Source of the DNA: Alphaproteobacteria bacterium
GTDB taxonomy: Bacteria; Pseudomonadota; Alphaproteobacteria; ATCC43930; CGMCC-115725
Assembly: GCA_038228485.1 (NCBI GenBank)
Contig: JBBRPG010000001.1
Location: 588 to 64,587 of the forward strand
Direction: 5' to 3'
DNA: 64,000 nt
Within the stretch, counting starts at the first letter, position 1, and every line of letters begins with the position of its first letter. The notes below the pieces were generated by a model. It had not been told where the DNA came from. It did no database searches and was given only the letters and a program-made list of their open reading frames with translations. Position numbers and translations under genes: made by a program. Below, piece after piece: positions 1 to 64,000 of this stretch.

Positions 1-1755
1 GCGCACCAGCAGCGTCTCGAAACGGATCGATATCTGGCGTTGCAGCGGCCCGTCGACATGCAGGGTCCGGTGCAGGAAATTGGCGAAGCGAAAACCGCGC
101 GGGAATTGCAGTACCTCTTGCCCGGCCTGCGTGTAGCCTTCCACCCCCTCGTCTTTGGCCGCGTCGAGGATGCGGTTGGTGTTGCGCAGCAGCCGCTCGA
201 TCGCCGCGCCGGAGACGGTGTGCTGCGCGTGATGGTCGAGGATGATCCGGCGTTCCTGATTGGCCGCCGCGACCAGACCGATGGTCATGCGGTCGCGGTC
301 GGAAATCGCGGTTTCGAGGTCGGAATGGGTCGCCACCTCGCCGATTGCCTGGGCATAGCGGTGGCCGACCTCCTGCGCCGCGGTGGCGGAGATCGCGTAT
401 TCGTGCGCGGTCTCGCGCACCGCATCGCGCACGTCGGTTAGCGACAGCGCCTGCACCTTGTCGCGCAGCGCCTGGTCGAGCGGCGACAGCTTGTCGAGGC
501 CCAGGATGCTGATCAGCGGCCGCAGGGTCAGGCCGTTGACCAGCAGCGTGAACAGCACGAAACCGGTGGCGAGCACCGCGACGAGATCCTTCATCGCCGT
601 TTCGATGTGCTCGTTCTCGGTCACCGACAGCGCCAGCGCCAAGGTCACCGCGCCGCGCAGTCCGCCCCAGGTGATGGTGAAATTATAGGCGGCGCTGACG
701 GTCTGGCTCAGCTTCAGCGCCGACAGCAGCGGCAACAGGCAGAACAGCACCGCGGCGCGCGAGATCAGCGCCGCCGCGACCGCGATCAGCAGCAGCCCGA
801 TGTCGCGCGGGTGCATCCCGCCCAGCAGCTTGGGCACCAGCGCCGAGGCGGTGATGAAAATGAGCGAGCTCGCCCAAAAGCCAAGCTGCTCCCACACCCG
901 CTCGAGATAGCGCCAATTGTCGGGTTCGAGCCGGACCCGGGCAAGCGTCCCGGCAGTAAGCCCGGCGCTGGCGACCGCGACGACCCCAGACACCTCGATC
1001 TCGTCGCCGACGAGGTAAACGATGTAGGGCAGCGCCAGCGCCAGCGTTACCTCGGCCATCTTGGAGCCGCGCAGAAACGGCAGGATCGCGCCATAGATGC
1101 GCCCGCCAATCAGGCCGAGCACGATGCCGCCCAGGAACGAGACGATGAAATGCTCGGCCGCGGCCGCGATATGCGGCTCGCCGCCGCCGGACAGCATCTC
1201 CACCAGCACCGTGAACAGCACGATCGCCGCGGCGTCGTTGAGCAGGCTTTCGCCTTCGAGTAGTCGCGTCAGGCGCGGCGGGGCGCCGACCTCGTGCATA
1301 ATCGCCACCACCGCCGCCGGGTCGGTGGTGGCGACGATTGCGCCCAACAGCAGCGCCACGATCAGCGGCACCCCCGCCGCCAGGTTGAGGCTAAAGCCGA
1401 TCGCCGCGGCGGCGGCGAACACCGCGACGATCGCCAGCATCAGGATTGGCGCGGCGTCCTCGGCGATCTCGCGCACGTCGATCATCAGCGAGGCGTGGAA
1501 CAGTAAGATCGGCAGGAACACGATCAGGAAGATTTCGGCGTTGAACGGCAGATTCACCACCGGCCCGACGATGCCGTCGAAGGCGGTGATCCACGGCGTG
1601 TAGAGCAGAAAGCTCGACAACCCCCCGACCGCAACCCCCACCATCGCCAACAGCACCGCGTAAGGCAGGCGCAGCCGCTCGGCCGCGGGCTGCACCAGGC
1701 TGACCAGAACGAGAAACCCGGCGATCACCAGGGTCGTGGTGGCGATGCTGCTCAA
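1..1755 (-). CDS. Cation/proton (Na+/H+) antiporter, CPA1/NhaP-type; partial, C-terminus lies beyond the window start
   Basis: Own minus-strand translation; it is absent from the ORF track because it has no in-window stop. Contains ...LLGAIVATTDPAAVVAIM...LLEGESLLNDAAAIVLF...ITWGGLRGAVTLALAL..., a multi-TM exchanger core followed by a soluble tail. Probable TTG start at 1755 behind a GGAGGGGG purine run. Confidence 0.8.
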   Translation of the reverse strand, partial: MSSIATTTLVIAGFLVLVSLVQPAAERLRLPYAVLLAMVGVAVGGLSSFLLYTPWITAFDGIVGPVVNLPFNAEIFLIVFLPILLFHASLMIDVREIAEDAAPILMLAIVAVFAAAAAIGFSLNLAAGVPLIVALLLGAIVATTDPAAVVAIMHEVGAPPRLTRLLEGESLLNDAAAIVLFTVLVEMLSGGGEPHIAAAAEHFIVSFLGGIVLGLIGGRIYGAILPFLRGSKMAEVTLALALPYIVYLVGDEIEVSGVVAVASAGLTAGTLARVRLEPDNWRYLERVWEQLGFWASSLIFITASALVPKLLGGMHPRDIGLLLIAVAAALISRAAVLFCLLPLLSALKLSQTVSAAYNFTITWGGLRGAVTLALALSVTENEHIETAMKDLVAVLATGFVLFTLLVNGLTLRPLISILGLDKLSPLDQALRDKVQALSLTDVRDAVRETAHEYAISATAAQEVGHRYAQAIGEVATHSDLETAISDRDRMTIGLVAAANQERRIILDHHAQHTVSGAAIERLLRNTNRILDAAKDEGVEGYTQAGQEVLQFPRGFRFANFLHRTLHVDGPLQRQISIRFETLLVR

Positions 1756-1939
1756 ATTCCCCCCCTCCCCGGCACTCGGCGCCCGCTCCTCGCCAAAGGA
1801 TACAGCAGCGTCGCCGTCGTGTCGTGTCGCCGCCGCCGCAAACAGGGTCGCGAACGCGACAGCGGGAATTATGCGGCCTCGCGATTGTTACCCCACCGAC
1901 GGCGCCCCTTTACCGGGCGCGCCATGTCGAGGAGGTAAC

Positions 1940-2353
1940 ATGATCCGCTACATCGTCCCCGCCGCGCTTGCGGCGCTCGCGCTTTGCGCCCCGGTCGCGT
2001 CCCAGGCGCAGACCGTATCGGTCAACGGTCCGGTCAACATCCAGAACTATCCCGACGGCCCCAACGTGACGGCGGCGCCGACCACCTACAACGACGAAGG
2101 CCGGTTTGGCGCCGGCTATTACCAGGGCGCCTACGCAGCGCCGGTGGCGCCGATGGCGCCGATGGCGATGCCGGGCACGCCGCCGAACACGACTTGGGTA
2201 CAGGGTCACTACAATTGGGATCCCACCCGTCAGAGCTATGTCTGGATAGACAGCCAGCTCGTCCAGCAGCCGCATATGAACGCGCAGTGGTCTCCGGGTC
2301 ATTGGCAGCAGACCCCCACCGCGTGGATTTGGGTCGACGGCCGCTGGAACTAG
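1940..2353 (+). CDS. Small secreted protein with WxxGxW/YxWGxW-type tryptophan repeats
   Basis: In-frame ATG at 1940 behind AGGAGG. Signal peptide MIRYIVPAALAALALCAPVASQA. C-terminal GHYNWDPTRQSYVWIDS and PGHWQQTPTAWIWVDGRW repeats. The 68 upstream codons of track ORF 1736..2353 look non-coding. Confidence 0.6.
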   Translation: MIRYIVPAALAALALCAPVASQAQTVSVNGPVNIQNYPDGPNVTAAPTTYNDEGRFGAGYYQGAYAAPVAPMAPMAMPGTPPNTTWVQGHYNWDPTRQSYVWIDSQLVQQPHMNAQWSPGHWQQTPTAWIWVDGRWN

Positions 2354-2442
2354 CGCGGCAGTAGATTATCGTTACGGCCACCCCGGCGGGACGCGTTCCG
2401 CCGGGGTCGTCGGCGCTTCACGATCAAGATGGAGGTTCGGCG

Positions 2443-2880
2443 ATGGGCGAATACGAGGATCGCTATCCCGAGGCGTACGGCGAGCGGCATGTTGGCGGGC
2501 TCGGCTTGCCGCGGCAGGTGCGCGGCGACCTCCCGGCCGATGATCGGCCACGGCTCAACGAGGCCGGGCCGGGCGAAACGCCGCCGGCGCCGATTGCGCG
2601 CCCCATGCATGCCGATCTCGTGCGCACCCCGCGCGAGATTTGCGACGACATCTGGCAGCAACTCGACCATAGCCCGTTTATCGACGCTTCCGGCGTCACG
2701 GTTTCGGTCGCCGATTCCGAGGTCACGCTCGACGGCACGATCAACAGCCTGATCGCGATCTCGCTGGCGCAATCGCTGGCGGCCAACGTCGCCGGGGTCA
2801 GCCGGGTCCAGATGCGGCTGCGGGTCAAGCCGCACCATGCCTACGAGCCGGAACCGGTCCCGGTAGCGAAGCCGGACTGA
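2443..2880 (+). CDS. BON (OsmY-like) domain protein
   Basis: Track ORF. The C-terminal FIDASGVTVSVADSEVTLDGTINSLIAISLAQSLAANVAGVSRV fits the BON domain pattern. Confidence 0.65.
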   Translation: MGEYEDRYPEAYGERHVGGLGLPRQVRGDLPADDRPRLNEAGPGETPPAPIARPMHADLVRTPREICDDIWQQLDHSPFIDASGVTVSVADSEVTLDGTINSLIAISLAQSLAANVAGVSRVQMRLRVKPHHAYEPEPVPVAKPD

Positions 2881-2883
2881 CGA

Positions 2884-4311
2884 TCACACCGCCGGGCGGC
2901 TGCGGATGTCGTCCGGCACCTTGCGCGACAGGTGCTTGCCGTCGCTGAGGGCGCCCTTGAGCGCGCCGCCTTCGACGACGATCTTGCCGCGCAGCAAGGT
3001 CATCGACGGCCAGCAGGCGAGGTCGCGCCCTTCCCACGGTGAGTAGTCGGCCTCGTGCATGTCCGCGGCCTTGACCGCATGGCGCTGCCGCGTATCGAGC
3101 AGCACGATATCGGCGTCCGACCCCACCGCCAGCGCGCCCTTCCTCGGATACATCCCCATGATCTTGGCCGCGTTCGACGAGATCAGATTGACGAACTGGC
3201 CGAGGTCGTAGCCGCGCTTCTCGACCGTCTCGGTGTAGATCAGCGACACCCGCGGCTCGACCCCGGCGTTGCCGCCGGTGGTGTCGTCGATCTTGTCGCC
3301 CTGGAGCTTGAATTTCAGCGGGCAGCAGATTTCGTCGGTGGCGACGGTCTGGATTGCGCCGTGATCGGTGCCGGCCCACAGCGCCGCGTGGTCTTCGGCA
3401 AATTTGAGCGACGGGTAGGTATGGTAAATCTGCCCGTTCGGCCGTTTGTAGTCCTCGGCCGAGTACATCAGGTACTGGTGCAGGGTCTCGCCGTAGATCG
3501 GCACGCCATCCGCTCGGGCGGTGGCGATCGCGCGCACCCCGGTCGCGGCCGACGTATGCAGCATGTAGAGCGCCGACCCCGGGATGTTGGCGGCGAGCCG
3601 GATCACCCGGTTGAACGCCAGATCCTCGCTGAGCGTCGTGTGGACTTCGGCCATGTTGTGAAAGCTGGTGCGACCCTCGCGCGTCAGCTTTTCGTACATG
3701 TGCATGACCAGGTCGTTGTCCTCGGCGTGGATCGCGGCGAGCCCGCCCGCCTTCGCCAGCGCCGTCAGCACCTCCATGATGCTGCCGAACGGCACCATGC
3801 GGCCTTTGCGCGACGGGGTGATGTCGGTGGTGAACATCTTGACCGTCGGGTGCCCGGCGGCGACCGCCTCTACGAGCTGGTCGGGGATCGACCAATCGAG
3901 CTTGCCCTGCACCATCGTATGGAACGCATAGTCGCAATGGCAGTCGCCGGCCCATTCCTTTTGCCGCCGCTCGATCGCCTGCTGCACCGTATTGTCGCCG
4001 TCGACGAGCGCGAAATCGAGGATCGTCGTGGTGCCGCCGAACAGCGCCGCCTGACTTACCCGGTCCGGCCCGTCGGTGAGGTTGTGCTGAGACTGGCCGG
4101 GGGTCGGCATCGGCCAGCGGCAATGGACGAGCGGGTCGATGCCGCCGGGAATGACGATCTGGCCCGCAGCGTCGACGACACGTCCGCCCAGCCCGGCGAG
4201 CGCGCCCGGCGCGCCGATCGCGGCGATCTTTTCGCCGGTGATGCCGATATCGGCCTTTTGCGCGCCTGACGGCAAAACCGCGGTCCCGCCGGTGATCACG
4301 ACATCGAGCAT
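2884..4311 (-). CDS. Cyclic amidohydrolase of the D-hydantoinase/dihydropyrimidinase family (atypical first metal motif)
   Basis: 475 aa. Family landmarks are IPGGIDP..H, VKMF (carbamyl-Lys position), IHAEDN, YMLHTS, VATDE and DADIVLLD. The canonical HxH reads L-V-H here. Confidence 0.8.
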   Translation of the reverse strand: MLDVVITGGTAVLPSGAQKADIGITGEKIAAIGAPGALAGLGGRVVDAAGQIVIPGGIDPLVHCRWPMPTPGQSQHNLTDGPDRVSQAALFGGTTTILDFALVDGDNTVQQAIERRQKEWAGDCHCDYAFHTMVQGKLDWSIPDQLVEAVAAGHPTVKMFTTDITPSRKGRMVPFGSIMEVLTALAKAGGLAAIHAEDNDLVMHMYEKLTREGRTSFHNMAEVHTTLSEDLAFNRVIRLAANIPGSALYMLHTSAATGVRAIATARADGVPIYGETLHQYLMYSAEDYKRPNGQIYHTYPSLKFAEDHAALWAGTDHGAIQTVATDEICCPLKFKLQGDKIDDTTGGNAGVEPRVSLIYTETVEKRGYDLGQFVNLISSNAAKIMGMYPRKGALAVGSDADIVLLDTRQRHAVKAADMHEADYSPWEGRDLACWPSMTLLRGKIVVEGGALKGALSDGKHLSRKVPDDIRSRPAV

Positions 4312-4323
4312 GCAAACCTCCCT

Positions 4324-5436
4324 CTAATGATGATGGACCGCGGGCGTCTCGCCCGCATGCAGGCGGGACGCCTGCGGTCCTAAGACCGTCGGTGACGCGA
4401 AGGCGAAATGCGCGAGGATTTCCGCCCGCGGAATCTCGTTGACGACAAAGACGAGGCGGCTGCGTCGGTCGGAATCCGGCCAATCATCGAGCCATTCGGG
4501 GGCGAACATCGTGTGCTGCGCCGCCTGCACCAAGGCGGGCTGGCCGCCTCCCGTAATCCCTGGGCGGTCGGCAAAGGCGACGATGCCCTTGACCCGCAGC
4601 AGGTCGCTGCCGTGGGCGCCGGCGAGCGCCCCCAGCGCCTTGGCGAAATCGAGCCGGGTAATGGCGCCGCCCAGGATCACGGTAAAGCTGTCGATGCCGT
4701 GTGTATGCACGGTCTCTGGCCCCCACCCCAGCCCTCCCCCGCTTGCGGGGGAGGGAGCGCGCCGGCGCTTGCCATCTCCCTCCCCCGCACGCGGGGGAGG
4801 GTTGGGGTGGGGGCTTCGAGCGCCGCCGAACAGCACGTTCTCCGGATTGTTCGCTTCCTGTCCGACGATCCGTTCGGCATCGGGGTTGAGCGCGGCCAGC
4901 GCCGCCTCCAGCTGAGCGGAAACCGGCGCGAGGTCGGTCTTCGAGATCACCAGCGCGTCGGCCATCGCCGCCTGCCGCGTCGCCTCGGCAAAGCGGGCGA
5001 GCGTCGCGGCGCCGTTCTCGGCGTCGATCACCGTCACCACCCGGCCGAGCCTCAGCCGCGCATCGAGCATCGGATCGGCGCCGAGCGTGTAGAGGATCGG
5101 GGCCGGGTCGGCGAGGCCGCTGGTCTCGATGACGATGCGGCGAAACGGCCGCACCGTGCCGGCGTCGCGCCGGTCGATAAGCTCGCGCAAGGTGCGCGCC
5201 ACATCCTCGCGCACCGCGCAGCACAGGCACCCGCCGGGCAGCTCCAGCACCGCGCCCTCGACGAAGTCGACAAGGTAGTGGTCGATCGCCACCGCGCCGA
5301 TCTCGTTGACGATGACCGCGGTGTCGGTGAAGTCGGGCGCGGCGAGCGCGCGGCGCAGCAAACTCGTCTTGCCGCTGCCGAGAAACCCGGTCAGCACCGT
5401 CGTCGGCAAAATGTCGTCGCATGGGGCGGCTTCCAT
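4324..5436 (-). CDS. COG0523/CobW-family G3E GTPase (putative metallochaperone)
   Basis: P-loop GFLGSGKTSLL, CxCC motif GGCLCCAV, ETSGLADP, SKTDL, a CobW_C-like tail and a C-terminal HHH. The gene ends 12 nt upstream of the hydantoinase-like gene. Confidence 0.85.
   Translation of the reverse strand: MEAAPCDDILPTTVLTGFLGSGKTSLLRRALAAPDFTDTAVIVNEIGAVAIDHYLVDFVEGAVLELPGGCLCCAVREDVARTLRELIDRRDAGTVRPFRRIVIETSGLADPAPILYTLGADPMLDARLRLGRVVTVIDAENGAATLARFAEATRQAAMADALVISKTDLAPVSAQLEAALAALNPDAERIVGQEANNPENVLFGGARSPHPNPPPRAGEGDGKRRRAPSPASGGGLGWGPETVHTHGIDSFTVILGGAITRLDFAKALGALAGAHGSDLLRVKGIVAFADRPGITGGGQPALVQAAQHTMFAPEWLDDWPDSDRRSRLVFVVNEIPRAEILAHFAFASPTVLGPQASRLHAGETPAVHHH
4720..4813. repeat. GC-rich nested palindromic (REP-like) element lying in-frame inside the COG0523 CDS
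   Basis: Outer arms CCCCACCCCAGCCCTCCCCCGC ... GCGGGGGAGGGTTGGGGTGGGG (1 mismatch) enclose two CCCTCCCCCGC-NN-GCGGGGGAGGG hairpins. Confidence 0.85.
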
Positions 5437-5553
5437 CGCGCAATCGTTCCACGAAGCGTCTGCGGCGGCAAGTCGCGGCCAAATGTCCTGCCCGCTCCAA
5501 TCGGTTGCCTTATTGACCCAGCCCCAGCATCATGCCAGCCATAACCAGGGCGC

Positions 5554-6435
5554 ATGCAGCGCCGGAGTGGGAGGAATCCGAACTTTATGACGGTTGCTGC
5601 GGCGACGCGATCGGCCCCCACAACCGGTCATCGAGCCCGCGACGAGGTGCAGCTCGTCGTTTCCGGGGCGTCGAAGCGGTTCGGCGGCGTGCGCGCCGTC
5701 CAGGATGTGTCGATTTCGGTAAAAACGGGGCGGATCGCCTCGATCATCGGCCCGAACGGCGCCGGCAAGACCTCGCTGCTCAACATGATCAGCGGCTTCT
5801 ACACCCCCGACACCGGCTCGATCACCTTCGAGGGCCACGACATCACCCGCAAGCGCCCGGCCGAGATCGCCGCGCTGGGGATCGCCCGCACCTTCCAGAA
5901 CATCGCGCTCTTTGTCGGCATGACCGTGCTCGACAACATCATGCTCGGGCGGCATGTCCACATGCGCTCGGGGGTGCTGTCGTCGCTGATCTATTGGGGG
6001 ATGGCGCAAAAGGAAGAGGTGGCGAACCGCGCGCGCTGCGAGGAGCTGATCGAGTTTCTCGAATTGCAGGATCTGCGCAAGCAGCCCACCGCCGGCCTCG
6101 CTTACGGCCTGCGCAAGCGGGTCGAGCTCGGCCGCGCCCTGGCGCTCGACCCCAAGCTGCTGCTGCTCGACGAGCCGATGGGCGGGATGAACCAGGAAGA
6201 AAAAGAGGACATGGCCCGCTACATCCTCGATGTGAACCAGCATTGGGGCACCACGATCATCCTGATCGAGCACGACATGACCGTGGTGATGGACATCTCC
6301 GACCATGTCAGCGTGCTCGACCGCGGCCGCAAGATCGCCGACGGCACCCCCGCCGAGGTGCAGCGCGATCCCGCCGTGATCCAGGCCTATCTCGGCGGCA
6401 GCCACGTCACCCTGGGGAGCGAAGCGGCGGCATGA
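5554..6435 (+). CDS. ABC transporter ATP-binding protein, LivG-like (HAAT family)
   Basis: Walker A GPNGAGKTS, signature-like LAYGLRKRVEL, Walker B LLLLDEP. The stop overlaps the next start (ATGA). The start could instead be the ATG at 5587. Confidence 0.85.
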   Translation: MQRRSGRNPNFMTVAAATRSAPTTGHRARDEVQLVVSGASKRFGGVRAVQDVSISVKTGRIASIIGPNGAGKTSLLNMISGFYTPDTGSITFEGHDITRKRPAEIAALGIARTFQNIALFVGMTVLDNIMLGRHVHMRSGVLSSLIYWGMAQKEEVANRARCEELIEFLELQDLRKQPTAGLAYGLRKRVELGRALALDPKLLLLDEPMGGMNQEEKEDMARYILDVNQHWGTTIILIEHDMTVVMDISDHVSVLDRGRKIADGTPAEVQRDPAVIQAYLGGSHVTLGSEAAA

Positions 6436-8357
6436 CCATCGAGACCACCCTGCCGCAATTGCTGCGGCGCAACGCCGGGACGATGGCAACCCGCCCGGCG
6501 ATGCGCGAAAAGGATCTCGGCATCTGGCAGCCCTATAGCTGGCGGCGGTATTGGGAAGAGGCGCGGGACTTTGCCGCCGGCCTCGCCGCCCACGGCTTCA
6601 AGGCGGGCGACAAGCTGGCGGTGATCGGCGAGAACCGGCCGCGGCTCTATTTCGCCCAGCTGTCGGCGATGTGCCTCGGCGGCTTCGCGGTGCCGGCCTA
6701 CCAGGACGCGATTGCCGCCGAGCTCGCCTATGTCCTCGACCATGCCGAGGTCTCGGTGGTCGTCGCCGAGGACCAGGAACAGGTCGATAAGGTGCTGTCG
6801 CTGAAGGACCGGCTGCCGCACCTCAAGCTCGTCGTCTATGACGACCCGCGCGGCCTCGCCGAGTACGACGACCCGCTGCTGCACTCGTTCGAGGCGGTGC
6901 AGGAAGAAGGGCGCCGCGCCGGCTTCAGCGCGGTGGAAGCGGCGGTCGATGCCGGCAAGCCCGACGATGTCTGCCTGTTCTCCTATACTTCGGGGACGAC
7001 GTCGCGGCCCAAGGGCGTGATGCTGTCGCACGCCAATTTGTTGAGCGCGGCCGAGGCGCTGGCCAAGGCCGAGGATATCCGCGCCGTCGACGACTTTCTC
7101 GCCTATCTGCCGATGGCATGGATCGGCAACTCGCTGTTTGCGATCGCGCTGCATTCGTGGATGGGCTTTACCTGCAACTACCCGGAAAAGCCCGAGACCT
7201 TGCTGCGCGACCTGCGCGAGCTGGGGCCGACCATCGCGCTCGCGCCGCCGCGTTTCTGGGAGAACACGCTGACCGCGGTGCTGGTGCGCGCCACCGATGC
7301 GAGCCGGCTTAAGCGTACCCTGTTCAACCTGTTCCGCCGCATCGCCGAGCGCGCCGAGACCGCCCGCGCCGCTGGCAAGCCGGTGTCGCCCGGGCTGCGT
7401 CTCGGCGCCGCGATCGGCGAGGTGGTGGTTTACGGGCCGCTGCGCGACCAGCTCGGCCTGCGCCGCGCCCGCTGGGTTTATACCGGCGGCGCGCCGCTCG
7501 GAGCCGACACGTTCCGCTTCTTCCGCGCCTTCGGGGTCAACCTGAAACAAGTCTATGGCGCGACCGAGTTGTCGGGCCTGTGTTCGGCGCAGGCCGACGG
7601 CGATGTCGATCCCGATACCGTCGGGCGCGCCTTTGCCGGCACCGAATTGCGCATCGGCGAAAGCGGCGAGGTGCAGGCCCGCTCCGACGCCGTGTTCCAG
7701 GGCTATTACAAGCAGCCCGAGGCGACCGCGGCGGCGATGACCGAGGATGGCTGGCTGCGCACCGGCGACGCCGGGTTCATCGACCGGCGCGGCCATCTCG
7801 TCATCATCGACCGGGCGCGCGATGTCGGCAAATTGGCTGACGGCAGCGCCTACGCTCCGCAATTCGTCGAGAACAAATTGAAGTTCAGCCCCTATCTCGG
7901 CGAGGCGGTGGCGTTCGGCGATGCCAGGCCGTTTGTCGCGGCCATCGTCGCCATCGACCCGACCACGGTCGGCAATTGGGCCGAGCGCCAGAACCTCGCC
8001 TACACCTCGTTCCAGGACCTCTGCGCGCGGCCGGAGGTCGCCGGGCTGATCCGCGAGGAAATCCGCAAGACCAACGCGATGCTGCCGGAGGCGGTGCAGA
8101 TCCGCCGCTTCCTGGTGCTCAACAAGGAATTCGACGCCGACGACGACGAGATCACCCGCACCCGCAAAATCCGCCGCGGCTTTGTCGCCGAGAAATACGC
8201 CGTGGTGGTCGAGGCGCTATACGCCGGTCACCGGGAAGTCGAGCTGTCGGCCGAGATCACCTACGAGGACGGGCGCAAGGCGATGCTGCGCTCGAACCTG
8301 ACGATCGCCGATGTCGACGAGGCGTCAGCGCCCGTCGAATTGGTCGCGGCGCAGTAG
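6432..8357 (+). CDS. Long-chain acyl-CoA synthetase (AMP-forming, FadD-like)
   Basis: ATG at 6432 within long track ORF 5532..8357. AMP-binding motif FSYTSGTTSRPKGVMLSH, then YGATE and TGDAGFIDRRGHLVIIDRARD. Confidence 0.85.
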   Translation: MTIETTLPQLLRRNAGTMATRPAMREKDLGIWQPYSWRRYWEEARDFAAGLAAHGFKAGDKLAVIGENRPRLYFAQLSAMCLGGFAVPAYQDAIAAELAYVLDHAEVSVVVAEDQEQVDKVLSLKDRLPHLKLVVYDDPRGLAEYDDPLLHSFEAVQEEGRRAGFSAVEAAVDAGKPDDVCLFSYTSGTTSRPKGVMLSHANLLSAAEALAKAEDIRAVDDFLAYLPMAWIGNSLFAIALHSWMGFTCNYPEKPETLLRDLRELGPTIALAPPRFWENTLTAVLVRATDASRLKRTLFNLFRRIAERAETARAAGKPVSPGLRLGAAIGEVVVYGPLRDQLGLRRARWVYTGGAPLGADTFRFFRAFGVNLKQVYGATELSGLCSAQADGDVDPDTVGRAFAGTELRIGESGEVQARSDAVFQGYYKQPEATAAAMTEDGWLRTGDAGFIDRRGHLVIIDRARDVGKLADGSAYAPQFVENKLKFSPYLGEAVAFGDARPFVAAIVAIDPTTVGNWAERQNLAYTSFQDLCARPEVAGLIREEIRKTNAMLPEAVQIRRFLVLNKEFDADDDEITRTRKIRRGFVAEKYAVVVEALYAGHREVELSAEITYEDGRKAMLRSNLTIADVDEASAPVELVAAQ

Positions 8358-8364
8358 GCGGGAA

Positions 8365-9264
8365 ATGCCTGAATTCGATCTGCAATTCACCCTGTTCCTC
8401 TTAACCAACGGGGTGATGATCGGTCTGATGTACGCGCTGATCGCGCTCGGTTTCGTGCTGATCTACAAGGCGACCGACGCGATCAACTTCGCCCAGGGCG
8501 AGTTCGTCATGTTCGCCGGCTTTCTCGCCGCCGGGGCCGCCGAATATGCCCATGCGCCGTTCTGGCTCTGCGCGCTGCTCGCGGTTGGCGGCATGGTGGC
8601 GCTGGGCTTCGGGCTCGAGCGGGTCGTGCTTCGGCCGCTGATCGGGCGGCCGATCATCGCCGTGGTGATGGCGACGATCGGGCTGGCGGCGGTGCTGCGC
8701 GGCACCGCGGTGCTGGCGTTCGGCGCCGGCACCAGGGCGATCACCATGCCGATCCCCGACGACCCGATCCCGCTGGGGCCGGTCACCCTGCCGCCCGTAG
8801 AGGTCGTCGGCGCCGCCGTCAGCCTGGTTTTCCTCGCTGGCTTCACCTGGTTCTTCCTCAAGAGCCGCACCGGCATCGCCATGCGCGCCGTTGCCGACAG
8901 CCAGCAGGTGGCGATGGCGATGGGCATCAACGTGCGGCGCTATTTCGCCTTTGCCTGGGCGATGGCGGGGATCGTGTCGGCCTTGGGCGGGATTGTCTGG
9001 GGTTCGATGCTCGGGGTCGACAACCAGCTCGCCCTGGTCGGGCTCAAGGTATTCCCGGTGGTGATCCTCGGCGGCCTCGACTCGGTGATCGGCGCGGTGG
9101 TGGGCGGGCTCATCGTCGGCATCGTCGAGAACCTCGCCGCCGGCTATTTCGATCCGCTGGTCGGCGGCGGCACCAAGGATTTCGTGCCCTATCTGCTGAT
9201 GATCATCGTGCTGATGGTGCGGCCCGAAGGCATCTTCGGCCGCCGCCGGATCGAGCGCGTCTAG
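8365..9264 (+). CDS. ABC transporter permease, LivH-like
   Basis: ATG at 8365 in frame with track ORF 8311..9264. Starts MPEFDLQFTLFLLTNGVMIGLMYALIALGFVLIYKATDAINFAQGEF and is multi-TM throughout. Confidence 0.85.
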   Translation: MPEFDLQFTLFLLTNGVMIGLMYALIALGFVLIYKATDAINFAQGEFVMFAGFLAAGAAEYAHAPFWLCALLAVGGMVALGFGLERVVLRPLIGRPIIAVVMATIGLAAVLRGTAVLAFGAGTRAITMPIPDDPIPLGPVTLPPVEVVGAAVSLVFLAGFTWFFLKSRTGIAMRAVADSQQVAMAMGINVRRYFAFAWAMAGIVSALGGIVWGSMLGVDNQLALVGLKVFPVVILGGLDSVIGAVVGGLIVGIVENLAAGYFDPLVGGGTKDFVPYLLMIIVLMVRPEGIFGRRRIERV

Positions 9265-9282
9265 CCCGGCGCGGGAAAAGCC

Positions 9283-10350
9283 ATGTTCCACCGCGAATCC
9301 GGCGTCTTCAAGACCAGCTACGCCGCCGATATGGCGCTTTATCCGCTGCCGATCGCGCGGTGGGCGGTGGCGGCGCTGGCGGCGTTGTTTATCGTCGCCG
9401 CGCCGCTTGCCTTGGGCAACTATCCGCTTTCGATCCTCAACCTGATCCTGATCGCGGTCGTCGGCGCGCTCGGGCTCAACATCCTGGTCGGCTATACCGG
9501 CCAGATCTCGATTGGCACCGGCGCCTTCATGTCGGTCGGCGCCTATACCGCCGCCAAGCTGGTGGTCATTTTCCACGCGCCGTTCTGGATCGCACTGCCT
9601 GCCGGCGGGCTGATGGCGGCCGCGGTCGGCGCCATCGTCGGCATCCCGTCGCTGCGCATCAAGGGCATTTACCTCGCCATCTCCACCCTGGCGGCGCAGC
9701 TGATCATCGAGTGGACGATCAACCACGTCGAATGGATTTCGGGCGGGGTGCAGGCCTCGATCAATGTGCCGCGGCCCTCCGTCTTCGGCACCCAGCTCAC
9801 CAGCGAGTGGCAAATTTATCTGTTCCTGATGTTCTTTGTCGTGCTGGCGCTGGTCGCAACCTTGAACCTGGTGCGCAGCCGCATCGGCCGCGCCTTTATC
9901 GCCATCCGCGACCAGGACATCGCCGCCGAGATCATCGGCATCAACATCTTCAAGTACAAGCTCTACGCCTTTGCCATTTCGTCGTTCTTCGCCGGGATCA
10001 CCGGCGCGCTGGAAAGCTATTACCTCGGCATCGCCAATTACGAGCAGTTCCAGATCGACGTCTCGATCGACTACCTGGCGATGGTGATCATCGGCGGGCT
10101 CGGGTCGGTGCTGGGGTCGGTGTTGGGTGCGATTTTCGTCACCCTGCTGCCGATCGCCACGCGCTGGTTTCTCGAAGCCTCGGGGGGACTGTTCTTTGCC
10201 CAGGCCGACATGCTCAACGTCATCCCCAATCTGCGGCTGGTCATCTTCGGCGGGCTGATCATCTTTTTTCTGGTGGTCGAGCCGGAAGGGCTCAACCGGC
10301 TGTGGCGCAACATCCGCAATTACTTCCGCGTCTGGCCATTTTCCTATTAA
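9283..10350 (+). CDS. ABC transporter permease, LivM-like
   Basis: 355-aa hydrophobic protein with LGLNILVGYTGQISIGTGAFMSVGAY, typical of the LivM family. Follows the LivH-like gene. Confidence 0.85.
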   Translation: MFHRESGVFKTSYAADMALYPLPIARWAVAALAALFIVAAPLALGNYPLSILNLILIAVVGALGLNILVGYTGQISIGTGAFMSVGAYTAAKLVVIFHAPFWIALPAGGLMAAAVGAIVGIPSLRIKGIYLAISTLAAQLIIEWTINHVEWISGGVQASINVPRPSVFGTQLTSEWQIYLFLMFFVVLALVATLNLVRSRIGRAFIAIRDQDIAAEIIGINIFKYKLYAFAISSFFAGITGALESYYLGIANYEQFQIDVSIDYLAMVIIGGLGSVLGSVLGAIFVTLLPIATRWFLEASGGLFFAQADMLNVIPNLRLVIFGGLIIFFLVVEPEGLNRLWRNIRNYFRVWPFSY

Positions 10351-10378
10351 CTGGGGCGAGTTGAAGGGAGGAACGACA

Positions 10379-11611
10379 ATGAAAACACTAGCAAAAAGCG
10401 TGCTCGCGCTGGCGCTCGGCGTGGCATTCGCCGGCGCCGCCGCGGCCGAGGACAAGGTGTTGCTGATCGGCGACCAGTGCGACCGCACCGGCCCGACCCA
10501 GATCGTCGGCACGGTGCTGTGCCCGGCGATGCAGGACTATTACAAGCTGGTCAATTCCAAGGGCGGCATCGACGGCTGGATGATCAAGGGCGACGAGATC
10601 GACAACGCCTACAAGGTGCCGGAAGGCATCGAAGCCTATGAGCGGCAAAAGCAGATGGGCGCGCTGATGATGACCTTTTACGGCACGCCGCAAGTCGTCG
10701 CGCTCAACCAGCGGCTCGAGCAGGACCACATGCCGACGACCTCGCCGGGCTTCGGCATTTCGGCGGCGGGTGACGGCAAGCGCTTCCCGTATCTGTTTCC
10801 GATCGCCGCAACCTACTGGTCGCAAAGCGCCGCGGCGGTCCAGTTCGCGAAGGACAAGCTGGAGGGCAACCTCAAGGGCAAAAAGATCGCCTACGTCTAT
10901 TACGACAATCCGGCCGGCAAGGAGCCGATGCCGATCCTCGAAGCGCTGCAGAAGCAGGAAGGCTTTGAGCTGCGCACCTTCGCGGTGCCGCCTCCGGGGG
11001 TCGAACTCGGCGCGCAGATTCTCGATGTCACCCAGCGCTTCCACCCGGATTTCGTGATTGCGCACCTGTTCGGCCGCTCGCCGTCGGTGTTGATCAAGGG
11101 GCTGAAGGGCGCCGGCTTCCCGTTGTCGAAGGTGGTCGGGCTGGTCTGGGCCTCGGCCGAGGCCGACATCCTGGCCGCGGGCGGCTGGCCGACGGCGGAA
11201 GGGTACAACACCATCCAGTTCGCCGGCGCGGGCGACGACTACCCGGTTCGCCAGGAAATCAAGGCCATGTACAAGAAAGAGGGCAAGGAGCCGCCGAAGG
11301 AGATGGAGAACACCGTGGTCTACAATCGCGGGCTCCTGCAGGCGGCGATCCAGGTCCAAGCCCTGACCAATGCCTTGAAGATCAGCAGCGGCAAGCTGCC
11401 CACCCGTGAGCAGGTCAAGGAAGGCATGGAGCAGATCAAGGACTTCACCCTCGGCGGGCTGGTGCCGCCGCTGCAGGTGACCGCGGCCGACCATGAGGGC
11501 GGCGGCTGGGTGCGGATATTCACGGCCAAGGGCGGCAAGTTCGTCGCCGCTACCGACTGGATCCACCCGTATCGCGAGGTCGTCGAGAACGCGCTCAAGA
11601 CCGCCGAGTAA
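10379..11611 (+). CDS. Periplasmic substrate-binding protein, type I (Leu/Ile/Val-binding-protein fold)
   Basis: ATG at 10379 behind GGAGG. Signal peptide MKTLAKSVLALALGVAFAGAAAA. Sits between the permease and ATPase genes of the same operon. Confidence 0.8.
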   Translation: MKTLAKSVLALALGVAFAGAAAAEDKVLLIGDQCDRTGPTQIVGTVLCPAMQDYYKLVNSKGGIDGWMIKGDEIDNAYKVPEGIEAYERQKQMGALMMTFYGTPQVVALNQRLEQDHMPTTSPGFGISAAGDGKRFPYLFPIAATYWSQSAAAVQFAKDKLEGNLKGKKIAYVYYDNPAGKEPMPILEALQKQEGFELRTFAVPPPGVELGAQILDVTQRFHPDFVIAHLFGRSPSVLIKGLKGAGFPLSKVVGLVWASAEADILAAGGWPTAEGYNTIQFAGAGDDYPVRQEIKAMYKKEGKEPPKEMENTVVYNRGLLQAAIQVQALTNALKISSGKLPTREQVKEGMEQIKDFTLGGLVPPLQVTAADHEGGGWVRIFTAKGGKFVAATDWIHPYREVVENALKTAE

Positions 11612-11652
11612 GGCGGCCGCGCAGCGCCGGAAAAACCCGTCGGGACAGCTCG

Positions 11653-12447
11653 ATGCTGGCGATCAACAACATCGAAGTCGTCTATGACGGCGTCATCCTG
11701 GTGTTGCGCGGCGTCTCGTTGCTCGCCGAGGAGGGCAGGATCACCACCCTCCTCGGCGCCAACGGCGCGGGCAAGACCACCACCTTGAAGGCGATCTCCG
11801 GCCTCCTGCACAGCGAGCGGGGGCAGGTGACCAAGGGCAATGTCGAGCTCGACGGCAACCGGCTCGACCGCCTGCAGCCGCACGAGGTGGTCAAGCACGG
11901 CGTCGTTCAGGTATTCGAGGGACGCCGCGTCTTCGAGAACCTGACGGTCGAGGAGAACCTTATCGTCGGCGCCCACAGCCGCACCGATTTCACCGCGGTA
12001 AAGCGCGGCATCGACCGGGTCTACCAGTCCTTCGCCGTGCTCAAGGAGCGGCGCGGCCAGCCGGCCGGCTATCTCTCGGGCGGCGAGCAGCAGATGCTGG
12101 TGATCGGCCGGGCGCTGATGTCCGACCCCAAGGTGGTGTTGCTCGACGAGCCGTCGCTCGGCCTCGCGCCGATGATCATCGAGGAGATTTTTGGGGTGAT
12201 CCGGCGCCTCAAGGACGAGCAGAAGCTGACGGTCCTGCTGGTCGAGCAGAACGCGGCGCTAGCCCTCGAGGTCGCCGACCACGCCTATGTCATGGAAAAC
12301 GGCCGCATCGTGCTCGAAGGCCCGGCCGAGTCGCTGCGTCAGAACTCGGACATCAAGGAATTCTACCTCGGCCTCAACGAGACCGGCGCGCGCAAATCCT
12401 ACCACGACGCCAAGCACTACAAGCGCCGCAAGCGCTGGCTGGCGTAG
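11653..12447 (+). CDS. ABC transporter ATP-binding protein, LivF-like
   Basis: Walker A GANGAGKTT, signature LSGGEQQMLVIGRAL, Walker B VVLLDEP. Confidence 0.85.
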   Translation: MLAINNIEVVYDGVILVLRGVSLLAEEGRITTLLGANGAGKTTTLKAISGLLHSERGQVTKGNVELDGNRLDRLQPHEVVKHGVVQVFEGRRVFENLTVEENLIVGAHSRTDFTAVKRGIDRVYQSFAVLKERRGQPAGYLSGGEQQMLVIGRALMSDPKVVLLDEPSLGLAPMIIEEIFGVIRRLKDEQKLTVLLVEQNAALALEVADHAYVMENGRIVLEGPAESLRQNSDIKEFYLGLNETGARKSYHDAKHYKRRKRWLA

Positions 12448-12458
12448 CCGCACCGGCT

Positions 12459-12586
12459 GTCATTCCCGCGAAAGCGGGAACCCACGAACACCACCGATTG
12501 ACCGGACTGGCACCAATCCTGCCATGCCTTTAGGATTCCGCGTTTATAGGTTCCGGGTCTGCCCTTTCGGGCATCCCGGAATGACA
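12459..12586. repeat. Intergenic palindromic REP-like element (GTCATTCC...GGAATGAC family variant)
   Basis: Starts gtcattcccgcgaaagcgggaacccac and ends gggcatcccggaatgac. Contains internal hairpins cccgcgaaagcggg and gccctttcgggc. Confidence 0.75.
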
Positions 12587-12599
12587 GAGGAGGACGTAA

Positions 12600-13601
12600 A
12601 TGCCCGACCTTCCCCGCATCGCGGTCATCGGCACCGGCGGCACGATCTCCTCGCTCGGCGCGGGCCCGCTCGACGTCCTCGACTACCCCGATTTCGGGCA
12701 GAAGCTGACCAGCGAGGCGCTGCTCGACAAGTTTCCCGAGACCCGGCTGGTGGCCGATCCGGTGCCGGTCACCTATCGCCAGGTCGGCAGCACCGCGATC
12801 GGCCCTGACGACTGGGTCGAGCTACGCCGGATGATCCACCGAATCACCAGCGACGACCCGAAAATCGCCGGCTTTGTCATCCCGCACGGCACCGCGACCC
12901 TCGAGGAGACCGCGTTCTTTCTCAACCTCACCCTCGCCACGCCGCACCCAGTGGTGCTGGTCGGGGCGCAGCGGCCGGCAAGCGCGCTCGGCACCGATGC
13001 CGGCACCAATCTGGTCAACGCGCTGCAGGTCGCCGGGTCGGCGGAGGCGCGCGACAAGGGGGTGCTGGTCGTCCTCAACAATGAGATTCACCCCGCCCGC
13101 GACGTGGTCAAGACCTCGACCTACCGGGTGCAGACCTTCCGCAGCTTCGATTTCGGCGCGCTCGGCCATGTCGACGGCGATGGCGTCCATTTCTACCGCG
13201 CGCCGTTGAAGGCGCACATGCCCGACACCGCCTTCGCCAATCGCGAGATCGGTGCACTGCCGCGGGTCGACATCGTGCTCAGCTATGCCGGCGCCGACAG
13301 CGCGCTGATCGACGCTGCGATCGGCGCCGGGGCCAAGGGCATCGTCTCGGCCGGGTTTGCGCCGGGCATCGGCAATCCCGAGCAGCAGGTTGCGTACGCC
13401 GCGGCGGCGAAGGCCGGGATCGTCGTCGTCCAGTGCAGCCGCGCGGCCAGCGGCCGGGTCGCGCCACGACGCAAATTGCGCGAGGCCGGCATCGTCGCCG
13501 GCGAGGATTTCTCGCCGCAAAAAGCCCGCATCCTGTTGATGCTGATGCTAGCCACGACCAGCGCCGTCGCCGAAATCCAGACGGCGTTCCAGACGTATTG
13601 A
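12600..13601 (+). CDS. L-asparaginase/glutaminase family protein
   Basis: Active-site motifs IAVIGTGGTISS and HGTATLEETAFFL. RBS AGGAGG lies upstream of the ATG. Confidence 0.85.
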   Translation: MPDLPRIAVIGTGGTISSLGAGPLDVLDYPDFGQKLTSEALLDKFPETRLVADPVPVTYRQVGSTAIGPDDWVELRRMIHRITSDDPKIAGFVIPHGTATLEETAFFLNLTLATPHPVVLVGAQRPASALGTDAGTNLVNALQVAGSAEARDKGVLVVLNNEIHPARDVVKTSTYRVQTFRSFDFGALGHVDGDGVHFYRAPLKAHMPDTAFANREIGALPRVDIVLSYAGADSALIDAAIGAGAKGIVSAGFAPGIGNPEQQVAYAAAAKAGIVVVQCSRAASGRVAPRRKLREAGIVAGEDFSPQKARILLMLMLATTSAVAEIQTAFQTY

Positions 13602-13608
13602 CGCCCTC

Positions 13609-13700
13609 GTCATTGCGAGGAGCCTGCAGGGCGACGCGGCAATCTCGATCAGCGAGGATTCCTACGGCGCGAGACTGCTTCGCTCCGCCCGCAATGACGA
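13609..13700. repeat. Intergenic palindromic REP-like element (GTCATTGCGAG...CGCAATGAC family)
   Basis: gtcattgcgaggagc ... ccgcccgcaatgacga. Same terminal arms as the elements at 37165-37274 and 50115-50205. Confidence 0.75.
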
Positions 13701-14621
13701 CTAGGACACTGCCGGTGGGTCCTCGGCGACGGCTCGGTCGGCCAGCGAGTTGTCGACCGCGACGGCGTAGTCGACGCCTTGGCAAAACCCGCCGGAAACC
13801 AGCCCGTCTTTCAGCCGCTCGTAGCCGTCGCGCGGCAAAATCGGTGTCTTGCCCCAGATGCCGAGCGCCTTGTATCGCGCCAGCGCCGCCGCCAGTAGCG
13901 GCCGTTTCACCGCCGGGAAATAGCTCTGCACCACATCCGCCAGCGCCTCGGCCGGCTGCGCATGCAGCCATTTCTGCGTGCGGTAGAGCCCCCGCACCAA
14001 CAGCCGCATCTCGTCGCGCTTGGCTTCGAGCACCCCGCGCCGCGCGTAGAAGGTCGTGTACGAGCACGGCCCGCGGCTCGCCGCCGCGTACCACAGATGA
14101 CCCGACCCGTCGGCGAGCAATTCCTCCGCCAGCGGCTGGAACAGCTGGACGACATCGACCGTGCCCGCGCCCAGCGCCGCCATGTTGTCGGCCATGCCGC
14201 GGTCGGCGACGCGGTCGAGGCTCGCCGGGTCGATCCCGGCCAGCCGCAGATCGTGCTGCAGGCACAACCACGGGGTCGGCACCTCGCTGACCGTGGCGAT
14301 CCGCGCGCTCGCCACATCGGTCAGCGCAAAGTCCGGTCGCGGCTCGCGGCCCACCAGCAGGAACGGGTCGCGCGTCACTGCCTCGCCAAAGCACACGACA
14401 TCGCAATCAGTGCGCTCCGCATAGAGCTGGTTGACCCGCATCGGCCCGCCCCAGGCGACATCGGTGCTGCCGTCATAGAGGCCGGTCGGCGCGTTGCCGA
14501 ACCCCGGCGCGCCGGCAAAGCGCACCTCCACCCCTTCCTTTTCGTACGCGCCCAGCGCAAACGCCGCGTAATAGGGCGCGTAGAACAGCCCACGCAGCGA
14601 TTCCTGCAGAATAATTGTCAT
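13701..14621 (-). CDS. NMT1/THI5-like (NitT/TauT-type) substrate-binding-fold protein, no obvious signal peptide
   Basis: Track ORF. The N-terminus SLRGLFYAPYYAAFALGAYEKEGVEV resembles the SsuA/NMT1 family. Confidence 0.6.
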   Translation of the reverse strand: MTIILQESLRGLFYAPYYAAFALGAYEKEGVEVRFAGAPGFGNAPTGLYDGSTDVAWGGPMRVNQLYAERTDCDVVCFGEAVTRDPFLLVGREPRPDFALTDVASARIATVSEVPTPWLCLQHDLRLAGIDPASLDRVADRGMADNMAALGAGTVDVVQLFQPLAEELLADGSGHLWYAAASRGPCSYTTFYARRGVLEAKRDEMRLLVRGLYRTQKWLHAQPAEALADVVQSYFPAVKRPLLAAALARYKALGIWGKTPILPRDGYERLKDGLVSGGFCQGVDYAVAVDNSLADRAVAEDPPAVS

Positions 14622-14653
14622 GCTCTTTCAACACCTCAGGATATACAGATAAA

Positions 14654-15541
14654 TTAGATCTCGTCGAGATGCCGACCTATAAATTCTGCAGACTCTCTCC
14701 AAGCAGGTTTTATTTCACTACTATCTGGGTCTTTATACCAAGATGGTCCCCATATATGGTGCATATTCCATTCCCAGGACACCTCTTTTCCTTTTTGGAA
14801 ATATGATTTAGTGGTTGGAAAAATTCGATATGATTTTCTTGCATCGTCTAGTGATTTGGTTTCTATAATAACGCCTTTGGCGTCAAGAACCGGAGCGATG
14901 CACTTTTCATCAGAGAAAAAAATAACACCTGGATGATAAATAGTACTGATTTCACGTGGAAGTTCATTAAGTGTTTTAAGTATTATTATTCCCGAATCGA
15001 TCGCGCGCACTATGTCATCATCGTTCGCAGCGCCTCCATGGATTATTTTGTTTCGAATTTCTCTGAATAAATTAAAAGACCCAGCCATATGTGTCGGGAA
15101 GCCATACGGCACTAATTCGGTAAGCGCCTGACTGACTTGTAGATTTCGACGGTCTCGAAGCAGTCCGCGGGCAGCTAAAGAACGTCGGGCTTGTTTATCA
15201 ATTTCGGCTGATAGCATTATCAAAGATACTCTTGGAGCTACCGCGGCTTGTTTGAGTATGTTATCAATAATATTATTACCGCTATATTCTAAAGATTCTG
15301 CTATGTTATCAGATATCTCTAATGGAGGTAACAATACGGTTTCTTTTTCGGCGACAGCTATGGAGGTTTCCAGTTTTTGCAAATTTTCGTCCAATTCAAA
15401 CTCTTGTCCAAAGATTTTTCCTTTTTTCAACCGCCCAAAGGCTTGGCGAATATCCTGCCTAAACATCCATAGAGCGACAAACCCTAAAATAGGCCAGAGT
15501 AATGCAGCGAAAGCCTTAAGCAGCGCCGAGACCTCCGCCAT
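14654..15541 (-). CDS. Hypothetical membrane-anchored protein with an HEPN-like R-N-x3-H motif, encoded by an AT-rich cassette
   Basis: Single clean 295-aa ORF filling an AT-rich segment. N-terminal hydrophobic helix SALLKAFAALLWPILGFVALWMF, helical module with FREIRNKIIHGG, and a Trp-rich C-terminal region. RBS GAGGAAAG overlaps the upstream stop codon. Confidence 0.8.
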   Translation of the reverse strand: MAEVSALLKAFAALLWPILGFVALWMFRQDIRQAFGRLKKGKIFGQEFELDENLQKLETSIAVAEKETVLLPPLEISDNIAESLEYSGNNIIDNILKQAAVAPRVSLIMLSAEIDKQARRSLAARGLLRDRRNLQVSQALTELVPYGFPTHMAGSFNLFREIRNKIIHGGAANDDDIVRAIDSGIIILKTLNELPREISTIYHPGVIFFSDEKCIAPVLDAKGVIIETKSLDDARKSYRIFPTTKSYFQKGKEVSWEWNMHHIWGPSWYKDPDSSEIKPAWRESAEFIGRHLDEI

Positions 15542-15547
15542 CTTTCC

Positions 15548-16771
15548 TCACCCCGCCTTGAGAATATCCGCCGCGGCGTCGGCGAATACCTGGGCGCCGA
15601 GCACGATATCTTCTTCGCGCGTGTCTTCTGACCAATGGTGGCTGATGCCCTTGAGGCTGGGGATGAACATCATCCCAGCGCGCAGCTTGTGCGAGATCAC
15701 CTGCGCGTCGTGGCCGGCGCCGCTCGGCATGCGCAGATGGCCGCCGGGCACATGGGCCTCGGCCGCCGCCTCGATCAGCGCCTGGAACTGGCCGTCCATC
15801 GCCCTGGGCTCGGTCTGCGACATGTTCTCGATGGTGCAGCGGCACGGGCCGGCGCGGTCGCTGGCGCCGCACAGCTCCTGCAGCGCCGCGGCAAAGCACG
15901 CGAGGATCGCCTCGTCGGTGTCGCGGAACTGCACCTGCATCTCGGCGCGGCCGGGAACGACGCTCGGCGCGTTGGGGTCGAGCAGCATGCGCCCGATCGT
16001 CCACACCGTGCGCGCGCCGGCGATCTCGGCAAAGCGGTCATGGATCGCCGTCGCTAGCCGCACCAGCGCCACCCCGGCGTCCTTGCGGCGCGGCATCTGG
16101 GTGGTGCCGGCGTGGTTCTGCTGGCCCTCCAGCACGACCCGGTAGTTCCAGATGCCAACGATGCCTTCGACCACGCCGATCCGCCGGCCGCTGCTGTCGA
16201 GCGTGTCGCCCTGCTCGATATGCGCTTCGAGATAGCCGAGGTGCCGTCCCGGCTCGGCCGCGATGCGCGGGCGTCCGGCAAACCCGGCCTTGGCCAGCGC
16301 ATCGCGCAGCGCGACCCCGTCGCGGCTTTGCGAACGATCGATCTCCGCCTCGTCGAGCGCGCCGGTGAAACTGCGGCTGCCGAGCATGTTGCCGTAATGG
16401 CCTTCCTCGTCGGCCCAGGCCACCACATCGATGCCGAGCCCGGCCAGCGCCGGGTCGCCGCGGAACGCGCGCGCCGCCTCCAGCGCGTAGATCACCCCCA
16501 GCGCGCCGTCGAGCCAGCCGCCTTTCGGCTGGGTCTCGCTGTGCGAGCCGACCAGCAGCCGGCGGCTGGCATCCGGCGCGCGCCCGAAGACGTTGCCGAT
16601 CCCGTCGATCACCGGCTCCAGCCCCGCCTCGGCGAATTTCTCGGCGAGCCAGTGGCGCGAGGCGACATCGACCGCGGAATAGGTCGGGCGGTCGACCCCG
16701 GTCTCATAGCGGCCGAACTCGGCCAGGCGCTTGAGGTCGGCGACGATGCGGGCACCATCGGTTTTCGGCAT
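15548..16771 (-). CDS. N-carbamoyl-L-amino-acid amidohydrolase / allantoate amidohydrolase family (M20 peptidase fold, HyuC/AmaB-like)
   Basis: 407 aa. GVDRPTYS..., VGSHSETQPKGGWLDGALGV and GAGHDAQ are typical of the Zn-dependent carbamoylase family. Confidence 0.8.
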   Translation of the reverse strand: MPKTDGARIVADLKRLAEFGRYETGVDRPTYSAVDVASRHWLAEKFAEAGLEPVIDGIGNVFGRAPDASRRLLVGSHSETQPKGGWLDGALGVIYALEAARAFRGDPALAGLGIDVVAWADEEGHYGNMLGSRSFTGALDEAEIDRSQSRDGVALRDALAKAGFAGRPRIAAEPGRHLGYLEAHIEQGDTLDSSGRRIGVVEGIVGIWNYRVVLEGQQNHAGTTQMPRRKDAGVALVRLATAIHDRFAEIAGARTVWTIGRMLLDPNAPSVVPGRAEMQVQFRDTDEAILACFAAALQELCGASDRAGPCRCTIENMSQTEPRAMDGQFQALIEAAAEAHVPGGHLRMPSGAGHDAQVISHKLRAGMMFIPSLKGISHHWSEDTREEDIVLGAQVFADAAADILKAG

Positions 16772-16905
16772 GGCCTAATTCCAGTGAGGGACAAACCTGT
16801 CAGCGAATTAATCCGGCGGCCGGGGAAGCCGCCGCCGCCTGAAACGTACTCTATGCGGTAACCCCGGCTTGCGAAAACGGGCCGGGCCGAAATGGAGGAT
16901 CGACG

Positions 16906-17412
16906 ATGAACAAATCGATGTTGGCGGGCGCCGCGCTGATCGCGGCCGCTGCGGTGGCGGTGCCGGTCATGGCCTGGTCGGACGACAACCCCAACCCGGC
17001 GCCGCAAGCCGAGCAGGGCCAAGACTGGCACGGTCATGGCGGCATGGGGCGGCATGAGGGGATGCGGCCGGACATGCGCGGCGAGATGCACGGCGAGGGC
17101 CGTTGGGATGCGAACCGCTCGCCGCAGCAGAAATGCGAGGAGCACCTCGCCCGGCGCGCCGGGTTCGTCGCCTATATCGGCGCGCGGCTCAACCTGACCG
17201 CCGAGCAAAAGCCCCTGTGGGACAAGGTGCAGGCCGCGACCCAGGCGGCGCAGGACAAGCAGCGCCAGGTCTGCGGCGCCTTGAAGCCTGCCGCCGAGCG
17301 CGGGCAAGAGACCGTGCTCGACCGCATGGGCCGGCGCGAGCAGATGTTGTCGGCCAAGCTGCAGGGTTTGCAACAGGTGGAACCGGCGCTGCAGTCGCTC
17401 TACCAGTCGTGA
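16906..17412 (+). CDS. Periplasmic Spy/CpxP-family (LTxxQ) protein, 3' end apparently frameshifted
   Basis: Signal peptide MNKSMLAGAALIAAAAVAVPVMA and LTxxQ motif LNLTAEQKPLW. A second motif, (L)TPEQKAIVDHPF, continues in the +1 frame to 17459. Confidence 0.7.
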   Translation: MNKSMLAGAALIAAAAVAVPVMAWSDDNPNPAPQAEQGQDWHGHGGMGRHEGMRPDMRGEMHGEGRWDANRSPQQKCEEHLARRAGFVAYIGARLNLTAEQKPLWDKVQAATQAAQDKQRQVCGALKPAAERGQETVLDRMGRREQMLSAKLQGLQQVEPALQSLYQS

Positions 17413-17470
17413 CCCCGGAGCAGAAGGCCATCGTCGACCACCCCTTCCGGCGCGGATGAGGAAACAGCCC

Positions 17471-17548
17471 GTAGGATGGGGGAGCGAAGCGAAACCCATC
17501 GCATCGCGATTTCTTCGGTGGGTTTCGTTGCACTCAACCCATCCTACA
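17471..17548. repeat. Intergenic palindromic REP-like element (GTAGGATGGG...CCCATCCTAC family)
   Basis: gtaggatgggggagcgaagcgaaaccc ... gggtttcgttgcactcaacccatcctac, with nested inverted repeats. Confidence 0.75.
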
Positions 17549-17613
17549 GTCCCTCGCAATGCCGGTGGAGAGGGGTAGGATAGGGCGCAAATCCACAACC
17601 CGGCGCCCTCTCC

Positions 17614-19176
17614 ATGCCCGCTCCCGCCAAATCGGATACACGACCGCCGCGCATCGCCATCCTCGGCTTCTCGATCGAATGCAACCGGTTCGCGCCGGTC
17701 GCGACCGAGGCGCATTTCGGCTATTTCGCCGGCCACGGCATTGTCGCCGAGGCGCGGCTCCCGGCGCCGCGTATGCTCGGCGAGATCCCGGGCTTTGTCG
17801 CCGATATGGATGCGGCCGGACCGTGGCAGCCGGTCGGCATCGCCTTTGCCGCGGCCGAGCCGAACGGCCCGGTCGATCATGCTTTCTTCACTCGGCTGAT
17901 GGCGGATATCGACCAGCGGCTGCGCGCCGCCTTGCCGGTCGACGCGGTTTATATCTGCGAGCACGGCGCCGCGATCACCACCGAGGACGACGACCCCGAC
18001 GGTGCATTGTTTGCGCTGGTGCGCGAGATCGTCGGGCCCGACGTACCGGTCGCCGCGACGCTCGACCTCCACGCCAACATCTCCGAGCGCATGGTCGGCT
18101 CTATCGATGCGTTTATCGGCTACCGCACCAACCCGCACCTCGACATGCGCGAGCGCGGCGAGGAGGCGGCGCAGACGATCCGGGAGATGCTGCCAAATGG
18201 CGACAAGCCGGGCACCAAGACCGAGCTGGCGTTCACCCGCCTGCCGATCGTGCCGCCGACGGTGACGATGCTGACCGCCGCCGGCCCCTACGCCGACATG
18301 ATCGATTTCGGCCAGACCAAGATCGGGCCGGAGATCATGAACGTTTCGGTGATGGGCGGCTTCGCCTTTTCCGACACGGCGAAGAACGGGCTGACCGTCG
18401 TCGTCACCGCGCGGCGCAACCGGCGCAATTCGCGCGCCGCCGAGGCGGTCGCCCGCGAGATCGCGCAGTTCGGCTGGGACAACCGGGCGCGGTTCTATCC
18501 GCGGCTAACCCCGGTGGGCGAGGCCGTGGCAAAGGCGGTCGCCGCAGCGAACGATCCCGCGTTGCCGGCGCTCTGCTTTGCCGATGTCGCGGACAATCCG
18601 GGCGGCGGCGGGCGCGGCAACACGATGTACCTGTTGCGCGCGCTGCATGAGGCCGGTGTCAATGGCGCGCTGGTCGGGATCATCTACGACCCGCCTCTCG
18701 CCGCCGAGGCGCACCTTCATGGGCTGCACTACAACTTCGATGCGCGCTTCAACCGCGACGAGGCCACCGAGTTCTCCGATCCATGGACGGCGCCGGCGCG
18801 GGTGGCGGCGCTGAGCGACGGCGATTGCGTCGGCCGCCGCGGCATCTATGCCGGCATGCGGCTGGGGATGGGTCCGTGCGCCGCGCTGCGGATCGGCGGC
18901 ATCACCGTCGTCGTGGTGTCGCAGCGCCGCCAATGCGCCGACCCGGTGTTTTTCGAGATGCTGGGGCTCGACATCGCCACGGCCCGGGTCGTCGTCGTCA
19001 AGTCGCGCGGCCATTTCCGCGGCGGCTTCGACGAGTTCTTTGCCCACGAGCAGATCGTCGAGGTCGACCTGCCCGGCCTCACCTCGCCGGTGCTCGGCAA
19101 TTTCAACTGGACCCGCCTGCCGCGTCCGGTGATCCCGCTCGACGATGGGGTGGAATGGAAAGCGCCGGAAGCCTAA
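17614..19176 (+). CDS. MlrC-like (M81 family) metallopeptidase
   Basis: 520 aa. N-terminal RIAILGFSIECNRFAP and CEHGAAITTEDDDPDG fit the microcystinase-C/DUF1485 family. Confidence 0.7.
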   Translation: MPAPAKSDTRPPRIAILGFSIECNRFAPVATEAHFGYFAGHGIVAEARLPAPRMLGEIPGFVADMDAAGPWQPVGIAFAAAEPNGPVDHAFFTRLMADIDQRLRAALPVDAVYICEHGAAITTEDDDPDGALFALVREIVGPDVPVAATLDLHANISERMVGSIDAFIGYRTNPHLDMRERGEEAAQTIREMLPNGDKPGTKTELAFTRLPIVPPTVTMLTAAGPYADMIDFGQTKIGPEIMNVSVMGGFAFSDTAKNGLTVVVTARRNRRNSRAAEAVAREIAQFGWDNRARFYPRLTPVGEAVAKAVAAANDPALPALCFADVADNPGGGGRGNTMYLLRALHEAGVNGALVGIIYDPPLAAEAHLHGLHYNFDARFNRDEATEFSDPWTAPARVAALSDGDCVGRRGIYAGMRLGMGPCAALRIGGITVVVVSQRRQCADPVFFEMLGLDIATARVVVVKSRGHFRGGFDEFFAHEQIVEVDLPGLTSPVLGNFNWTRLPRPVIPLDDGVEWKAPEA

Positions 19177-20096
19177 CCGGGCTTGCCGTCGGCGTAGAGC
19201 TTCAGCGCCGCATAGATGAACCCGTTCGCTGGCGTTGCGATACCGTGCTTGCGGCCGAGCTCGACCACCTTGCCGGCGAACCACCGCAGCTCCAGCCGGT
19301 TGCCGCGCAGCAGGTCGTTGCCCATCGAGGTCATGTGGTGCGGCGGCATCGAGCGCAACAGCGCGATGCCCTTATCGAGCGCGTCCGGCGGCAGCGCCAC
19401 CCCCTCGGCGCGGCCGACCGCTATCGTCTCGCGCAGGGTCGCCTCGCATAGCGCCCACAAATCGGGGTCTGCGCGATAGATTCCAAGCGGCAGCCGGGTC
19501 AGCGAATTGACGCCCGACAGCGGCACCAGCATGACGAATTTTTCCCAGATCGGCACCATGACGTCGGGGCTGAACACGCCCTCGAACCCGGCCGCGGCAC
19601 ATAGCTCGGCCAGGCGCTGCCCGCGCGTGCTCATCGTCCCGTCGAGCTCGCCAAAGGTCATGGTCTGATAGGCGCCGGTTTGCCGGATCACCCCCGGCGC
19701 GATTATCGAGCCGGTGACCCAGGCGGTGCCGCCCATCACTGCGTCGCGCCGGAGGATCGGGATCAGCCGGTCGTGCGCGTCGACCCCGTTCTGCAGCGGG
19801 ATCACCGCGGTCCGCGGCCCGACGATCGGCTTGATCGCCGCGCCGGCGCTTTCGACATCCCACAGCTTGGTGCATAGCAGCACGTAGTCGACAATGCCGA
19901 TGCCGGCCGGGTCGTCGGTCGCCTGGGCGGGCGCAACGTGGGTCTCGCCGCGGTCGCCCTCGACCCTAAGCCCGTTCGCTTGCATCGCCGCCAGGTGCGC
20001 GCCGCGTGCGACAAAGGTCACGTCCGCCCCGGCCTGGGCCAGCGAGGCGCCGTAAGGGCCGCCGATCCCGCCCGTGCCGATGACCGCGATGCGCAT
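19173..20096 (-). CDS. panE: 2-dehydropantoate 2-reductase (ketopantoate reductase) family
   Basis: N-terminal Rossmann motif MRIAVIGTGGIGGPYGASLAQAGADVTFVAR. The 307-aa length is typical of ApbA/PanE. Confidence 0.65.
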   Translation of the reverse strand: MRIAVIGTGGIGGPYGASLAQAGADVTFVARGAHLAAMQANGLRVEGDRGETHVAPAQATDDPAGIGIVDYVLLCTKLWDVESAGAAIKPIVGPRTAVIPLQNGVDAHDRLIPILRRDAVMGGTAWVTGSIIAPGVIRQTGAYQTMTFGELDGTMSTRGQRLAELCAAAGFEGVFSPDVMVPIWEKFVMLVPLSGVNSLTRLPLGIYRADPDLWALCEATLRETIAVGRAEGVALPPDALDKGIALLRSMPPHHMTSMGNDLLRGNRLELRWFAGKVVELGRKHGIATPANGFIYAALKLYADGKPG

Positions 20097-20161
20097 CTGC
20101 TTCTCCCGCTTCCGCCCGACTTTACTTTAGGCTGACCGCCTCACCGACACAGGAGAAAATC

Positions 20162-20275
20162 ATGGCCAAATCGGCAAGCTCACCCGCGCGGGAAGCAATC
20201 CGCGGCACCGTGCCCAAGCTGGCGGAGATCGCCGACAGCTTGACCGAAACTCGATCTGGAATCCGTGCCTCTTAA
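20162..20275 (+). pseudogene. Truncated remnant of a carboxymuconolactone-decarboxylase (AhpD-like) family gene
   Basis: Strong RBS AGGAGA plus ATG. The 37 codons MAKSASSPAREAIRGTVPKLAEIADSL... resemble CMD-family N-termini (..PKLAE.TD..LFG..W). The similarity decays and the ORF stops where AT-rich sequence begins. Confidence 0.35.
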
Positions 20276-20355
20276 GCCGCACGGGCAATTTTATACTGAA
20301 TGTAGATTGATCCTGCTCAGCCGAAAATCGACCCAGAGCGCTTGTTGGAGCCTCG

Positions 20356-20485
20356 ACCTGTTTCGACTTGTTACGCGACCAGTTTCGCACCTGTTAACGT
20401 AACGGCTTTTACGCGCTCGCCTGCGCAATGGCGTGCTTCGCCTGATAAAAAGCCCACCGTAACAGGTAAAACGGGAGAAACAGGT
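20356..20485. repeat. Array of phased CCTGTT(T/A)CG-type decamers, four direct plus inverted copies
   Basis: ACCTGTTTCG (20356), ACTTGTTACG (20366), ACCAGTTTCG (20378), ACCTGTTAACG (20389). Inverted copies are CCGTAACAGGT (20457) and GAGAAACAGGT (20475). Confidence 0.7.
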
Positions 20486-20490
20486 GACGG

Positions 20491-20511
20491 AGCGGAGACC
20501 GCCCCTCCGCT
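20491..20511 (-). terminator. Possible intrinsic terminator hairpin at the cysQ 3' end
   Basis: AGCGGAG-N7-CTCCGCT stem overlapping the cysQ stop codon. On the minus strand it is followed by the T-rich stretch CTGTTTCTCCCGTTTT. Confidence 0.3.
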
Positions 20512-21280
20512 ACCACACCGGCTTCTTCCCCCAGGCCAGGAAGGCGTCGTTTTTGAGGCCGGGCTTGCCGTAGGCGAGCGGGCCGCCTTCGACGCGGACG
20601 ATGCTGCCGCCGGCGGCTTCGAGGATCGCCTGCCCGGCGGCGGTGTCCCACTCCATCGTCGTGCCGAAGCGCGGGTAGAGGTCGGCCTCGCCCGCCGCCA
20701 GCACCCCGAACTTGAGCGCGCTGCCGCAGCTGATGCGTTCGAGGATCGCGCGGCCCTCGAAATATTCGGCGAGGCGGCGGCTGTTGCTGTTGGTGCGGCT
20801 GTGGATCACCGCGACCCCCTCGGGCGCCGGCAGCCGCGCGCCGATCGGCTCGGGCGCGCCGCCATCCTTGATACGGATCGCGGTGCCGGGGCCATGCGCG
20901 GCATAGGTCGTGGCGATGGCCGGCCCGTGCACCACCCCCAGCACGGGCCGCTGGTCCTCGATCAGGGCGATGCACACGGCAAACTCGCCGTTCTTGGCGA
21001 TGAACTCCTTGGTGCCGTCGAGCGGGTCGACGCACCAGAACCGCGCCGCCGGCGGCTTAAACCCGTCCTCGGGCGCGGTCTCCTCGGAAACGATCGGGAT
21101 GTCGGGAAAGGCCGCGGTCAGCATCCGCACGATGACCCGCTCCGAGGCGAGATCGGCCTCGGTGACCGGGGTCTGGTCGCTTTTCTGCATGACCTCGAAC
21201 GGCTCGGCATAGACGCGCATGATCGCCTCGCCGGCCGCGAGCGCGGCGCGCAGCGCGGTATCGAGCAGCCCGTCGCTCAT
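20510..21280 (-). CDS. cysQ: 3'(2'),5'-bisphosphate nucleotidase
   Basis: Start moved to MSDGLL (ATG at 21280) within track ORF 20510..21598. Inositol-monophosphatase-fold motifs WCVDPLDGTKEF and WDTAAG. Confidence 0.8.
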   Translation of the reverse strand: MSDGLLDTALRAALAAGEAIMRVYAEPFEVMQKSDQTPVTEADLASERVIVRMLTAAFPDIPIVSEETAPEDGFKPPAARFWCVDPLDGTKEFIAKNGEFAVCIALIEDQRPVLGVVHGPAIATTYAAHGPGTAIRIKDGGAPEPIGARLPAPEGVAVIHSRTNSNSRRLAEYFEGRAILERISCGSALKFGVLAAGEADLYPRFGTTMEWDTAAGQAILEAAGGSIVRVEGGPLAYGKPGLKNDAFLAWGKKPVW

Positions 21281-21372
21281 GCCGCCCGCACCGGGGTTGC
21301 GTCCCGGGCGGCGCGCCAGACGGCCTCGGTGGTCAAGGGCATATCGATATCGGCGATGCCGAATTGCATCAT
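21277..21372 (-). CDS. Candidate 31-aa small ORF translationally coupled to cysQ
   Basis: GGAG plus ATGATG start. MMQFGIADIDMPLTTEAVWRAARDATPVRAA. Its TGA overlaps the cysQ ATG (ATGA). Third-codon positions are mostly G/C (26 of 31 by my count), higher than in the alternative frame. Confidence 0.35.
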   Translation of the reverse strand: MMQFGIADIDMPLTTEAVWRAARDATPVRAA

Positions 21373-21540
21373 GGCGCTCCGCTGCGGCTAAGCGTTTGAG
21401 GATAAGGCGACAGGCCCTCACCCGTCCATGCGCCCAAATCGGACAAAGTTTGGCGACAAAATCGCGCGTGGGGCGTTTAGCATGGGAATGGCGGCGCAAA
21501 TCCTCCTGATTTGCGCCGCAGCACCTTGGGAGGAACGGAC

Positions 21541-21981
21541 ATGAAACTTGCAACCGGGCTCTGTTTCGGCTTGCTGTTGACCGGCGTCTGCGCGGCATCG
21601 CCGGTATACGCGGAGGGTATCCCCCGCGGCTCGTATCTCAATACTTGCGATGGCGCGCGGGTCGAGGGCGACAGCCTGATCGCCAAATGCCGCACGCGGA
21701 ACGGCTTCGAGCAGCGCAGCGCGCTGGCCGACGTCAACCGCTGCGTCGGCGACATTGCCAACGATAACGGCGTTCTGCGCTGCACCTATGGCAGGCCGGG
21801 CGCTGTCGTCGTCGCGCCGGGCCAGCCCGGCGGAGTACGAACCGCCGAACGTTGCGACGGCCTGCGCCATGAGGCGCGCGAGCTGCGCGAACGGATGGAT
21901 CGCGAATGGAACCCGCTTGAGCGCTCCCGCCTTGAGGGACGCCTGAACGAGGTCCGGATGCAGGAAGAACGCTGCCGCTAA
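21541..21981 (+). CDS. Secreted protein with a single CVNH-like (cyanovirin-N homology) half-domain and a charged C-terminal helix
   Basis: ATG at 21541 behind GGGAGG. Signal peptide MKLATGLCFGLLLTGVCAASPVYA. SYLNTCDGARVEGDSLIAKCRTRNGFEQRSALADVNRCVGDIANDNGVLRC fits the CVNH repeat pattern. Confidence 0.5.
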   Translation: MKLATGLCFGLLLTGVCAASPVYAEGIPRGSYLNTCDGARVEGDSLIAKCRTRNGFEQRSALADVNRCVGDIANDNGVLRCTYGRPGAVVVAPGQPGGVRTAERCDGLRHEARELRERMDREWNPLERSRLEGRLNEVRMQEERCR

Positions 21982-21996
21982 CGGATCGCGCTAAAA

Positions 21997-22031
21997 GGCG
22001 GTTCCGGGCTCAAGCGGGCGGCGGAACCGCC
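21997..22031 (+). terminator. Possible terminator hairpin after the CVNH-like gene
   Basis: GGCGGTTCC-N17-GGAACCGCC stem, 16 nt after the stop codon. The following tcgtcgtt is only weakly T-rich. Confidence 0.35.
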
Positions 22032-22124
22032 TCGTCGTTCCTGCCGGCCTATCCCGGTGTTGACTTGCACCCCGTTCGGGTGCACCGATCCGCATCGGGA
22101 AAGTGCCGCTGACAGGAGACGATC

Positions 22125-22553
22125 ATGGCGTCACCGAAAAAGCTTTCGCATCTGGTGCTGCAGACCAACCGGCGCGACCAGATGGTCGAGTGGTATTGCA
22201 CGGTGCTGGGCGCCGAGCTGCTGTACCAGAACAAGTTCATCGCGTTTATCAGCTTTGACGACGAGCATCACCGGGTCGCGTTTATCGATCCCGGGCCGCT
22301 CGCCGAGAAGGCGCCCTCCGAGGGCAAGACCGCCCGCGCCGGCGGCGAAGTCGGTCTGCACCACGTCGCCTTCACCTTCGAACCAGAAGAGCTGGCCGAC
22401 CATTACGAAGAGCTGAAGGCTCAGGGGATCAGCCCGCATCGCTGCGTCAACCACGGGATGACGACATCGATGTACTACTACGACCCGGACCATAACCAGG
22501 TCGAGCTGCTGTTCGACAATTCCACACCGCGCGCGCCGGCCGCGACTACATGA
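22125..22553 (+). CDS. VOC-family protein (biphenyl-2,3-diol 1,2-dioxygenase III-like), C-terminal ~40 aa displaced by a frameshift
   Basis: Track ORF. LSHLVLQTN...GLHHVAFTF...YYYDPDHNQVELLFDN, after which the family-like tail FHTARAGRDYMTNRSASDKNPVGIDFDPDEM... continues in the +1 frame to 22669. Confidence 0.75.
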   Translation: MASPKKLSHLVLQTNRRDQMVEWYCTVLGAELLYQNKFIAFISFDDEHHRVAFIDPGPLAEKAPSEGKTARAGGEVGLHHVAFTFEPEELADHYEELKAQGISPHRCVNHGMTTSMYYYDPDHNQVELLFDNSTPRAPAATT

Positions 22554-22680
22554 CGAACCGCTCGGCCAGCGACAAGAACCCGGTCGGCATCGACTTCGAC
22601 CCCGACGAGATGGTCGCCCGCATCCGCAAAGGGCTCGACATCGAAGAGCTGGCGGACATCAACGCTTAATTTTCAAAACT

Positions 22681-22750
22681 CCATTCCGGCGAAGGCCGGA
22701 ACCCATCTATCCGCCCCTCATAGGGCTGAGCGGTGGGTCCCGGCTTGACG
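22681..22750. repeat. Short intergenic REP-like element
   Basis: Hairpin ttccggcgaaggccggaa, followed by acccat...cggtgggtcccggc. Confidence 0.55.
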
Positions 22751-22764
22751 CCCTCAAGGATCGA

Positions 22765-23773
22765 TCAGCTCACCAAATGGCACGAGACCCCGTGCCCCGG
22801 CCCAATCTCCTTTAACACCGGGACTTCCTGGCGGCAGCGATCCATCGCATAGGGGCAGCGGGTGTGGAAGGTGCAGCCGGGCGGCGGGCTGATCGGGCTC
22901 GGCACGTCACCCTGCAGCAGGCGCTTCTCACGCCGCAGCTTGGGGTTCGGCACCGGCACCGCCGACAGCAACGCCTCGGTGTAGGGGTGCTTTGGGTTGG
23001 TGAACAGGGTCTGCTTGTCGGCGTATTCGACGATCCTGCCGAGATACATCACCGCGATGCGGTGGCTGATATGCTCGACCACCGCGAGGTCGTGGGCGAT
23101 GAAGAGATAGGACAGCCGCTTCTCGCGCTGCAAATCCATCATCAAATTGATGACCTGCGCCTGGATCGACACGTCGAGCGCCGAGACCGGCTCGTCGGCG
23201 ACGATCAGCTTGGGATTGAGCGCCAGGGCGCGGGCGATCGAGATGCGCTGACGCTGACCGCCAGAGAACTCGTGCGGATATGCGTTCATCTGGCTGCGCC
23301 GCAGCCCGACCTGGTCGAAGATCTCGCCGACCTGGACATCCTGCTGCTTGCCGTGAGCCAGCCCGTGGACGGCAAGCGGTTCGCCGACGATGTCGCCCGC
23401 TGACATGCGCGGGTTCAACGACGAGAACGGGTCCTGAAAGATCATCTGCATCTGGCGGCGGTAGGGCCGCATCGCCGCCTTGCCGAGGCGGGTCACGTCG
23501 TGCCCATCGAGGAGGATCGAACCTTCGGTCGGCTCGATCAGGCGCATCACGGTGCGCGCCACGGTCGACTTGCCGCAGCCCGACTCGCCGACGAGGCCCA
23601 AGGTCTCACCCTCGCCGATCGAAAAGCTGACCCCGTCGACCGCGTAGACCTGGCCGACGGTGCGGCGCAACAGGCCCTTCTTGACCGGGAAGTGCTTTTT
23701 TAGGTTGACGACGTCGAGCACCTTCTCGATGGCGGCCGGCCGCGGCGCGATATCGTTCATGACGGGGGCGGGG

Positions 23774-23781
<8 letters not shown>
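22765..23781 (-). CDS. Oligopeptide/dipeptide ABC transporter ATP-binding protein (DppF/OppF-like)
   Basis: Start at MASPAPV (ATG at 23781), overlapping the upstream stop. Walker [10 protein letters not shown], signature [15 protein letters not shown], and a C-terminal Cys cluster [14 protein letters not shown]. Confidence 0.85.
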
Positions 23782-24850
<1,069 letters not shown>

Positions 24851-24883
24851 CTACTAAATGTGCTTCCGTGGCAACATCGCCGC

Positions 24884-25777
24884 TTAGCTGCGCTGCCGCG
24901 GATCGAGCAGATCGCGCAATGCGTCGCCCAACAAATTCGTGCCAAACACGACGAAGCTGATCGCCAGGCCGGGAAAGATTACCAGCCATGGCGCGGTGCG
25001 GACATATTCGGCCGCCGACTCCGACAGCATCCGGCCCCAGGACGGGTGCGGCTCGGGGACGCCAAGGCCAAGGAACGACAGCGACGACTCGGTGAGGATG
25101 GTCGAGCCGAGCTGCGCCGTCGCCAGCACGATCAGCGGCGCCAGGGTGTTGGGCAGCACATGGCGCAGCGCGATGCGCTTCTCGCTCATGCCGATCGCCT
25201 TCGCCGCCTCGACAAACGGCTGCTCGCGCAAGCTAAGCGTGTTGGCGCGGATGACCCGGGCGACATAGGGCACCAGCGGGATCGCGATCGCCAGGATCGT
25301 ATTGTGCAAGGAGGGACCAAGCGCCGCCGCCATGATGATCGCCATCACCAGCAGCGGCAGCGACTGCATCATCTCGAGAACGCGCTGGGTGATCAGATCG
25401 AACCAGCCGAGCAGATAGCCCGACACCAGCCCCAGCATCACGCCGATCGACGAGCCGAGCAGCATCGAGCCGACGCTGACCGCCAGCGAAATCCGCGCGC
25501 CGTAAATAATGCGGCTGTAGACATCGCGTCCCATAAAGTCGCAGCCGAGCCAATGCGCCGCGCTGGGCTTCGCCAAGGAAACCGCCGCGTTGGTGGTCAG
25601 CGGGTCGTAGACGGTGATCAGCGGCGCGAAGACCGCGGCCAGCACGAACAGCGCCATGATTACCGCGCCGATCGCCCCCAGGGGGTAGCGGCGGATGAAG
25701 AACCGAACGGCGCCCCAGCGGGAATGGACATTGGCGCCGGCGGCGGCCAATTCGGCGTTAAAATCGAGCGTGCTCAT
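24884..25777 (-). CDS. ABC transporter permease (DppC/OppC-like)
   Basis: 297-aa multi-TM protein of the BPD-transport type, located in the operon with the ATPases. Confidence 0.8.
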   Translation of the reverse strand: MSTLDFNAELAAAGANVHSRWGAVRFFIRRYPLGAIGAVIMALFVLAAVFAPLITVYDPLTTNAAVSLAKPSAAHWLGCDFMGRDVYSRIIYGARISLAVSVGSMLLGSSIGVMLGLVSGYLLGWFDLITQRVLEMMQSLPLLVMAIIMAAALGPSLHNTILAIAIPLVPYVARVIRANTLSLREQPFVEAAKAIGMSEKRIALRHVLPNTLAPLIVLATAQLGSTILTESSLSFLGLGVPEPHPSWGRMLSESAAEYVRTAPWLVIFPGLAISFVVFGTNLLGDALRDLLDPRQRS

Positions 25778-25810
25778 GCGGATCCCCTGTCCACGGTGCG
25801 TTCTGCGACG

Positions 25811-26758
25811 CTAGTTGCCGTACTTGATACGCGGATCGACCGCTGCGTACAGCATGTCGATGATGAAGTTGATCGTCACCACCACGATGGCGATGAACAT
25901 CACCAGGTTCTGCACCATCGGATAGTCGCGCCAGCGGATCGCCTCGACCAGGAAACGCGCCACCCCGGGGATGTTGAACACGGTCTCGGTGACGATCAGC
26001 CCGCCCAAAAGAAACGCCGCCTCGATCCCGATCACCGTGATCACCGGCAGCAATGCGTTTTTAAGCGCGTGGTAATAGTTGATCGCGCGCTCGGGCGCGC
26101 CTTTCGAGCGCGCCGTGCGGATGTAATCCTGGCGCAAGACCTCGAGCATCGACGAGCGGGTCAGCCGCATCATCAAGGCCGAGCTGCGGAAACCGACCGC
26201 CGCCGCCGGAACGCTGTACATCAGGATCGCGTTCCAGAACCCGGTCGGCTGGTCGCTGTAGATGGGGATCGTGCCAAACGAGGCGACAAAGCCCATCAAG
26301 ATCAACAACCCCAGCCAGAAAGCGGGCATCGACAACCCGGACAGGCTGATCACCCGCAGGAAATAATCGAGGATCGTGTTCTGCTTGACCGCGCTGATCA
26401 CCCCAAGCGGCACGCCGATCAGCACCGAAAACGTCAGCGCGATCGCCGCGAGGCGCGCGGTGATCGGGAGGCGCGGCAGGATTTCTTGCAGCGCCGGCTT
26501 TTCGGTTTGGTAGGAATAGCCGAGATCGCCGTGCAGCAGGCCGCCGATCCAATCGACGTATTGCATCGGGATGGATTTATCGAGGCCGAGATCGTGCTCG
26601 ATCTTCGCCTTGTCGGCCGGGTCGACGTAGCCGCCGGCGTCAAACAGGATGTCGGCGATGTTGCCGGGGGTCAGTCGCAGCAGGATAAAGATCAGCATCG
26701 AAATGCCGAACAGCGTCAGCAGCATCAGGCCGAAGCGCCGTACGATATAGGCCCCCAA
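25811..26758 (-). CDS. ABC transporter permease (DppB/OppB-like)
   Basis: Proposed TTG start at 26758, 5 nt after GGGAGG, giving LGAYIVRRFGLMLLTLFGISMLIF... typical of DppB N-termini. The longer track ORF (to 26908) has a non-coding-looking extension. Confidence 0.75.
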   Translation of the reverse strand: MGAYIVRRFGLMLLTLFGISMLIFILLRLTPGNIADILFDAGGYVDPADKAKIEHDLGLDKSIPMQYVDWIGGLLHGDLGYSYQTEKPALQEILPRLPITARLAAIALTFSVLIGVPLGVISAVKQNTILDYFLRVISLSGLSMPAFWLGLLILMGFVASFGTIPIYSDQPTGFWNAILMYSVPAAAVGFRSSALMMRLTRSSMLEVLRQDYIRTARSKGAPERAINYYHALKNALLPVITVIGIEAAFLLGGLIVTETVFNIPGVARFLVEAIRWRDYPMVQNLVMFIAIVVVTINFIIDMLYAAVDPRIKYGN

Positions 26759-27078
26759 CGCTGCCTCCCTCACTACCCTACCGGCGAAACGCTCGCCGGC
26801 GATCGCCGCGGTCTCCGGTTCCGGTTGTACCGCCTGTTCTGCCGTTGGCAGAGGGCGTACCGCACTCCGCGCCGCTCGGCAAGGCGAGCCAGCCTTGCCG
26901 TCGGTCAAAAGCGCGTGACGCCAAAGCAGACAGGCGGCTGGCCCCTCGTCACCCGATCACGACAGACACGCTATCACGGCGGCGAAGGCCGGTCGAATCG
27001 TCGCGCAAGGGAAAGCCGAATATCTTTGAGTAACGGTTCGCCGAGACAATCACCTCTGCTCTTGCGCTATTCTGCGGC

Positions 27079-27336
27079 ATGATCAGCGCCGACGACATCG
27101 CCGCCAAACGCGCCCGGCTGGCCGCGGTTGAAACTGAGCTGGCCCGGCTGCGCGACCAATACGACTTGGCGACGAGCGCCTTCAAATTCGACGAAGCGCG
27201 CGAGCTTCACGCCCGCATCGAGACGAGCGAGAGCGAGCGGCGGACGCTGGCGGAAGGCCTGCCGCCGCAGCCGCCCATCACGGCGCAGCCTGCGATGCGG
27301 CGTCGCTTGCCGGTGCGGCGGCGGAGATGGCGCTAG
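27079..27336 (+). CDS. Hypothetical small coiled-coil protein
   Basis: 85-aa track ORF with no recognisable family. The Arg-rich tail is suspicious. Confidence 0.35.
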   Translation: MISADDIAAKRARLAAVETELARLRDQYDLATSAFKFDEARELHARIETSESERRTLAEGLPPQPPITAQPAMRRRLPVRRRRWR

Positions 27337-27779
27337 CCGCCGCCCTTCAGCGCGGCGATCTCGCGGCGCAGTGCGCGCATCTCCTCGAAGCGGGCGGTGG
27401 CGTCGCGCAGAAAGGCGGCGATGCCGACGAGGCTTCCGGCGTCGTCGCGCACCGGCAGGATGGTGAACTCGATCGAGATCTGCCGCCCGTCCTTGTGCGC
27501 GGCCGGCACCGCCAGCACCGCGCCCTCGCCGTAGCGGCTTCGGTCCCGGCCATGACCTGATCGTAGCCCTGCCAATGCCGCCCGCGCAGCCGCTCGGGAA
27601 TGATGAGGTCGAGCCGGGCGCCCAGCGCTTCCTCGGCGGTAAAGCCGAAAGTCCACGTCGCCGCCGCGTTCCAATAGCGGATGTGCCCGGCGGCGTCGGC
27701 ATAGATCACCGCGTCCGGGCCCTCGGCAACGAGCCGGTCGGTGAAGTTCGCAGGCAACAGATCGATCATGGGCCGGCTC
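27333..27779 (-). pseudogene. Stand-alone PAS-domain protein, interrupted by a 1-nt frameshift near 27540
   Basis: The N-terminal part MIDLLPANFTDRLVAEGPDAVIYADAAGHIRYWNAAATWTFGF...RHWQGYDQVMAGTE lies in one frame (start 27779). The continuation SRYGEGAVLAVPAAHKDGRQISIEFTILPVRDDAGSLVGIAAFLRD lies in the frame of track ORF 27333..27674. Confidence 0.7.
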
Positions 27780-28320
27780 CCAACAGGTCGAGCAATCCGA
27801 ACAGCACTCCGCCTGCCGCCAGCAACGGCACGGGGTGCATCCTCGGCCAGTAGAGCAGCGCCGCGGTCGCGGCGCCGGCGGCGATCCACACCGCCGGTCC
27901 GGCCGGCGAGGCGCGCAGCACCGCGATCCCGCCCGACAGGAACAGCCCGGCGGCGACCGGCGCCATGCCGCGCTCGACCGCCTGATGCCAAGGCGAACCC
28001 CGCCAGCGCCCCCAGAGTTTCGCGACGACGAACAGCAGCAGTGCGGCCGGCGCGTAGAACGACACCGTCGCGACCAAGGCGCCGGCCAACCCCGCCAGCT
28101 TCCAGCCGATCAGCGCCGCCAGCATCGAGCCCGGTCCCGGCGCGGCGCGCGACAGGGCGAAGAGGTCGGCGAACTCGCGCTGGCTGGTCCAGTGCTGCAC
28201 CGACACCGATTGCTGGGCGATATCGGCGATCACCGAATTGCTGCCGCCGAACGACATCAGCGACAGCGGGGCAAAGACCAGGAACAGGGTAGCGAGAGTG
28301 CCACCGACTGCGTCGCGCAT
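27766..28320 (-). CDS. chrA: Chromate transporter (ChrA) family protein, short single-domain form
   Basis: Start at MRDAVGG (ATG at 28320). LSLMSFGGSNSVIADI... and the hydrophobic profile are typical of the CHR family. Paired with the upstream half-size chrA. Confidence 0.75.
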   Translation of the reverse strand: MRDAVGGTLATLFLVFAPLSLMSFGGSNSVIADIAQQSVSVQHWTSQREFADLFALSRAAPGPGSMLAALIGWKLAGLAGALVATVSFYAPAALLLFVVAKLWGRWRGSPWHQAVERGMAPVAAGLFLSGGIAVLRASPAGPAVWIAAGAATAALLYWPRMHPVPLLAAGGVLFGLLDLLGAGP

Positions 28321-28322
28321 CG

Positions 28323-28901
28323 CTAGGCGCGTCCCCGCGCCCAGGCAATGCCGATGCTGACCGGCGCCAACCCGAGCATCACCGGCAACATCGGCCAGCG
28401 CAGGATGCCGACGCACAGCACCACCCCCATCGCGATGCCGATCGAGACGGCGTCCGCGGCGCCCTTCGCCACGCTGCGGATGCCGGTCGAGAAGGTGAGG
28501 CCGACCACCGCCGCCGCGACCCCGTCGAGCACGGCATGCAGCGTCTTGTGGTCGCCGAGCCGGCCGTAGACCGCGCCGACGACGAGAATGATGACGAACG
28601 GCCCGAGCAGGAAGGCGAACGGCGCGGCGAAGGCGCCGATGCCGCCGCGCAGCCGCCGGCCGACGAGTACCGACAACTTGACGCCATTAGCGCCGGGAAG
28701 GCTCTGTCCCAGCGCCATCTCGGTAAGAAATTCCTGGTCGTCGAGCCAGCGCCGGCGCTGGACGATGTCGCGATAGATCCACCCCGCCGAACTGCCGCCA
28801 AAGCTACTGCAGCCGAGCTGCAGGAAGGCGAGAAAGAGGGCGGAGAGGCCGACACCCGCTACGGTCGGGATGTCAGCTGCGCTGTCCGTCGGTTCGCCCA
28901 C
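28323..28901 (-). CDS. chrA: Chromate transporter (ChrA) family protein, short single-domain form
   Basis: LQLGCSSFGGSSAGWIYRDIVQRRRWLDDQEFLTEMALGQSLPGANGVK is the CHR-family signature region. Confidence 0.75.
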   Translation of the reverse strand: MGEPTDSAADIPTVAGVGLSALFLAFLQLGCSSFGGSSAGWIYRDIVQRRRWLDDQEFLTEMALGQSLPGANGVKLSVLVGRRLRGGIGAFAAPFAFLLGPFVIILVVGAVYGRLGDHKTLHAVLDGVAAAVVGLTFSTGIRSVAKGAADAVSIGIAMGVVLCVGILRWPMLPVMLGLAPVSIGIAWARGRA

Positions 28902-29098
28902 TCGCCTCTCCTGCTATCCGCCAATCCAGAATAGACGGCTTTGGCCGAACTTCCTCCGGCCATCCACGAATTGGTTGTCCTTTACTCGTGGATGCCCGGG
29001 CACAAGCATTCGCAGTCGATTATCGGCGTGGTTCAGCGACCGCCAATCCACTACCCCGCGATGATCCGATCTTGTAGCCTCGCCAAAAAGGGGAGGCT

Positions 29099-31273
29099 AT
29101 GGCGGACATCTCGGTCGCGGGCGAGGAGCTTGAAGCCGCGATTCCGCGCCACCGCGGTCCGTTTGCCGGCTTTTCCGCCGCGCTCGCCGCCGAGGGCGAG
29201 CGCCGTATCCTGTGGGCGCCGGTGTGGTTCGGCGCCGGCATCGCGCTTTATTTCACGCTGCTGATCGAGCCGCCGCTGTGGCTCGCGCTCACGGCACTGG
29301 CCGCCACCACGGTGTGTGCGGCCCTGGTCTGGCGCTGGCGGCCCTGGCGCAGCGCCGTCTTGTGCGTGACGTTGGCCGCCGCCGGGTTTGCGCTAATCAC
29401 CGAGACCACGCGCGAGCGCACCGCGCCGATGCTCGAACACCGCCTAGCCGCCACAACCATCACCGGCCGGGTCATCGACATCGATACGCTCGACCGCGGG
29501 TGGAGGATCGTCATGGCCCCCGATGCGATGTCCGGTCTCGACCCCGGTCAGCAGCCGCGCCGGCTGCGCATCCATGTCTCGGCGCAGAGCGACCTGCTGA
29601 GCCCCGGCGACCGGGTACAGCTCAAGGCCAGCCTCTACCCGGTGCCGGCGCAATCGATCCCCGGCGGACATGACATGCAGCGCGAGCTGTTCTTCGCCGA
29701 GATCGGCGGGGTCGGCTACAGCCTCGGCGGTGCGCACCGGCTGGCGCCGTCCGAGGATGCCGGCGCGCCTGGCGGGTGGCGGCAATGGGTCCTGCAAATC
29801 CGCACCGAGGTGACGCGGCGCATCACCGCGGTGCTGCCCGGATCGACCGGCGGGGTCGCCACCGCCGTCATCGCCGGCAAGCGCGGCACGATGGACGAGA
29901 CCATCAAGGAGGCGTTTCGCAACTCCGGCCTGTCGCATCTGCTGGCGATCGCCGGGCTGCATCTGGGCCTGGTCGGCGCGTTCGTGTTCTTCACGGTGCG
30001 CGGCGGGCTGGCGCTGATCCCCTACGTCGCGCTGCGCCTGCCGATCAAGAAGATCGCCGCCGGCGCGACCCTGATCGTGCTGTTCTGCTATCTGCTGCTG
30101 TCCGGCGCGGCGATCCCGACCGAGCGCGCCTTTGTGATGAACGGCATCGTCTTTGCCGCGATCCTGATCGACCGGCTGCGCATCTCGATGCGCATCTGCG
30201 CGATTGCCGCGGCGGTGGTGCTGGTGCTCGAACCGGCGAGCCTCGCCGGGGTCAGCTTTCAGATGTCGTTCGGCGCGGTGGTGGCGCTGATCGCGGTCTA
30301 CGAAACCTGGGGCGGCAACCTCGCGCGGCTGCTGCACCGCGGCGGGTTCGGCCGCAAGGTGCTGGCCTATTGCGCCGGGAGCGCGGTGACGACGGTGGTT
30401 GCGACCATCGGCACCGAGCCGTTTTCGATCTACCATTTCCACAAGCTGACCCTGTATTCGCCGCTCGCCAACGTCATCGCGGTGCCGATATCGGCGCTGT
30501 GGACATTACCGTGCGGGGTCATCGCCTGCCTGTTGATGCCGTTCGGGCTGGAGCGACTGGCGCTGGTGCCGATGGGCTGGGGCATCGACGCGACGATCTG
30601 GGTGGCAGAGCGCGTCGCGGCGCTGCCCGGCAATATCTGGACGATGCCGCGACTGCCGGTGTGGGGGCTGGCGCTGGTCGCGTTCGGCGGGCTGTGGCTG
30701 GCGCTGTGGCAAGGCAAGTGGCGGCGCTGGGGTGCGCCGGCAATGGCGATCGGGTTGGCGTCGATGGCGCTGACCCGACCGCCCGACATCGTCATCAGCG
30801 ATCTCGGGCGGTTTGTCGCCGTCCGCGCCCCCGACGGCGACTATTACGCCGGCGGCGGCAATGGCGAGCGCATCGTCCGTAGCCTGTTCGCCAGCGAGAT
30901 GCACGCCGAGCTGCTGCCGTGGCCGGCGGCAAATACCAATGCGGGCGAAACGCTGACCTGCGGCGACGATGCCTGCACCTACACCGCGCGTAACAAGCGG
31001 GTGGCGGTCGTCAGCGACGAGAAAGGCTTGCCCAGGGGGTGCGACGGGGTTGACGCGATCGTCAGCCAAGTGCCGGCCGGGTTCGCGTGCCGGCAGCGTC
31101 TCACGGTGGTCGACCGCATCGACACCTGGCGGCGCGGCGCGGTGGCGCTGTGGCTCGACCCCGGCGGCATCACGGTGATGGGCGCCAATGACAGCCGCGG
31201 TGATCGGCCATGGGTCCCGCATCCAGTCTCCCGCGCGGAGCGCGAGCGGACCAAAGCGGCGGAACCCGAATAG
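29099..31273 (+). CDS. comEC: ComEC/Rec2-family DNA internalisation channel protein
   Basis: 724-aa polytopic protein. SGLSHLLAIAGLHLGLV is the competence-domain motif. A soluble C-terminal domain follows. Confidence 0.8.
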   Translation: MADISVAGEELEAAIPRHRGPFAGFSAALAAEGERRILWAPVWFGAGIALYFTLLIEPPLWLALTALAATTVCAALVWRWRPWRSAVLCVTLAAAGFALITETTRERTAPMLEHRLAATTITGRVIDIDTLDRGWRIVMAPDAMSGLDPGQQPRRLRIHVSAQSDLLSPGDRVQLKASLYPVPAQSIPGGHDMQRELFFAEIGGVGYSLGGAHRLAPSEDAGAPGGWRQWVLQIRTEVTRRITAVLPGSTGGVATAVIAGKRGTMDETIKEAFRNSGLSHLLAIAGLHLGLVGAFVFFTVRGGLALIPYVALRLPIKKIAAGATLIVLFCYLLLSGAAIPTERAFVMNGIVFAAILIDRLRISMRICAIAAAVVLVLEPASLAGVSFQMSFGAVVALIAVYETWGGNLARLLHRGGFGRKVLAYCAGSAVTTVVATIGTEPFSIYHFHKLTLYSPLANVIAVPISALWTLPCGVIACLLMPFGLERLALVPMGWGIDATIWVAERVAALPGNIWTMPRLPVWGLALVAFGGLWLALWQGKWRRWGAPAMAIGLASMALTRPPDIVISDLGRFVAVRAPDGDYYAGGGNGERIVRSLFASEMHAELLPWPAANTNAGETLTCGDDACTYTARNKRVAVVSDEKGLPRGCDGVDAIVSQVPAGFACRQRLTVVDRIDTWRRGAVALWLDPGGITVMGANDSRGDRPWVPHPVSRAERERTKAAEPE

Positions 31274-32312
31274 CTATTTCCACGCAGTCTTGGGCGCCTT
31301 GCCGAGGTTGACCGGCCCCAGGAACATGTCGCCGTCCTTGACCGTGAAAAAGGTCGAGATCGCCGGCCCGATCATCGCCAGCCCCAATTTGATCGGGGTC
31401 ACATCGCTTTCCGGCACCAATCCCGCCAGCGACAGGGCCGTCAACAACTGGTCGTAACCGGCGACCTCTATCGCGACCGAGCCGTTCGGCTGGAGGTTCG
31501 GATCGAGCGCGAGGGCGCCGTTGCCGGTGATGTCGACCTTGTCCCAGGCGATTTCGCTGTGCTCGAGCTTGAGCGTGCCGCCGGCCTGACGCCAGCCCGC
31601 TATCGCATCGGCGAGCGGCCCGCCGGGCACCGGGCCCATCACAGCCAAACCCAGCGAAAGATCGTCGAGCGTGTTGCTGAACGGCGGCGGCGGCGCTGGG
31701 ACCGTGACGCCGCGCAGCTCGGCGGCGAAGCTGAGATACGGGTCGGTCGGCGCTTTCGGCGGCTGCGTCGGCAGGATCACCCAGGTGATTGCCTGGTCGA
31801 ACGCGATGGGGCCGAGCGCGCCGATGGGGGGGGGTGTCGGTCTTCGACTTGCCCAAGGTCAGCCAGATCGTCGAGCCCCCATCGGGCCGCACCGAAACCG
31901 CGCCGGTTGCGCTCTGCGCGCTGAGCTTGGGCGGCGCGTCGCCACCACCGGCGACCGCTGCGTCGAGCCCGTTCGGCAGGGCGAACCGCCAATTCGCGAA
32001 ATCCCCGGGCAGCGCGCTGGCGACCAGGCGCGGCGCAGTCGCGTCGATCCCCGCCGGCGCCACATTGATGTGCAGCCCGGTCAGCTCGATGCGGAAGCGG
32101 AACGGATACCCGCCGGTGTCGAGCGCCTGCCAGGTGATGTCGGTGTTGTCGGCCTTCGCCGAGGCGGCAAAAGCGGCGAGCTCGGTCTTGATCTGCTTCG
32201 CCGCATAGAGCCAGAAGCCGGTGTACGCCGCCGCCACGACAAGGAGGATCGCAACGGCGACCGCCGCGCTATGCCGTACCCAGGGATGGTTCCACCGCCC
32301 CAGCATCGTCAC
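31274..32312 (-). pseudogene. DUF2125-like membrane-anchored protein, frameshifted at a G9 (C9 on the coding strand) homopolymer
   Basis: The N-terminal frame (MTMLGRWNHPW...LTLGKSKTDTPP) and C-terminal frame (...ILPTQPPKAPTDPYLSF...GKAPKTAWK) join perfectly if the run at 31826-31834 is 8 nt rather than 9 nt. Confidence 0.7.
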
Positions 32313-32328
32313 GCGGCGCAGGACGCCG

Positions 32329-33255
32329 CTACCCCGCCTGATGCAGCTTCAACCCCGCGCTCGGCCACTCGACCGCGACCAGCTTTCCGGTCCACGACAG
32401 GGTGATGAACGCGGTCTTCATCTCGGGCCCGCCAAAGCAGATGTTGGTGGTCATCGGGTCGGGCATCGGCGTGTGCTCGACATGGCGGCCGTCGGGCGAG
32501 ATCACGGTAATGCCGCCATTGATCAGGGTCGCGACCGCGATGCGGCCGTCCGCCTGCACCGCCAGCGAGTCGAAGCGCTGATAGCCGCCCATCCCGGCGA
32601 CGATGCGGCCGCCATGCGGCGACGGCCACGTGTCTTTTTTGACGACTCCCGGCTCGACGATGTCAAAGGCCCACAGCCGGGCCGCCTCGGTCTCGGCAAC
32701 GTAGAGCGTCTTGCCGTCGGGCGACAGGCCGATGCCGTTCGGCGTAATCAGCGGGTGGGCGACCTCGACGATGCCGGAGCCGTCGCGCTTGGCGTAATAA
32801 ACGCCGCCGACATCCATGTCTCGCGCGCGCCGCTTACCGAGATCGGTGAAATAGATGCCGCCGTGCGCGTCGCAAACCAAATCGTTTGGCCCGCGCAACT
32901 GGTGTCCGCCGCACTCGCGGTAGAGCACGTCAACCGCGCCGGTGGCGAGGTCCACCCGCTCGAGACGTCCGCCGCTGTAATCTCTGGCCTGGACAAGCGG
33001 CCGGCGGCGACCCTGGTCGTCGACCGCCCATTCGAAGCCGCCATTGTTGACGACATAGGCTTTCCCGTCAGCCCCTATCGCCGCGCCGTTGGGGCCTCCA
33101 CCAGGTCGGGCGACGACCGTCTTGGTTCCGTCCGCCGCGACCCGGGTCAGCGAACCGGCGGCGATCTCGACCAGGATCACCGAGCCGTCGGCGCAGGCGA
33201 CCGGGCCTTCGGGGAATTGCAGCCCCTCGGTGACCGTGCGAATGTCCATCGCCAT
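32329..33255 (-). CDS. SMP-30/gluconolactonase/LRE-like beta-propeller protein
   Basis: 308 aa. LQFPEGPVACADGSVILVEI, GGPNGAAIGADG and PNGIGLSPDGKTLYVAET are typical of the family. Confidence 0.8.
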   Translation of the reverse strand: MAMDIRTVTEGLQFPEGPVACADGSVILVEIAAGSLTRVAADGTKTVVARPGGGPNGAAIGADGKAYVVNNGGFEWAVDDQGRRRPLVQARDYSGGRLERVDLATGAVDVLYRECGGHQLRGPNDLVCDAHGGIYFTDLGKRRARDMDVGGVYYAKRDGSGIVEVAHPLITPNGIGLSPDGKTLYVAETEAARLWAFDIVEPGVVKKDTWPSPHGGRIVAGMGGYQRFDSLAVQADGRIAVATLINGGITVISPDGRHVEHTPMPDPMTTNICFGGPEMKTAFITLSWTGKLVAVEWPSAGLKLHQAG

Positions 33256-33268
33256 CGCGGCCGCCGGA

Positions 33269-34195
33269 TCAGGCGGCGTCTGCCGGCTTCATGTGTCTCC
33301 AGTACCAGGCATAGAAATCGCGGTCGAGGTTGCCGCCCGGCTGTCCGGCGATCTTGTCGCCCTCGACGCGCAGCGCCTCTTCGATACGCGCTTCGTCGCC
33401 GCCTTCGGTCGAGTTGTGGCCCGGCTGGGCGATGCGCACGAGCTCGAAGTCGCTGTGCCCGGCATAGCGCGGGATCAGGCGGATCAGCGCGGCGTCGCCG
33501 TTCTTGGTCAACAGCTTGCTCAACGGCCCGAACTCGGCCGCCGTGTCGTGGCCGCCGCCTGCGAAAATCAGATCGTCCGAGCTCCACAGCAGCTGGCGCA
33601 GGTGCTTCCAGTTCCAGGTCGTCTGGAAGCGCTTGCGGGACACCACCTTGCCCCGGCCGAGATCAGGCACATCGTTGGCGCCGATCGGCTTGGGCTCGGG
33701 CGCGTTGGGCGCCGCCAGCGACGGATCGATAAAAATCAGCCCGTTCCAGATCTGCATCGCGTAGCGCGGCAGGCGAAACCGCGATCGGTCGGTCTCCTCC
33801 GGCCGCAGCTTGGGTTCGGTCAGGGTGCCGTCGATGGCATAGTCCCAGCCGTGGTAGCGGCAGAACAGATGGTTGCCGCGGCCTTCCTCCTCCTCGCAGA
33901 TGCGGTAGCCGGCATGGAGGCAGGCATTGCGCATCGCGTAGATCTTGTCCTCGGCCTCGCGGGCGATGACGACCGAGCGGCCGCCGATATCGACGCGGAA
34001 ATAATCGCCGTCGGCCGATAGCCGGCTGGCGTGATCGGCGGCCAGCCACGGCTTGACGAATAGGTTGGTCAGCTCGGCGGCGAAGACCTCGTAGGTCTCG
34101 AACAGATCGGGGTCCGGGGTGATCGCCCCGCCCGCATCGAGTTGCGCGCCGATCTCGGTAATTTGGTCGGGAAGTTCCATCGCCCTGTCCAGCAT
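33269..34195 (-). CDS. Rieske [2Fe-2S] domain oxygenase-like protein
   Basis: Rieske ligand motifs CLHAGY...CRYHGW (CxH-N17-CxxH). Confidence 0.75.
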   Translation of the reverse strand: MLDRAMELPDQITEIGAQLDAGGAITPDPDLFETYEVFAAELTNLFVKPWLAADHASRLSADGDYFRVDIGGRSVVIAREAEDKIYAMRNACLHAGYRICEEEEGRGNHLFCRYHGWDYAIDGTLTEPKLRPEETDRSRFRLPRYAMQIWNGLIFIDPSLAAPNAPEPKPIGANDVPDLGRGKVVSRKRFQTTWNWKHLRQLLWSSDDLIFAGGGHDTAAEFGPLSKLLTKNGDAALIRLIPRYAGHSDFELVRIAQPGHNSTEGGDEARIEEALRVEGDKIAGQPGGNLDRDFYAWYWRHMKPADAA

Positions 34196-34293
34196 CCGTC
34201 CGGTTTTACGACGATACCGCTATAGCGGCGATTGCGCGCGGTGCCTACGGCAAAGATCGCCGAACTGCCCTGCTTTGAGCGCTGGCGGCCCGC

Positions 34294-35979
34294 CTAATGG
34301 TGCTCCGGATCGGGCTCGCCAGGCTTGTGTTCGGGTTTGTCGCCCGGTTTTTTCTCCGGCGGCTTGCCCGGCGGATGAGCCGCAGCAGGCGGCGGCCCAG
34401 GTGGATGCGCCTGGGCAGGGGGCGGGGCCGCGGCGGCGGGATGCGGTGGCGGAGCTGGCGGGGCCGCAGCGGCGGGATGCGGCGGCGGGGCCGGTGGATG
34501 CACCTCGGCGGGATGTGGTGGCGCAGCTTGCGGGGCCGCTGCGGCGGGATGCGGTGGCGGGGCCGGCGGATGCACCTCGGCGGGATGCACTTCTGCTGGA
34601 TGCGGCGGCGCGCCCTGCGGATGAGCCTCAGCCGGGTGCGGCCCCGGCCCAGGCGGGTGAACCTCGGCCGGATGCGCTTCTACCGGACGCGGCGGCGCTC
34701 CCTGCGGATGTGCTTCTGGCGGATGCGGCGGTCCGCCCTGCGGATGCGCCTCAGCTGGATGCGGCGGTCCGCCCTGCGGATGCGCCTCAGCTGGATGCGG
34801 CGGTCCGCCCTGCGGATGCTCGCCTCCGCCGGGATGGTTGAGTTCGGCGGGGCGGCCGGCTTCGGCCGGGTGCCGCTGCTCGGACGGCGAGCCCGGAGAC
34901 TGCATAGCCGCGGCAGGATGCGGCGGCTCGCCGGGACGCGCCGCCGGAGCAGCCTCGGTCGCGGCGGGGCTGGGATGTGACGCCGGGGCCGCGGGACCCG
35001 GCGTATGGTCTGGCCCCCCGCCAGGACCGGGATGCGCCACGACGGTCGAGGCTACCGTGCCGCTCGGTTGCGGCCCGGCAACCGCGGCCGGATGCGGCCG
35101 CTGCGCCTCGGGCACCGCAGCGACCGGCGCTGTGCGGCGCCAGGTATCGTTCTGGATGACGATGTGGTTGTTGGTGTTGTTGGTTGTGTTGGTGATCTGG
35201 GTGAAGCGGCCGCGGTCGACCACGACCTCGTGGCGGCGCCAATCGGGATGGCCCCATCCCCATAACGGACGGACAACGCCGAACCCGACGCTAAAGCCGA
35301 TGCCGGCGCCAATTGCGTCGGCAGCGAAATTCGGCGGCGGCGGGATATACACCGGCGGATAGTCCTGATCGGGCCAATCGCCGTAAGCCTCCGCCGGGTT
35401 GTAGACCGGCAGATAGATCATCGACGGGTCGACCGGCTCGATGATGATGTCCGAAGCGCCGCCGGAGACGGCCATCTGCGGCGTCGATTTGAGGCGCCCG
35501 GCTGCGACGGCGCGGTCACGCAGGAACTGGATGCGCGCCATCACCTCGATCTGCTGGTTGGCGAAAGCGGCGCCGAGAGCCTCGGTCCAGTCGAGATGAT
35601 CGTTCATCATCACGACGACCTGCGGAAATGGAACCAGCGATTTGACGCTCGGGTCCCACGGCAAAGGCTCCAACGCGGCGGCGAGAGCGTCGCCCTTGAG
35701 CGCGGCGTTGGCCGAATCCTGCAGCCATTTGCCCGCGTCGACGATTTGCGGTGGAAAAGTCGCCGCCATCAACAGCGCGGTCAGCAGCTGATCCGGATAG
35801 AGCGCGATCGGCGCCAGCATCTGATCGAGCTGCTGCCGGGTAAAGGCAGCCGACGCCGGCTTGAGCGCCGCGGTGGCCTCCGCGCGCGTGGGCGGGACGG
35901 GCTGCTGGGCGATATCCGGCGGGCTCGCCAAGAGATAGGGCAGGGTCGCGGCGTGCAGGCGATACCGAAGGTGCTGCAT
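34294..35979 (-). CDS. DUF3300-domain protein with a long His/Pro-rich repetitive C-terminal tail
   Basis: Start placed at MQHLRY (ATG at 35979). LDQMLAPIALYPDQLLTALLMAATFPPQIVDAGKW is the DUF3300 signature. The tail consists of HPAEAHPQGGPP-type repeats. Confidence 0.75.
   Translation of the reverse strand: MQHLRYRLHAATLPYLLASPPDIAQQPVPPTRAEATAALKPASAAFTRQQLDQMLAPIALYPDQLLTALLMAATFPPQIVDAGKWLQDSANAALKGDALAAALEPLPWDPSVKSLVPFPQVVVMMNDHLDWTEALGAAFANQQIEVMARIQFLRDRAVAAGRLKSTPQMAVSGGASDIIIEPVDPSMIYLPVYNPAEAYGDWPDQDYPPVYIPPPPNFAADAIGAGIGFSVGFGVVRPLWGWGHPDWRRHEVVVDRGRFTQITNTTNNTNNHIVIQNDTWRRTAPVAAVPEAQRPHPAAVAGPQPSGTVASTVVAHPGPGGGPDHTPGPAAPASHPSPAATEAAPAARPGEPPHPAAAMQSPGSPSEQRHPAEAGRPAELNHPGGGEHPQGGPPHPAEAHPQGGPPHPAEAHPQGGPPHPPEAHPQGAPPRPVEAHPAEVHPPGPGPHPAEAHPQGAPPHPAEVHPAEVHPPAPPPHPAAAAPQAAPPHPAEVHPPAPPPHPAAAAPPAPPPHPAAAAPPPAQAHPPGPPPAAAHPPGKPPEKKPGDKPEHKPGEPDPEHH
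34380..34850. repeat. Degenerate 36-nt in-frame tandem repeat array (encodes the HPxEAHPQGxPP units)
   Basis: Copies ggatgcggcggtccgccctgcggatgcgcctcagct at 34721, 34757 and 34793: the first two are identical and the third differs only at its last ~7 nt. Increasingly degenerate copies lie on either side. Confidence 0.8.
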
Positions 35980-36212
35980 GGGGCCTCTGATGGCGACGCC
36001 GTTCGGAAAAGTCGGCGGTGCGATCACAACGGCCCCGGCGCTCCATAATTCCCGGCTCGCGCCCAGCCTCGATCCATCATCACATCGCGGAAAATGCGGG
36101 CTTTCCTGATGCAAGTGGAGCCGGATGAGTAGCCGCATGAGAAAATGGTCAGGGAATCGCCCCGTCATCCGCTTTTGGCTATAATGGGCCGATCAACATC
36201 CGGGAGGTTGTC

Positions 36213-37160
36213 ATGCCCGTCGTCAAAGTCACCGATCTCGCGTACGGGCGGCTGCGCTCGCCCGATCTCGACAAGCAGGAGGAATTCCTCACCGCGTTCG
36301 GCATGGTGCGCGCCGACCGCACCAAGAACGCGCTCTACATGCGCGGCACCGATGCGCCGCACCACATCCACGTGACCGAGCTGGGCGAGCCCAAATACTT
36401 CGGCATCGCCTTTCATACCGGCAGCGAGGAAGACCTCGAAAAACTCAGCCGCGTAGAGGGCGCCTCTAAGGTCGAGGACATCAACGAGCCGGGCGGCGGC
36501 AAGCGTGTGCGCCTCACCGACCCCGACGGCTTCCAGGTCGAGGTTGTGCACGGCATGGCGATGCTGCCGAAAATCCCGGTCACGCGACCGAAGATCAATT
36601 TCGGTGAGGACAAGACGCAGCGGCGCAACGCGCTCTATTACAAGGAGGTTGCGCGCGGCCCGTCGCACGTCAAACGGTTTGGCCATTTTGTCGTGCACAC
36701 GCCGCAATTCGAGAAGACGCTCGGCTGGTATCGCGAGATGTTCGGCTTCCGCCCCTCGGACGAGGTCTATGTCGGCAGCAAGGACAACATCACCGGCTCG
36801 TTCAACCGGCTCGACCGCGGCGACGATTTTGTCGATCACCACGCCTTCTTCTGCATCCGCAGCGACAAGGCCGGGCTCAACCACCTCAGCTACGAGGCGG
36901 CCGATATCGACGACATCATGATCGGCCACGATGTTCTGGCGGCGAAGGGCTACGAGCATTTCTGGGGGATCGGCCGGCATTCGCTGGGCAGCCAGGTCTA
37001 CGACTACTGGGGCGACCCGTGGGGCCGGGTGCACGAGCATTGGGCCGATACCGATGTGCTCAACGCCAGCGTGCCACCCAATCTGATCAGCCGCGAGGAA
37101 CTCGCCGGCCCGTGGGGCGGCCCGCCGCCGGAGAAGTTCATGCACCACGCGGTGCGTTAG
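36213..37160 (+). CDS. Two-domain VOC-family extradiol dioxygenase-like protein
   Basis: 315 aa, RBS GGGAGG. Two glyoxalase/dioxygenase modules (YGRLRSPDL...; RFGHFVVHTPQFEKTLGWYREMFGF...LNHLSYE). Confidence 0.75.
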   Translation: MPVVKVTDLAYGRLRSPDLDKQEEFLTAFGMVRADRTKNALYMRGTDAPHHIHVTELGEPKYFGIAFHTGSEEDLEKLSRVEGASKVEDINEPGGGKRVRLTDPDGFQVEVVHGMAMLPKIPVTRPKINFGEDKTQRRNALYYKEVARGPSHVKRFGHFVVHTPQFEKTLGWYREMFGFRPSDEVYVGSKDNITGSFNRLDRGDDFVDHHAFFCIRSDKAGLNHLSYEAADIDDIMIGHDVLAAKGYEHFWGIGRHSLGSQVYDYWGDPWGRVHEHWADTDVLNASVPPNLISREELAGPWGGPPPEKFMHHAVR

Positions 37161-37164
37161 TCTT

Positions 37165-37274
37165 GTCATTGCGAGGAGCCGTGGGTGACGAAGCAATCTC
37201 GATCGGCCGGTCTGTTTGGCCCGAGATTGCTTTCCCGCGGGTCAAGCCCGCAGGTCGCAATGACGATTTGAAGT
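37165..37274. repeat. Intergenic palindromic REP-like element (GTCATTGCGAG...CGCAATGAC family)
   Basis: gtcattgcgaggagc...gaagcaatctcgatcgg...cgagattgcttt...gtcgcaatgac. Confidence 0.75.
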
Positions 37275-37289
37275 AGGGAGTCCTGTCCG

Positions 37290-38657
37290 ATGAAGACCTT
37301 TGTCCGTTGCGGCCAGTTGTTCACCGGGCGGGAGGACGAGGCGCAGAAGGACGCCGCGCTCGTCTATGACGAGGCTGGCGAGCTGCTTTACGCCGGCCCG
37401 GAGGCGGGCGCGCCGAAGCGCGGCAAACTGGACCGGTCGATCGACCATCCCCGCCACTTCGTGATGCCGGGGCTGATCGACGTGCATACTCACCTCGCCT
37501 ATGGCAACGCCAAGACCGAGGAGGACATCGACCTCTACAGCCCGCTCGAGTTCCGCGCACTGCGCGGCATGTTCTTCGCGCAGAAGGTCGCGGCGGCGGG
37601 CTACACCGCGATCTGCTCGCCGGGGGACGCCGGGCAAGTCAGCCTGTCGATCCGCAACGCGATCGACGCCGGCTTGTTCGACGGGCCGCGGGTGATGGCC
37701 GCCGGTCCCTATATTACCTCGCACCAGGGTCTGACCGACTGGTACCCGACCTGGATCGGCGCGCCGTCGACCTCGATCGGCAAGCTGGTGACGACGGTCG
37801 CCGAGGCGGTCGAGGAAGTCCGCTGGCAGGTCAAAAACGGGGTCGACTGCATCAAGATCGCGATGGACGGCATCCAGCGCCGCCCGGACGGCGAGCTGAT
37901 CGCCGCCTTTACCCAGGAAGAAACCGACATCATCGTCCGCGAGACCCACCGCATGGGCAAAAAGGCGGTGGCGCACGCGGTCGGCCGCGAGGCGACCTTG
38001 TATTCGGCACGGGCCGGGGTGGATTTGATCTTCCACGGCTTCGGCGCGGACGACGAATGCATCGCCGCGATGAAGCAGAGCGGCAGCGCGCTGTGCCCCA
38101 CCCTGACCCAGCCGAAGAACGTCATCGAGTTTACCCAGCCGCACGAGCCCGCCGCACAAAGGGGCCGGCCCGAGGCGACCGAAAAGCGCTATCGGATCGG
38201 CTGCGCCAACCTGAAAAAGGCGAAGGCGGCAGGAATTCCATTCCTGACCGGCACCGATACCGGGTTCGCGGTTACCCCCTATGGCGAGTGGCACGCGCGC
38301 GAATTGGAGCTGTTCGTCGACGATCTCGGCTTCTCCAAGGCCGCGGCGTTGCGGGCGGCGACCGAGGTCAACGCCCGGTTCATGGCCGACACCGCCAGCA
38401 TCGGCGTGCTGGAGCCGGGCCGCGCCGCCGATTTCATCGCCTGGGACGGCTCCCCGCTCGCCGATATCGGCATCCTCCAGGACAAGCCGCGGCTGCGCGG
38501 CGTCTACATCGCCGGGCGCGAGATCAAGATCGCCGCCCGGCCCTACGACCCGCGCAAGGTCAGCGACTTCTCGCTGAGCAACTGGACCGACCTCTACACC
38601 CAGGAGCGCGTCGCCGAGCTGCGCGGCCAGCGCCCCCGGCTGGAGGCGGCCGAATAG
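37290..38657 (+). CDS. Metal-dependent amidohydrolase family protein
   Basis: 455 aa. PGLIDVHTHL (HxH), AHAVG and GTDTG motifs of the amidohydrolase superfamily. Confidence 0.8.
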   Translation: MKTFVRCGQLFTGREDEAQKDAALVYDEAGELLYAGPEAGAPKRGKLDRSIDHPRHFVMPGLIDVHTHLAYGNAKTEEDIDLYSPLEFRALRGMFFAQKVAAAGYTAICSPGDAGQVSLSIRNAIDAGLFDGPRVMAAGPYITSHQGLTDWYPTWIGAPSTSIGKLVTTVAEAVEEVRWQVKNGVDCIKIAMDGIQRRPDGELIAAFTQEETDIIVRETHRMGKKAVAHAVGREATLYSARAGVDLIFHGFGADDECIAAMKQSGSALCPTLTQPKNVIEFTQPHEPAAQRGRPEATEKRYRIGCANLKKAKAAGIPFLTGTDTGFAVTPYGEWHARELELFVDDLGFSKAAALRAATEVNARFMADTASIGVLEPGRAADFIAWDGSPLADIGILQDKPRLRGVYIAGREIKIAARPYDPRKVSDFSLSNWTDLYTQERVAELRGQRPRLEAAE

Positions 38658-38674
38658 CCGCCCGGGGCGCGGCG

Positions 38675-39118
38675 ATGTTTGAGATCAAGCACCCCAAGCT
38701 GCAGCAGCTTTACGACTACTGGTCGGCGAAACGCAGCGAGCGCGAGATGCCGGCGCGCGCCGATCTCGACCCGATCGACATGACTTTTATCATCGGCAAC
38801 GTCATCCTCGTCGATGTACTCGACGAGACGCCGCCGCGCTTTCGCATCCGCCTGCACGGCACCAACCTGTCGCAGCGCGTGGGCTACGAGCTGACCGGAA
38901 AGATGCTCGACGAGCTGCCGGTCACCGAATTCCGCGCCCTGGCGCAGCAGAGCTTCGAGCATGTGGTGCGGACCCGCGAGGTGTTGTATGCCAATCGCGA
39001 CCGGGTCATCGACGACAGGTTTGCCCGCTACGAAACGGTCATCATGCCGCTATCGGCCGATGGCGCGCGGGTCGACCGGCTGCTGATCGGCTTGATCTAC
39101 GACGACGAAAACCGCTGA
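38675..39118 (+). CDS. PAS_5/DUF1457-like small PAS-fold protein
   Basis: ATG at 38675 within track ORF 38057..39118. LQQLYDYWSAKRSEREMPARADLDPIDM...FRIRLHGT is typical of this family. Confidence 0.6.
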   Translation: MFEIKHPKLQQLYDYWSAKRSEREMPARADLDPIDMTFIIGNVILVDVLDETPPRFRIRLHGTNLSQRVGYELTGKMLDELPVTEFRALAQQSFEHVVRTREVLYANRDRVIDDRFARYETVIMPLSADGARVDRLLIGLIYDDENR

Positions 39119-39129
39119 GCGCCGCCGTC

Positions 39130-40260
39130 GTGAAGATCCGCGACATCCAGATCTATGTCCTGGAGGCCGCGCTGGCCGAACCGTTCGCCTACTCGCAGGC
39201 CTGGTACGAGCGGCGCGGCGCGTGCCTGGTCGAAATTATCGGCGAAGACGGCAACAGCGGCTGGGGCGAAACGTTCGGCCCCGCGCGACTGACCGCGCCG
39301 ATCGTCGAATACTATAAGCCGCTGCTGATCGGCGAGGACGCGCTCGCCACCGAGCGCCACTGGCAGAACCTCTACAACCGGCTGCGCGACCACGGGCAGA
39401 AGGGGCTGGCGATCGAGGCGCTGTCCGCGATCGACATCGCGCTGTGGGATCTGAAGGGCCGCCATCTCGGGGTATCGGTGGCGCGGCTGATCGGCGGGCC
39501 GTTGCGCGATCGGGTTGAGGCTTACGCTACCGGGTTCTACCGCAAGCGCGGCGGCGACCCTCTCGTCTATCTGGTCGAGGAGGCGCACCGGCGCGTCGCT
39601 GAGGGCTTTACCGGCATCAAGCTCAAGCTCGGTTTTGGCCTTGAGGGCGACGCCCGGCTCTGCGAGACAGTGCGGCGCGCCATCGGGCCGGACATCCGCA
39701 TCATGGTCGACGCCAACCATGCCTACGATGCGGTAGGGGCGATCCGCCTCGGCCGGCTGATCGAGCCTTACGACATTTCTTGGTTCGAGGAGCCGGTGCC
39801 GCCCGAAGACCTTGCCGGCTACCGCGAGGTCAAGGCCGCGCTGTCGATCCCGATCGCCGGCGGCGAAGCCGAGTTTACCCGCTGGGGGTTCCGCCCGCTG
39901 ATCACCGAGCGGCTGGTCGATATCCTTCAGCCCGACATCGCCGCGGCCGGCGGCATCTCCGAAACCAAGAAGATTTGCGACATGGCCAATGCCTTCGGGG
40001 TGCGGGTCAACCCGCATGTCTGGGGCACCGCGGTGGCGCTCGCCGCCTCGCTGCAGCTGATCGCCTGCCTGCCGCACAACCCGCCGGGGCTGCACCCGAT
40101 CGAACCGCTGCTGGAATTCGACCAGTCCGAGTACCCGATGCGCATGGCGGTCGTCACCGAGCCGATCGTGCAGCAGGACGGCTGGGTCGCGATCCCCGGC
40201 GGGCCGGGCCTCGGCATCGAGATCGACCGCGCCGCGCTCGCTCGCTTCAAGGCGGAATAA
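39130..40260 (+). CDS. Enolase-superfamily enzyme (mandelate racemase/muconate lactonising enzyme family)
   Basis: GTG start. SAIDIALWDLKG, KLKLG, MVDANHAY, FEEP and LQPD are metal-ligand and catalytic landmarks. Confidence 0.85.
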   Translation: MKIRDIQIYVLEAALAEPFAYSQAWYERRGACLVEIIGEDGNSGWGETFGPARLTAPIVEYYKPLLIGEDALATERHWQNLYNRLRDHGQKGLAIEALSAIDIALWDLKGRHLGVSVARLIGGPLRDRVEAYATGFYRKRGGDPLVYLVEEAHRRVAEGFTGIKLKLGFGLEGDARLCETVRRAIGPDIRIMVDANHAYDAVGAIRLGRLIEPYDISWFEEPVPPEDLAGYREVKAALSIPIAGGEAEFTRWGFRPLITERLVDILQPDIAAAGGISETKKICDMANAFGVRVNPHVWGTAVALAASLQLIACLPHNPPGLHPIEPLLEFDQSEYPMRMAVVTEPIVQQDGWVAIPGGPGLGIEIDRAALARFKAE

Positions 40261-40357
40261 GCCGCGACAAGTACCGGACAAAGTTCCCGAGCGACGGTTG
40301 TCTGTGGGATGCGGGCACCCGACATGAAATCCGCCCCGCAACGTTCCCCCGACCCGC

Positions 40358-41563
40358 ATGCCGCCAGACCTACGCGAGACCCTGCTGCCTGACGCCACCC
40401 ATGCCGACGGGCTGGCGCGGCAGATCGGCGACTGGCTGATCCGCGACGCGCGTCTGCTCGACACCAACAGGGAAGTGCTCGAAGAATTCTGCGAGCGGGT
40501 CGCCAATGCCGGCGTTCCGATCGACCGGGTCTCGCTGCACCAGCGCGCGTTTCACCCGCAATACCGCGGCGTCTCGCGCATCTGGCGCCCCGACCGCGCG
40601 CTTGAGGAGCTTTATCTCGACCACGGTATCGAAAAGACCGCAACCTATCTCGAAAGCCCGGTGCGCGGGGTGATCGAAGACCGCAGCAGCTACGAATGGC
40701 GGCTCGATGGCGACGCGGCATTGCCGTTCCCGATGCTCGACCAGCTGCGCACCGATGGCTACACCCATTATGCGATCGCGCCGCTGATCTACGCGGGCGG
40801 CCTGGTCAGCGCCCTTTCCTGGGCGACCCGTCGAGCTGCCGGGTTCAGCGCTGCCGAGATGCAGGTTTTCCGCGATATCCTGCCGTTTTATGCCGCGGTT
40901 GCCGAAGCAAAAGCCTTGCGCCGCTTCATCGGCGGCATGCTCGACACCTATGTCGGGCGCGAGGCCGGGCAGCTGATCCTCGACGGACAAGTGCGGCGCG
41001 GCGACACCAAGACGATCACCGCGGCGCTGATGCTGATCGATTTGCGCGACTTTTCGATGCTGTCGGACCAGCTCAGCCCACAGGCGGTGATCCGCATCCT
41101 CAACCAGTATTTCGATTGCGTCATGCCGCCCATCCGCGACGAGGGCGGCGAGGTCGTCGAGATCATGGGCGACGGCGTCTTGGCGATGTTCCACCACAGC
41201 CGCGAGCGCAGCGCCGCCGAGGCCTGCGGCGCGGCGCTAGCCGCGGCGCAAGCCGGGCTTGCCGCGCTCGCCGAGCGCAACCGGCGCCATCCGGCGATCT
41301 CGCTCAGCGCCGGCATCGCGCTGCATTACGGCACTGTCTCCTATGGCAATATCGGCTCCGGCGAGCGGCTCGACTTCACCGTGATCGGGCCCGACGTCAA
41401 CATGACCAGCCGCATCGAGCGGCTGTGCCGCGAGTTGGACCGCGCGCTGATCATGTCCGAGACGTTCGCGGAAACGCTCAACCGGCCGATGTGGGAGATC
41501 GGCCATTTCGAGCTGCGCGGCTTCGCCAAGATGGTGCGCCTGTTCGAGCTGCCGCCGGGTTAG
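40358..41563 (+). CDS. Class III adenylate/guanylate cyclase with an N-terminal sensor region
   Basis: Cyclase core LMLIDLRDFSMLSD..., EIMGDGVLAMF, GIALHYGTVSYGNIGS and FTVIGPDVNMTSRIE. Confidence 0.85.
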   Translation: MPPDLRETLLPDATHADGLARQIGDWLIRDARLLDTNREVLEEFCERVANAGVPIDRVSLHQRAFHPQYRGVSRIWRPDRALEELYLDHGIEKTATYLESPVRGVIEDRSSYEWRLDGDAALPFPMLDQLRTDGYTHYAIAPLIYAGGLVSALSWATRRAAGFSAAEMQVFRDILPFYAAVAEAKALRRFIGGMLDTYVGREAGQLILDGQVRRGDTKTITAALMLIDLRDFSMLSDQLSPQAVIRILNQYFDCVMPPIRDEGGEVVEIMGDGVLAMFHHSRERSAAEACGAALAAAQAGLAALAERNRRHPAISLSAGIALHYGTVSYGNIGSGERLDFTVIGPDVNMTSRIERLCRELDRALIMSETFAETLNRPMWEIGHFELRGFAKMVRLFELPPG

Positions 41564-42102
41564 CGTTTCAAATCCCGCGGGTCGCCGCGGTGCACGTCGG
41601 CCGGGTTGAGCGGTCGCTCGACCGCGTTCCATGTCGAGCAGCCGATTACCAGAACCCATATCGTCAAGGCCGCCGTCGCCGATCCGCGCCGCCAGTGAGG
41701 ACGCCGCATCAGCGGCAGGCGCTCGATGTAGAAGGCATGGACAAAGCCCAGCGTCACCAGGATCAGCTTGGGCAGGAACATCGTATGCAGCCCGGCGCCG
41801 ATCGGGTCGTAAAGAAATAGCAGCACTCCGGTGAGGATGGTTAGCGCGAACATCGCGTTCATTAGGGTGAGTACCGGCCGCCGCACCGGCCGCAGCGAGG
41901 CACCGGGAAAGATGCCGAGGCGCATCACTTCCAACAGCAGCAGCAGGCCGAGAAAACCCGACATCCCCAACAGGTGCAGAAACCGAGTCAGCCCGTAGAC
42001 CGAGCGCAGCCCATAAACCCACAGGCGCAGATCGGTCGTCGCCAGCCAGGTCAGTAACCCGGGCGGCAGATGTACCCCGCCGCTGCCGTAAACGTCGGGC
42101 AT
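41560..42102 (-). CDS. Hypothetical integral membrane protein (4-5 predicted TM helices)
   Basis: Track ORF with a hydrophobic profile. No family recognised. Confidence 0.55.
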   Translation of the reverse strand: MPDVYGSGGVHLPPGLLTWLATTDLRLWVYGLRSVYGLTRFLHLLGMSGFLGLLLLLEVMRLGIFPGASLRPVRRPVLTLMNAMFALTILTGVLLFLYDPIGAGLHTMFLPKLILVTLGFVHAFYIERLPLMRRPHWRRGSATAALTIWVLVIGCSTWNAVERPLNPADVHRGDPRDLKR

Positions 42103-42217
42103 TTGGTTTCCTTATCCCGCTCGCGGCCTCGCGAATGCCAATCATGCGCATTTTGTCGTTGACGTGCAATTGAGAACCATTTTCATTATCACATCGCTAC
42201 AACCACCCGGATCGACT

Positions 42218-42937
42218 ATGCGCCACCTCCCAACCCTTGCGGTTCTTGTCTTTGCCGCCGGGTTCGGCATCGCCGCCGCCCAAGCGCCGGCCGACAAAAA
42301 TGCCGCCGATACCGATTTTCTGTTCCGCCTTGGCTTGATGGAAGGCCATTTGATGGTCGGCCACGAGCTGGTCAAGGCAAAGCAGGTGCCATTGGCGCTG
42401 CCGCATTACGGCCACCCGGTCAAAGAATTGTGCGAGGACATGACCTCGTATCTGAAGGCGAAGAAATTTGCCCCGTTCGACAAGGATTTGATCGCGCTGG
42501 AAGCCGGGGTTACCGCCGCGCCAGATGCGCCCGCCACCGAGGCGAAATACCAGACGGTGATTGCGACGATCCACATGGCGCGAGCACTGGCCCCGGCCCC
42601 GTTGCGCGCCTCGCTGCCGGAGATGATCAAGGTCTGCGCCAGCACGATTGATGCCGCCTCGGGCGAATACGGCGAGGCGCTGGAGCAGGACAAGATCGCC
42701 TCGGTCGTCGAATATCATGACAGCCGCGGCTACCTCGAATGGGTCGCCCAGCAGGTAAAGGAGCTGAAGGCGGCGCATGCCGACGCGGCATCGCAAGCGC
42801 TGATCGACCGCTTCTCTGCGGTGCTGGTCAAGGCGCAGGCGATCGTTGCCGACCTGCTGCCGGCGCCGACCCCGAAAGCGTCGCTCGCCGACTATCGCGC
42901 CATCGCCGCCGAAGCGCGCGAGGTGGCGCCGAAATAA
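42218..42937 (+). CDS. Hypothetical secreted/periplasmic protein
   Basis: ATG at 42218 gives the signal peptide MRHLPTLAVLVFAAGFGIAAAQA. Helical and His-containing. No family recognised. Confidence 0.55.
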   Translation: MRHLPTLAVLVFAAGFGIAAAQAPADKNAADTDFLFRLGLMEGHLMVGHELVKAKQVPLALPHYGHPVKELCEDMTSYLKAKKFAPFDKDLIALEAGVTAAPDAPATEAKYQTVIATIHMARALAPAPLRASLPEMIKVCASTIDAASGEYGEALEQDKIASVVEYHDSRGYLEWVAQQVKELKAAHADAASQALIDRFSAVLVKAQAIVADLLPAPTPKASLADYRAIAAEAREVAPK

Positions 42938-42938
42938 T

Positions 42939-43424
42939 CTACCGGCGCGTCCGAAAGAATGCCCGCAGCAGCGCAGCAGCGCGGCGCTCGTCGATGCCGC
43001 CGTAGATTTCCGGCCGGTGATGGCAGGTCGGCTGGTCGAAGATGCGCGGGCCGTGCTCGACCCCTCCGCCTTTCGGATCGTAGGCGGCGAAATAAAGCCG
43101 GCGGACACGAGCGAGCGAGATCGCGGCGGCGCACATCGGGCAGGGCTCCAGCGACACGTAGAGGTCGCAGCCGTCGAGCTGCTTCTGGCCGAGTCGGGCG
43201 GCTCCCTCGCGCAGCACCAGCATCTCGGCGTGCGCGGTCGGGTCGCGCGTGGCCTCGACCCGGTTGCCGGCGGCGGCCAGCACCGTGCCGTCGGCGGCAA
43301 CCAGCACCGCGCCGACCGGCACCTCGCCCCGCGCGCCGGCCGCCTCGGCCTCCCTCAGCGCACGAGCCATCGGCGTATCGTTAGACAATGGGGTTGGAGG
43401 CGATGTGGTTGGCCGCTTATTCAT
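42939..43424 (-). CDS. tadA: tRNA-specific adenosine deaminase
   Basis: CDA zinc motifs HAEM and PCPMCAAA. GEVPVGAVLV. The start may be the internal MARALREAE (43370). Confidence 0.85.
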   Translation of the reverse strand: MNKRPTTSPPTPLSNDTPMARALREAEAAGARGEVPVGAVLVAADGTVLAAAGNRVEATRDPTAHAEMLVLREGAARLGQKQLDGCDLYVSLEPCPMCAAAISLARVRRLYFAAYDPKGGGVEHGPRIFDQPTCHHRPEIYGGIDERRAAALLRAFFRTRR

Positions 43425-43460
43425 TGCCGCCGCAGTCGTCCGTCGCTATCTCCTCGCAGC

Positions 43461-44294
43461 ATGCCACAATCGACGCAAGAACCCGGCGCCCCGCAACGCA
43501 TCGCCAAAGTGCTCGCCCGCGCCGGGCTGTGCTCCCGCCGGGACGCCGAGCGCTGGGTCGCCGAGGGCCGCGTCGCGGTCGACGGCAAGGTGCTGACCAG
43601 CCCGGCCGTCAACGTCACCGACGCCAGCGACATCCGCGTCGACGGCCATCCGCTGCCCGAGCCCGAACGGGCGCGGCTGTGGCGCTATCACAAGCCGGCG
43701 GGGCTCGTCACCACGCATCGCGACGAGAAAGGCCGCGCCACCGTGTTCGCCGCGCTGCCCAAGGAGTTGCCGCGGCTGATTTCGATCGGCCGCCTCGACC
43801 TCAATTCCGAGGGGCTGCTGCTCTTGACCAACGACGGCGCGCTGGCGCGTCGGCTCGAGCTGCCGGCGACGGGCTGGATTCGCCGCTACAAGGTGCGGGT
43901 GCACGGGTTTGTCGACGAGACCCGTCTCGCGAGCCTGGAGAAGGGGGTCACCATCGACGGAGTCGCCTATGGCGCGATCCGCGCCCAATTGGAGCGCCAG
44001 CAGGGCTCGAACGCCTGGCTCGCGTTCGCCCTGCGCGAAGGCAAGAACCGCGAGGTGCGCAAGGTGCTGGAGCATCTCGGCTATCCGGTAACACGCCTGA
44101 TCCGCCTCAGTTATGGCCCGTTCCAGCTTGGCCACCTCACGCGCGGCGACATCGAGGAAGTGCCGAAATCGGTGCTGGCGGACCAGCTCGGGAAAGGCGA
44201 CGGGCCGGACACCGCCGCGGCGCGGCGCGGGAAAGCGGGCCGCGATCGCCCAGCTGCAGAGCCGGTCAAAGCCTATGCGCGTCGTCGGCGGTAG
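43461..44294 (+). CDS. Pseudouridine synthase, RsuA/RluB family
   Basis: ATG at 43461 in track ORF 42846..44294. S4 domain RIAKVLARAGLCSRRDAERWVAEGRVAVDG. Catalytic GRLDLNSEGLLLLTNDG. Confidence 0.85.
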   Translation: MPQSTQEPGAPQRIAKVLARAGLCSRRDAERWVAEGRVAVDGKVLTSPAVNVTDASDIRVDGHPLPEPERARLWRYHKPAGLVTTHRDEKGRATVFAALPKELPRLISIGRLDLNSEGLLLLTNDGALARRLELPATGWIRRYKVRVHGFVDETRLASLEKGVTIDGVAYGAIRAQLERQQGSNAWLAFALREGKNREVRKVLEHLGYPVTRLIRLSYGPFQLGHLTRGDIEEVPKSVLADQLGKGDGPDTAAARRGKAGRDRPAAEPVKAYARRRR

Positions 44295-44847
44295 GCATCG
44301 CGGCCGGCGGCTGATCGCGCCGCCGGGCGAAGCGGTGCGGCCTACCAGCGACCGCGCCCGCGAGGCGCTGTTCAATATCCTGTCGCATGGCGAATTCGCC
44401 GCCGCCGGCCTGCCGTTCGCCGACGAGAATGTGCTCGACGCCTTTGCCGGCACCGGCGCGTTCGGGCTGGAGGCGTTGTCGCGTGGAGCGGCAGCGGCGG
44501 CATTTATCGAGACCGACCGGGAGGCGCTGTCGGCGCTGCGCAAAAACATCGCCGCGCTCGATGAGGAGGATGCGGCGCATGTCGTCGCCGGCGACGCGAC
44601 CCGACCGCCGCGTGCGCCTTATGCCTGCGCCGTCGCCTTTCTCGATCCGCCCTACCATAGCGGCCTCGCCGCGCCGGCGCTGACCTCGCTGGCCGGGATG
44701 GGCTGGCTGGCCGCACACGCCGTCGCCATCGTCGAGATCGCCGCCGGCGAAGCCTTTTCGCCGCCCGCCGGGTTTACAATGATCGACGAGCGCAAATACG
44801 GCGCCGCCAAACTGATCTTTCTTCGCCGCGAGGGAGGTTCCCGATGA
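44275..44847 (+). CDS. rsmD: 16S rRNA (guanine966-N2)-methyltransferase
   Basis: ATG at 44275. IAPPGEAVRPTSDRAREALFNIL, DAFAGTGAFGLEALSRGA and DPPY are RsmD motifs. Confidence 0.8.
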   Translation: MRVVGGRHRGRRLIAPPGEAVRPTSDRAREALFNILSHGEFAAAGLPFADENVLDAFAGTGAFGLEALSRGAAAAAFIETDREALSALRKNIAALDEEDAAHVVAGDATRPPRAPYACAVAFLDPPYHSGLAAPALTSLAGMGWLAAHAVAIVEIAAGEAFSPPAGFTMIDERKYGAAKLIFLRREGGSR

Positions 44848-45683
44848 ACATGCCGCAGATCACGCTGCCCGACGGCGAGAAGGTGCTCGCCTACGGCCAA
44901 GGCACCTGGCACATGGGCGAAAGCCGCGGTCATTTTGCCGACGAGGTCACGGCACTGCGGCTCGGCATCGATCTCGGCATCACCCTGATCGACACCGCCG
45001 AGATGTACGGCAGCGGGGTCGCCGAGGAAATCGTCGCCGAGGCTATGCAAGGCGACCGCGACAGGCTGTTCATCGTCAGCAAGGTGCTGCCCTACAACGC
45101 CTCGGCAAAGGGCACGGTCGAGGCCTGCGAGAAGAGCCTCAAGCGGTTGAAGACCGACCGCATCGACCTTTACCTACTGCACTGGACCGGCTCGCACCCG
45201 TTCGCCGAGACCCTGGCCGGATTCGAACGGCTGCAGCGCGACGGTAAGATACGCCATCACGGGGTCAGCAATTTCGACCGCAAGGACATGGAGGAATGGT
45301 ACGGGCTGGCCGGCGGCAAGACGGTCGCGTCGAACCAGATCCTCTACAACCTCGCCCGGCGCGGCCCGGAATGGGATTTGATCCCGTGGTGCCGCGAGCG
45401 GAACATCTCGATCATGGCCTATTCGCCGATCGAGCAAGGGCGCATGCTCGGCCACAAAACGCTGGTCGAAGTTGGTGCGCGGCACGGCGCCACCCCGGCG
45501 CAGGTAGCGCTGGCCTGGCTGCTGCGGCAGGACGGGACGATGGTGATCCCTAAGGCCACTCGCCCCGAACATGTGCGCGAGAATTTGGGCGCGCTCGACC
45601 TCAAGCTGACCGGCGACGACCTCGCCACCCTCGACGGCGCCTTCCCGCCGCCCAAGGCCCGCAGCAGTTTGGGGATGCTTTAG
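44844..45683 (+). CDS. Aldo/keto reductase
   Basis: 279 aa. LIDTAEMYG, DLYLLHW and HHGVSNF are AKR landmarks. The start overlaps the rsmD stop (ATGA). Confidence 0.85.
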   Translation: MNMPQITLPDGEKVLAYGQGTWHMGESRGHFADEVTALRLGIDLGITLIDTAEMYGSGVAEEIVAEAMQGDRDRLFIVSKVLPYNASAKGTVEACEKSLKRLKTDRIDLYLLHWTGSHPFAETLAGFERLQRDGKIRHHGVSNFDRKDMEEWYGLAGGKTVASNQILYNLARRGPEWDLIPWCRERNISIMAYSPIEQGRMLGHKTLVEVGARHGATPAQVALAWLLRQDGTMVIPKATRPEHVRENLGALDLKLTGDDLATLDGAFPPPKARSSLGML

Positions 45684-45689
45684 CGATCC

Positions 45690-45775
45690 CACCTGCGCTT
45701 CCCGGCGAAAGCCGGGATCCATTTTTCAGCGCTAGAGACCGTGGAAAAGTGGGCCCCGGCTTTCGCCGGGGAGCG
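45690..45775. repeat. Short intergenic REP-like element with two CCCGGC/GCCGGG hairpins
   Basis: cttcccggcgaaagccgggatcc ... ggccccggctttcgccgggg. Confidence 0.55.
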
Positions 45776-45784
45776 GTAAACAAA

Positions 45785-46552
45785 TCACCGCGACTGGATC
45801 GTCGTGCCACCGTCGACGGTGAGGATCTGGCCGGTGATGAAGGCGCCGGCTTGCGACGCCAACAGCAGGGCCGGGCCGGCGATGTCGATCGGCTGGCCGA
45901 GGCGGCGCAGCGGGGTCGCGGCCTCGCGGCGGGCGCGGCGCTCGGGGTTCTCGTAGAGCGCACGGGCGAACTGGGTCACGACCAGACCGGGCGCGATGCA
46001 ATTGACCCGCACTCCGTCCGGACCCCATTCGGCGGCGAGGTTGCGGCACAGCGCATAGTCGGCAGCCTTGGTGATGCCGTACATCCCGAGCTCGAGCGAG
46101 GCATGCAGCGCCGCGACCGAGATGATGTAGATGATCGAGCCTTCCTTACGCTCGCGCATGCCTGGCGCCACCGCGCGCGAGAACCACAGATTGCTCTGCA
46201 CGTTGTTGGTCATCATCCGCTCGAACGCCTCGTCGCTGAGCGTGTCGAGCGAGCCGTGATGCGGGTTGATCGCCGCATTGCAGACCATGATGTCGACCCG
46301 GCCGTAGGCCTCGTTTGCCTTAGCAATCAGGCCCTCGCACTGCGCCTTGTCGGAGATGCGACAGGTGATCGCCGTGGCCTCGCCGCCGTTGGCCTTGATC
46401 GCCGCGACAACCTCCTCGCAGGGCTCCTGGTTGCGGCCGGAGATCACCACTTTGGCCCCGGCCTCGGCGAACTGCTCGGCCATCGCCCGACCGATCCCGC
46501 GAGACGAGCCGGTAACCACCGCAACCTTTCCGGAAAGATCGAATAATTTCAT
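45785..46552 (-). CDS. Short-chain dehydrogenase/reductase (SDR)
   Basis: Start at MKLFDL (ATG at 46552). TGSSRGIG, NAA and the YGITKAA catalytic motif. The upstream extension of the track ORF reads through a REP element. Confidence 0.85.
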   Translation of the reverse strand: MKLFDLSGKVAVVTGSSRGIGRAMAEQFAEAGAKVVISGRNQEPCEEVVAAIKANGGEATAITCRISDKAQCEGLIAKANEAYGRVDIMVCNAAINPHHGSLDTLSDEAFERMMTNNVQSNLWFSRAVAPGMRERKEGSIIYIISVAALHASLELGMYGITKAADYALCRNLAAEWGPDGVRVNCIAPGLVVTQFARALYENPERRARREAATPLRRLGQPIDIAGPALLLASQAGAFITGQILTVDGGTTIQSR

Positions 46553-46570
46553 ATTCGCGCCTTTCAATTT

Positions 46571-46719
46571 GTCATTCCGGGACGGCCCAAGGGGCCGGAC
46601 CCGGAACCCATGAACACGGGCTATTGCCAGACCAGCCGCGACGTTGGAACCACCTTGGGCAAGGTCCGCGTTCATGGGTTCCGGGTTCGCCGCGCTTACG
46701 CGGCGCCCCGGAATGACAG
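46571..46719. repeat. ~145-nt palindromic REP-like element (GTCATTCCGGGACGGCC...CCCCGGAATGAC), twin of 52040-52180
   Basis: Arms gtcattccgggacggcc..ggccggacccggaacccatgaacac and gttcatgggttccgggttcgccgc...cgccccggaatgac are nearly identical in both copies. The centres differ. Confidence 0.85.
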
Positions 46720-46729
46720 CACAGGGAAG

Positions 46730-47515
46730 CTACCGCTTTTCCTTCACCAGCGGGTTGCGTAGGATACCGATGCCCGTGATCTCGATCTCGCAGACATCCC
46801 CGTGCTTGAGGTTGCGCGGCGCACCCTCGGTGCCCATCCACACCACGTCGCCGGGGTAGAGCGTCAGGTATTGCGACATCCGGCTGATAAATTTGGCGAC
46901 GCCGTGGATCATGTGGTTGGTGCGGAATTTGTCGGTCACCTCGTCGTTGACGCGCACGATCGTCGTCGCCGCGTCCAGATCGAAATCGGTCTCGATCCAC
47001 GGCCCCATCGGCTTGAACGTGTCGGTGTTCTTGGCGCGCCACAGGGTGCGGTCGCCGCGCTGCCAGGTGCGCTCGCTCATGTCGTTGCCGATGGTCCAGC
47101 CGAGGACGCAGGACAGCGCCTCGCTCTCGGACAGGTGCTTGGCCTTGGTGCCGATGACCGCGACCAGCTCGGCCTCGTATTGCACCAGCTCGCCGGCGTC
47201 GTGCGGGATGACGATGTTCTCGTTGTGCGCGATCAGCGCGTTGTTGGCGCGGTAGCCGATATCGGCGTTGGGCGGGATGTTCGGTTCCTCGCCGCGCTTT
47301 TTTGCCATTTCGGTGACGTGCTCGGCGTAGTTGAGCCCGGCGGCGTAGAAGGTCTTGGGGATCACCGGCACCAGATACTTCACGTCGTGGAGCTTGTGCC
47401 GAGTGGAGGTCATCTGATAGCCGGCGAACGGGTCGCCGTTGACCGCGACAACCTCGTCGCCCTCGATGATACCGTAGGATTCCTGCCCGTTCGCCTCATA
47501 GCGGAGCCAACGCAT
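46730..47515 (-). CDS. Fumarylacetoacetate hydrolase (FAH) family protein
   Basis: 261 aa. YEAELVAVIG, NDMSERTWQ and PGDVVWMGT are typical FAH-family motifs. Confidence 0.8.
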   Translation of the reverse strand: MRWLRYEANGQESYGIIEGDEVVAVNGDPFAGYQMTSTRHKLHDVKYLVPVIPKTFYAAGLNYAEHVTEMAKKRGEEPNIPPNADIGYRANNALIAHNENIVIPHDAGELVQYEAELVAVIGTKAKHLSESEALSCVLGWTIGNDMSERTWQRGDRTLWRAKNTDTFKPMGPWIETDFDLDAATTIVRVNDEVTDKFRTNHMIHGVAKFISRMSQYLTLYPGDVVWMGTEGAPRNLKHGDVCEIEITGIGILRNPLVKEKR

Positions 47516-47583
47516 CGTTTCTCTCCCTCGACCAAGCGTCTTTGCGCGACTATAGCCTACCCAGACACAGCGGCAACGCCGCC

Positions 47584-47630
47584 GCCTGTTTCACCTGTTT
47601 CTCCTGTTACGTGCTCAATTTAACAGGTGG
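47584..47630. repeat. Compact array of CCTGTT(T/A)C motifs (three direct, one inverted)
   Basis: GCCTGTTTCA, ACCTGTTTCT and TCCTGTTACG with a 9-nt period, then TAACAGGTGG. Shares TCACCTGTTTCTCC and CCTGTTACG..GGTGGGC with the complement of 20452-20490. Confidence 0.7.
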
Positions 47631-47714
47631 GCCATTCTCTCTACGGCGTAGTCCCCGATTGATGGCATATGATTTGGGCGAAATTAGCGTCGCTCAGCAC
47701 GACGGAGGATCGCC

Positions 47715-48479
47715 ATGCCCACGATCGACCGCGACGGGGTCGAGATTTTCTACGAAGCTCACGGAAGCGGACCGGCGGTGCTGCTGTCGCACGGCTACGG
47801 TGCGACCAGCCGGATGTGGGATGGACAGGTCGGCGCCTTTGCCGACCGCTACCGCATCATCACCTGGGACATGCGCGGGCACGGCAAGTCGGGCGATCCA
47901 GCCGATGCCGCCGCCTATTCGCACACGCTGACGGTCGGCGACATGGCGGCGGTGCTCGACGCCTGCGGGGTCGAACAGGCCGTGATCTGCGGGCTGTCGC
48001 TGGGCGGGGTGATGTCGCTGGGCTTTCACATCGCACATCCCGAACGGGTACGAGCGCTGGTGCTGTGCGACACCGGCCCCGGCTTTCGCAATCCCGATGC
48101 CCGCGCGGCGTGGAACGAGCGCGCCTTGGCGCGAGCCGACGAACTCGAAGAAAGGGGGCTGGGCGCGGCCCGCGGCGGCGGCGAGACCAGGCTCGGCACG
48201 CACCGTTCGGCACGCGGCCTCGCCGGCGCGGCGCGCGGCATGCTGGCGCAATTCGACGACAGCCTGATCCAATCGCTGCCGACGATAACGGTGCCGACCC
48301 TGGTGCTGGTCGGCTCCGAGGACAAGAATTTCCTCGGCGCCGCCGATTACATGGCGGGCAAGATCGCCGGCGCGCAAAAGGCAGTCATCCCCGGCGCCGG
48401 CCACGCCGCCAACCTCGACCAACCGGCGGCGGTCAACCAGGCGCTCGGCGACTTCCTGGCGGGGCTGCCGACAACGTAG
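47715..48479 (+). CDS. Alpha/beta-fold hydrolase (3-oxoadipate enol-lactonase-like)
   Basis: RBS GGAGGA. HGYG, nucleophile elbow GLSLGG, and a C-terminal GAGHAANLD. Confidence 0.8.
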   Translation: MPTIDRDGVEIFYEAHGSGPAVLLSHGYGATSRMWDGQVGAFADRYRIITWDMRGHGKSGDPADAAAYSHTLTVGDMAAVLDACGVEQAVICGLSLGGVMSLGFHIAHPERVRALVLCDTGPGFRNPDARAAWNERALARADELEERGLGAARGGGETRLGTHRSARGLAGAARGMLAQFDDSLIQSLPTITVPTLVLVGSEDKNFLGAADYMAGKIAGAQKAVIPGAGHAANLDQPAAVNQALGDFLAGLPTT

Positions 48480-48723
48480 AGCGGAAAAACGTAGCGCCTT
48501 CCGCCAACAGGTCGGAATACGCCTCGCTCTTCCGTCCTAACTGCATCGCCCACGCTTCATGCGGCAGCGCTTCTGCCCTTTCTCACTGCGAATCTCGGGC
48601 GATTTCATTCTCTTACGCGACAAATTGGCGCAGCCTTGACGAAGACGCTAGCGTCCTCTCGCGCCAAAACGGACGGCCCGCCACAGAGCGAGCTGCCACT
48701 GACGGACGGGAAGGGGAACGCAG

Positions 48724-50106
48724 ATGGGACATCATCTCAGCCGGCGCGCCGTGCTGCGCGGATCATTGGGGCTGGTGGCGGCCGGAAGCTTGGCGCGCCC
48801 CTATATCGCTAAGGCCGAAGCGAAAACCGCAACCGTGTGGTGGACCCAGGGCTTTGTCCCCGAAGAAGACGCCGCGATCAAAAAGGTCATCGAGGGGTAC
48901 GAAAAACTCAGCGGCAACAAGATCGACTACAGCATCATTCCGTTCGCGCCGCAGCGCCAGAAGATCATCTCGGCGATCACCAGCGGCGTCGTGCCGGACC
49001 TGACCACCGTCACTCCGACCGAGGCCGCCGCGCTGCAGGCGTGGAGCGGCAATTTGGTCGATGTCAGCGACGTGGTCGAGACCCAGAAGGCGAAGATGAG
49101 CCCGGCGATCCTCGCCAACGCCTTTTGCTACAACAATGTCGAGAAACGGCGCGCCTATTATGCGGTGCCGCATTCGCTCGCGGTGAACCCGTTCCACATC
49201 TGGCGGACGCTGGTCGAAAAGGCGGGCTATAAGGAGGCGGACATCCCGACGACTTGGGACCCGTTCATCGACTTCTTCAAGCCGGTGCAGAAAAAGCTCC
49301 AAGAAATGGGCATGCGGCACACCTACGCCACCGGCTTTGTCGTCAGCACAATCGGCAACGACCCGAACGCCACGTTCGCGCAGTTCCTGGTCGCTTATGG
49401 CGGGCTGAACATCGTCACCCCCGACGGCAAGCTCCACGCCGACGACCCGCAGGTACAGGAAGCCGTGGTGAAGGCGCTGGAGAAGCTCACTGGCCTCTAC
49501 AAGGAGGGCTTCATCCCGCCCAGCTCGATTAACTGGAACGACGCCGACGACAACAACGCGTTCCACTCCAAGCTTTGCGTGATGGACTTCGACGGCACCT
49601 TGTCGACCGAACTGGCAATGCTCGGCAAGCAGAAGGACGAATACAACGACGTTATCACCATGCCGCCGCCGCTCGACAATAGCGGCAAGAAGATGGTGTC
49701 GCAGGTCGGCGGCGGCGCCAGCATGATCCCCAAGGGCGCCAAGAACATCGCGGTCGCGAAGGAGTTTCAGACCTATTTGATCCAGCCGGAGATCAACCGC
49801 GAGTTCCTCAAGGGCGGGCTCGGCCGTTTCCTCCCGGTGATGCCGGAGCTGGCCAACAACGACCCGTGGTGGACCGACCCAAAGCGCGATCCGCACGTGC
49901 CGCCTTATGTTCAGCAAGGCCTCGTCGACCCGACAAAGCCGGATTACTTCGCCTACAACCCGGCCTGGGCGCAGGTACGCGCCGAGCACCCGTTCAATAT
50001 CGCATTCCACGACATCGTCGCCGACAAGGTTCCGGTGCAGGAGGCTACGGCAAAGGCGCTGAGGCGGGTCGAGGATATCTTCGCGAAGTACCAGATCGGG
50101 GCGTGA
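48724..50106 (+). CDS. ABC transporter extracellular solute-binding protein (family 1, sugar-type), Tat-like signal
   Basis: MGHHLSRRAVLRGSLGLVAAGSLARPYIAKA twin-arginine-like leader. 460-aa size and composition are typical. No permease or ATPase genes are adjacent. Confidence 0.75.
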   Translation: MGHHLSRRAVLRGSLGLVAAGSLARPYIAKAEAKTATVWWTQGFVPEEDAAIKKVIEGYEKLSGNKIDYSIIPFAPQRQKIISAITSGVVPDLTTVTPTEAAALQAWSGNLVDVSDVVETQKAKMSPAILANAFCYNNVEKRRAYYAVPHSLAVNPFHIWRTLVEKAGYKEADIPTTWDPFIDFFKPVQKKLQEMGMRHTYATGFVVSTIGNDPNATFAQFLVAYGGLNIVTPDGKLHADDPQVQEAVVKALEKLTGLYKEGFIPPSSINWNDADDNNAFHSKLCVMDFDGTLSTELAMLGKQKDEYNDVITMPPPLDNSGKKMVSQVGGGASMIPKGAKNIAVAKEFQTYLIQPEINREFLKGGLGRFLPVMPELANNDPWWTDPKRDPHVPPYVQQGLVDPTKPDYFAYNPAWAQVRAEHPFNIAFHDIVADKVPVQEATAKALRRVEDIFAKYQIGA

Positions 50107-50114
50107 TTCCGGTC

Positions 50115-50205
50115 GTCATTGCGAGCGAAGCGAAGCAATCTCCTGCCGCCTTGGCCCTAGACGGAGGGAGATTGCCGCGTCGCGTCACGCCCCTCGCAAT
50201 GACGA
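50115..50205. repeat. Intergenic palindromic REP-like element (GTCATTGCGAG...CGCAATGAC family)
   Basis: gtcattgcgagcgaagcgaagcaatctcc ... ggagattgccgcg...cctcgcaatgacg. Confidence 0.8.
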
Positions 50206-50209
50206 GAAG

Positions 50210-50734
50210 CTACTCCTGCGCGTAGCGCCAGGGCTTGGCGGGCTGCTGGGCGGTCTCGTCGATGGTCCATTGCGGCAGCGCGATGCCGGCGGAGACGTCG
50301 CTGAACACCATGCGCACGCGGGTGCCGACGCCGACGCTCTTCACCATATCGGGCGGGGCCAACTGCCCGTCAGAGGTGCAAAGGTTGCCGATCACCCGCA
50401 GCGCTTCATCCTTGGTCGGCTCGCCCTTTTGCGTGTCGAGGTCGACCAGCAGCACCATGTACGGCGTCTTGCCGCGAAAGGCCGGCTGAATCGCGTGGTG
50501 TACCTCGGTGTAGGAATGCACCGCGCCCTTGCCTTCGACCTTTTTCCAGGTCGACTCGCGGGACATGCACCACGGACACGCGGTGGTCGGCGGGTAGCGC
50601 AGCCGGCTGCACTCGTTGCAGGCCTGCAGGTGAAAATCGTGCGCGGCGCAGTGCTGGAAGTAGGCGACGTTCTCGACGTCGAGATCGTCGATCCGCAAGC
50701 CCATGCCCATGTAGTCGCCGTCAATGGTCGCCAT
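50210..50734 (-). CDS. DUF35 OB-fold/zinc-ribbon protein (thiolase partner)
   Basis: Start at MATIDG (ATG at 50734). Zn-ribbon CNECSRLRYPPTTACPWC, followed by an OB-fold region. Confidence 0.8.
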   Translation of the reverse strand: MATIDGDYMGMGLRIDDLDVENVAYFQHCAAHDFHLQACNECSRLRYPPTTACPWCMSRESTWKKVEGKGAVHSYTEVHHAIQPAFRGKTPYMVLLVDLDTQKGEPTKDEALRVIGNLCTSDGQLAPPDMVKSVGVGTRVRMVFSDVSAGIALPQWTIDETAQQPAKPWRYAQE

Positions 50735-50748
50735 GTTCGTGTTCCTCC

Positions 50749-52011
50749 CTACCAACCCTTGCGCATGACCATCGACGACGCGGTCGCCGGATTGGCCCAG
50801 CCGAGATTGGCGCTGACCTCCACATCCTTCACTTGCCGGCAGCCGCCTTCCTTGTAGTCGAAGGTGTGCTGGCGCTTGCCGTTGGAACCCATCAGGCATG
50901 AGTCATCCGCGTCATGGCGCAGCTGCCTTGTGTTCTCGATCACCATGTTCATGCCGTGGGTGTAGCCCTCGCAGAGATGGCCGCCGCTGGTGTTGTTCGG
51001 CCGCTTGCCGCCCAAGGTGATGGTGCCGTCCGACACGTAATTGCCGCCCTCGCCCTTCTTGCAGAAGCCGTAATCCTCGAGCTGCAGCATGGTGGTGAAG
51101 GTGAAGGCGTCGTAGGAGCCGGTGATGTCGACATCCTCCGGCCCCACACCGGCGTTCGGCCACAAGATGTCCTTGGCGTAATGCCCGGCGACGGTGGAGA
51201 TCGGCCCGTGCTGGTAGTGCATGTCGAGCCGCGGCTTCGAGCACCGGCCGACGACGCCGCGGATCTGCACCAGCGGCTGCTTCATGTCCTTGGCGCGTTC
51301 GGCGGTGGTGACGATGACGCAGGTGGCGTTGTCGGTCTCGACGCAGCAATCCAAGAGGTGCAGCGGCTTGCAGATAAAGCGGCTGTTGATCACGTCCTCG
51401 ACCGTAAAGCGTTTCTTGTAATAGGCCTTGGGGTTGTTCGAGGCGTGGCGCGAGTGAAACATCTTCACATGCGCGACCTGTTCGGGCGTCGTGCCGTAAT
51501 CGTACATGTGGCGCATGAAGGTGGGCGCAAAGCTCTGCCCGGCGCTCTGCCAGCCATAGGCGCGGTTGTGCAGCATGTCGCCCGCGACCGGCGCCGCCGA
51601 GCGCGCGCCGGTGCCGCCGATGCGCACTTGGCTAAAGCCGTTCATCGAACGGAAGATCGCGACGGTCTTGCACAACCCCGCTTCGATGATGCCGATGGCG
51701 ATGCCGACCAGCGCCTCGGTCGACGAGCCGCCGCCGACCACGTCCATGTAGAAATTGAGCCGGCAGCCCAAGTCGCCGGCGATGAACGTCGCCGAGGTCG
51801 AGTCGCCGCCCGAATAGTCGAGCATGCCGTCGATGTCGCTGGCCTTGAGCCCGGCATCGAGGATCGCGTTGCGCACCGCCCAGGTGCCAAGCGCCCGGGT
51901 CGTCATCCCCGAACCGCGGGTGTAGGTGGTCTCGCCGACCCCGACGATCGCGTATTTGTCGCGCAGATATTTCGGCGTGGTCGCGTCGACCTCTTGGCGT
52001 GGCAATGGCAT
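50749..52011 (-). CDS. Thiolase-like protein (SCP-x/lipid-transfer type)
   Basis: ATG at 52011 behind AAGGGAGAG. YAIVGVGETTYTRGSG and the C-terminal GGHLCEGYTHGMN are typical of non-specific lipid-transfer thiolases. The longer track start lies inside a REP element. Confidence 0.8.
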   Translation of the reverse strand: MPLPRQEVDATTPKYLRDKYAIVGVGETTYTRGSGMTTRALGTWAVRNAILDAGLKASDIDGMLDYSGGDSTSATFIAGDLGCRLNFYMDVVGGGSSTEALVGIAIGIIEAGLCKTVAIFRSMNGFSQVRIGGTGARSAAPVAGDMLHNRAYGWQSAGQSFAPTFMRHMYDYGTTPEQVAHVKMFHSRHASNNPKAYYKKRFTVEDVINSRFICKPLHLLDCCVETDNATCVIVTTAERAKDMKQPLVQIRGVVGRCSKPRLDMHYQHGPISTVAGHYAKDILWPNAGVGPEDVDITGSYDAFTFTTMLQLEDYGFCKKGEGGNYVSDGTITLGGKRPNNTSGGHLCEGYTHGMNMVIENTRQLRHDADDSCLMGSNGKRQHTFDYKEGGCRQVKDVEVSANLGWANPATASSMVMRKGW

Positions 52012-52039
52012 ACGCTTCTCTCCCTTTCCGATAACGGAT

Positions 52040-52180
52040 GTCATTCCGGGACGGCCAGTAAGGGCCGGACCCGGAACCTATGAACACGGGCCTAGAAATC
52101 GAGGCTACGGCGTTGCGTGCTCCCGCGATTCGGTGTTCATGGGTTCCGGGTTCGCCGCTGCGCGCCGCCCCGGAATGACA
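52040..52180. repeat. ~140-nt palindromic REP-like element, twin of 46571-46719
   Basis: gtcattccgggacggccagtaagggccggacccggaacctatgaacac ... gtgttcatgggttccgggttcgccgctgcgcgccgccccggaatgac. Confidence 0.85.
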
Positions 52181-52189
52181 GCAAAGAAC

Positions 52190-53236
52190 TCAATACAGCC
52201 GGTAGAATTTCAGCGCGGTGTTGTGGAACATCGCGTTCTTCTCGTCATTCGAATAGGGCTCGGAGACGCGCTTGAACGCATTCCACAGATTGGAATAGCT
52301 GCACATCCCCTTGTCGACCGGGAAGTTGCTTTCGAACATCGCGCGGTCGGGGCCGAACGCTTCGATGCAGGTGTTGAGGTAGGGGGCCCAGGCTTTCGCC
52401 AGCTGCTCCGACGACGGCGCCGAATCCTGGCGGCCCATCTCGAACCCCATCAGCGACGGCATGCCAAGCCCGCCGAGCTTGATGTAGAGGTTGGGGAATT
52501 GTCCCAACTTCATCATCTGGGTGCGCCACTCGGCAAAGACTTCCTCGCGCTTGTCGGCAAAGGGGCCGACCGCCAGCGCGCCACCGATATGGTTGAGCAC
52601 GATCTTGGTCTCGGGAAAGGCACAGCAGAGGCTGATCAAGTCGCCGAGCTGCGAATGGAACATCCACGCTTCAAAGGTAAGGTTGAGCGGCGCCAGCGCG
52701 GCGAAACCTTCGCGGAAGCTGCGGTCGACATAGAGGCCTTCGCCCGAGCCGGAAGTAAACACGCGCAGGCTCGGGTCGCTGTGCCAGGTCGCGCCGTTGC
52801 GGATGCCGCGAAAACGCCCGCCCGAGGCGCCGATGTGTTGCTCCAGGATACCTCTGGCGCGGCCGCCGACGGCACGCAGATCGACATTGCCGACGATCCC
52901 GGCGCAAGCCTTGGTCGGCCCGTATTTGCCGCTTTCGCTCATCGCCGACACACCCGCGACAAAGGTGGTCTCGCCGAGCGAGCGAGTCTCCGGCGGCCCG
53001 TCAGCGCGGTACATTTCGCGGCATTCGAGGAACACGGTGGCGCGGATGTTGTGGCCGCTCGACACGTCCTCGACCAGATCGTGCAGCAGGTAGCGGTTGC
53101 CCGGCCGGTCCCACAAATGGTGGTGCGGGTCGATGATCGGCCGGTCGGGTTCGAGCGCTGCCTCCTGCGTCGCGGCGAGCCAATCCTTGCGGATCGGCAG
53201 ATGGCGGGCGGATGGCGCGTCGTTGGTCGACTGCAT
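52190..53236 (-). CDS. Amidohydrolase_2 family protein (ACMSD/LigW-like decarboxylase or hydrolase)
   Basis: Start at MQSTND (ATG at 53236). IIDPHHHLWD, VLNHIGG and ESNFPVDK are landmarks of the family. Confidence 0.8.
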   Translation of the reverse strand: MQSTNDAPSARHLPIRKDWLAATQEAALEPDRPIIDPHHHLWDRPGNRYLLHDLVEDVSSGHNIRATVFLECREMYRADGPPETRSLGETTFVAGVSAMSESGKYGPTKACAGIVGNVDLRAVGGRARGILEQHIGASGGRFRGIRNGATWHSDPSLRVFTSGSGEGLYVDRSFREGFAALAPLNLTFEAWMFHSQLGDLISLCCAFPETKIVLNHIGGALAVGPFADKREEVFAEWRTQMMKLGQFPNLYIKLGGLGMPSLMGFEMGRQDSAPSSEQLAKAWAPYLNTCIEAFGPDRAMFESNFPVDKGMCSYSNLWNAFKRVSEPYSNDEKNAMFHNTALKFYRLY

Positions 53237-53335
53237 TTCTGGGTTCCTCCCGGGGCCGAAGGTTTGCTCAAGTCTGCGTCGGCGTGGCGACAATGGCTAC
53301 CGTTTTCGCCGCAAGCCCGCAATGTGGCGATTGAT

Positions 53336-53357
53336 TGTAAGGCACTTTCGCCTTACA
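53336..53357. promoter_or_regulatory. Inverted repeat upstream of vapB, candidate autoregulatory operator
   Basis: TGTAAGGC-N6-GCCTTACA perfect 8-bp arms, ending 26 nt upstream of the vapB ATG. Confidence 0.4.
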
Positions 53358-53382
53358 TCGTTTGAGACGGAAGGAGTCGGGG

Positions 53383-53637
53383 ATGACCACGACGCTGACA
53401 GTGACAACAAAGGGACAGGTCACATTGCGCAAGGATGTGCTCAAGCATCTCGGCGTCGAGCCGGGCAGCAAGGTCGAGGTCAATCTGCTGCCCAATGGCC
53501 GGGCCGAGCTGCGTGCCGCCAAGAAGACCGGGTCGATCGAGGATTTCTTCGGCTCGCTCTATCGGCCTGGCACCAAAGCGCTGACGATTGAAGAAATAAA
53601 CGAAGCGATCGAGAAGGGCTGGGCTGGCGAGCCTTGA
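53383..53637 (+). CDS. vapB: AbrB/MazE/SpoVT-family antitoxin
   Basis: ATG at 53383 behind GGAG. MTTTLTVTTKGQVTLRKDVLKHLGVEPGSKVEV is a swapped-hairpin (AbrB-like) motif. The stop overlaps the vapC start. Confidence 0.8.
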   Translation: MTTTLTVTTKGQVTLRKDVLKHLGVEPGSKVEVNLLPNGRAELRAAKKTGSIEDFFGSLYRPGTKALTIEEINEAIEKGWAGEP

Positions 53638-54101
53638 GGATTACGGCAGACACCAACATCGTCGTCCGCCTTGCGGTGGAGGACGACCCTGAACAGACGA
53701 GGCGCGCGATCGAGCTGTTTCAAGAGGCGGAATTCATCGCCATTCCTTTGCCGGTGCTTTGCGAATTCGTTTGGGTGACGACCAGGCTTTACCATCGTCG
53801 CCCCAGCGCGATCGGCGACGCTATCAGGCGTCTCATCGCCAGTCCCGTCGTTTCGGTCGACCATCCGGCCGTCGAAGCCGGCCTCGCAATGCTCGACGCG
53901 GGTGGGGACTTCGCCGATGGGGTCATCGCATTCGCCGGCCGGCAAATGGGCGGCGTGGTGTTCGCCAGCTTCGACCGCCGGGCGGTCGAACTGGTAAGGC
54001 TGCCGGCGGCGAGGCGCAGCTGCTCGCCGCCCCGAACAAGCCTGGCTGACTTTACGCCTTGGCCAGAACCCGCTCGCGGAACGAGCGCATCTCGGCGCTG
54101 A
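53634..54101 (+). CDS. vapC: PIN-domain ribonuclease toxin; the C-terminus is probably altered by a 1-nt frameshift (native stop likely at 54049)
   Basis: MRITADTNIVVR (first acidic residue), ...CEFVWV..., GDFADGVI, SFDRRAVELV. The alternative frame after 53996 reads KAAGGEAQLLAAPNKPG*, which matches my recollection of how PIN toxins of this type end (..G....LL). Confidence 0.75.
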   Translation: MRITADTNIVVRLAVEDDPEQTRRAIELFQEAEFIAIPLPVLCEFVWVTTRLYHRRPSAIGDAIRRLIASPVVSVDHPAVEAGLAMLDAGGDFADGVIAFAGRQMGGVVFASFDRRAVELVRLPAARRSCSPPRTSLADFTPWPEPARGTSASRR

Positions 54102-55005
54102 CCGCCGCTTCCTGCGGGCGCTCGAAATCGAAGTCGATCGCGGTGACGCCAAGGTCCTGCAGCGCGTGGATGTCGCCGACGATGTCCGCATCACTGCCCG
54201 AGAACAGGCGACGTTCGCCGTCGGAGGCGCGGTCGGGCAAGTCCTCGCCGTAGCGCTTGACCCGGTAGGTCAGCGCGACCGCACCTGTGTCGCGCCCAGC
54301 CGCCGCGGTCAGCTGACGCAGCCGGGCGACCCCGGCCTGGTAACGCGGCAGGCTGTCGAGCAGGTGCGCATTGTTGGTGCCGATCGGATACCAGGCGTCG
54401 CCAAGTTTCGCGGCGCGGCGCAGCGACGGACCGCTCTCGCCGCCCACCCAGATCGGCGGGTGCGGCTTTTGCGTTGGCTTCGGCTCCAGCAACAAGCGGT
54501 CGTAATGCACGTATTTGCCGGCGATCGCCGGCTTCTTCTCGGTCCACAGCGTCTTGAAGGCAGCGACGTATTCGTCGGTGACAGCGCCGCGCTCGGCGAA
54601 GGGGGTCGTCACCACCGCGTCGAACTCGGCCTTGAGCCAGCCGGCACCGATGCCGACGGTCAGCCGCCCGCCCGACAACACGTCGATGGTCGACAGCATC
54701 TTCGCCGCCAGCACCGCCGGCCGATGCGGCACCACCAGCACCGCCAGCACCAGGCGCAGCCGCTTGGTGATGCCGGCGAGGTAGGCGGCGAGGGTCAGCA
54801 TCTCGTGCCGATGGGCGCTGTCGGTCGAGTAGAACGACCCGGTCTCGGAATAGGGATAGCCCGGCTCGGCCATATCGGGGAGGGTCACATGGTCGGTAAC
54901 CGTCAGGTAGTCGTAGCCGAGCGCTTCGCCCTCGGCGGCGAGCCGGCACATGATCTCGGGATCGGCAAGCGCGCCGCTGTTCGGCAGGTTGAAACCGAAT
55001 TGCAT
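54052..55005 (-). CDS. Luciferase-like (LLM-class) flavin/F420-dependent oxidoreductase
   Basis: ATG at 55005 behind GGGGAGGA, giving MQFGFNLPNSG. SGGRLTVGIGAGW, PPIWVGGES. Confidence 0.8.
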   Translation of the reverse strand: MQFGFNLPNSGALADPEIMCRLAAEGEALGYDYLTVTDHVTLPDMAEPGYPYSETGSFYSTDSAHRHEMLTLAAYLAGITKRLRLVLAVLVVPHRPAVLAAKMLSTIDVLSGGRLTVGIGAGWLKAEFDAVVTTPFAERGAVTDEYVAAFKTLWTEKKPAIAGKYVHYDRLLLEPKPTQKPHPPIWVGGESGPSLRRAAKLGDAWYPIGTNNAHLLDSLPRYQAGVARLRQLTAAAGRDTGAVALTYRVKRYGEDLPDRASDGERRLFSGSDADIVGDIHALQDLGVTAIDFDFERPQEAAVSAEMRSFRERVLAKA

Positions 55006-55043
55006 GATGTCCTCCCCCATTTCGTCCGCGCGCGGCCCCGTCG

Positions 55044-55253
55044 TCACGCGCCGAGGGCGCCGCCGACAAATTGCTTGGTGCGTTCGTTATAGCGGCCCCA
55101 GATCGTATGGAAACCTTCACGTGCCGTGGCCGCCGCCTCCTCGGCCTCGGCCAAGGTCTCGTACATCCCCGCGCATTCGCAGTTCGGCGGCTGGCCTTTG
55201 ATCAAGCCCCAGCCCTGCACCCAGTCCTGATCCGTCCGATCGGTATCCGGCAT
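55044..55253 (-). CDS. Hypothetical 69-aa protein
   Basis: Track ORF with reasonable composition (MPDTDRTDQDWVQGWGLIKGQPPNCECAGMYETLAEAEEAA...). Located upstream of and co-directional with the LLM gene. No family recognised. Confidence 0.45.
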   Translation of the reverse strand: MPDTDRTDQDWVQGWGLIKGQPPNCECAGMYETLAEAEEAAATAREGFHTIWGRYNERTKQFVGGALGA

Positions 55254-55560
55254 TCGCGTCTCCGTCGGTTGTCGGCATCGTGCGCCGGTTGCCGCAGTCC
55301 CGGCAACGGCTCAACCCTCAGGGCAACGCGCCGCCGAGATGAGTGTTCCGCGATGACACAATCCGATCGCCTCATCGAAACCGAGCAGGAGGTCAAACCC
55401 TGCCGCAACAGCCGTGGGCCCAAAGCGGCGGCGTGGCGTGGCGCGAGCGCCGTCTGTCGGAACCCTGCTCCGGCGATAGACGCTATCCGCTCCAAGGGCC
55501 ATAAATAGCGAGGTCCGCAACGCTCATCTGCGTTGGAGGGCTCGACGCAGGAGGGACCGC

Positions 55561-57258
55561 ATGTCCGCCGAGGCATTTCTCAAAGCCCGCGAATTCCTGT
55601 TCGCCAACCGCACCGATTACGACACCGCGTACCGCGACTTCCGCTGGCCGATGCTCGACAAGTTCAACTGGGCGCTCGACTATTTCGACCGGATGGCGCG
55701 CGGCAACGAGCGGCCGGCGCTGTGGATCGTCAATCAGGGGAGCGGCGGCGAGGCCGGGACCGAAGTCAAAATATCGTTCGCCGAGATGGCCGAACGTTCG
55801 AACCGCGTCGCCAACTACCTGCGCGGGCTCGGGGTCGGGCGTGGCGACCGTATTCTGCTGATGCTCGGCAATGTCGTGCCGCTGTGGGAGGTCATGCTCG
55901 CGGCGATGAAGCTGGGCGCGGTGACGATCCCGGCGACGACGCTGTTGACCCGCGACGACCTGATCGACCGCTTCGACCGCGGCCGCGCTCGCCATGTCGT
56001 CACCGGCAGCGACAACGCCGCGAAATTCGCCGACATCACCGGCGACTACACCCGCATTGCGATCGGCGACACGGTGCCGGGGTGGCACGACTATGCCGGT
56101 GCCGGCGGCGCGCCCGCGAGGTTCGCGCCCGACGGCGAGACCAAGGCGACCGACCCGCTGCTGCTTTATTTCACATCGGGCACCACGGCGAAGCCCAAGC
56201 TGGTGCTGCACAGCCACCAGAGTTATCCGGTCGGCTCGCTGTCGACGATGTACTGGATCGGCCTCAAGCCCGGCGACATCCACCTGAACATTTCGTCGCC
56301 GGGCTGGGCCAAGCATGCCTGGAGCTGCGTCTTTACCCCGTGGGTCGCCGAGGCCTGCGTGTTCATGCTCAACCAGCCGCGGTTCAACGCCAAGGCGCTG
56401 CTCGACGCGCTCGTGCGCTACCGGGTGACGACGTTCTGCGCGCCCCCGACCGTGTGGCGCATGCTGATCCAGGAGAATCTGAAATCGTGGAAAGTGGCGC
56501 TGAAGGAGGTGGTCGGCGCCGGCGAGCCCCTCAACCCCGAGATCATCGAGCAGGTGCGCGCGGCCTGGGGGCTGACTATCCGCGACGGCTATGGCCAGAC
56601 CGAGACGACCCTGCAACTCGGCAATTTCCCCGGCCAGACGGTGAAGCCTGGCGCGGTCGGCAAGCCGGCGCCCGGCTATCGCGTGCGCCTGCTCGATGCC
56701 GACGGCGCCGATCAGGACGAGGCGGAGATATCGCTGGCGCTCGACCCGCCGCCCTTGGGTCTGATGCAGGGTTATCAGGGCGATGACGGCGCTGTAGTGC
56801 CGGTCGCGGGCGCCGCCTATCGCACCGGCGACGTGGCGATGCGCGACGCGGACGGATACTTCACCTATATCGGCCGTTCCGACGACGTGTTCAAAGCGTC
56901 CGACTACCGGATCAGCCCGTTCGAGCTCGAAAGCGCGCTGATCGAGCACGCCGCAATCGCCGAGGCGGCGGTGGTGCCATCGCCCGATCCGCTGCGCCTC
57001 GCGGTACCGAAAGCGTTTGTCGCGCTTGCCGGCAGCCACATCCCGAACCGCGACACGGCGCTGGAGATTTTCCGGCATTGCCGCGCGACCTTGGCGCCGT
57101 TCAAGCGGGTGCGGCGGCTCGAATTCGCCGAATTGCCGAAGACGATCTCCGGCAAGATCCGCCGGGTCGAGCTGCGAACCGCCGAAGCCGAGCGCCGCAC
57201 CGCCGGCCAACGCGCCGAAACCGAATTCTGGGAGGAGGATTTCCCGGAACTGCAGTAG
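55561..57258 (+). CDS. AMP-forming acyl-CoA synthetase (medium-chain/acetoacetyl-type)
   Basis: RBS AGGAGGG. LLYFTSGTTAKPKLVLHSH, YGQTET, YRTGDVAMRDADGYFTYIGRSDD and GKIRR are adenylate-forming enzyme motifs. Confidence 0.85.
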   Translation: MSAEAFLKAREFLFANRTDYDTAYRDFRWPMLDKFNWALDYFDRMARGNERPALWIVNQGSGGEAGTEVKISFAEMAERSNRVANYLRGLGVGRGDRILLMLGNVVPLWEVMLAAMKLGAVTIPATTLLTRDDLIDRFDRGRARHVVTGSDNAAKFADITGDYTRIAIGDTVPGWHDYAGAGGAPARFAPDGETKATDPLLLYFTSGTTAKPKLVLHSHQSYPVGSLSTMYWIGLKPGDIHLNISSPGWAKHAWSCVFTPWVAEACVFMLNQPRFNAKALLDALVRYRVTTFCAPPTVWRMLIQENLKSWKVALKEVVGAGEPLNPEIIEQVRAAWGLTIRDGYGQTETTLQLGNFPGQTVKPGAVGKPAPGYRVRLLDADGADQDEAEISLALDPPPLGLMQGYQGDDGAVVPVAGAAYRTGDVAMRDADGYFTYIGRSDDVFKASDYRISPFELESALIEHAAIAEAAVVPSPDPLRLAVPKAFVALAGSHIPNRDTALEIFRHCRATLAPFKRVRRLEFAELPKTISGKIRRVELRTAEAERRTAGQRAETEFWEEDFPELQ

Positions 57259-57434
57259 GCGCTCAAATCGAATTCCCTCCCCCGGCTTGACCCGAGAGCC
57301 ACGTCTTCGTTAGCGGGCAACGAGGGATAAGACGTGGATGGCCGGATCAAGCCCGGCCAAGGAAAATAGGAGATGGCTTTGACAACGCGCCACAGCGGTT
57401 GACCCGTGCCCAAGCCATAGGCATTTAGAAACCA

Positions 57435-59354
57435 ATGTTCCGTTTCTTCGAACGCCTGATCGAGCCGACCGACAAGCCGCCGGACATAGCGCCGCCCGAG
57501 CTCGGCAGCCCGCAAGCGCTCGTCCGCTTCTATTGGCATTTCGTGCGGCAGATCCCCGGTCTGCTCAGCGCGCTGTTCGTAACCGGGTTCATCGTCGCGC
57601 TGCTCGATGCGGCGATCCCAGTCTTTATCGGCCGCATCGCCACGCTGGTGACCTCGCAATCGCCGGACGCCATCTGGCAGACCGCCGGCTGGCAGCTCCT
57701 CGGGATGGCGCTGTTGCTGCTGGTGCTGCGGCCGATCGCGCATTTCGCCTCGGCGCTGGTCACCAACCAGGCGCTGATCCCCGGCCTCACCAACCTGACG
57801 CGCTGGCAAAGCCATTGGCATGTCGTGCGCCAGGGCTGGACCTATTTTCAGAACGATTTTGCCGGCCGCATCGCCAATCGGGTGATGCAAACCGGTCCGG
57901 CACTGCGCGAAAGCGTCGTCTCCAGCATCAACGCGGTCTGGTACATCCTGGTCTACGGGGCCAGCGCCGCATTGCTCCTCGCCGCCGCCGACTGGCGGCT
58001 GGCGTTGCCGATCGTCTGCTGGTTCGCAACCTATGCCGCAGTGCTGCGGATGTTCCTGCCGCGCATGCGCGAGCGCTCGCGCCGCATGTCGGAGATGCGC
58101 TCCGAGGTCACCGGCCGGGTGGTCGACAGCTACACCAACATCCTGACCGTCAAGTTGTTCGCCCGCGCCCGCGACGAGGACAATTTCGTCCGCGAGGCGG
58201 TCGACGAGCACACCCACGCCTATCGCCGTCAGCTCAGAATGACCTCGGCGTGGGGCGTTTCGCTGATCCTGATGAACGCGGCGCTGCTGACCGGCACCGG
58301 AGGGCTGGCGATCGCCTTGTGGGCGCGCGGCCGCATCCCGATCGGCACCGTGGCGATGGCGATCCCGATGGCCTGGCAGATCGGCAACATCGCCGGCTGG
58401 GTGGCGCAGCAGATCGCCAATATCTTCGACAATATCGGCCAGGTGCAGGACGGCATGCGCTCGATCGCGGTGCCGCGGGAAATGCCGGACGAGCCCGGCG
58501 CTGTCGAGATCGAGCGCGCGGTCGGCGCGGTGCGGTTCGAGAACGTGCATTTCGACTATGGCCGCAGCCCCCGGCGCGGCGGCGTGCTACGCGGGCTCGA
58601 CCTCGACGTCGCCCCGGGCGAGCGCGTGGGCCTGGTCGGCCGCTCCGGCGCCGGCAAGTCGACCCTGGTGAACCTGCTGCTGGGTTTTTACCGGCCGGAG
58701 CAGGGCCGCATCCTGGTCGACGGGCGCGACATCGCCGGGTTGACCCAAGAAAGCCTGCGCGCGCAGATCGGCATGGTGACGCAAGACACCTCGCTGCTGC
58801 ACCGCTCGATCCGCGACAACATCCGCTACGGCCGTCCCGACGCGGGCGAGGCCGAGATCGAGGACGCGGCGCGCCGCGCCCACGCCACCGAGTTCATCGA
58901 GGGCCTGGAAGACTGGCACCAGCGCACGGCGTTCGACGCCCATGTCGGCGAGCGCGGGGTCAAGCTGTCGGGCGGTCAGCGCCAGCGCATCGCCTTGGCC
59001 CGGGTCATCCTCAAGGACGCGCCGATCCTGGTGCTCGACGAGGCGACCTCGGCGCTCGATTCGGAGGTCGAGGCCGCGATCCAGGAGCAATTGGACGCGC
59101 TGATGGAAGGGCGCACGGTGATCGCGATCGCCCACCGCTTGTCGACAATCTGCCGGATGGACCGGCTGGTGGTGCTCGACCGCGGCCGCATCATCGAGGA
59201 AGGCACCCACGACCAGCTGCTCGCCAAGGGCGGCGCCTATGCCGCGCTGTGGCGGCGCCAATCGGGCGGGTTCCGGGTCGATCCCCTAGGGGACTTGCCA
59301 GGGGATTTGCCGGGGGACTTGCCGGGCCGCGAACGCGAGACGATCGGAGTCTAG
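57435..59354 (+). CDS. ABC exporter, fused permease/ATP-binding protein (MsbA-like half transporter)
   Basis: Six-TM N-terminal half. Walker A GRSGAGKST, signature [14 protein letters not shown], Walker B ILVLDEATS. Confidence 0.85.
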   Translation: MFRFFERLIEPTDKPPDIAPPELGSPQALVRFYWHFVRQIPGLLSALFVTGFIVALLDAAIPVFIGRIATLVTSQSPDAIWQTAGWQLLGMALLLLVLRPIAHFASALVTNQALIPGLTNLTRWQSHWHVVRQGWTYFQNDFAGRIANRVMQTGPALRESVVSSINAVWYILVYGASAALLLAAADWRLALPIVCWFATYAAVLRMFLPRMRERSRRMSEMRSEVTGRVVDSYTNILTVKLFARARDEDNFVREAVDEHTHAYRRQLRMTSAWGVSLILMNAALLTGTGGLAIALWARGRIPIGTVAMAIPMAWQIGNIAGWVAQQIANIFDNIGQVQDGMRSIAVPREMPDEPGAVEIERAVGAVRFENVHFDYGRSPRRGGVLRGLDLDVAPGERVGLVGRSGAGKSTLVNLLLGFYRPEQGRILVDGRDIAGLTQESLRAQIGMVTQDTSLLHRSIRDNIRYGRPDAGEAEIEDAARRAHATEFIEGLEDWHQRTAFDAHVGERGVKLSGGQRQRIALARVILKDAPILVLDEATSALDSEVEAAIQEQLDALMEGRTVIAIAHRLSTICRMDRLVVLDRGRIIEEGTHDQLLAKGGAYAALWRRQSGGFRVDPLGDLPGDLPGDLPGRERETIGV

Positions 59355-59474
59355 CGCCGAGGACCCGCGGATTCGGCGCGATCGTTGCGGCGATGCTTCC
59401 AGAAATTTAACCATCTTGCGCGAATAATGCCTCGCTTCGGGGTAGTCGTTGGCGTTGGGGGCCTGCCTGTGGAA

Positions 59475-60770
59475 ATGGAACCGCTGATCTTTGTCGGCAC
59501 CTGCGATCTGGCGGGATTGGTGCGCGGCAAGGCCTTTCCGCAAACCGCGCTGTCGCAGCGGCAGCGCGAGGGCGTCGGCCTCGCGCCCAGCAACATCATG
59601 ATGTCGGCGTTCGGGCCCATCTACGATTCGCCTTACGGCACGCAAGGCGATTTGATGCTGGTCCCGGACCTCAGCACCTATGTCGAGGTCGATTTCGACG
59701 GCAGCGCGGCCGAACGGTTCTACCTCGGCGACATCCTCACCATCGTCGGGCATTACTGGCAGTGCTGCCCGCGTCATTTCTTGCGCCGCGCGCTGGAGGC
59801 GCTCGAGCGGCAAGCCGGCTTCGGCGTCGTTGCCGCGTTCGAGCAGGAATTCGTCTATACCGGGGTCGAAGACCGCCCTGGCGCGTCCTATTCGCTCGAC
59901 GCGCACCGCCGTCAGGGCGGGTTCGGCGAGCACCTGATGGCGGCGATCCGGGACGCCGGGCTGGTTCCGGACACGTTCCTGCCGGAATACGGCGCCCGCC
60001 AATTCGAGATGACCATCGCTCCGGCGCGCGGCATGCGCGCGGCCGACGAAGCGGTCATCTCCCGCGAGATGGCGCGGGCGGTGGCGCATCGGCGCGGGCA
60101 TCGCGCGATCTTTGCCCCGATCCTCGACCCCGACGGGATCGGCAACGGCACCCACATCCATTTCAGCCTGCGCGACCACGACGAAAAGCCGGTGCTCTAC
60201 GATCCGATCCGCCCGTGGCGGCTGAGCGGTATCGGCGAGCATTTTATCGCCGGCATCATCGAGCACCTGCCGATTCTGGCCGCGATCACGGCCCCGTCAG
60301 CAGCGTCCTATTACCGTCTCCAGCCGGACCGCTGGGCGCCGATTTGGGCCAATATCGGACTGCAGGACCGCGGCGCCGCGATTCGCATCTGCCCGATCTT
60401 CGGGCCGCCGGCGGCGCATAATTTCAACGTCGAGTACCGCGTCGCCGACGCCACGGCGAGCCCCTATATGGCGCTGGGCGCGTTGGTCTGGGCTGGGCTC
60501 GACGGGATCAAGCGCAAGCTGACGCTGGCCGCCCCCGCCGATGAGGATTTCGGGGAAATCAGCGCAAGTCAGCGGGGCGAGGTGGGAACCCGGCCGCTGC
60601 CGAGCTCGCTGGGCGAATCGCTCGAATTGCTCGCCGCCAGCCACACCGCGCGCGAATGGTTCGGCGACGAATTTTTCGACGTCTATGTGCGCTTCAAACG
60701 CGCTGAGCTGAAGGTCGTCGAGGGGCTGAGCCCGACCGAGATCTGCGCCCGCTACGCCGAGATCTATTGA
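59475..60770 (+). CDS. Glutamine synthetase family protein (GS-like gamma-glutamyl ligase)
   Basis: FEQEF, PEYGARQFEM, NGTHIHFSL, YYRL and RICP are GS catalytic-domain landmarks. The start is uncertain (59475 MEPLIF or 59427 MPRFG). Confidence 0.75.
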   Translation: MEPLIFVGTCDLAGLVRGKAFPQTALSQRQREGVGLAPSNIMMSAFGPIYDSPYGTQGDLMLVPDLSTYVEVDFDGSAAERFYLGDILTIVGHYWQCCPRHFLRRALEALERQAGFGVVAAFEQEFVYTGVEDRPGASYSLDAHRRQGGFGEHLMAAIRDAGLVPDTFLPEYGARQFEMTIAPARGMRAADEAVISREMARAVAHRRGHRAIFAPILDPDGIGNGTHIHFSLRDHDEKPVLYDPIRPWRLSGIGEHFIAGIIEHLPILAAITAPSAASYYRLQPDRWAPIWANIGLQDRGAAIRICPIFGPPAAHNFNVEYRVADATASPYMALGALVWAGLDGIKRKLTLAAPADEDFGEISASQRGEVGTRPLPSSLGESLELLAASHTAREWFGDEFFDVYVRFKRAELKVVEGLSPTEICARYAEIY

Positions 60771-60787
60771 GCCGCTAGTATGGGCGC

Positions 60788-61567
60788 ATGACCGCGCCCA
60801 AAACGAACTTGCTGGCCGCCGACGAACCGAACCCGGTGCGGGTGCTACGGCCCACGGGCGGCTCGGATTTCCTGCTGACCGCCGACCATGCCGGGCGGCT
60901 GATCCCGCGCGCGCTCGGCACGCTCGGCGTCTCCGCCAGCGAGCTTGAACGCCACATCGCCTGGGACATCGGCATTGCCGGCGTCACCGAGACGCTGTCG
61001 GGGCTGCTCGATGCGGCGGCGGTGCTGCAGGCCTATTCGCGATTGGTGATCGACTGCAACCGCGCGCCCGACCACCCGACCTCGATCCCGTCGATCAGCG
61101 AATTCACTCCGGTCCCCGGCAACGAGGGCTTGTCCGACAAGGCGCGCGCCGCCCGCCGGCAGGCGGTCTTCGATCCCTATCACGCCGCGATTGCCGGGTT
61201 GCTCGACGCGCGGCGGGCCGCCGGGCGCCGCACCGTGCTGATCGCGATGCACAGCTTTACCCCGGTGTTCAGGGGCGTCGGCCGCGCCGTCGAGGTCGGC
61301 GTGCTGTACCACCATCCGACACCGCTCTCGCGGCTCATGCTTGAGCTGCTGCGGGCTGAGGGCGACCTCGCCGTCGGCGACAACGAACCTTACGCGATCA
61401 CCGACGACAGCGACTACACGATCCCGGTGCACGGCGAAGCCAACGGCCTCGACCATGTCGAGATCGAAATCCGCCAGGATTTGATCGCCGGCTCTGCCGG
61501 CCAGGACGAATGGGCGCGCCGCATGGCGCGGCTGTTCGGCGCGGCAAACGAGCGCCTCGCCCGATAG
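60788..61567 (+). CDS. N-formylglutamate amidohydrolase family protein
   Basis: LLTADHAGRLIP, RLVIDCNR and IAMHSFTP are FGase-family motifs. Confidence 0.8.
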   Translation: MTAPKTNLLAADEPNPVRVLRPTGGSDFLLTADHAGRLIPRALGTLGVSASELERHIAWDIGIAGVTETLSGLLDAAAVLQAYSRLVIDCNRAPDHPTSIPSISEFTPVPGNEGLSDKARAARRQAVFDPYHAAIAGLLDARRAAGRRTVLIAMHSFTPVFRGVGRAVEVGVLYHHPTPLSRLMLELLRAEGDLAVGDNEPYAITDDSDYTIPVHGEANGLDHVEIEIRQDLIAGSAGQDEWARRMARLFGAANERLAR

Positions 61568-61576
61568 AATCCCAGC

Positions 61577-62149
61577 CTATTTGTCCGCTGCCGGGGAGGC
61601 CAGGCCATCCGGCGGCCACACCATGAGCCCCTCCGCCAGCGGAATGCGCAGGTTGCGGAACAGCAGCGAAAACATCATCCAGTTGCCCATGGCGATGATG
61701 AATTCGACCTGCTGTCCGGGGTCGGCGACATGCTTTGCCACCTCGGACCAAGCGGCGTCCGAAATCGATTTGCCGGCAAGACACTCGTCGGTGGCGGCAA
61801 GGATCGCCCTGTCCGCCGGCGTCAGGTGCGTGGCGTTGCGCCAGTCGCGCACCGCCAGGATATCATCGGGCGGGATGCCCGCGGTGGTCGCCACCCGCCA
61901 GTGCTGCGTCCACTCGTAGGCCGAGCCGGTGACCCAGCCGATCCGCATGATCATCAGCTCGCGCAGCCGGGTGTCGAACTTGTTGTTCTCCAGCAGCTGC
62001 ATCAGCTGGCTGAACGCGACCCGCGCGACGCCGGGATTGTTGGCGACCACGCGAAACGCCTCGCTCTGGGTGCGCCGGGCCGGCATACCCATCGCGTCGC
62101 CGAGCTCGCGGGCACGCTCCGGCGATACCATTGGCACGCGTAAGGTCAT
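61577..62149 (-). CDS. Carboxymuconolactone decarboxylase (AhpD-like) family protein
   Basis: Start at MTLRVP (ATG at 62149). LRELMIMRIGWVTGSAYEWTQHWRVA is typical of the CMD family. The upstream extension of the track ORF is a duplicated gene fragment. Confidence 0.7.
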   Translation of the reverse strand: MTLRVPMVSPERARELGDAMGMPARRTQSEAFRVVANNPGVARVAFSQLMQLLENNKFDTRLRELMIMRIGWVTGSAYEWTQHWRVATTAGIPPDDILAVRDWRNATHLTPADRAILAATDECLAGKSISDAAWSEVAKHVADPGQQVEFIIAMGNWMMFSLLFRNLRIPLAEGLMVWPPDGLASPAADK

Positions 62150-62201
62150 CGTCACTCTCCCCTTGCCGTTTCCTGATCGTGCCTCGGCGGCGCCGCTCAA
62201 A

Positions 62202-62254
62202 TCGAACAGCGCCAGGCCGATCGCGTCGCCCATCGTGCGATACCCGAGATCGCT
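62202..62254. repeat. 53-nt direct repeat (partner at 62668-62720); this copy is a relic of the 3' end of the SGNH hydrolase gene
   Basis: tcgaacagcgccaggccgatcgcgtcgcccatcgtgcgatacccgagatcgct versus tcgaatagcgccaagtcgatcgcgtcgcccatcgtgcaatagccgagatcgct (5 mismatches). On the minus strand it encodes SDLGYRTMGDAIGLALFD versus SDLGYCTMGDAIDLALFE. Confidence 0.85.
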
Positions 62255-62320
62255 GTGAAAGGAATGTCTTGCGGCGGTGTTCGTTGTTCGGAAGCAAACG
62301 CTCGTTGACGGGAGGACTTC

Positions 62321-62620
62321 ATGCGATCAGCAATTCTGGTTTTGGCCGGCGCCCTCGGTTTGATGGCCGCCGCGACGCTTGCAAACGCCGCTCCGGCTGT
62401 CCCGAGTTCGGGTACTCAGCAAGCTTCGAACATCGTTCAGATCGCCGGCGGATGCGGCCCGGGGTTTCATCCCAACCGTTGGGGCCGCTGCGTCCCGTTC
62501 CGCTATGGCTACGGCCCCCGCCCCTATTGGCGCGGCGGCTACGCCCGGCCCTGGGCGGGCGATTACGGTGCTGCCGAACAGCTCAACCGGCGAGAGCTGG
62601 GACGCATTTACGGCTATTAA
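62321..62620 (+). CDS. Small secreted Gly/Tyr/Arg-rich protein with a GCGPGxH...GRC motif (GCG_CRPN-prefix-like)
   Basis: RBS GGGAGGA. Signal peptide MRSAILVLAGALGLMAAATLANA. GGCGPGFHPNRWGRCVPFRYGYGPRPYWRGGY. Confidence 0.6.
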   Translation: MRSAILVLAGALGLMAAATLANAAPAVPSSGTQQASNIVQIAGGCGPGFHPNRWGRCVPFRYGYGPRPYWRGGYARPWAGDYGAAEQLNRRELGRIYGY

Positions 62621-62660
62621 CCGCTTTGCGCGGCCGGATCATCGGTTCCACGCGAAGCAA

Positions 62661-63818
62661 TTATTGCTCGAATAGCGCCAAGTCGATCGCGTCGCCCATC
62701 GTGCAATAGCCGAGATCGCTCGGGTGCAGATGGTCGCCGCAATCGAATTTCGGCACCATGCGCAGCGGATTTTCCGGGTCGCGCAATGCCTGGTCGAAAT
62801 CGATCAGGGAGTCGAACGCGCTGCCCTCGCGCAGCCAGGCGTTGACCGCCTGCCGCACGGTCTCGCGCCGCGGGTTCCACGCGCCGGGCAGAAAGGTTTC
62901 GTTCCAGTACGGGGTCAGGGTGCAGCCGAGCATCTTGATCCCGCGCGCCTGACCGCGCAGCGCGATTTGCTTGAGTCCGGCGATCATCTGCGCGGCGGTG
63001 ACCTCCTCCTCGGGCTTGGCGCTGCGGTTTCGCAGGTCGTTGGTGCCGAGCATGATGATCGCGTGGGTGACGCCGGGCTGGGCGATCACGTCGCGGTCGA
63101 GCCGGCGCAGCCCGCTGTCGCCGCGCACATCGTGGAGGATGCGATTGCCGCCGAGCCCCTGGTTCATCACCGCCGCCGGCCGGCCACCGTGGTCCTTGGC
63201 GCGGGCGATAAGGCGGCGAGCCAGCTGCGACGGCCAGCTGTGGTGCCCGTCATGGGTCGAGATGTTGGCGTCGGTCAGCGAGTCGCCGACCGTGACGATG
63301 CCGAGCGTCTCCGTGGGCGCGACGACATCGACGCCGCAGACGAAATACCAGTCGTCGGTGAGCTTGCCGACCGGCATGGCCGTTTCCGAGGTGAAGTCGC
63401 CGACCGGCGAGATGTAGTTGGTCTGGCGCGCATAGCGCCCGGTGATGCCAAAGCTCGCCGGCAAATCCTGCGGCAGGTGGACGCTGACCGCGAGATCGGC
63501 CAAGGCGGGGACATTCAGATCGACCGGGTCGCTGACGATGACCGCGCCGGCGGCAATGGTGGCCTTGGCTTCGCCGCCGAAGGTGAGCCGGCGGTCGGAG
63601 CCGGGAACGATGGCGGGGCCCTGGTCGCGCAACGCCACCCGCGCGGCGCCGATCGCCAGCGGGCCGGCGCCATAGGCGTTCGAGATGCGCACCCGCACCA
63701 CGCTGCCGCCGAGGCTGACCCGTGGGGTCATGCGGATGGTGTGGTTGCCGAACGCGGCGCCCTCCGCCGGCGCCGGCGTTGCGGTCCAGGTGCCGACCCA
63801 ATGCCTGTTGTCGCTCAT
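62661..63818 (-). CDS. SGNH/GDSL-family hydrolase with an N-terminal beta-rich domain
   Basis: GDSLTD (block I), GLGGNR (block II), LGTNDL (block III) and DHLHPS (block V). Confidence 0.8.
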   Translation of the reverse strand: MSDNRHWVGTWTATPAPAEGAAFGNHTIRMTPRVSLGGSVVRVRISNAYGAGPLAIGAARVALRDQGPAIVPGSDRRLTFGGEAKATIAAGAVIVSDPVDLNVPALADLAVSVHLPQDLPASFGITGRYARQTNYISPVGDFTSETAMPVGKLTDDWYFVCGVDVVAPTETLGIVTVGDSLTDANISTHDGHHSWPSQLARRLIARAKDHGGRPAAVMNQGLGGNRILHDVRGDSGLRRLDRDVIAQPGVTHAIIMLGTNDLRNRSAKPEEEVTAAQMIAGLKQIALRGQARGIKMLGCTLTPYWNETFLPGAWNPRRETVRQAVNAWLREGSAFDSLIDFDQALRDPENPLRMVPKFDCGDHLHPSDLGYCTMGDAIDLALFEQ

Positions 63819-63827
63819 GGGGATCTC

Positions 63828-64000
63828 CTAAAGATAGGGATCGGGTTGCGCGAGATGGTTGGTGACGAAATCCGCGACCGCCTCTTCGAGCGGGGTGAAC
63901 GGCGCGTTGTAGCCGAGCCCGCGCAGCCGCTCCATCTTGGCTTCGGTAAAGTATTGGTAGTTCGGCCGGATCGCCGGCGGCGTGTCGACATATTCGATGT
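63828..64000 (-). CDS. hldD: ADP-L-glycero-D-manno-heptose 6-epimerase, C-terminal fragment (gene continues beyond the window end)
   Basis: Own translation ...IEYVDTPPAIRPNYQYFTEAKMERLRGLGYNAPFTPLEEAVADFVTNHL... resembles the C-terminus of HldD/RfaD (IEYIPFP..L.G.YQ.FT.AD...LR..GY..PF). Confidence 0.55.
   Translation of the reverse strand, partial: IEYVDTPPAIRPNYQYFTEAKMERLRGLGYNAPFTPLEEAVADFVTNHLAQPDPYL

Follow-up and report, generated by a model that had tools for sequence, protein, structure and literature searches.

A recently inserted gene for a predicted membrane-anchored HEPN protein, probably a defence or toxin gene that acts alone, in an alphaproteobacterial operon

Proteins that combine a single transmembrane (TM) helix carrying a Trp-Pro (WP) signature with a DUF4145-like HEPN domain were catalogued in silico in 2013 (Anantharaman, Makarova, Burroughs, Koonin and Aravind, Biol Direct 8:15; PMC3710099), and the exemplar of this WP-TM group is a V. 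cholerae protein, gi 153825856 (PMC3710099). The gene described here lies in a 64-kb stretch of alphaproteobacterial DNA (64,000 nucleotides, called the window below), and its product and homologues form a family that, matched by description, is likely to be the same group. In particular, both have an N-terminal TM helix with W-P, a cytoplasmic HEPN domain with an Rx4H motif, members in Vibrio, and a TM module that also occurs with other C-terminal domains. The 2013 account differs in being purely computational, and the parts of that paper drawn on here make no mention of a 100-aa beta C-terminal domain such as the window protein has.

Several HEPN systems with a known role are also informative. 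RAZR (a zinc-finger sensor joined to a DUF4145 HEPN domain) and HepS are single-protein, trigger-activated anti-phage HEPN RNases, in which oligomerisation on activation completes the HEPN site (PMC13434031). Like the window protein, they place a variable non-catalytic domain and one HEPN domain in one polypeptide and have no antitoxin, but they are without a TM anchor and use other sensor domains. Ishtar (ist1/ist2), which acts against plasmid RP4, has a DUF4145/DUF3644 HEPN domain and a beta-rich C-terminal domain, and has been found in Vibrio integrons and P4 satellites and in the vicinity of defence genes. Both it and the window family are monogenic and have an uncharacterised beta-rich domain C-terminal to the HEPN domain, but the TM helix is absent from Ishtar. 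Membership of Ishtar was rejected: the RefSeq accessions of the family are absent from the Ishtar homologue table (Table S3), and hhalign aligned the HEPN core only, with a probability of 7% (E = 0.005), leaving the C-terminal domains unaligned.

Csx28, a type VI-B2 accessory protein, makes a pore in the membrane when activated by Cas13b (10.1101/2021.11.02.466367). Likened by description, it also has an N-terminal TM helix and one HEPN domain and acts at the membrane, but its gene lies beside cas13b in type VI-B loci, it relies on Cas13b, its HEPN motif is divergent and it has no beta domain. The HepT/MNT type VII HEPN toxins (PDB 5yep, 6m6w, 7bxo, 1wwp) match the HEPN core of the window protein better than any other structures, though short of statistical significance, and the window protein differs from them in its extra TM and beta domains; no MNT antitoxin gene is adjacent to the window gene, whose neighbours encode an M20 amidohydrolase and an NMT1-like substrate-binding protein. 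Finally, integron cassettes are defence reservoirs in Vibrio, where they include the HEPN-like 'Esos' and the AbiJ-like 'Taranis' (10.1101/2024.07.02.601686). These are compact single-gene HEPN cassettes between attC sites, and five members of the present family (L167, L086, L087, L111 and L143) are carried likewise, whereas the window copy is without attC and lies outside any array.

The AT-rich block and its insertion between host genes

A preliminary description of the window, made by reading the DNA, had singled out positions 14622-15547 as strikingly AT-rich and almost filled by one minus-strand gene with spacers of 6 and 32 nt, and it had proposed that this gene was acquired horizontally. 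The composition, the ORF coordinates and the related loci considered below bear out all of this. The features of the locus are as follows.

13701..14621, minus strand, host gene for an NMT1-like substrate-binding protein, the downstream flank (Pfam)
14622..14653, minus strand, downstream spacer of 32 nt, with GAGGTG and GAAAGA ahead of the next ATG
14654..15541, minus strand, ORF of the TM-anchored HEPN protein, 295 aa, stop codon within the coordinates (full-length homologues)
15542..15547, minus strand, upstream spacer GGAAAG of 6 nt; with the preceding TGA it reads GAGGAAAG and is Shine-Dalgarno-like
15548..16771, minus strand, host gene for an M20-family amidohydrolase, the upstream flank (Pfam; orthologues up to 88% identity)
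14609..15520, no strand, AT-rich compositional block of foreign DNA (GC drop relative to the flanks)

Profile annotation covered the HEPN ORF and its two flanking genes, and the flanks match Peptidase_M20 (9e-19) upstream and NMT1/NMT1_2 downstream. In 200-nt windows the GC fraction is 0.345-0.485 across 14600-15500 as against 0.66-0.76 in the flanks, and all such windows below 0.5 in the whole 64 kb are confined to 14521-15580; 1-kb bins show no second dip anywhere in the 64 kb. The HEPN gene itself has a GC of 0.414 compared with 0.67 (z = -9.7 against all windows of the same size in the 64 kb) and a GC3 of 0.345, as against 0.86-0.90 in its neighbours. The borders of the block are shifted by ~12-21 nt relative to those of the ORF. 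Codons 1-7 of the HEPN ORF have a GC3 of 1.0; a GC-rich 5' end common to the family was considered as the source of these codons and rejected, as mean GC3 is 0.49 both for codons 2-7 and for codons 8-60. At the other end, codons 1-4 of the downstream NMT1-like gene (ATGACAATTATT) all end in A or T, and its orthologues differ there.

The HEPN gene is present in none of 80 related loci (Stellaceae and other alphaproteobacterial MAGs), and in 24 of the 80 the two flanking genes lie ~4-14 nt apart without an insert. These empty amidohydrolase/binding-protein junctions, together with the absence of the gene from every related locus, indicate that the insertion is recent. The AT-rich block therefore came in recently by horizontal transfer, as a single promoterless gene placed between two host genes that are tightly coupled. 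The upstream spacer GGAAAG is unlike the spacers of the empty sites, which are GC-rich and 4-5 nt long (GGCG, GACG, GCGCG, AGTCG and GCGAG).

Signs of an integron or a transposon were not found at this site, nor was an integrase signature among the three profiled genes. An integron origin was rejected for the window copy, although it holds for homologues (see below): attC, the upstream core and 3' structure are all missing, and the only core-site matches are 6/7 and mutually non-complementary. The 32-nt downstream spacer contains no attC, hairpin or terminator and is unstructured, with a minimum free energy of 0 kcal/mol. No terminal inverted repeats surround the insert, and the one direct repeat on its two sides, the 6-mer GAAAGA, doubles as the ribosome-binding regions; a transposon, insertion sequence or MITE was thus rejected, there being no terminal inverted repeats, no convincing target-site duplication and no second ORF. 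A scan of the 64 kb found no tRNA genes or Rfam families, in keeping with the earlier remark that no tRNA is nearby. A promoter or terminator belonging to the HEPN gene was likewise rejected, since promoter-like sites occur at chance level and terminators not at all. Transcription presumably reaches the gene from the promoter of the operon, by read-through, in the manner of a cassette.

Domains of the protein and its family

The window protein is a member of a widespread family whose architecture, as judged from alignments and structure models, is fixed: a WP-TM helix, a juxtamembrane motif, a linker, a HEPN domain and a beta domain. With a library clustered at 50% identity, the family comprises 2963, 1017 and 464 clusters at E<=1e-3, 1e-10 and 1e-30, respectively. 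In a 90%-identity library there are 154 matches at E<=1e-3, and among the 120 listed nearly all are ~295 aa long. Full-length homologues are 37-54% identical to the window protein. Searches of PDB, NCBIfam and PHROGs returned no sequence relatives, and no member was found in 72,556 PLSDB plasmids or 50,697 INPHARED phage genomes. Residue conservation was counted over 245 family members, and the comparison with the Pfam clan was made over 36 members. The parts of the protein are as follows.

15464..15526, minus strand, single N-terminal TM helix, ~residues 6-26 (AlphaFold helix 2-26; charge distribution)
15491-15496, minus strand, conserved W16-P17 inside the TM helix
15392..15433, minus strand, basic, conserved juxtamembrane motif R37-LKKGKIFGQEFE-L50 (family alignment)
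15284..15391, minus strand, linker, helical and then disordered and acidic, residues 51-86 (pLDDT <50 at residues 71-86)
14966..15283, minus strand, HEPN domain, residues 87-192, a core of four helices in which an insert separates helices 2 and 3 (AlphaFold, profiles)
15038..15055, minus strand, catalytic-type Rx4H motif R163-N-K-I-I-H168 (cgaaacaaaataatccat) (family conservation)
14657..14959, minus strand, C-terminal all-beta domain, residues 195-295 (AlphaFold pLDDT 92.6, 7 strands)

W16 (236/245) and P17 (214/245), the residues that define the 2013 group, lie within the predicted helix. The net charge is -0.4 on the N-terminal side of the TM helix and +4.4 on the C-terminal side, which predicts an N-out/C-in orientation and so places the HEPN domain in the cytoplasm. 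The hydrophobic N-terminal helix had been noted before, and the single predicted TM helix and the charge asymmetry support a membrane anchor. The juxtamembrane motif is similarly well kept, with R37 in 235, G45 in 239, E47 in 216, E49 in 219 and L50 in 217 of the 245 members. In one locus (L096) the TM/juxtamembrane module is joined to a different C-terminal domain, and one variant (P0304) is without the TM helix and retains the HEPN and C-terminal domains. The linker differs in length among members, with insertions in P0242 and P0264. Profile searches with the TM module alone and with the C-terminal domain alone recovered short fragments only.

The R-N-x3-H segment had been read as a HEPN signature, and in the family R163 is kept in 237 (97%), N164 in 218 (89%) and H168 in 244 (99.6%) of the 245 members, so that the two residues on which that reading depended are nearly invariant. 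Position 115 (D115 in the window protein, in helix 103-124) is E or D in 241/245 (98%), and D182 is kept in 240/245. In the AlphaFold AF2 model, where pLDDT is >90 in this region, the third core helix, 150-167, ends in the R163-H168 motif. [quoted passage not shown]

Profile and fold matches are sub-threshold. Models of the HEPN clan in Pfam match at the motif, namely Swt1 in 19, RiboL-PSP in 11, Apea in 10, DUF4145 in 7 and HepT in 3 of the 36 members, all below the cut-off; neither the window protein nor any member exceeds a curated threshold. The best match of the window protein is HEPN_Swt1 (E = 0.057, 14.1 bits as against a cut-off of 27.5), and the best-scoring member, P0242, reaches 26.6 bits, also below the cut-off. 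Foldseek gave local matches of the HEPN core to 5yep_C, 6m6w_H, 1wwp_A and 7bxo_G with a probability of 0.72-0.87 and a target TM score of ~0.5-0.57, but with E>0.1, and every E-value of this search exceeds 0.05; these HepT/HEPN toxins are the only sensible matches of the model and are not statistically significant. In PADLOC-DB v2 only CARF_HEPN models match, weakly (E = 0.0015 and 0.0069), and no defence-system model is matched significantly.

The more specific suggestion of a DUF4145-like arrangement fared less well than the HEPN assignment itself. DUF4145 (PF13643) does not match the window protein and matches the seven members at best with E 9.9e-5; UniRef labels one member (Methylomonas fluvii) DUF4145, and the Swt1-like HEPN model matches more members. 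We conclude that the HEPN assignment is supported: the domain is predicted to face the cytoplasm, and its R-N-x3-H site, which is intact, may confer the metal-independent endoRNase activity of the superfamily.

The C-terminal 100 residues had been called Trp-rich and could not be placed in any family, and this still stands: no relative by fold was found with Foldseek at E<=1e-3 in PDB or BFVD. The conserved positions in the domain are W256-E-W258, W268-Y269, W281 and E286-F-x-G-R290. An OB-fold SSB identity was considered and rejected, as these top weak matches have TM scores of 0.4-0.48, too weak to use. The beta domain is confidently modelled and is taken to be specific to the family.

Genomic settings of the homologues

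Members of the family occupy a variety of mobile and other settings. A Vibrio parahaemolyticus member (L167) lies in an integron array with VCR-like repeats and has AbiJ-like and CcdB neighbours; this copy is broken into two ORFs. We took as attC an imperfect RYYYAAC...GTTRRRY palindrome at the 3' end in combination with a core site upstream. A GTTRRRY core is found 19-31 nt upstream of the start in 10 of 37 loci, and six of these ten (L086, L087, L108, L111, L118 and L143) have attC-like palindromes directly after the stop codon; folding of two of the palindromes gave z = -3.8 and -6.1. Three P2-like prophages carry members in the orf30 moron locus, between gpS-like and gpV-like genes, a locus termed a site of horizontal gene transfer in PMC3091744.

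Other members adjoin or lie near defence or toxin genes, including Hachiman (L088), an MTase+RAMA gene (L099), ParE (L004 and L090) and, by a weak match, BrnT (L004). The gene has a lower GC than its flanks in 38 of 45 loci and is often co-directional behind a host gene. About half of the inspected contexts, among them the window, L003, L089, L112, L147 and L163, are housekeeping or unknown. Homologues confined to housekeeping settings would have spoken against a defence role, and the integron, P2-like prophage, Hachiman, restriction-modification and toxin-antitoxin contexts contradict such a confinement. The proposed proximity to defence genes is thus seen in individual loci and not as a clean enrichment; a near-versus-far comparison of PADLOC neighbourhoods gave 96 versus 12 model matches, a figure that is unusable as enrichment because redundant models match the same few proteins.

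No partner gene is conserved across the annotated homologue loci. A conserved partner or antitoxin was rejected specifically for the downstream genes of 334 aa (L001) and 330 aa (L088), which are unrelated to each other. There are no cas genes among the annotated neighbours in the window and the homologue loci.

Function and alternative explanations

The HEPN gene probably works on its own, as a defence gene or a toxin gene. This possibility had been raised in the preliminary description and it gains support from the mobile contexts of the homologues and the absence of a conserved partner, by which its function is suggested and not demonstrated. With a probability of roughly 0.6, we take it to be a recently inserted promoterless gene for a single-pass inner-membrane HEPN protein that would act as a stand-alone conflict effector, with RNase activity and an activating trigger both presumed. 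In the mechanism that we propose, the membrane-bound protein, with its very short periplasmic N-terminus, would rest in an inactive state until a phage or plasmid cue is sensed through the C-terminal domain, the membrane module or both. The cue would lead to HEPN-HEPN pairing and thereby complete a composite RNase site, and RNA cleavage by the paired domains would arrest the cell or the invader.

If this prediction is true, the family supplies an abundant module for immunity or toxicity that needs only one gene and is compact (295 aa), with a sensor-like fold, as yet unclassified, joined to an RNase and a membrane anchor. Since members travel in integron cassettes and at a P2 moron hotspot, the family is a strong candidate to join the monogenic HEPN defences RAZR, HepS and Ishtar. 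The window copy shows in addition that such a cassette can enter a metabolic operon with both neighbours undisrupted, and the insertion would put a potentially lethal RNase under the control of a catabolic promoter. The family is a good candidate defence gene and not a new principle, because HEPN effectors, TM-linked HEPN proteins and cassette-borne defences have already been described. A further-reaching version, which we regard as doubtful, makes it a new class of membrane-resident, one-protein immune sensors: the WP module would sense perturbation of the envelope by phage or conjugation, the beta domain, not seen before, would gate the HEPN RNase, and the design of the gene would be that of a cassette without a promoter. 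In that case the window copy, without attC and with translation signals restored on both sides, would record integron-free capture of cassettes into operons.

A physiological role in place of an immune one seems unlikely to us. The protein would then be a membrane-associated regulatory RNase that degrades or processes RNA at the inner membrane face upon envelope or surface stimuli, and stimulus-dependent RNA degradation was in fact proposed for the WP-TM HEPN proteins (PMC3710099). The many housekeeping-like loci and the frequent co-directional placement behind a host gene are consistent with this, but the patchy distribution (with the gene in none of the 80 close relatives of the host locus), a GC below that of the flanks in most loci, and the presence of members among integron cassettes and at moron loci of prophages are typical of accessory conflict genes and not of conserved physiology.

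It is quite unlikely that the protein is instead a membrane effector resembling Csx28, in which the TM helices of an oligomer would depolarise the membrane or create a pore in it, with the HEPN domain as a module for assembly or regulation and not as a nuclease. The near-invariance of R, N, H and the helix-2 acid argues for catalysis, there are no cas genes among the annotated neighbours, the PDB searches found no sequence similarity to any solved structure, and the P0304 variant retains its HEPN and C-terminal domains without a TM helix. In favour of this reading are the shared plan of one N-terminal TM helix and one HEPN domain, and the strongly conserved juxtamembrane motif, which suggests that the membrane module, swappable as in L096, has a function of its own.

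We judge as similarly improbable that the gene is a selfish toxin or passenger of no benefit to its host, either a silent and decaying arrival or a toxin with an unrecognised antitoxin. Its extremely foreign composition implies that it arrived recently, toxin-antitoxin genes are frequent neighbours of the family, and the Vibrio copy is split. Decay is nonetheless hard to reconcile with an intact ORF in which every invariant family position is kept and with the clear purifying constraint over hundreds of family clusters; as for an antitoxin, there is no conserved partner ORF, and the spacers on either side of the gene are too small for another gene.

Last, a chimeric join in a metagenome-assembled contig is very improbable, even though nearly all relatives of the flanking genes come from MAGs, so that the window itself probably does too, and the sole exact copy of the protein among the matches listed is on a single contig, with no second record of the exact sequence: a chimera would require two precise joins, both flanks are intact, the insert fits between stop and start with Shine-Dalgarno-like spacers, and other members of the family are placed in a comparable way, as single AT-rich genes, in assemblies independent of this one.

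An AT-rich single-gene insertion between two coupled host genes

The segment previously described as AT-rich and as holding almost exactly one gene is real and its boundaries are sharp. In the sliding-window scan that the preliminary description proposed, GC is 0.345–0.485 in 200-nt windows at 14600–15500 and 0.66–0.76 in the flanks. Every 200-nt window with GC <0.5 in the 64 kb falls within 14521–15580, and 1-kb bins of the window show no second dip. The HEPN ORF has a GC of 0.414 (z = -9.7 vs all other 888-nt windows of the 64 kb; mean 0.666, sd 0.026) and a GC3 of 0.345, vs 0.895 and 0.86 in the two neighboring genes. The layout is as follows:

15548..16771, minus strand, M20 amidohydrolase gene, upstream flank (Pfam Peptidase_M20, 9e-19)
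14654..15541, minus strand, HEPN ORF (295 aa), sole ORF of the AT-rich block
13701..14621, minus strand, NMT1-like SBP gene, downstream flank (Pfam NMT1/NMT1_2)

The spacers around the HEPN ORF are 6 nt (to the amidohydrolase stop) and 32 nt (to the SBP start), and all three genes lie on the same strand, as had been described. The reported absence of a nearby tRNA also holds, as tRNA and Rfam scans of the 64-kb window found neither type. On the plus strand, an ORF run at 9283–13601 is convergent with the amidohydrolase and SBP genes; judged by eye, its products resemble an ABC permease of the branched-chain type, a binding protein, an ATPase, and, at 333 aa, an asparaginase, which fits amino-acid or amide catabolic surroundings.

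Horizontal acquisition had been proposed, with an empty-site comparison as its check. Scanning the amidohydrolase protein against one genome per species gave 80 loci, mainly from Stellaceae and uncultured alphaproteobacterial MAGs (top identity 88%), and the 295-aa protein is absent from all 80 (tblastn). The NMT1-like gene lies directly 3′ of the amidohydrolase gene in 26 of them, with a spacer of only ~4–14 nt in 24 of these 26 (e.g., GGCG, GACG, GCGCG, AGTCG, GCGAG), so these host genes are tightly coupled and conserved as a pair. The comparison sustains the proposal: a foreign single gene, in an insert of ~920 bp, sits between them in the window lineage only, among the 80 loci compared. 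The insert ends carry neither terminal inverted repeats nor a convincing target duplication, no terminator was found within the insert, promoter-like sites occur at chance level only, and folding of the 3′ spacer gave no secondary structure.

The same junction received an independent ~520-bp insertion in a related alphaproteobacterial MAG (L039:7213–7737). Its opposite-strand 105-aa ORF (7230–7547) resembles UPF0213 protein BH0048 (PDB 1zg2, E = 3.7e-5), which we take to represent a small GIY-YIG-type family. A third locus, L007, has a GC-rich 82-nt insert there, and the junction seems to be a repeated insertion target.

The AT-rich block is displaced relative to the HEPN ORF, with border regions at 15521–15541 and 14610–14621. 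Codons 1–7 of the ORF (ATGGCGGAGGTCTCGGCGCTG) are host-like (GC3 = 1.0) and encode a family-like N-terminus; such a GC-rich 5′ bias is not seen in the family as a whole. Codons 1–4 of the downstream SBP gene (ATGACAATTATT) all end in A or T, and its orthologs encode the same MTII peptide by ATGACGATCATC or ATGACCATCATC. The 6-mer GAAAGA lies before or overlaps both start codons (15541–15546 and 14624–14629). Recombination joints of the original event, gene conversion at a later stage, or selection for translational coupling may account for the offset.

Architecture of the encoded protein and its family

A large protein library yielded 154 homologs at E<=1e-3; among the 120 matches listed, nearly all are 285–310 aa, full length, and 37–54% identical. 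When 1.84 billion cluster representatives were searched with a profile, 2963 clusters matched at E<=1e-3, 1017 of them at <=1e-10 and 464 at <=1e-30, almost all near-uniform in length and aligned end to end. Their conserved architecture is a TM anchor, a catalytic-type HEPN domain, and a beta domain. The AlphaFold2 model of the window protein, run with the family alignment (mean pLDDT 84.6, >90 from residue 90 on), has helix 2–26, further helices up to residue 69, disorder at 70–86, helices 87–101, 103–124, 136–142, 150–167, and 174–192, and seven beta strands at 198–287. Three variants of 331–356 aa (P0242, P0250, P0264) keep the TM module and have long, proline/alanine-rich linkers.

The R-N-x3-H segment had been read as an HEPN signature with R and H expected to be conserved, and they are: R163 in 237/245 members of the family alignment, N164 in 218/245, and H168 in 244/245, along with F159 (243/245), D182 (240/245), and E or D at position 115 in helix 103–124 (241/245). 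In the model the motif ends the third core helix and an insert separates helices 2 and 3, both in agreement with the HEPN description of Anantharaman et al. 2013 (PMC3710099). Foldseek with the full model found no PDB match at E<=1e-3, and the only matches that are both compact and plausible are to HEPN toxins (5yep_C, probability 0.87; 6m6w_H; 1wwp_A; 7bxo_G; target TM 0.49–0.57). We regard membership in the HEPN superfamily as well supported by motif, conservation, and predicted fold. The DUF4145-like arrangement first suggested fares less well: that family matches 7 of 36 members at the motif and names one member in UniRef, but Swt1-like matches are commoner (19; RiboL-PSP 11, Apea 10, HepT 3), and all five HEPN-clan Pfam matches fall under gathering thresholds. 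The top HEPN Pfam match of the window protein alone has only E = 0.057. DUF4145 and Swt1/AbiV-like are the candidate subfamilies.

The single N-terminal hydrophobic helix described earlier as a membrane anchor contains W16 (236/245) and P17 (214/245), within predicted helix 2–26. A median of five residues precedes the helix, with a mean net charge of -0.4, vs +4.4 over the 20 residues after it. By the positive-inside rule, this distribution predicts that the HEPN and beta domains are cytoplasmic, with no periplasmic domain. The helix is followed by a conserved R37...G41-K42..G45-x-E47-x-E49-L50 motif. On an IMG/VR contig (L096:7929–8582), a 217-aa ORF joins a WP-TM helix and the GRLRRGKMFGQEIEL juxtamembrane motif (module identity 50%) to an unrelated C-terminal region of ~130 aa that has no Pfam match. 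P0304 (480 aa), conversely, carries the HEPN and C-terminal domains after a ~290-aa N-terminal region without a recognizable TM module. The modules are therefore separable, and the fusion makes the membrane module a swappable unit.

Modeled alone (45 sequences), the C-terminal domain again has seven strands (pLDDT 92.6, pTM 0.84), and it matches no structure in PDB or BFVD at E<=1e-3. OB-fold single-strand-binding proteins, the weak top PDB matches, were set aside (TM 0.40–0.48, E>=0.7). Its conserved residues are mainly aromatic or charged (W256-E-W258, W268-Y269-x-D271, W281, E286-F-x-G-R290), compatible with a putative ligand- or partner-binding surface.

Genomic contexts of the homologs

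The family lives in cassettes and prophages. In Vibrio parahaemolyticus (L167, DAHRRE010000030.1, 1–7139), a homolog with 48% identity to the window protein over residues 92–295 lies between two copies of a 125–145-nt VCR-like repeat in a chromosomal integron cassette array. The cassettes run on one strand and encode acetyltransferases, a cupin, and an AbiJ-like protein (AbiJ_NTD4/Abi_C); a CcdB gene lies on the opposite strand at the locus edge. A frameshift, a stop codon, or a sequencing error divides this copy into two ORFs of 54 aa and 215 aa. A GTTRRRY core occurs 19–31 nt 5′ of the start in 10 of 37 non-redundant loci, vs ~1.3% of loci expected by chance (base-frequency estimate, 1/1024 per position x 13 positions). 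In six of these ten, a strict RYYYAAC...GTTRRRY imperfect palindrome begins 1–11 nt past the stop, and two of these attC-like palindromes fold far better than shuffled sequence (z = -3.8 and -6.1).

IMG/VR contigs contain four full-length homologs; searches of 72,556 plasmids and 50,697 phage genomes gave no match. Three P2-like elements carry the gene between gpS-like (tail-completion) and gpV-like (baseplate) genes:

L092:4686–5576, P2-like prophage family gene
L093:8001–8891, P2-like prophage family gene
L095:5161–6057, P2-like prophage family gene

Their GC is 0.42–0.44 vs ~0.60–0.62 for the flanking phage DNA. The position is that of P2 orf30, one of three horizontally acquired gene loci in P2-like phages (PMC3091744), which suggests that anti-phage cargo may reside at orf30 as in the Z/fun and old/tin regions. 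Overall, the gene is lower in GC than its flanks at 38 of 45 loci (median difference -0.057), most extremely in the window copy (-0.253).

In Nitrosospira briensis (L088; 9014–10006) the gene is divergent from, and ~830 nt away from, a Hachiman system (HamA, DEAD helicase, DUF3223/HamC); the gene that follows, for a 330-aa protein matching RiboL-PSP-HEPN weakly (E = 0.003), may be a second HEPN gene of the islet. Other neighbors are the toxin–antitoxin genes ParE (L004 and L090) and BrnT (L004, weak match), an Mrr-like gene (L086, weak Pfam match), an MTase+RAMA gene (L099), a transposase (L126), and a phage portal gene (L161); no partner gene is conserved across the family loci. The enrichment near known defense genes that had been proposed as a check is anecdotal, as the 96 PADLOC model matches near the gene (±3 kb) vs 12 farther away (4.5–7.5 kb) come from redundant models on few proteins.

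Proposed mechanism and relation to known systems

The HEPN gene would owe its transcription to read-through from the operon promoter; SD-like GAGGAAAG and GAGGTG precede the two start codons. The protein would be inactive at rest until an invader signal, sensed via the beta domain and/or the membrane module, caused two HEPN domains to pair and complete the RNase site, and RNA cleavage would then arrest growth or rid the cell of the invader. Rest-state inactivity, pairing, and cleavage are modeled on the scheme demonstrated for RAZR and HepS (PMC13434031) and proposed for Ishtar. The stand-alone defense or toxin gene originally thought plausible is supported as far as computation reaches by the conserved motif and mobile contexts, from which we infer its function.

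The stimulus-dependent housekeeping RNase put forward in 2013 is an unlikely alternative. In its favor, about half of the inspected contexts look housekeeping or unknown; against it, homologs are also carried in integron cassettes and P2-like prophages. A Csx28-like pore, for a membrane-anchored protein that keeps a catalytic-type HEPN motif, is improbable, and we give equally little credence to a selfish or decaying passenger, which the split Vibrio copy favors and the intact window ORF speaks against. An assembly chimera is scarcely credible.

The invader-responsive HEPN RNase favored here has a TM-HEPN architecture already catalogued in 2013, and the family, abundant and itself uncharacterized, is very probably the WP-TM HEPN group of Anantharaman et al. 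2013 or part of it, likened by description. Membership in Ishtar was rejected (accessions not in Ishtar's table; profile-profile similarity in the HEPN core only, 7% probability), and no PADLOC system model matches the window protein. What this analysis adds is the documented cassette/moron mobility and a beta domain with no structural relative in PDB or BFVD. The TM-HEPN family is a good experimental candidate and in principle no surprise: the V. cholerae integron holds the cassette-borne monogenic HEPN defenses Esos and Taranis (10.1101/2024.07.02.601686).
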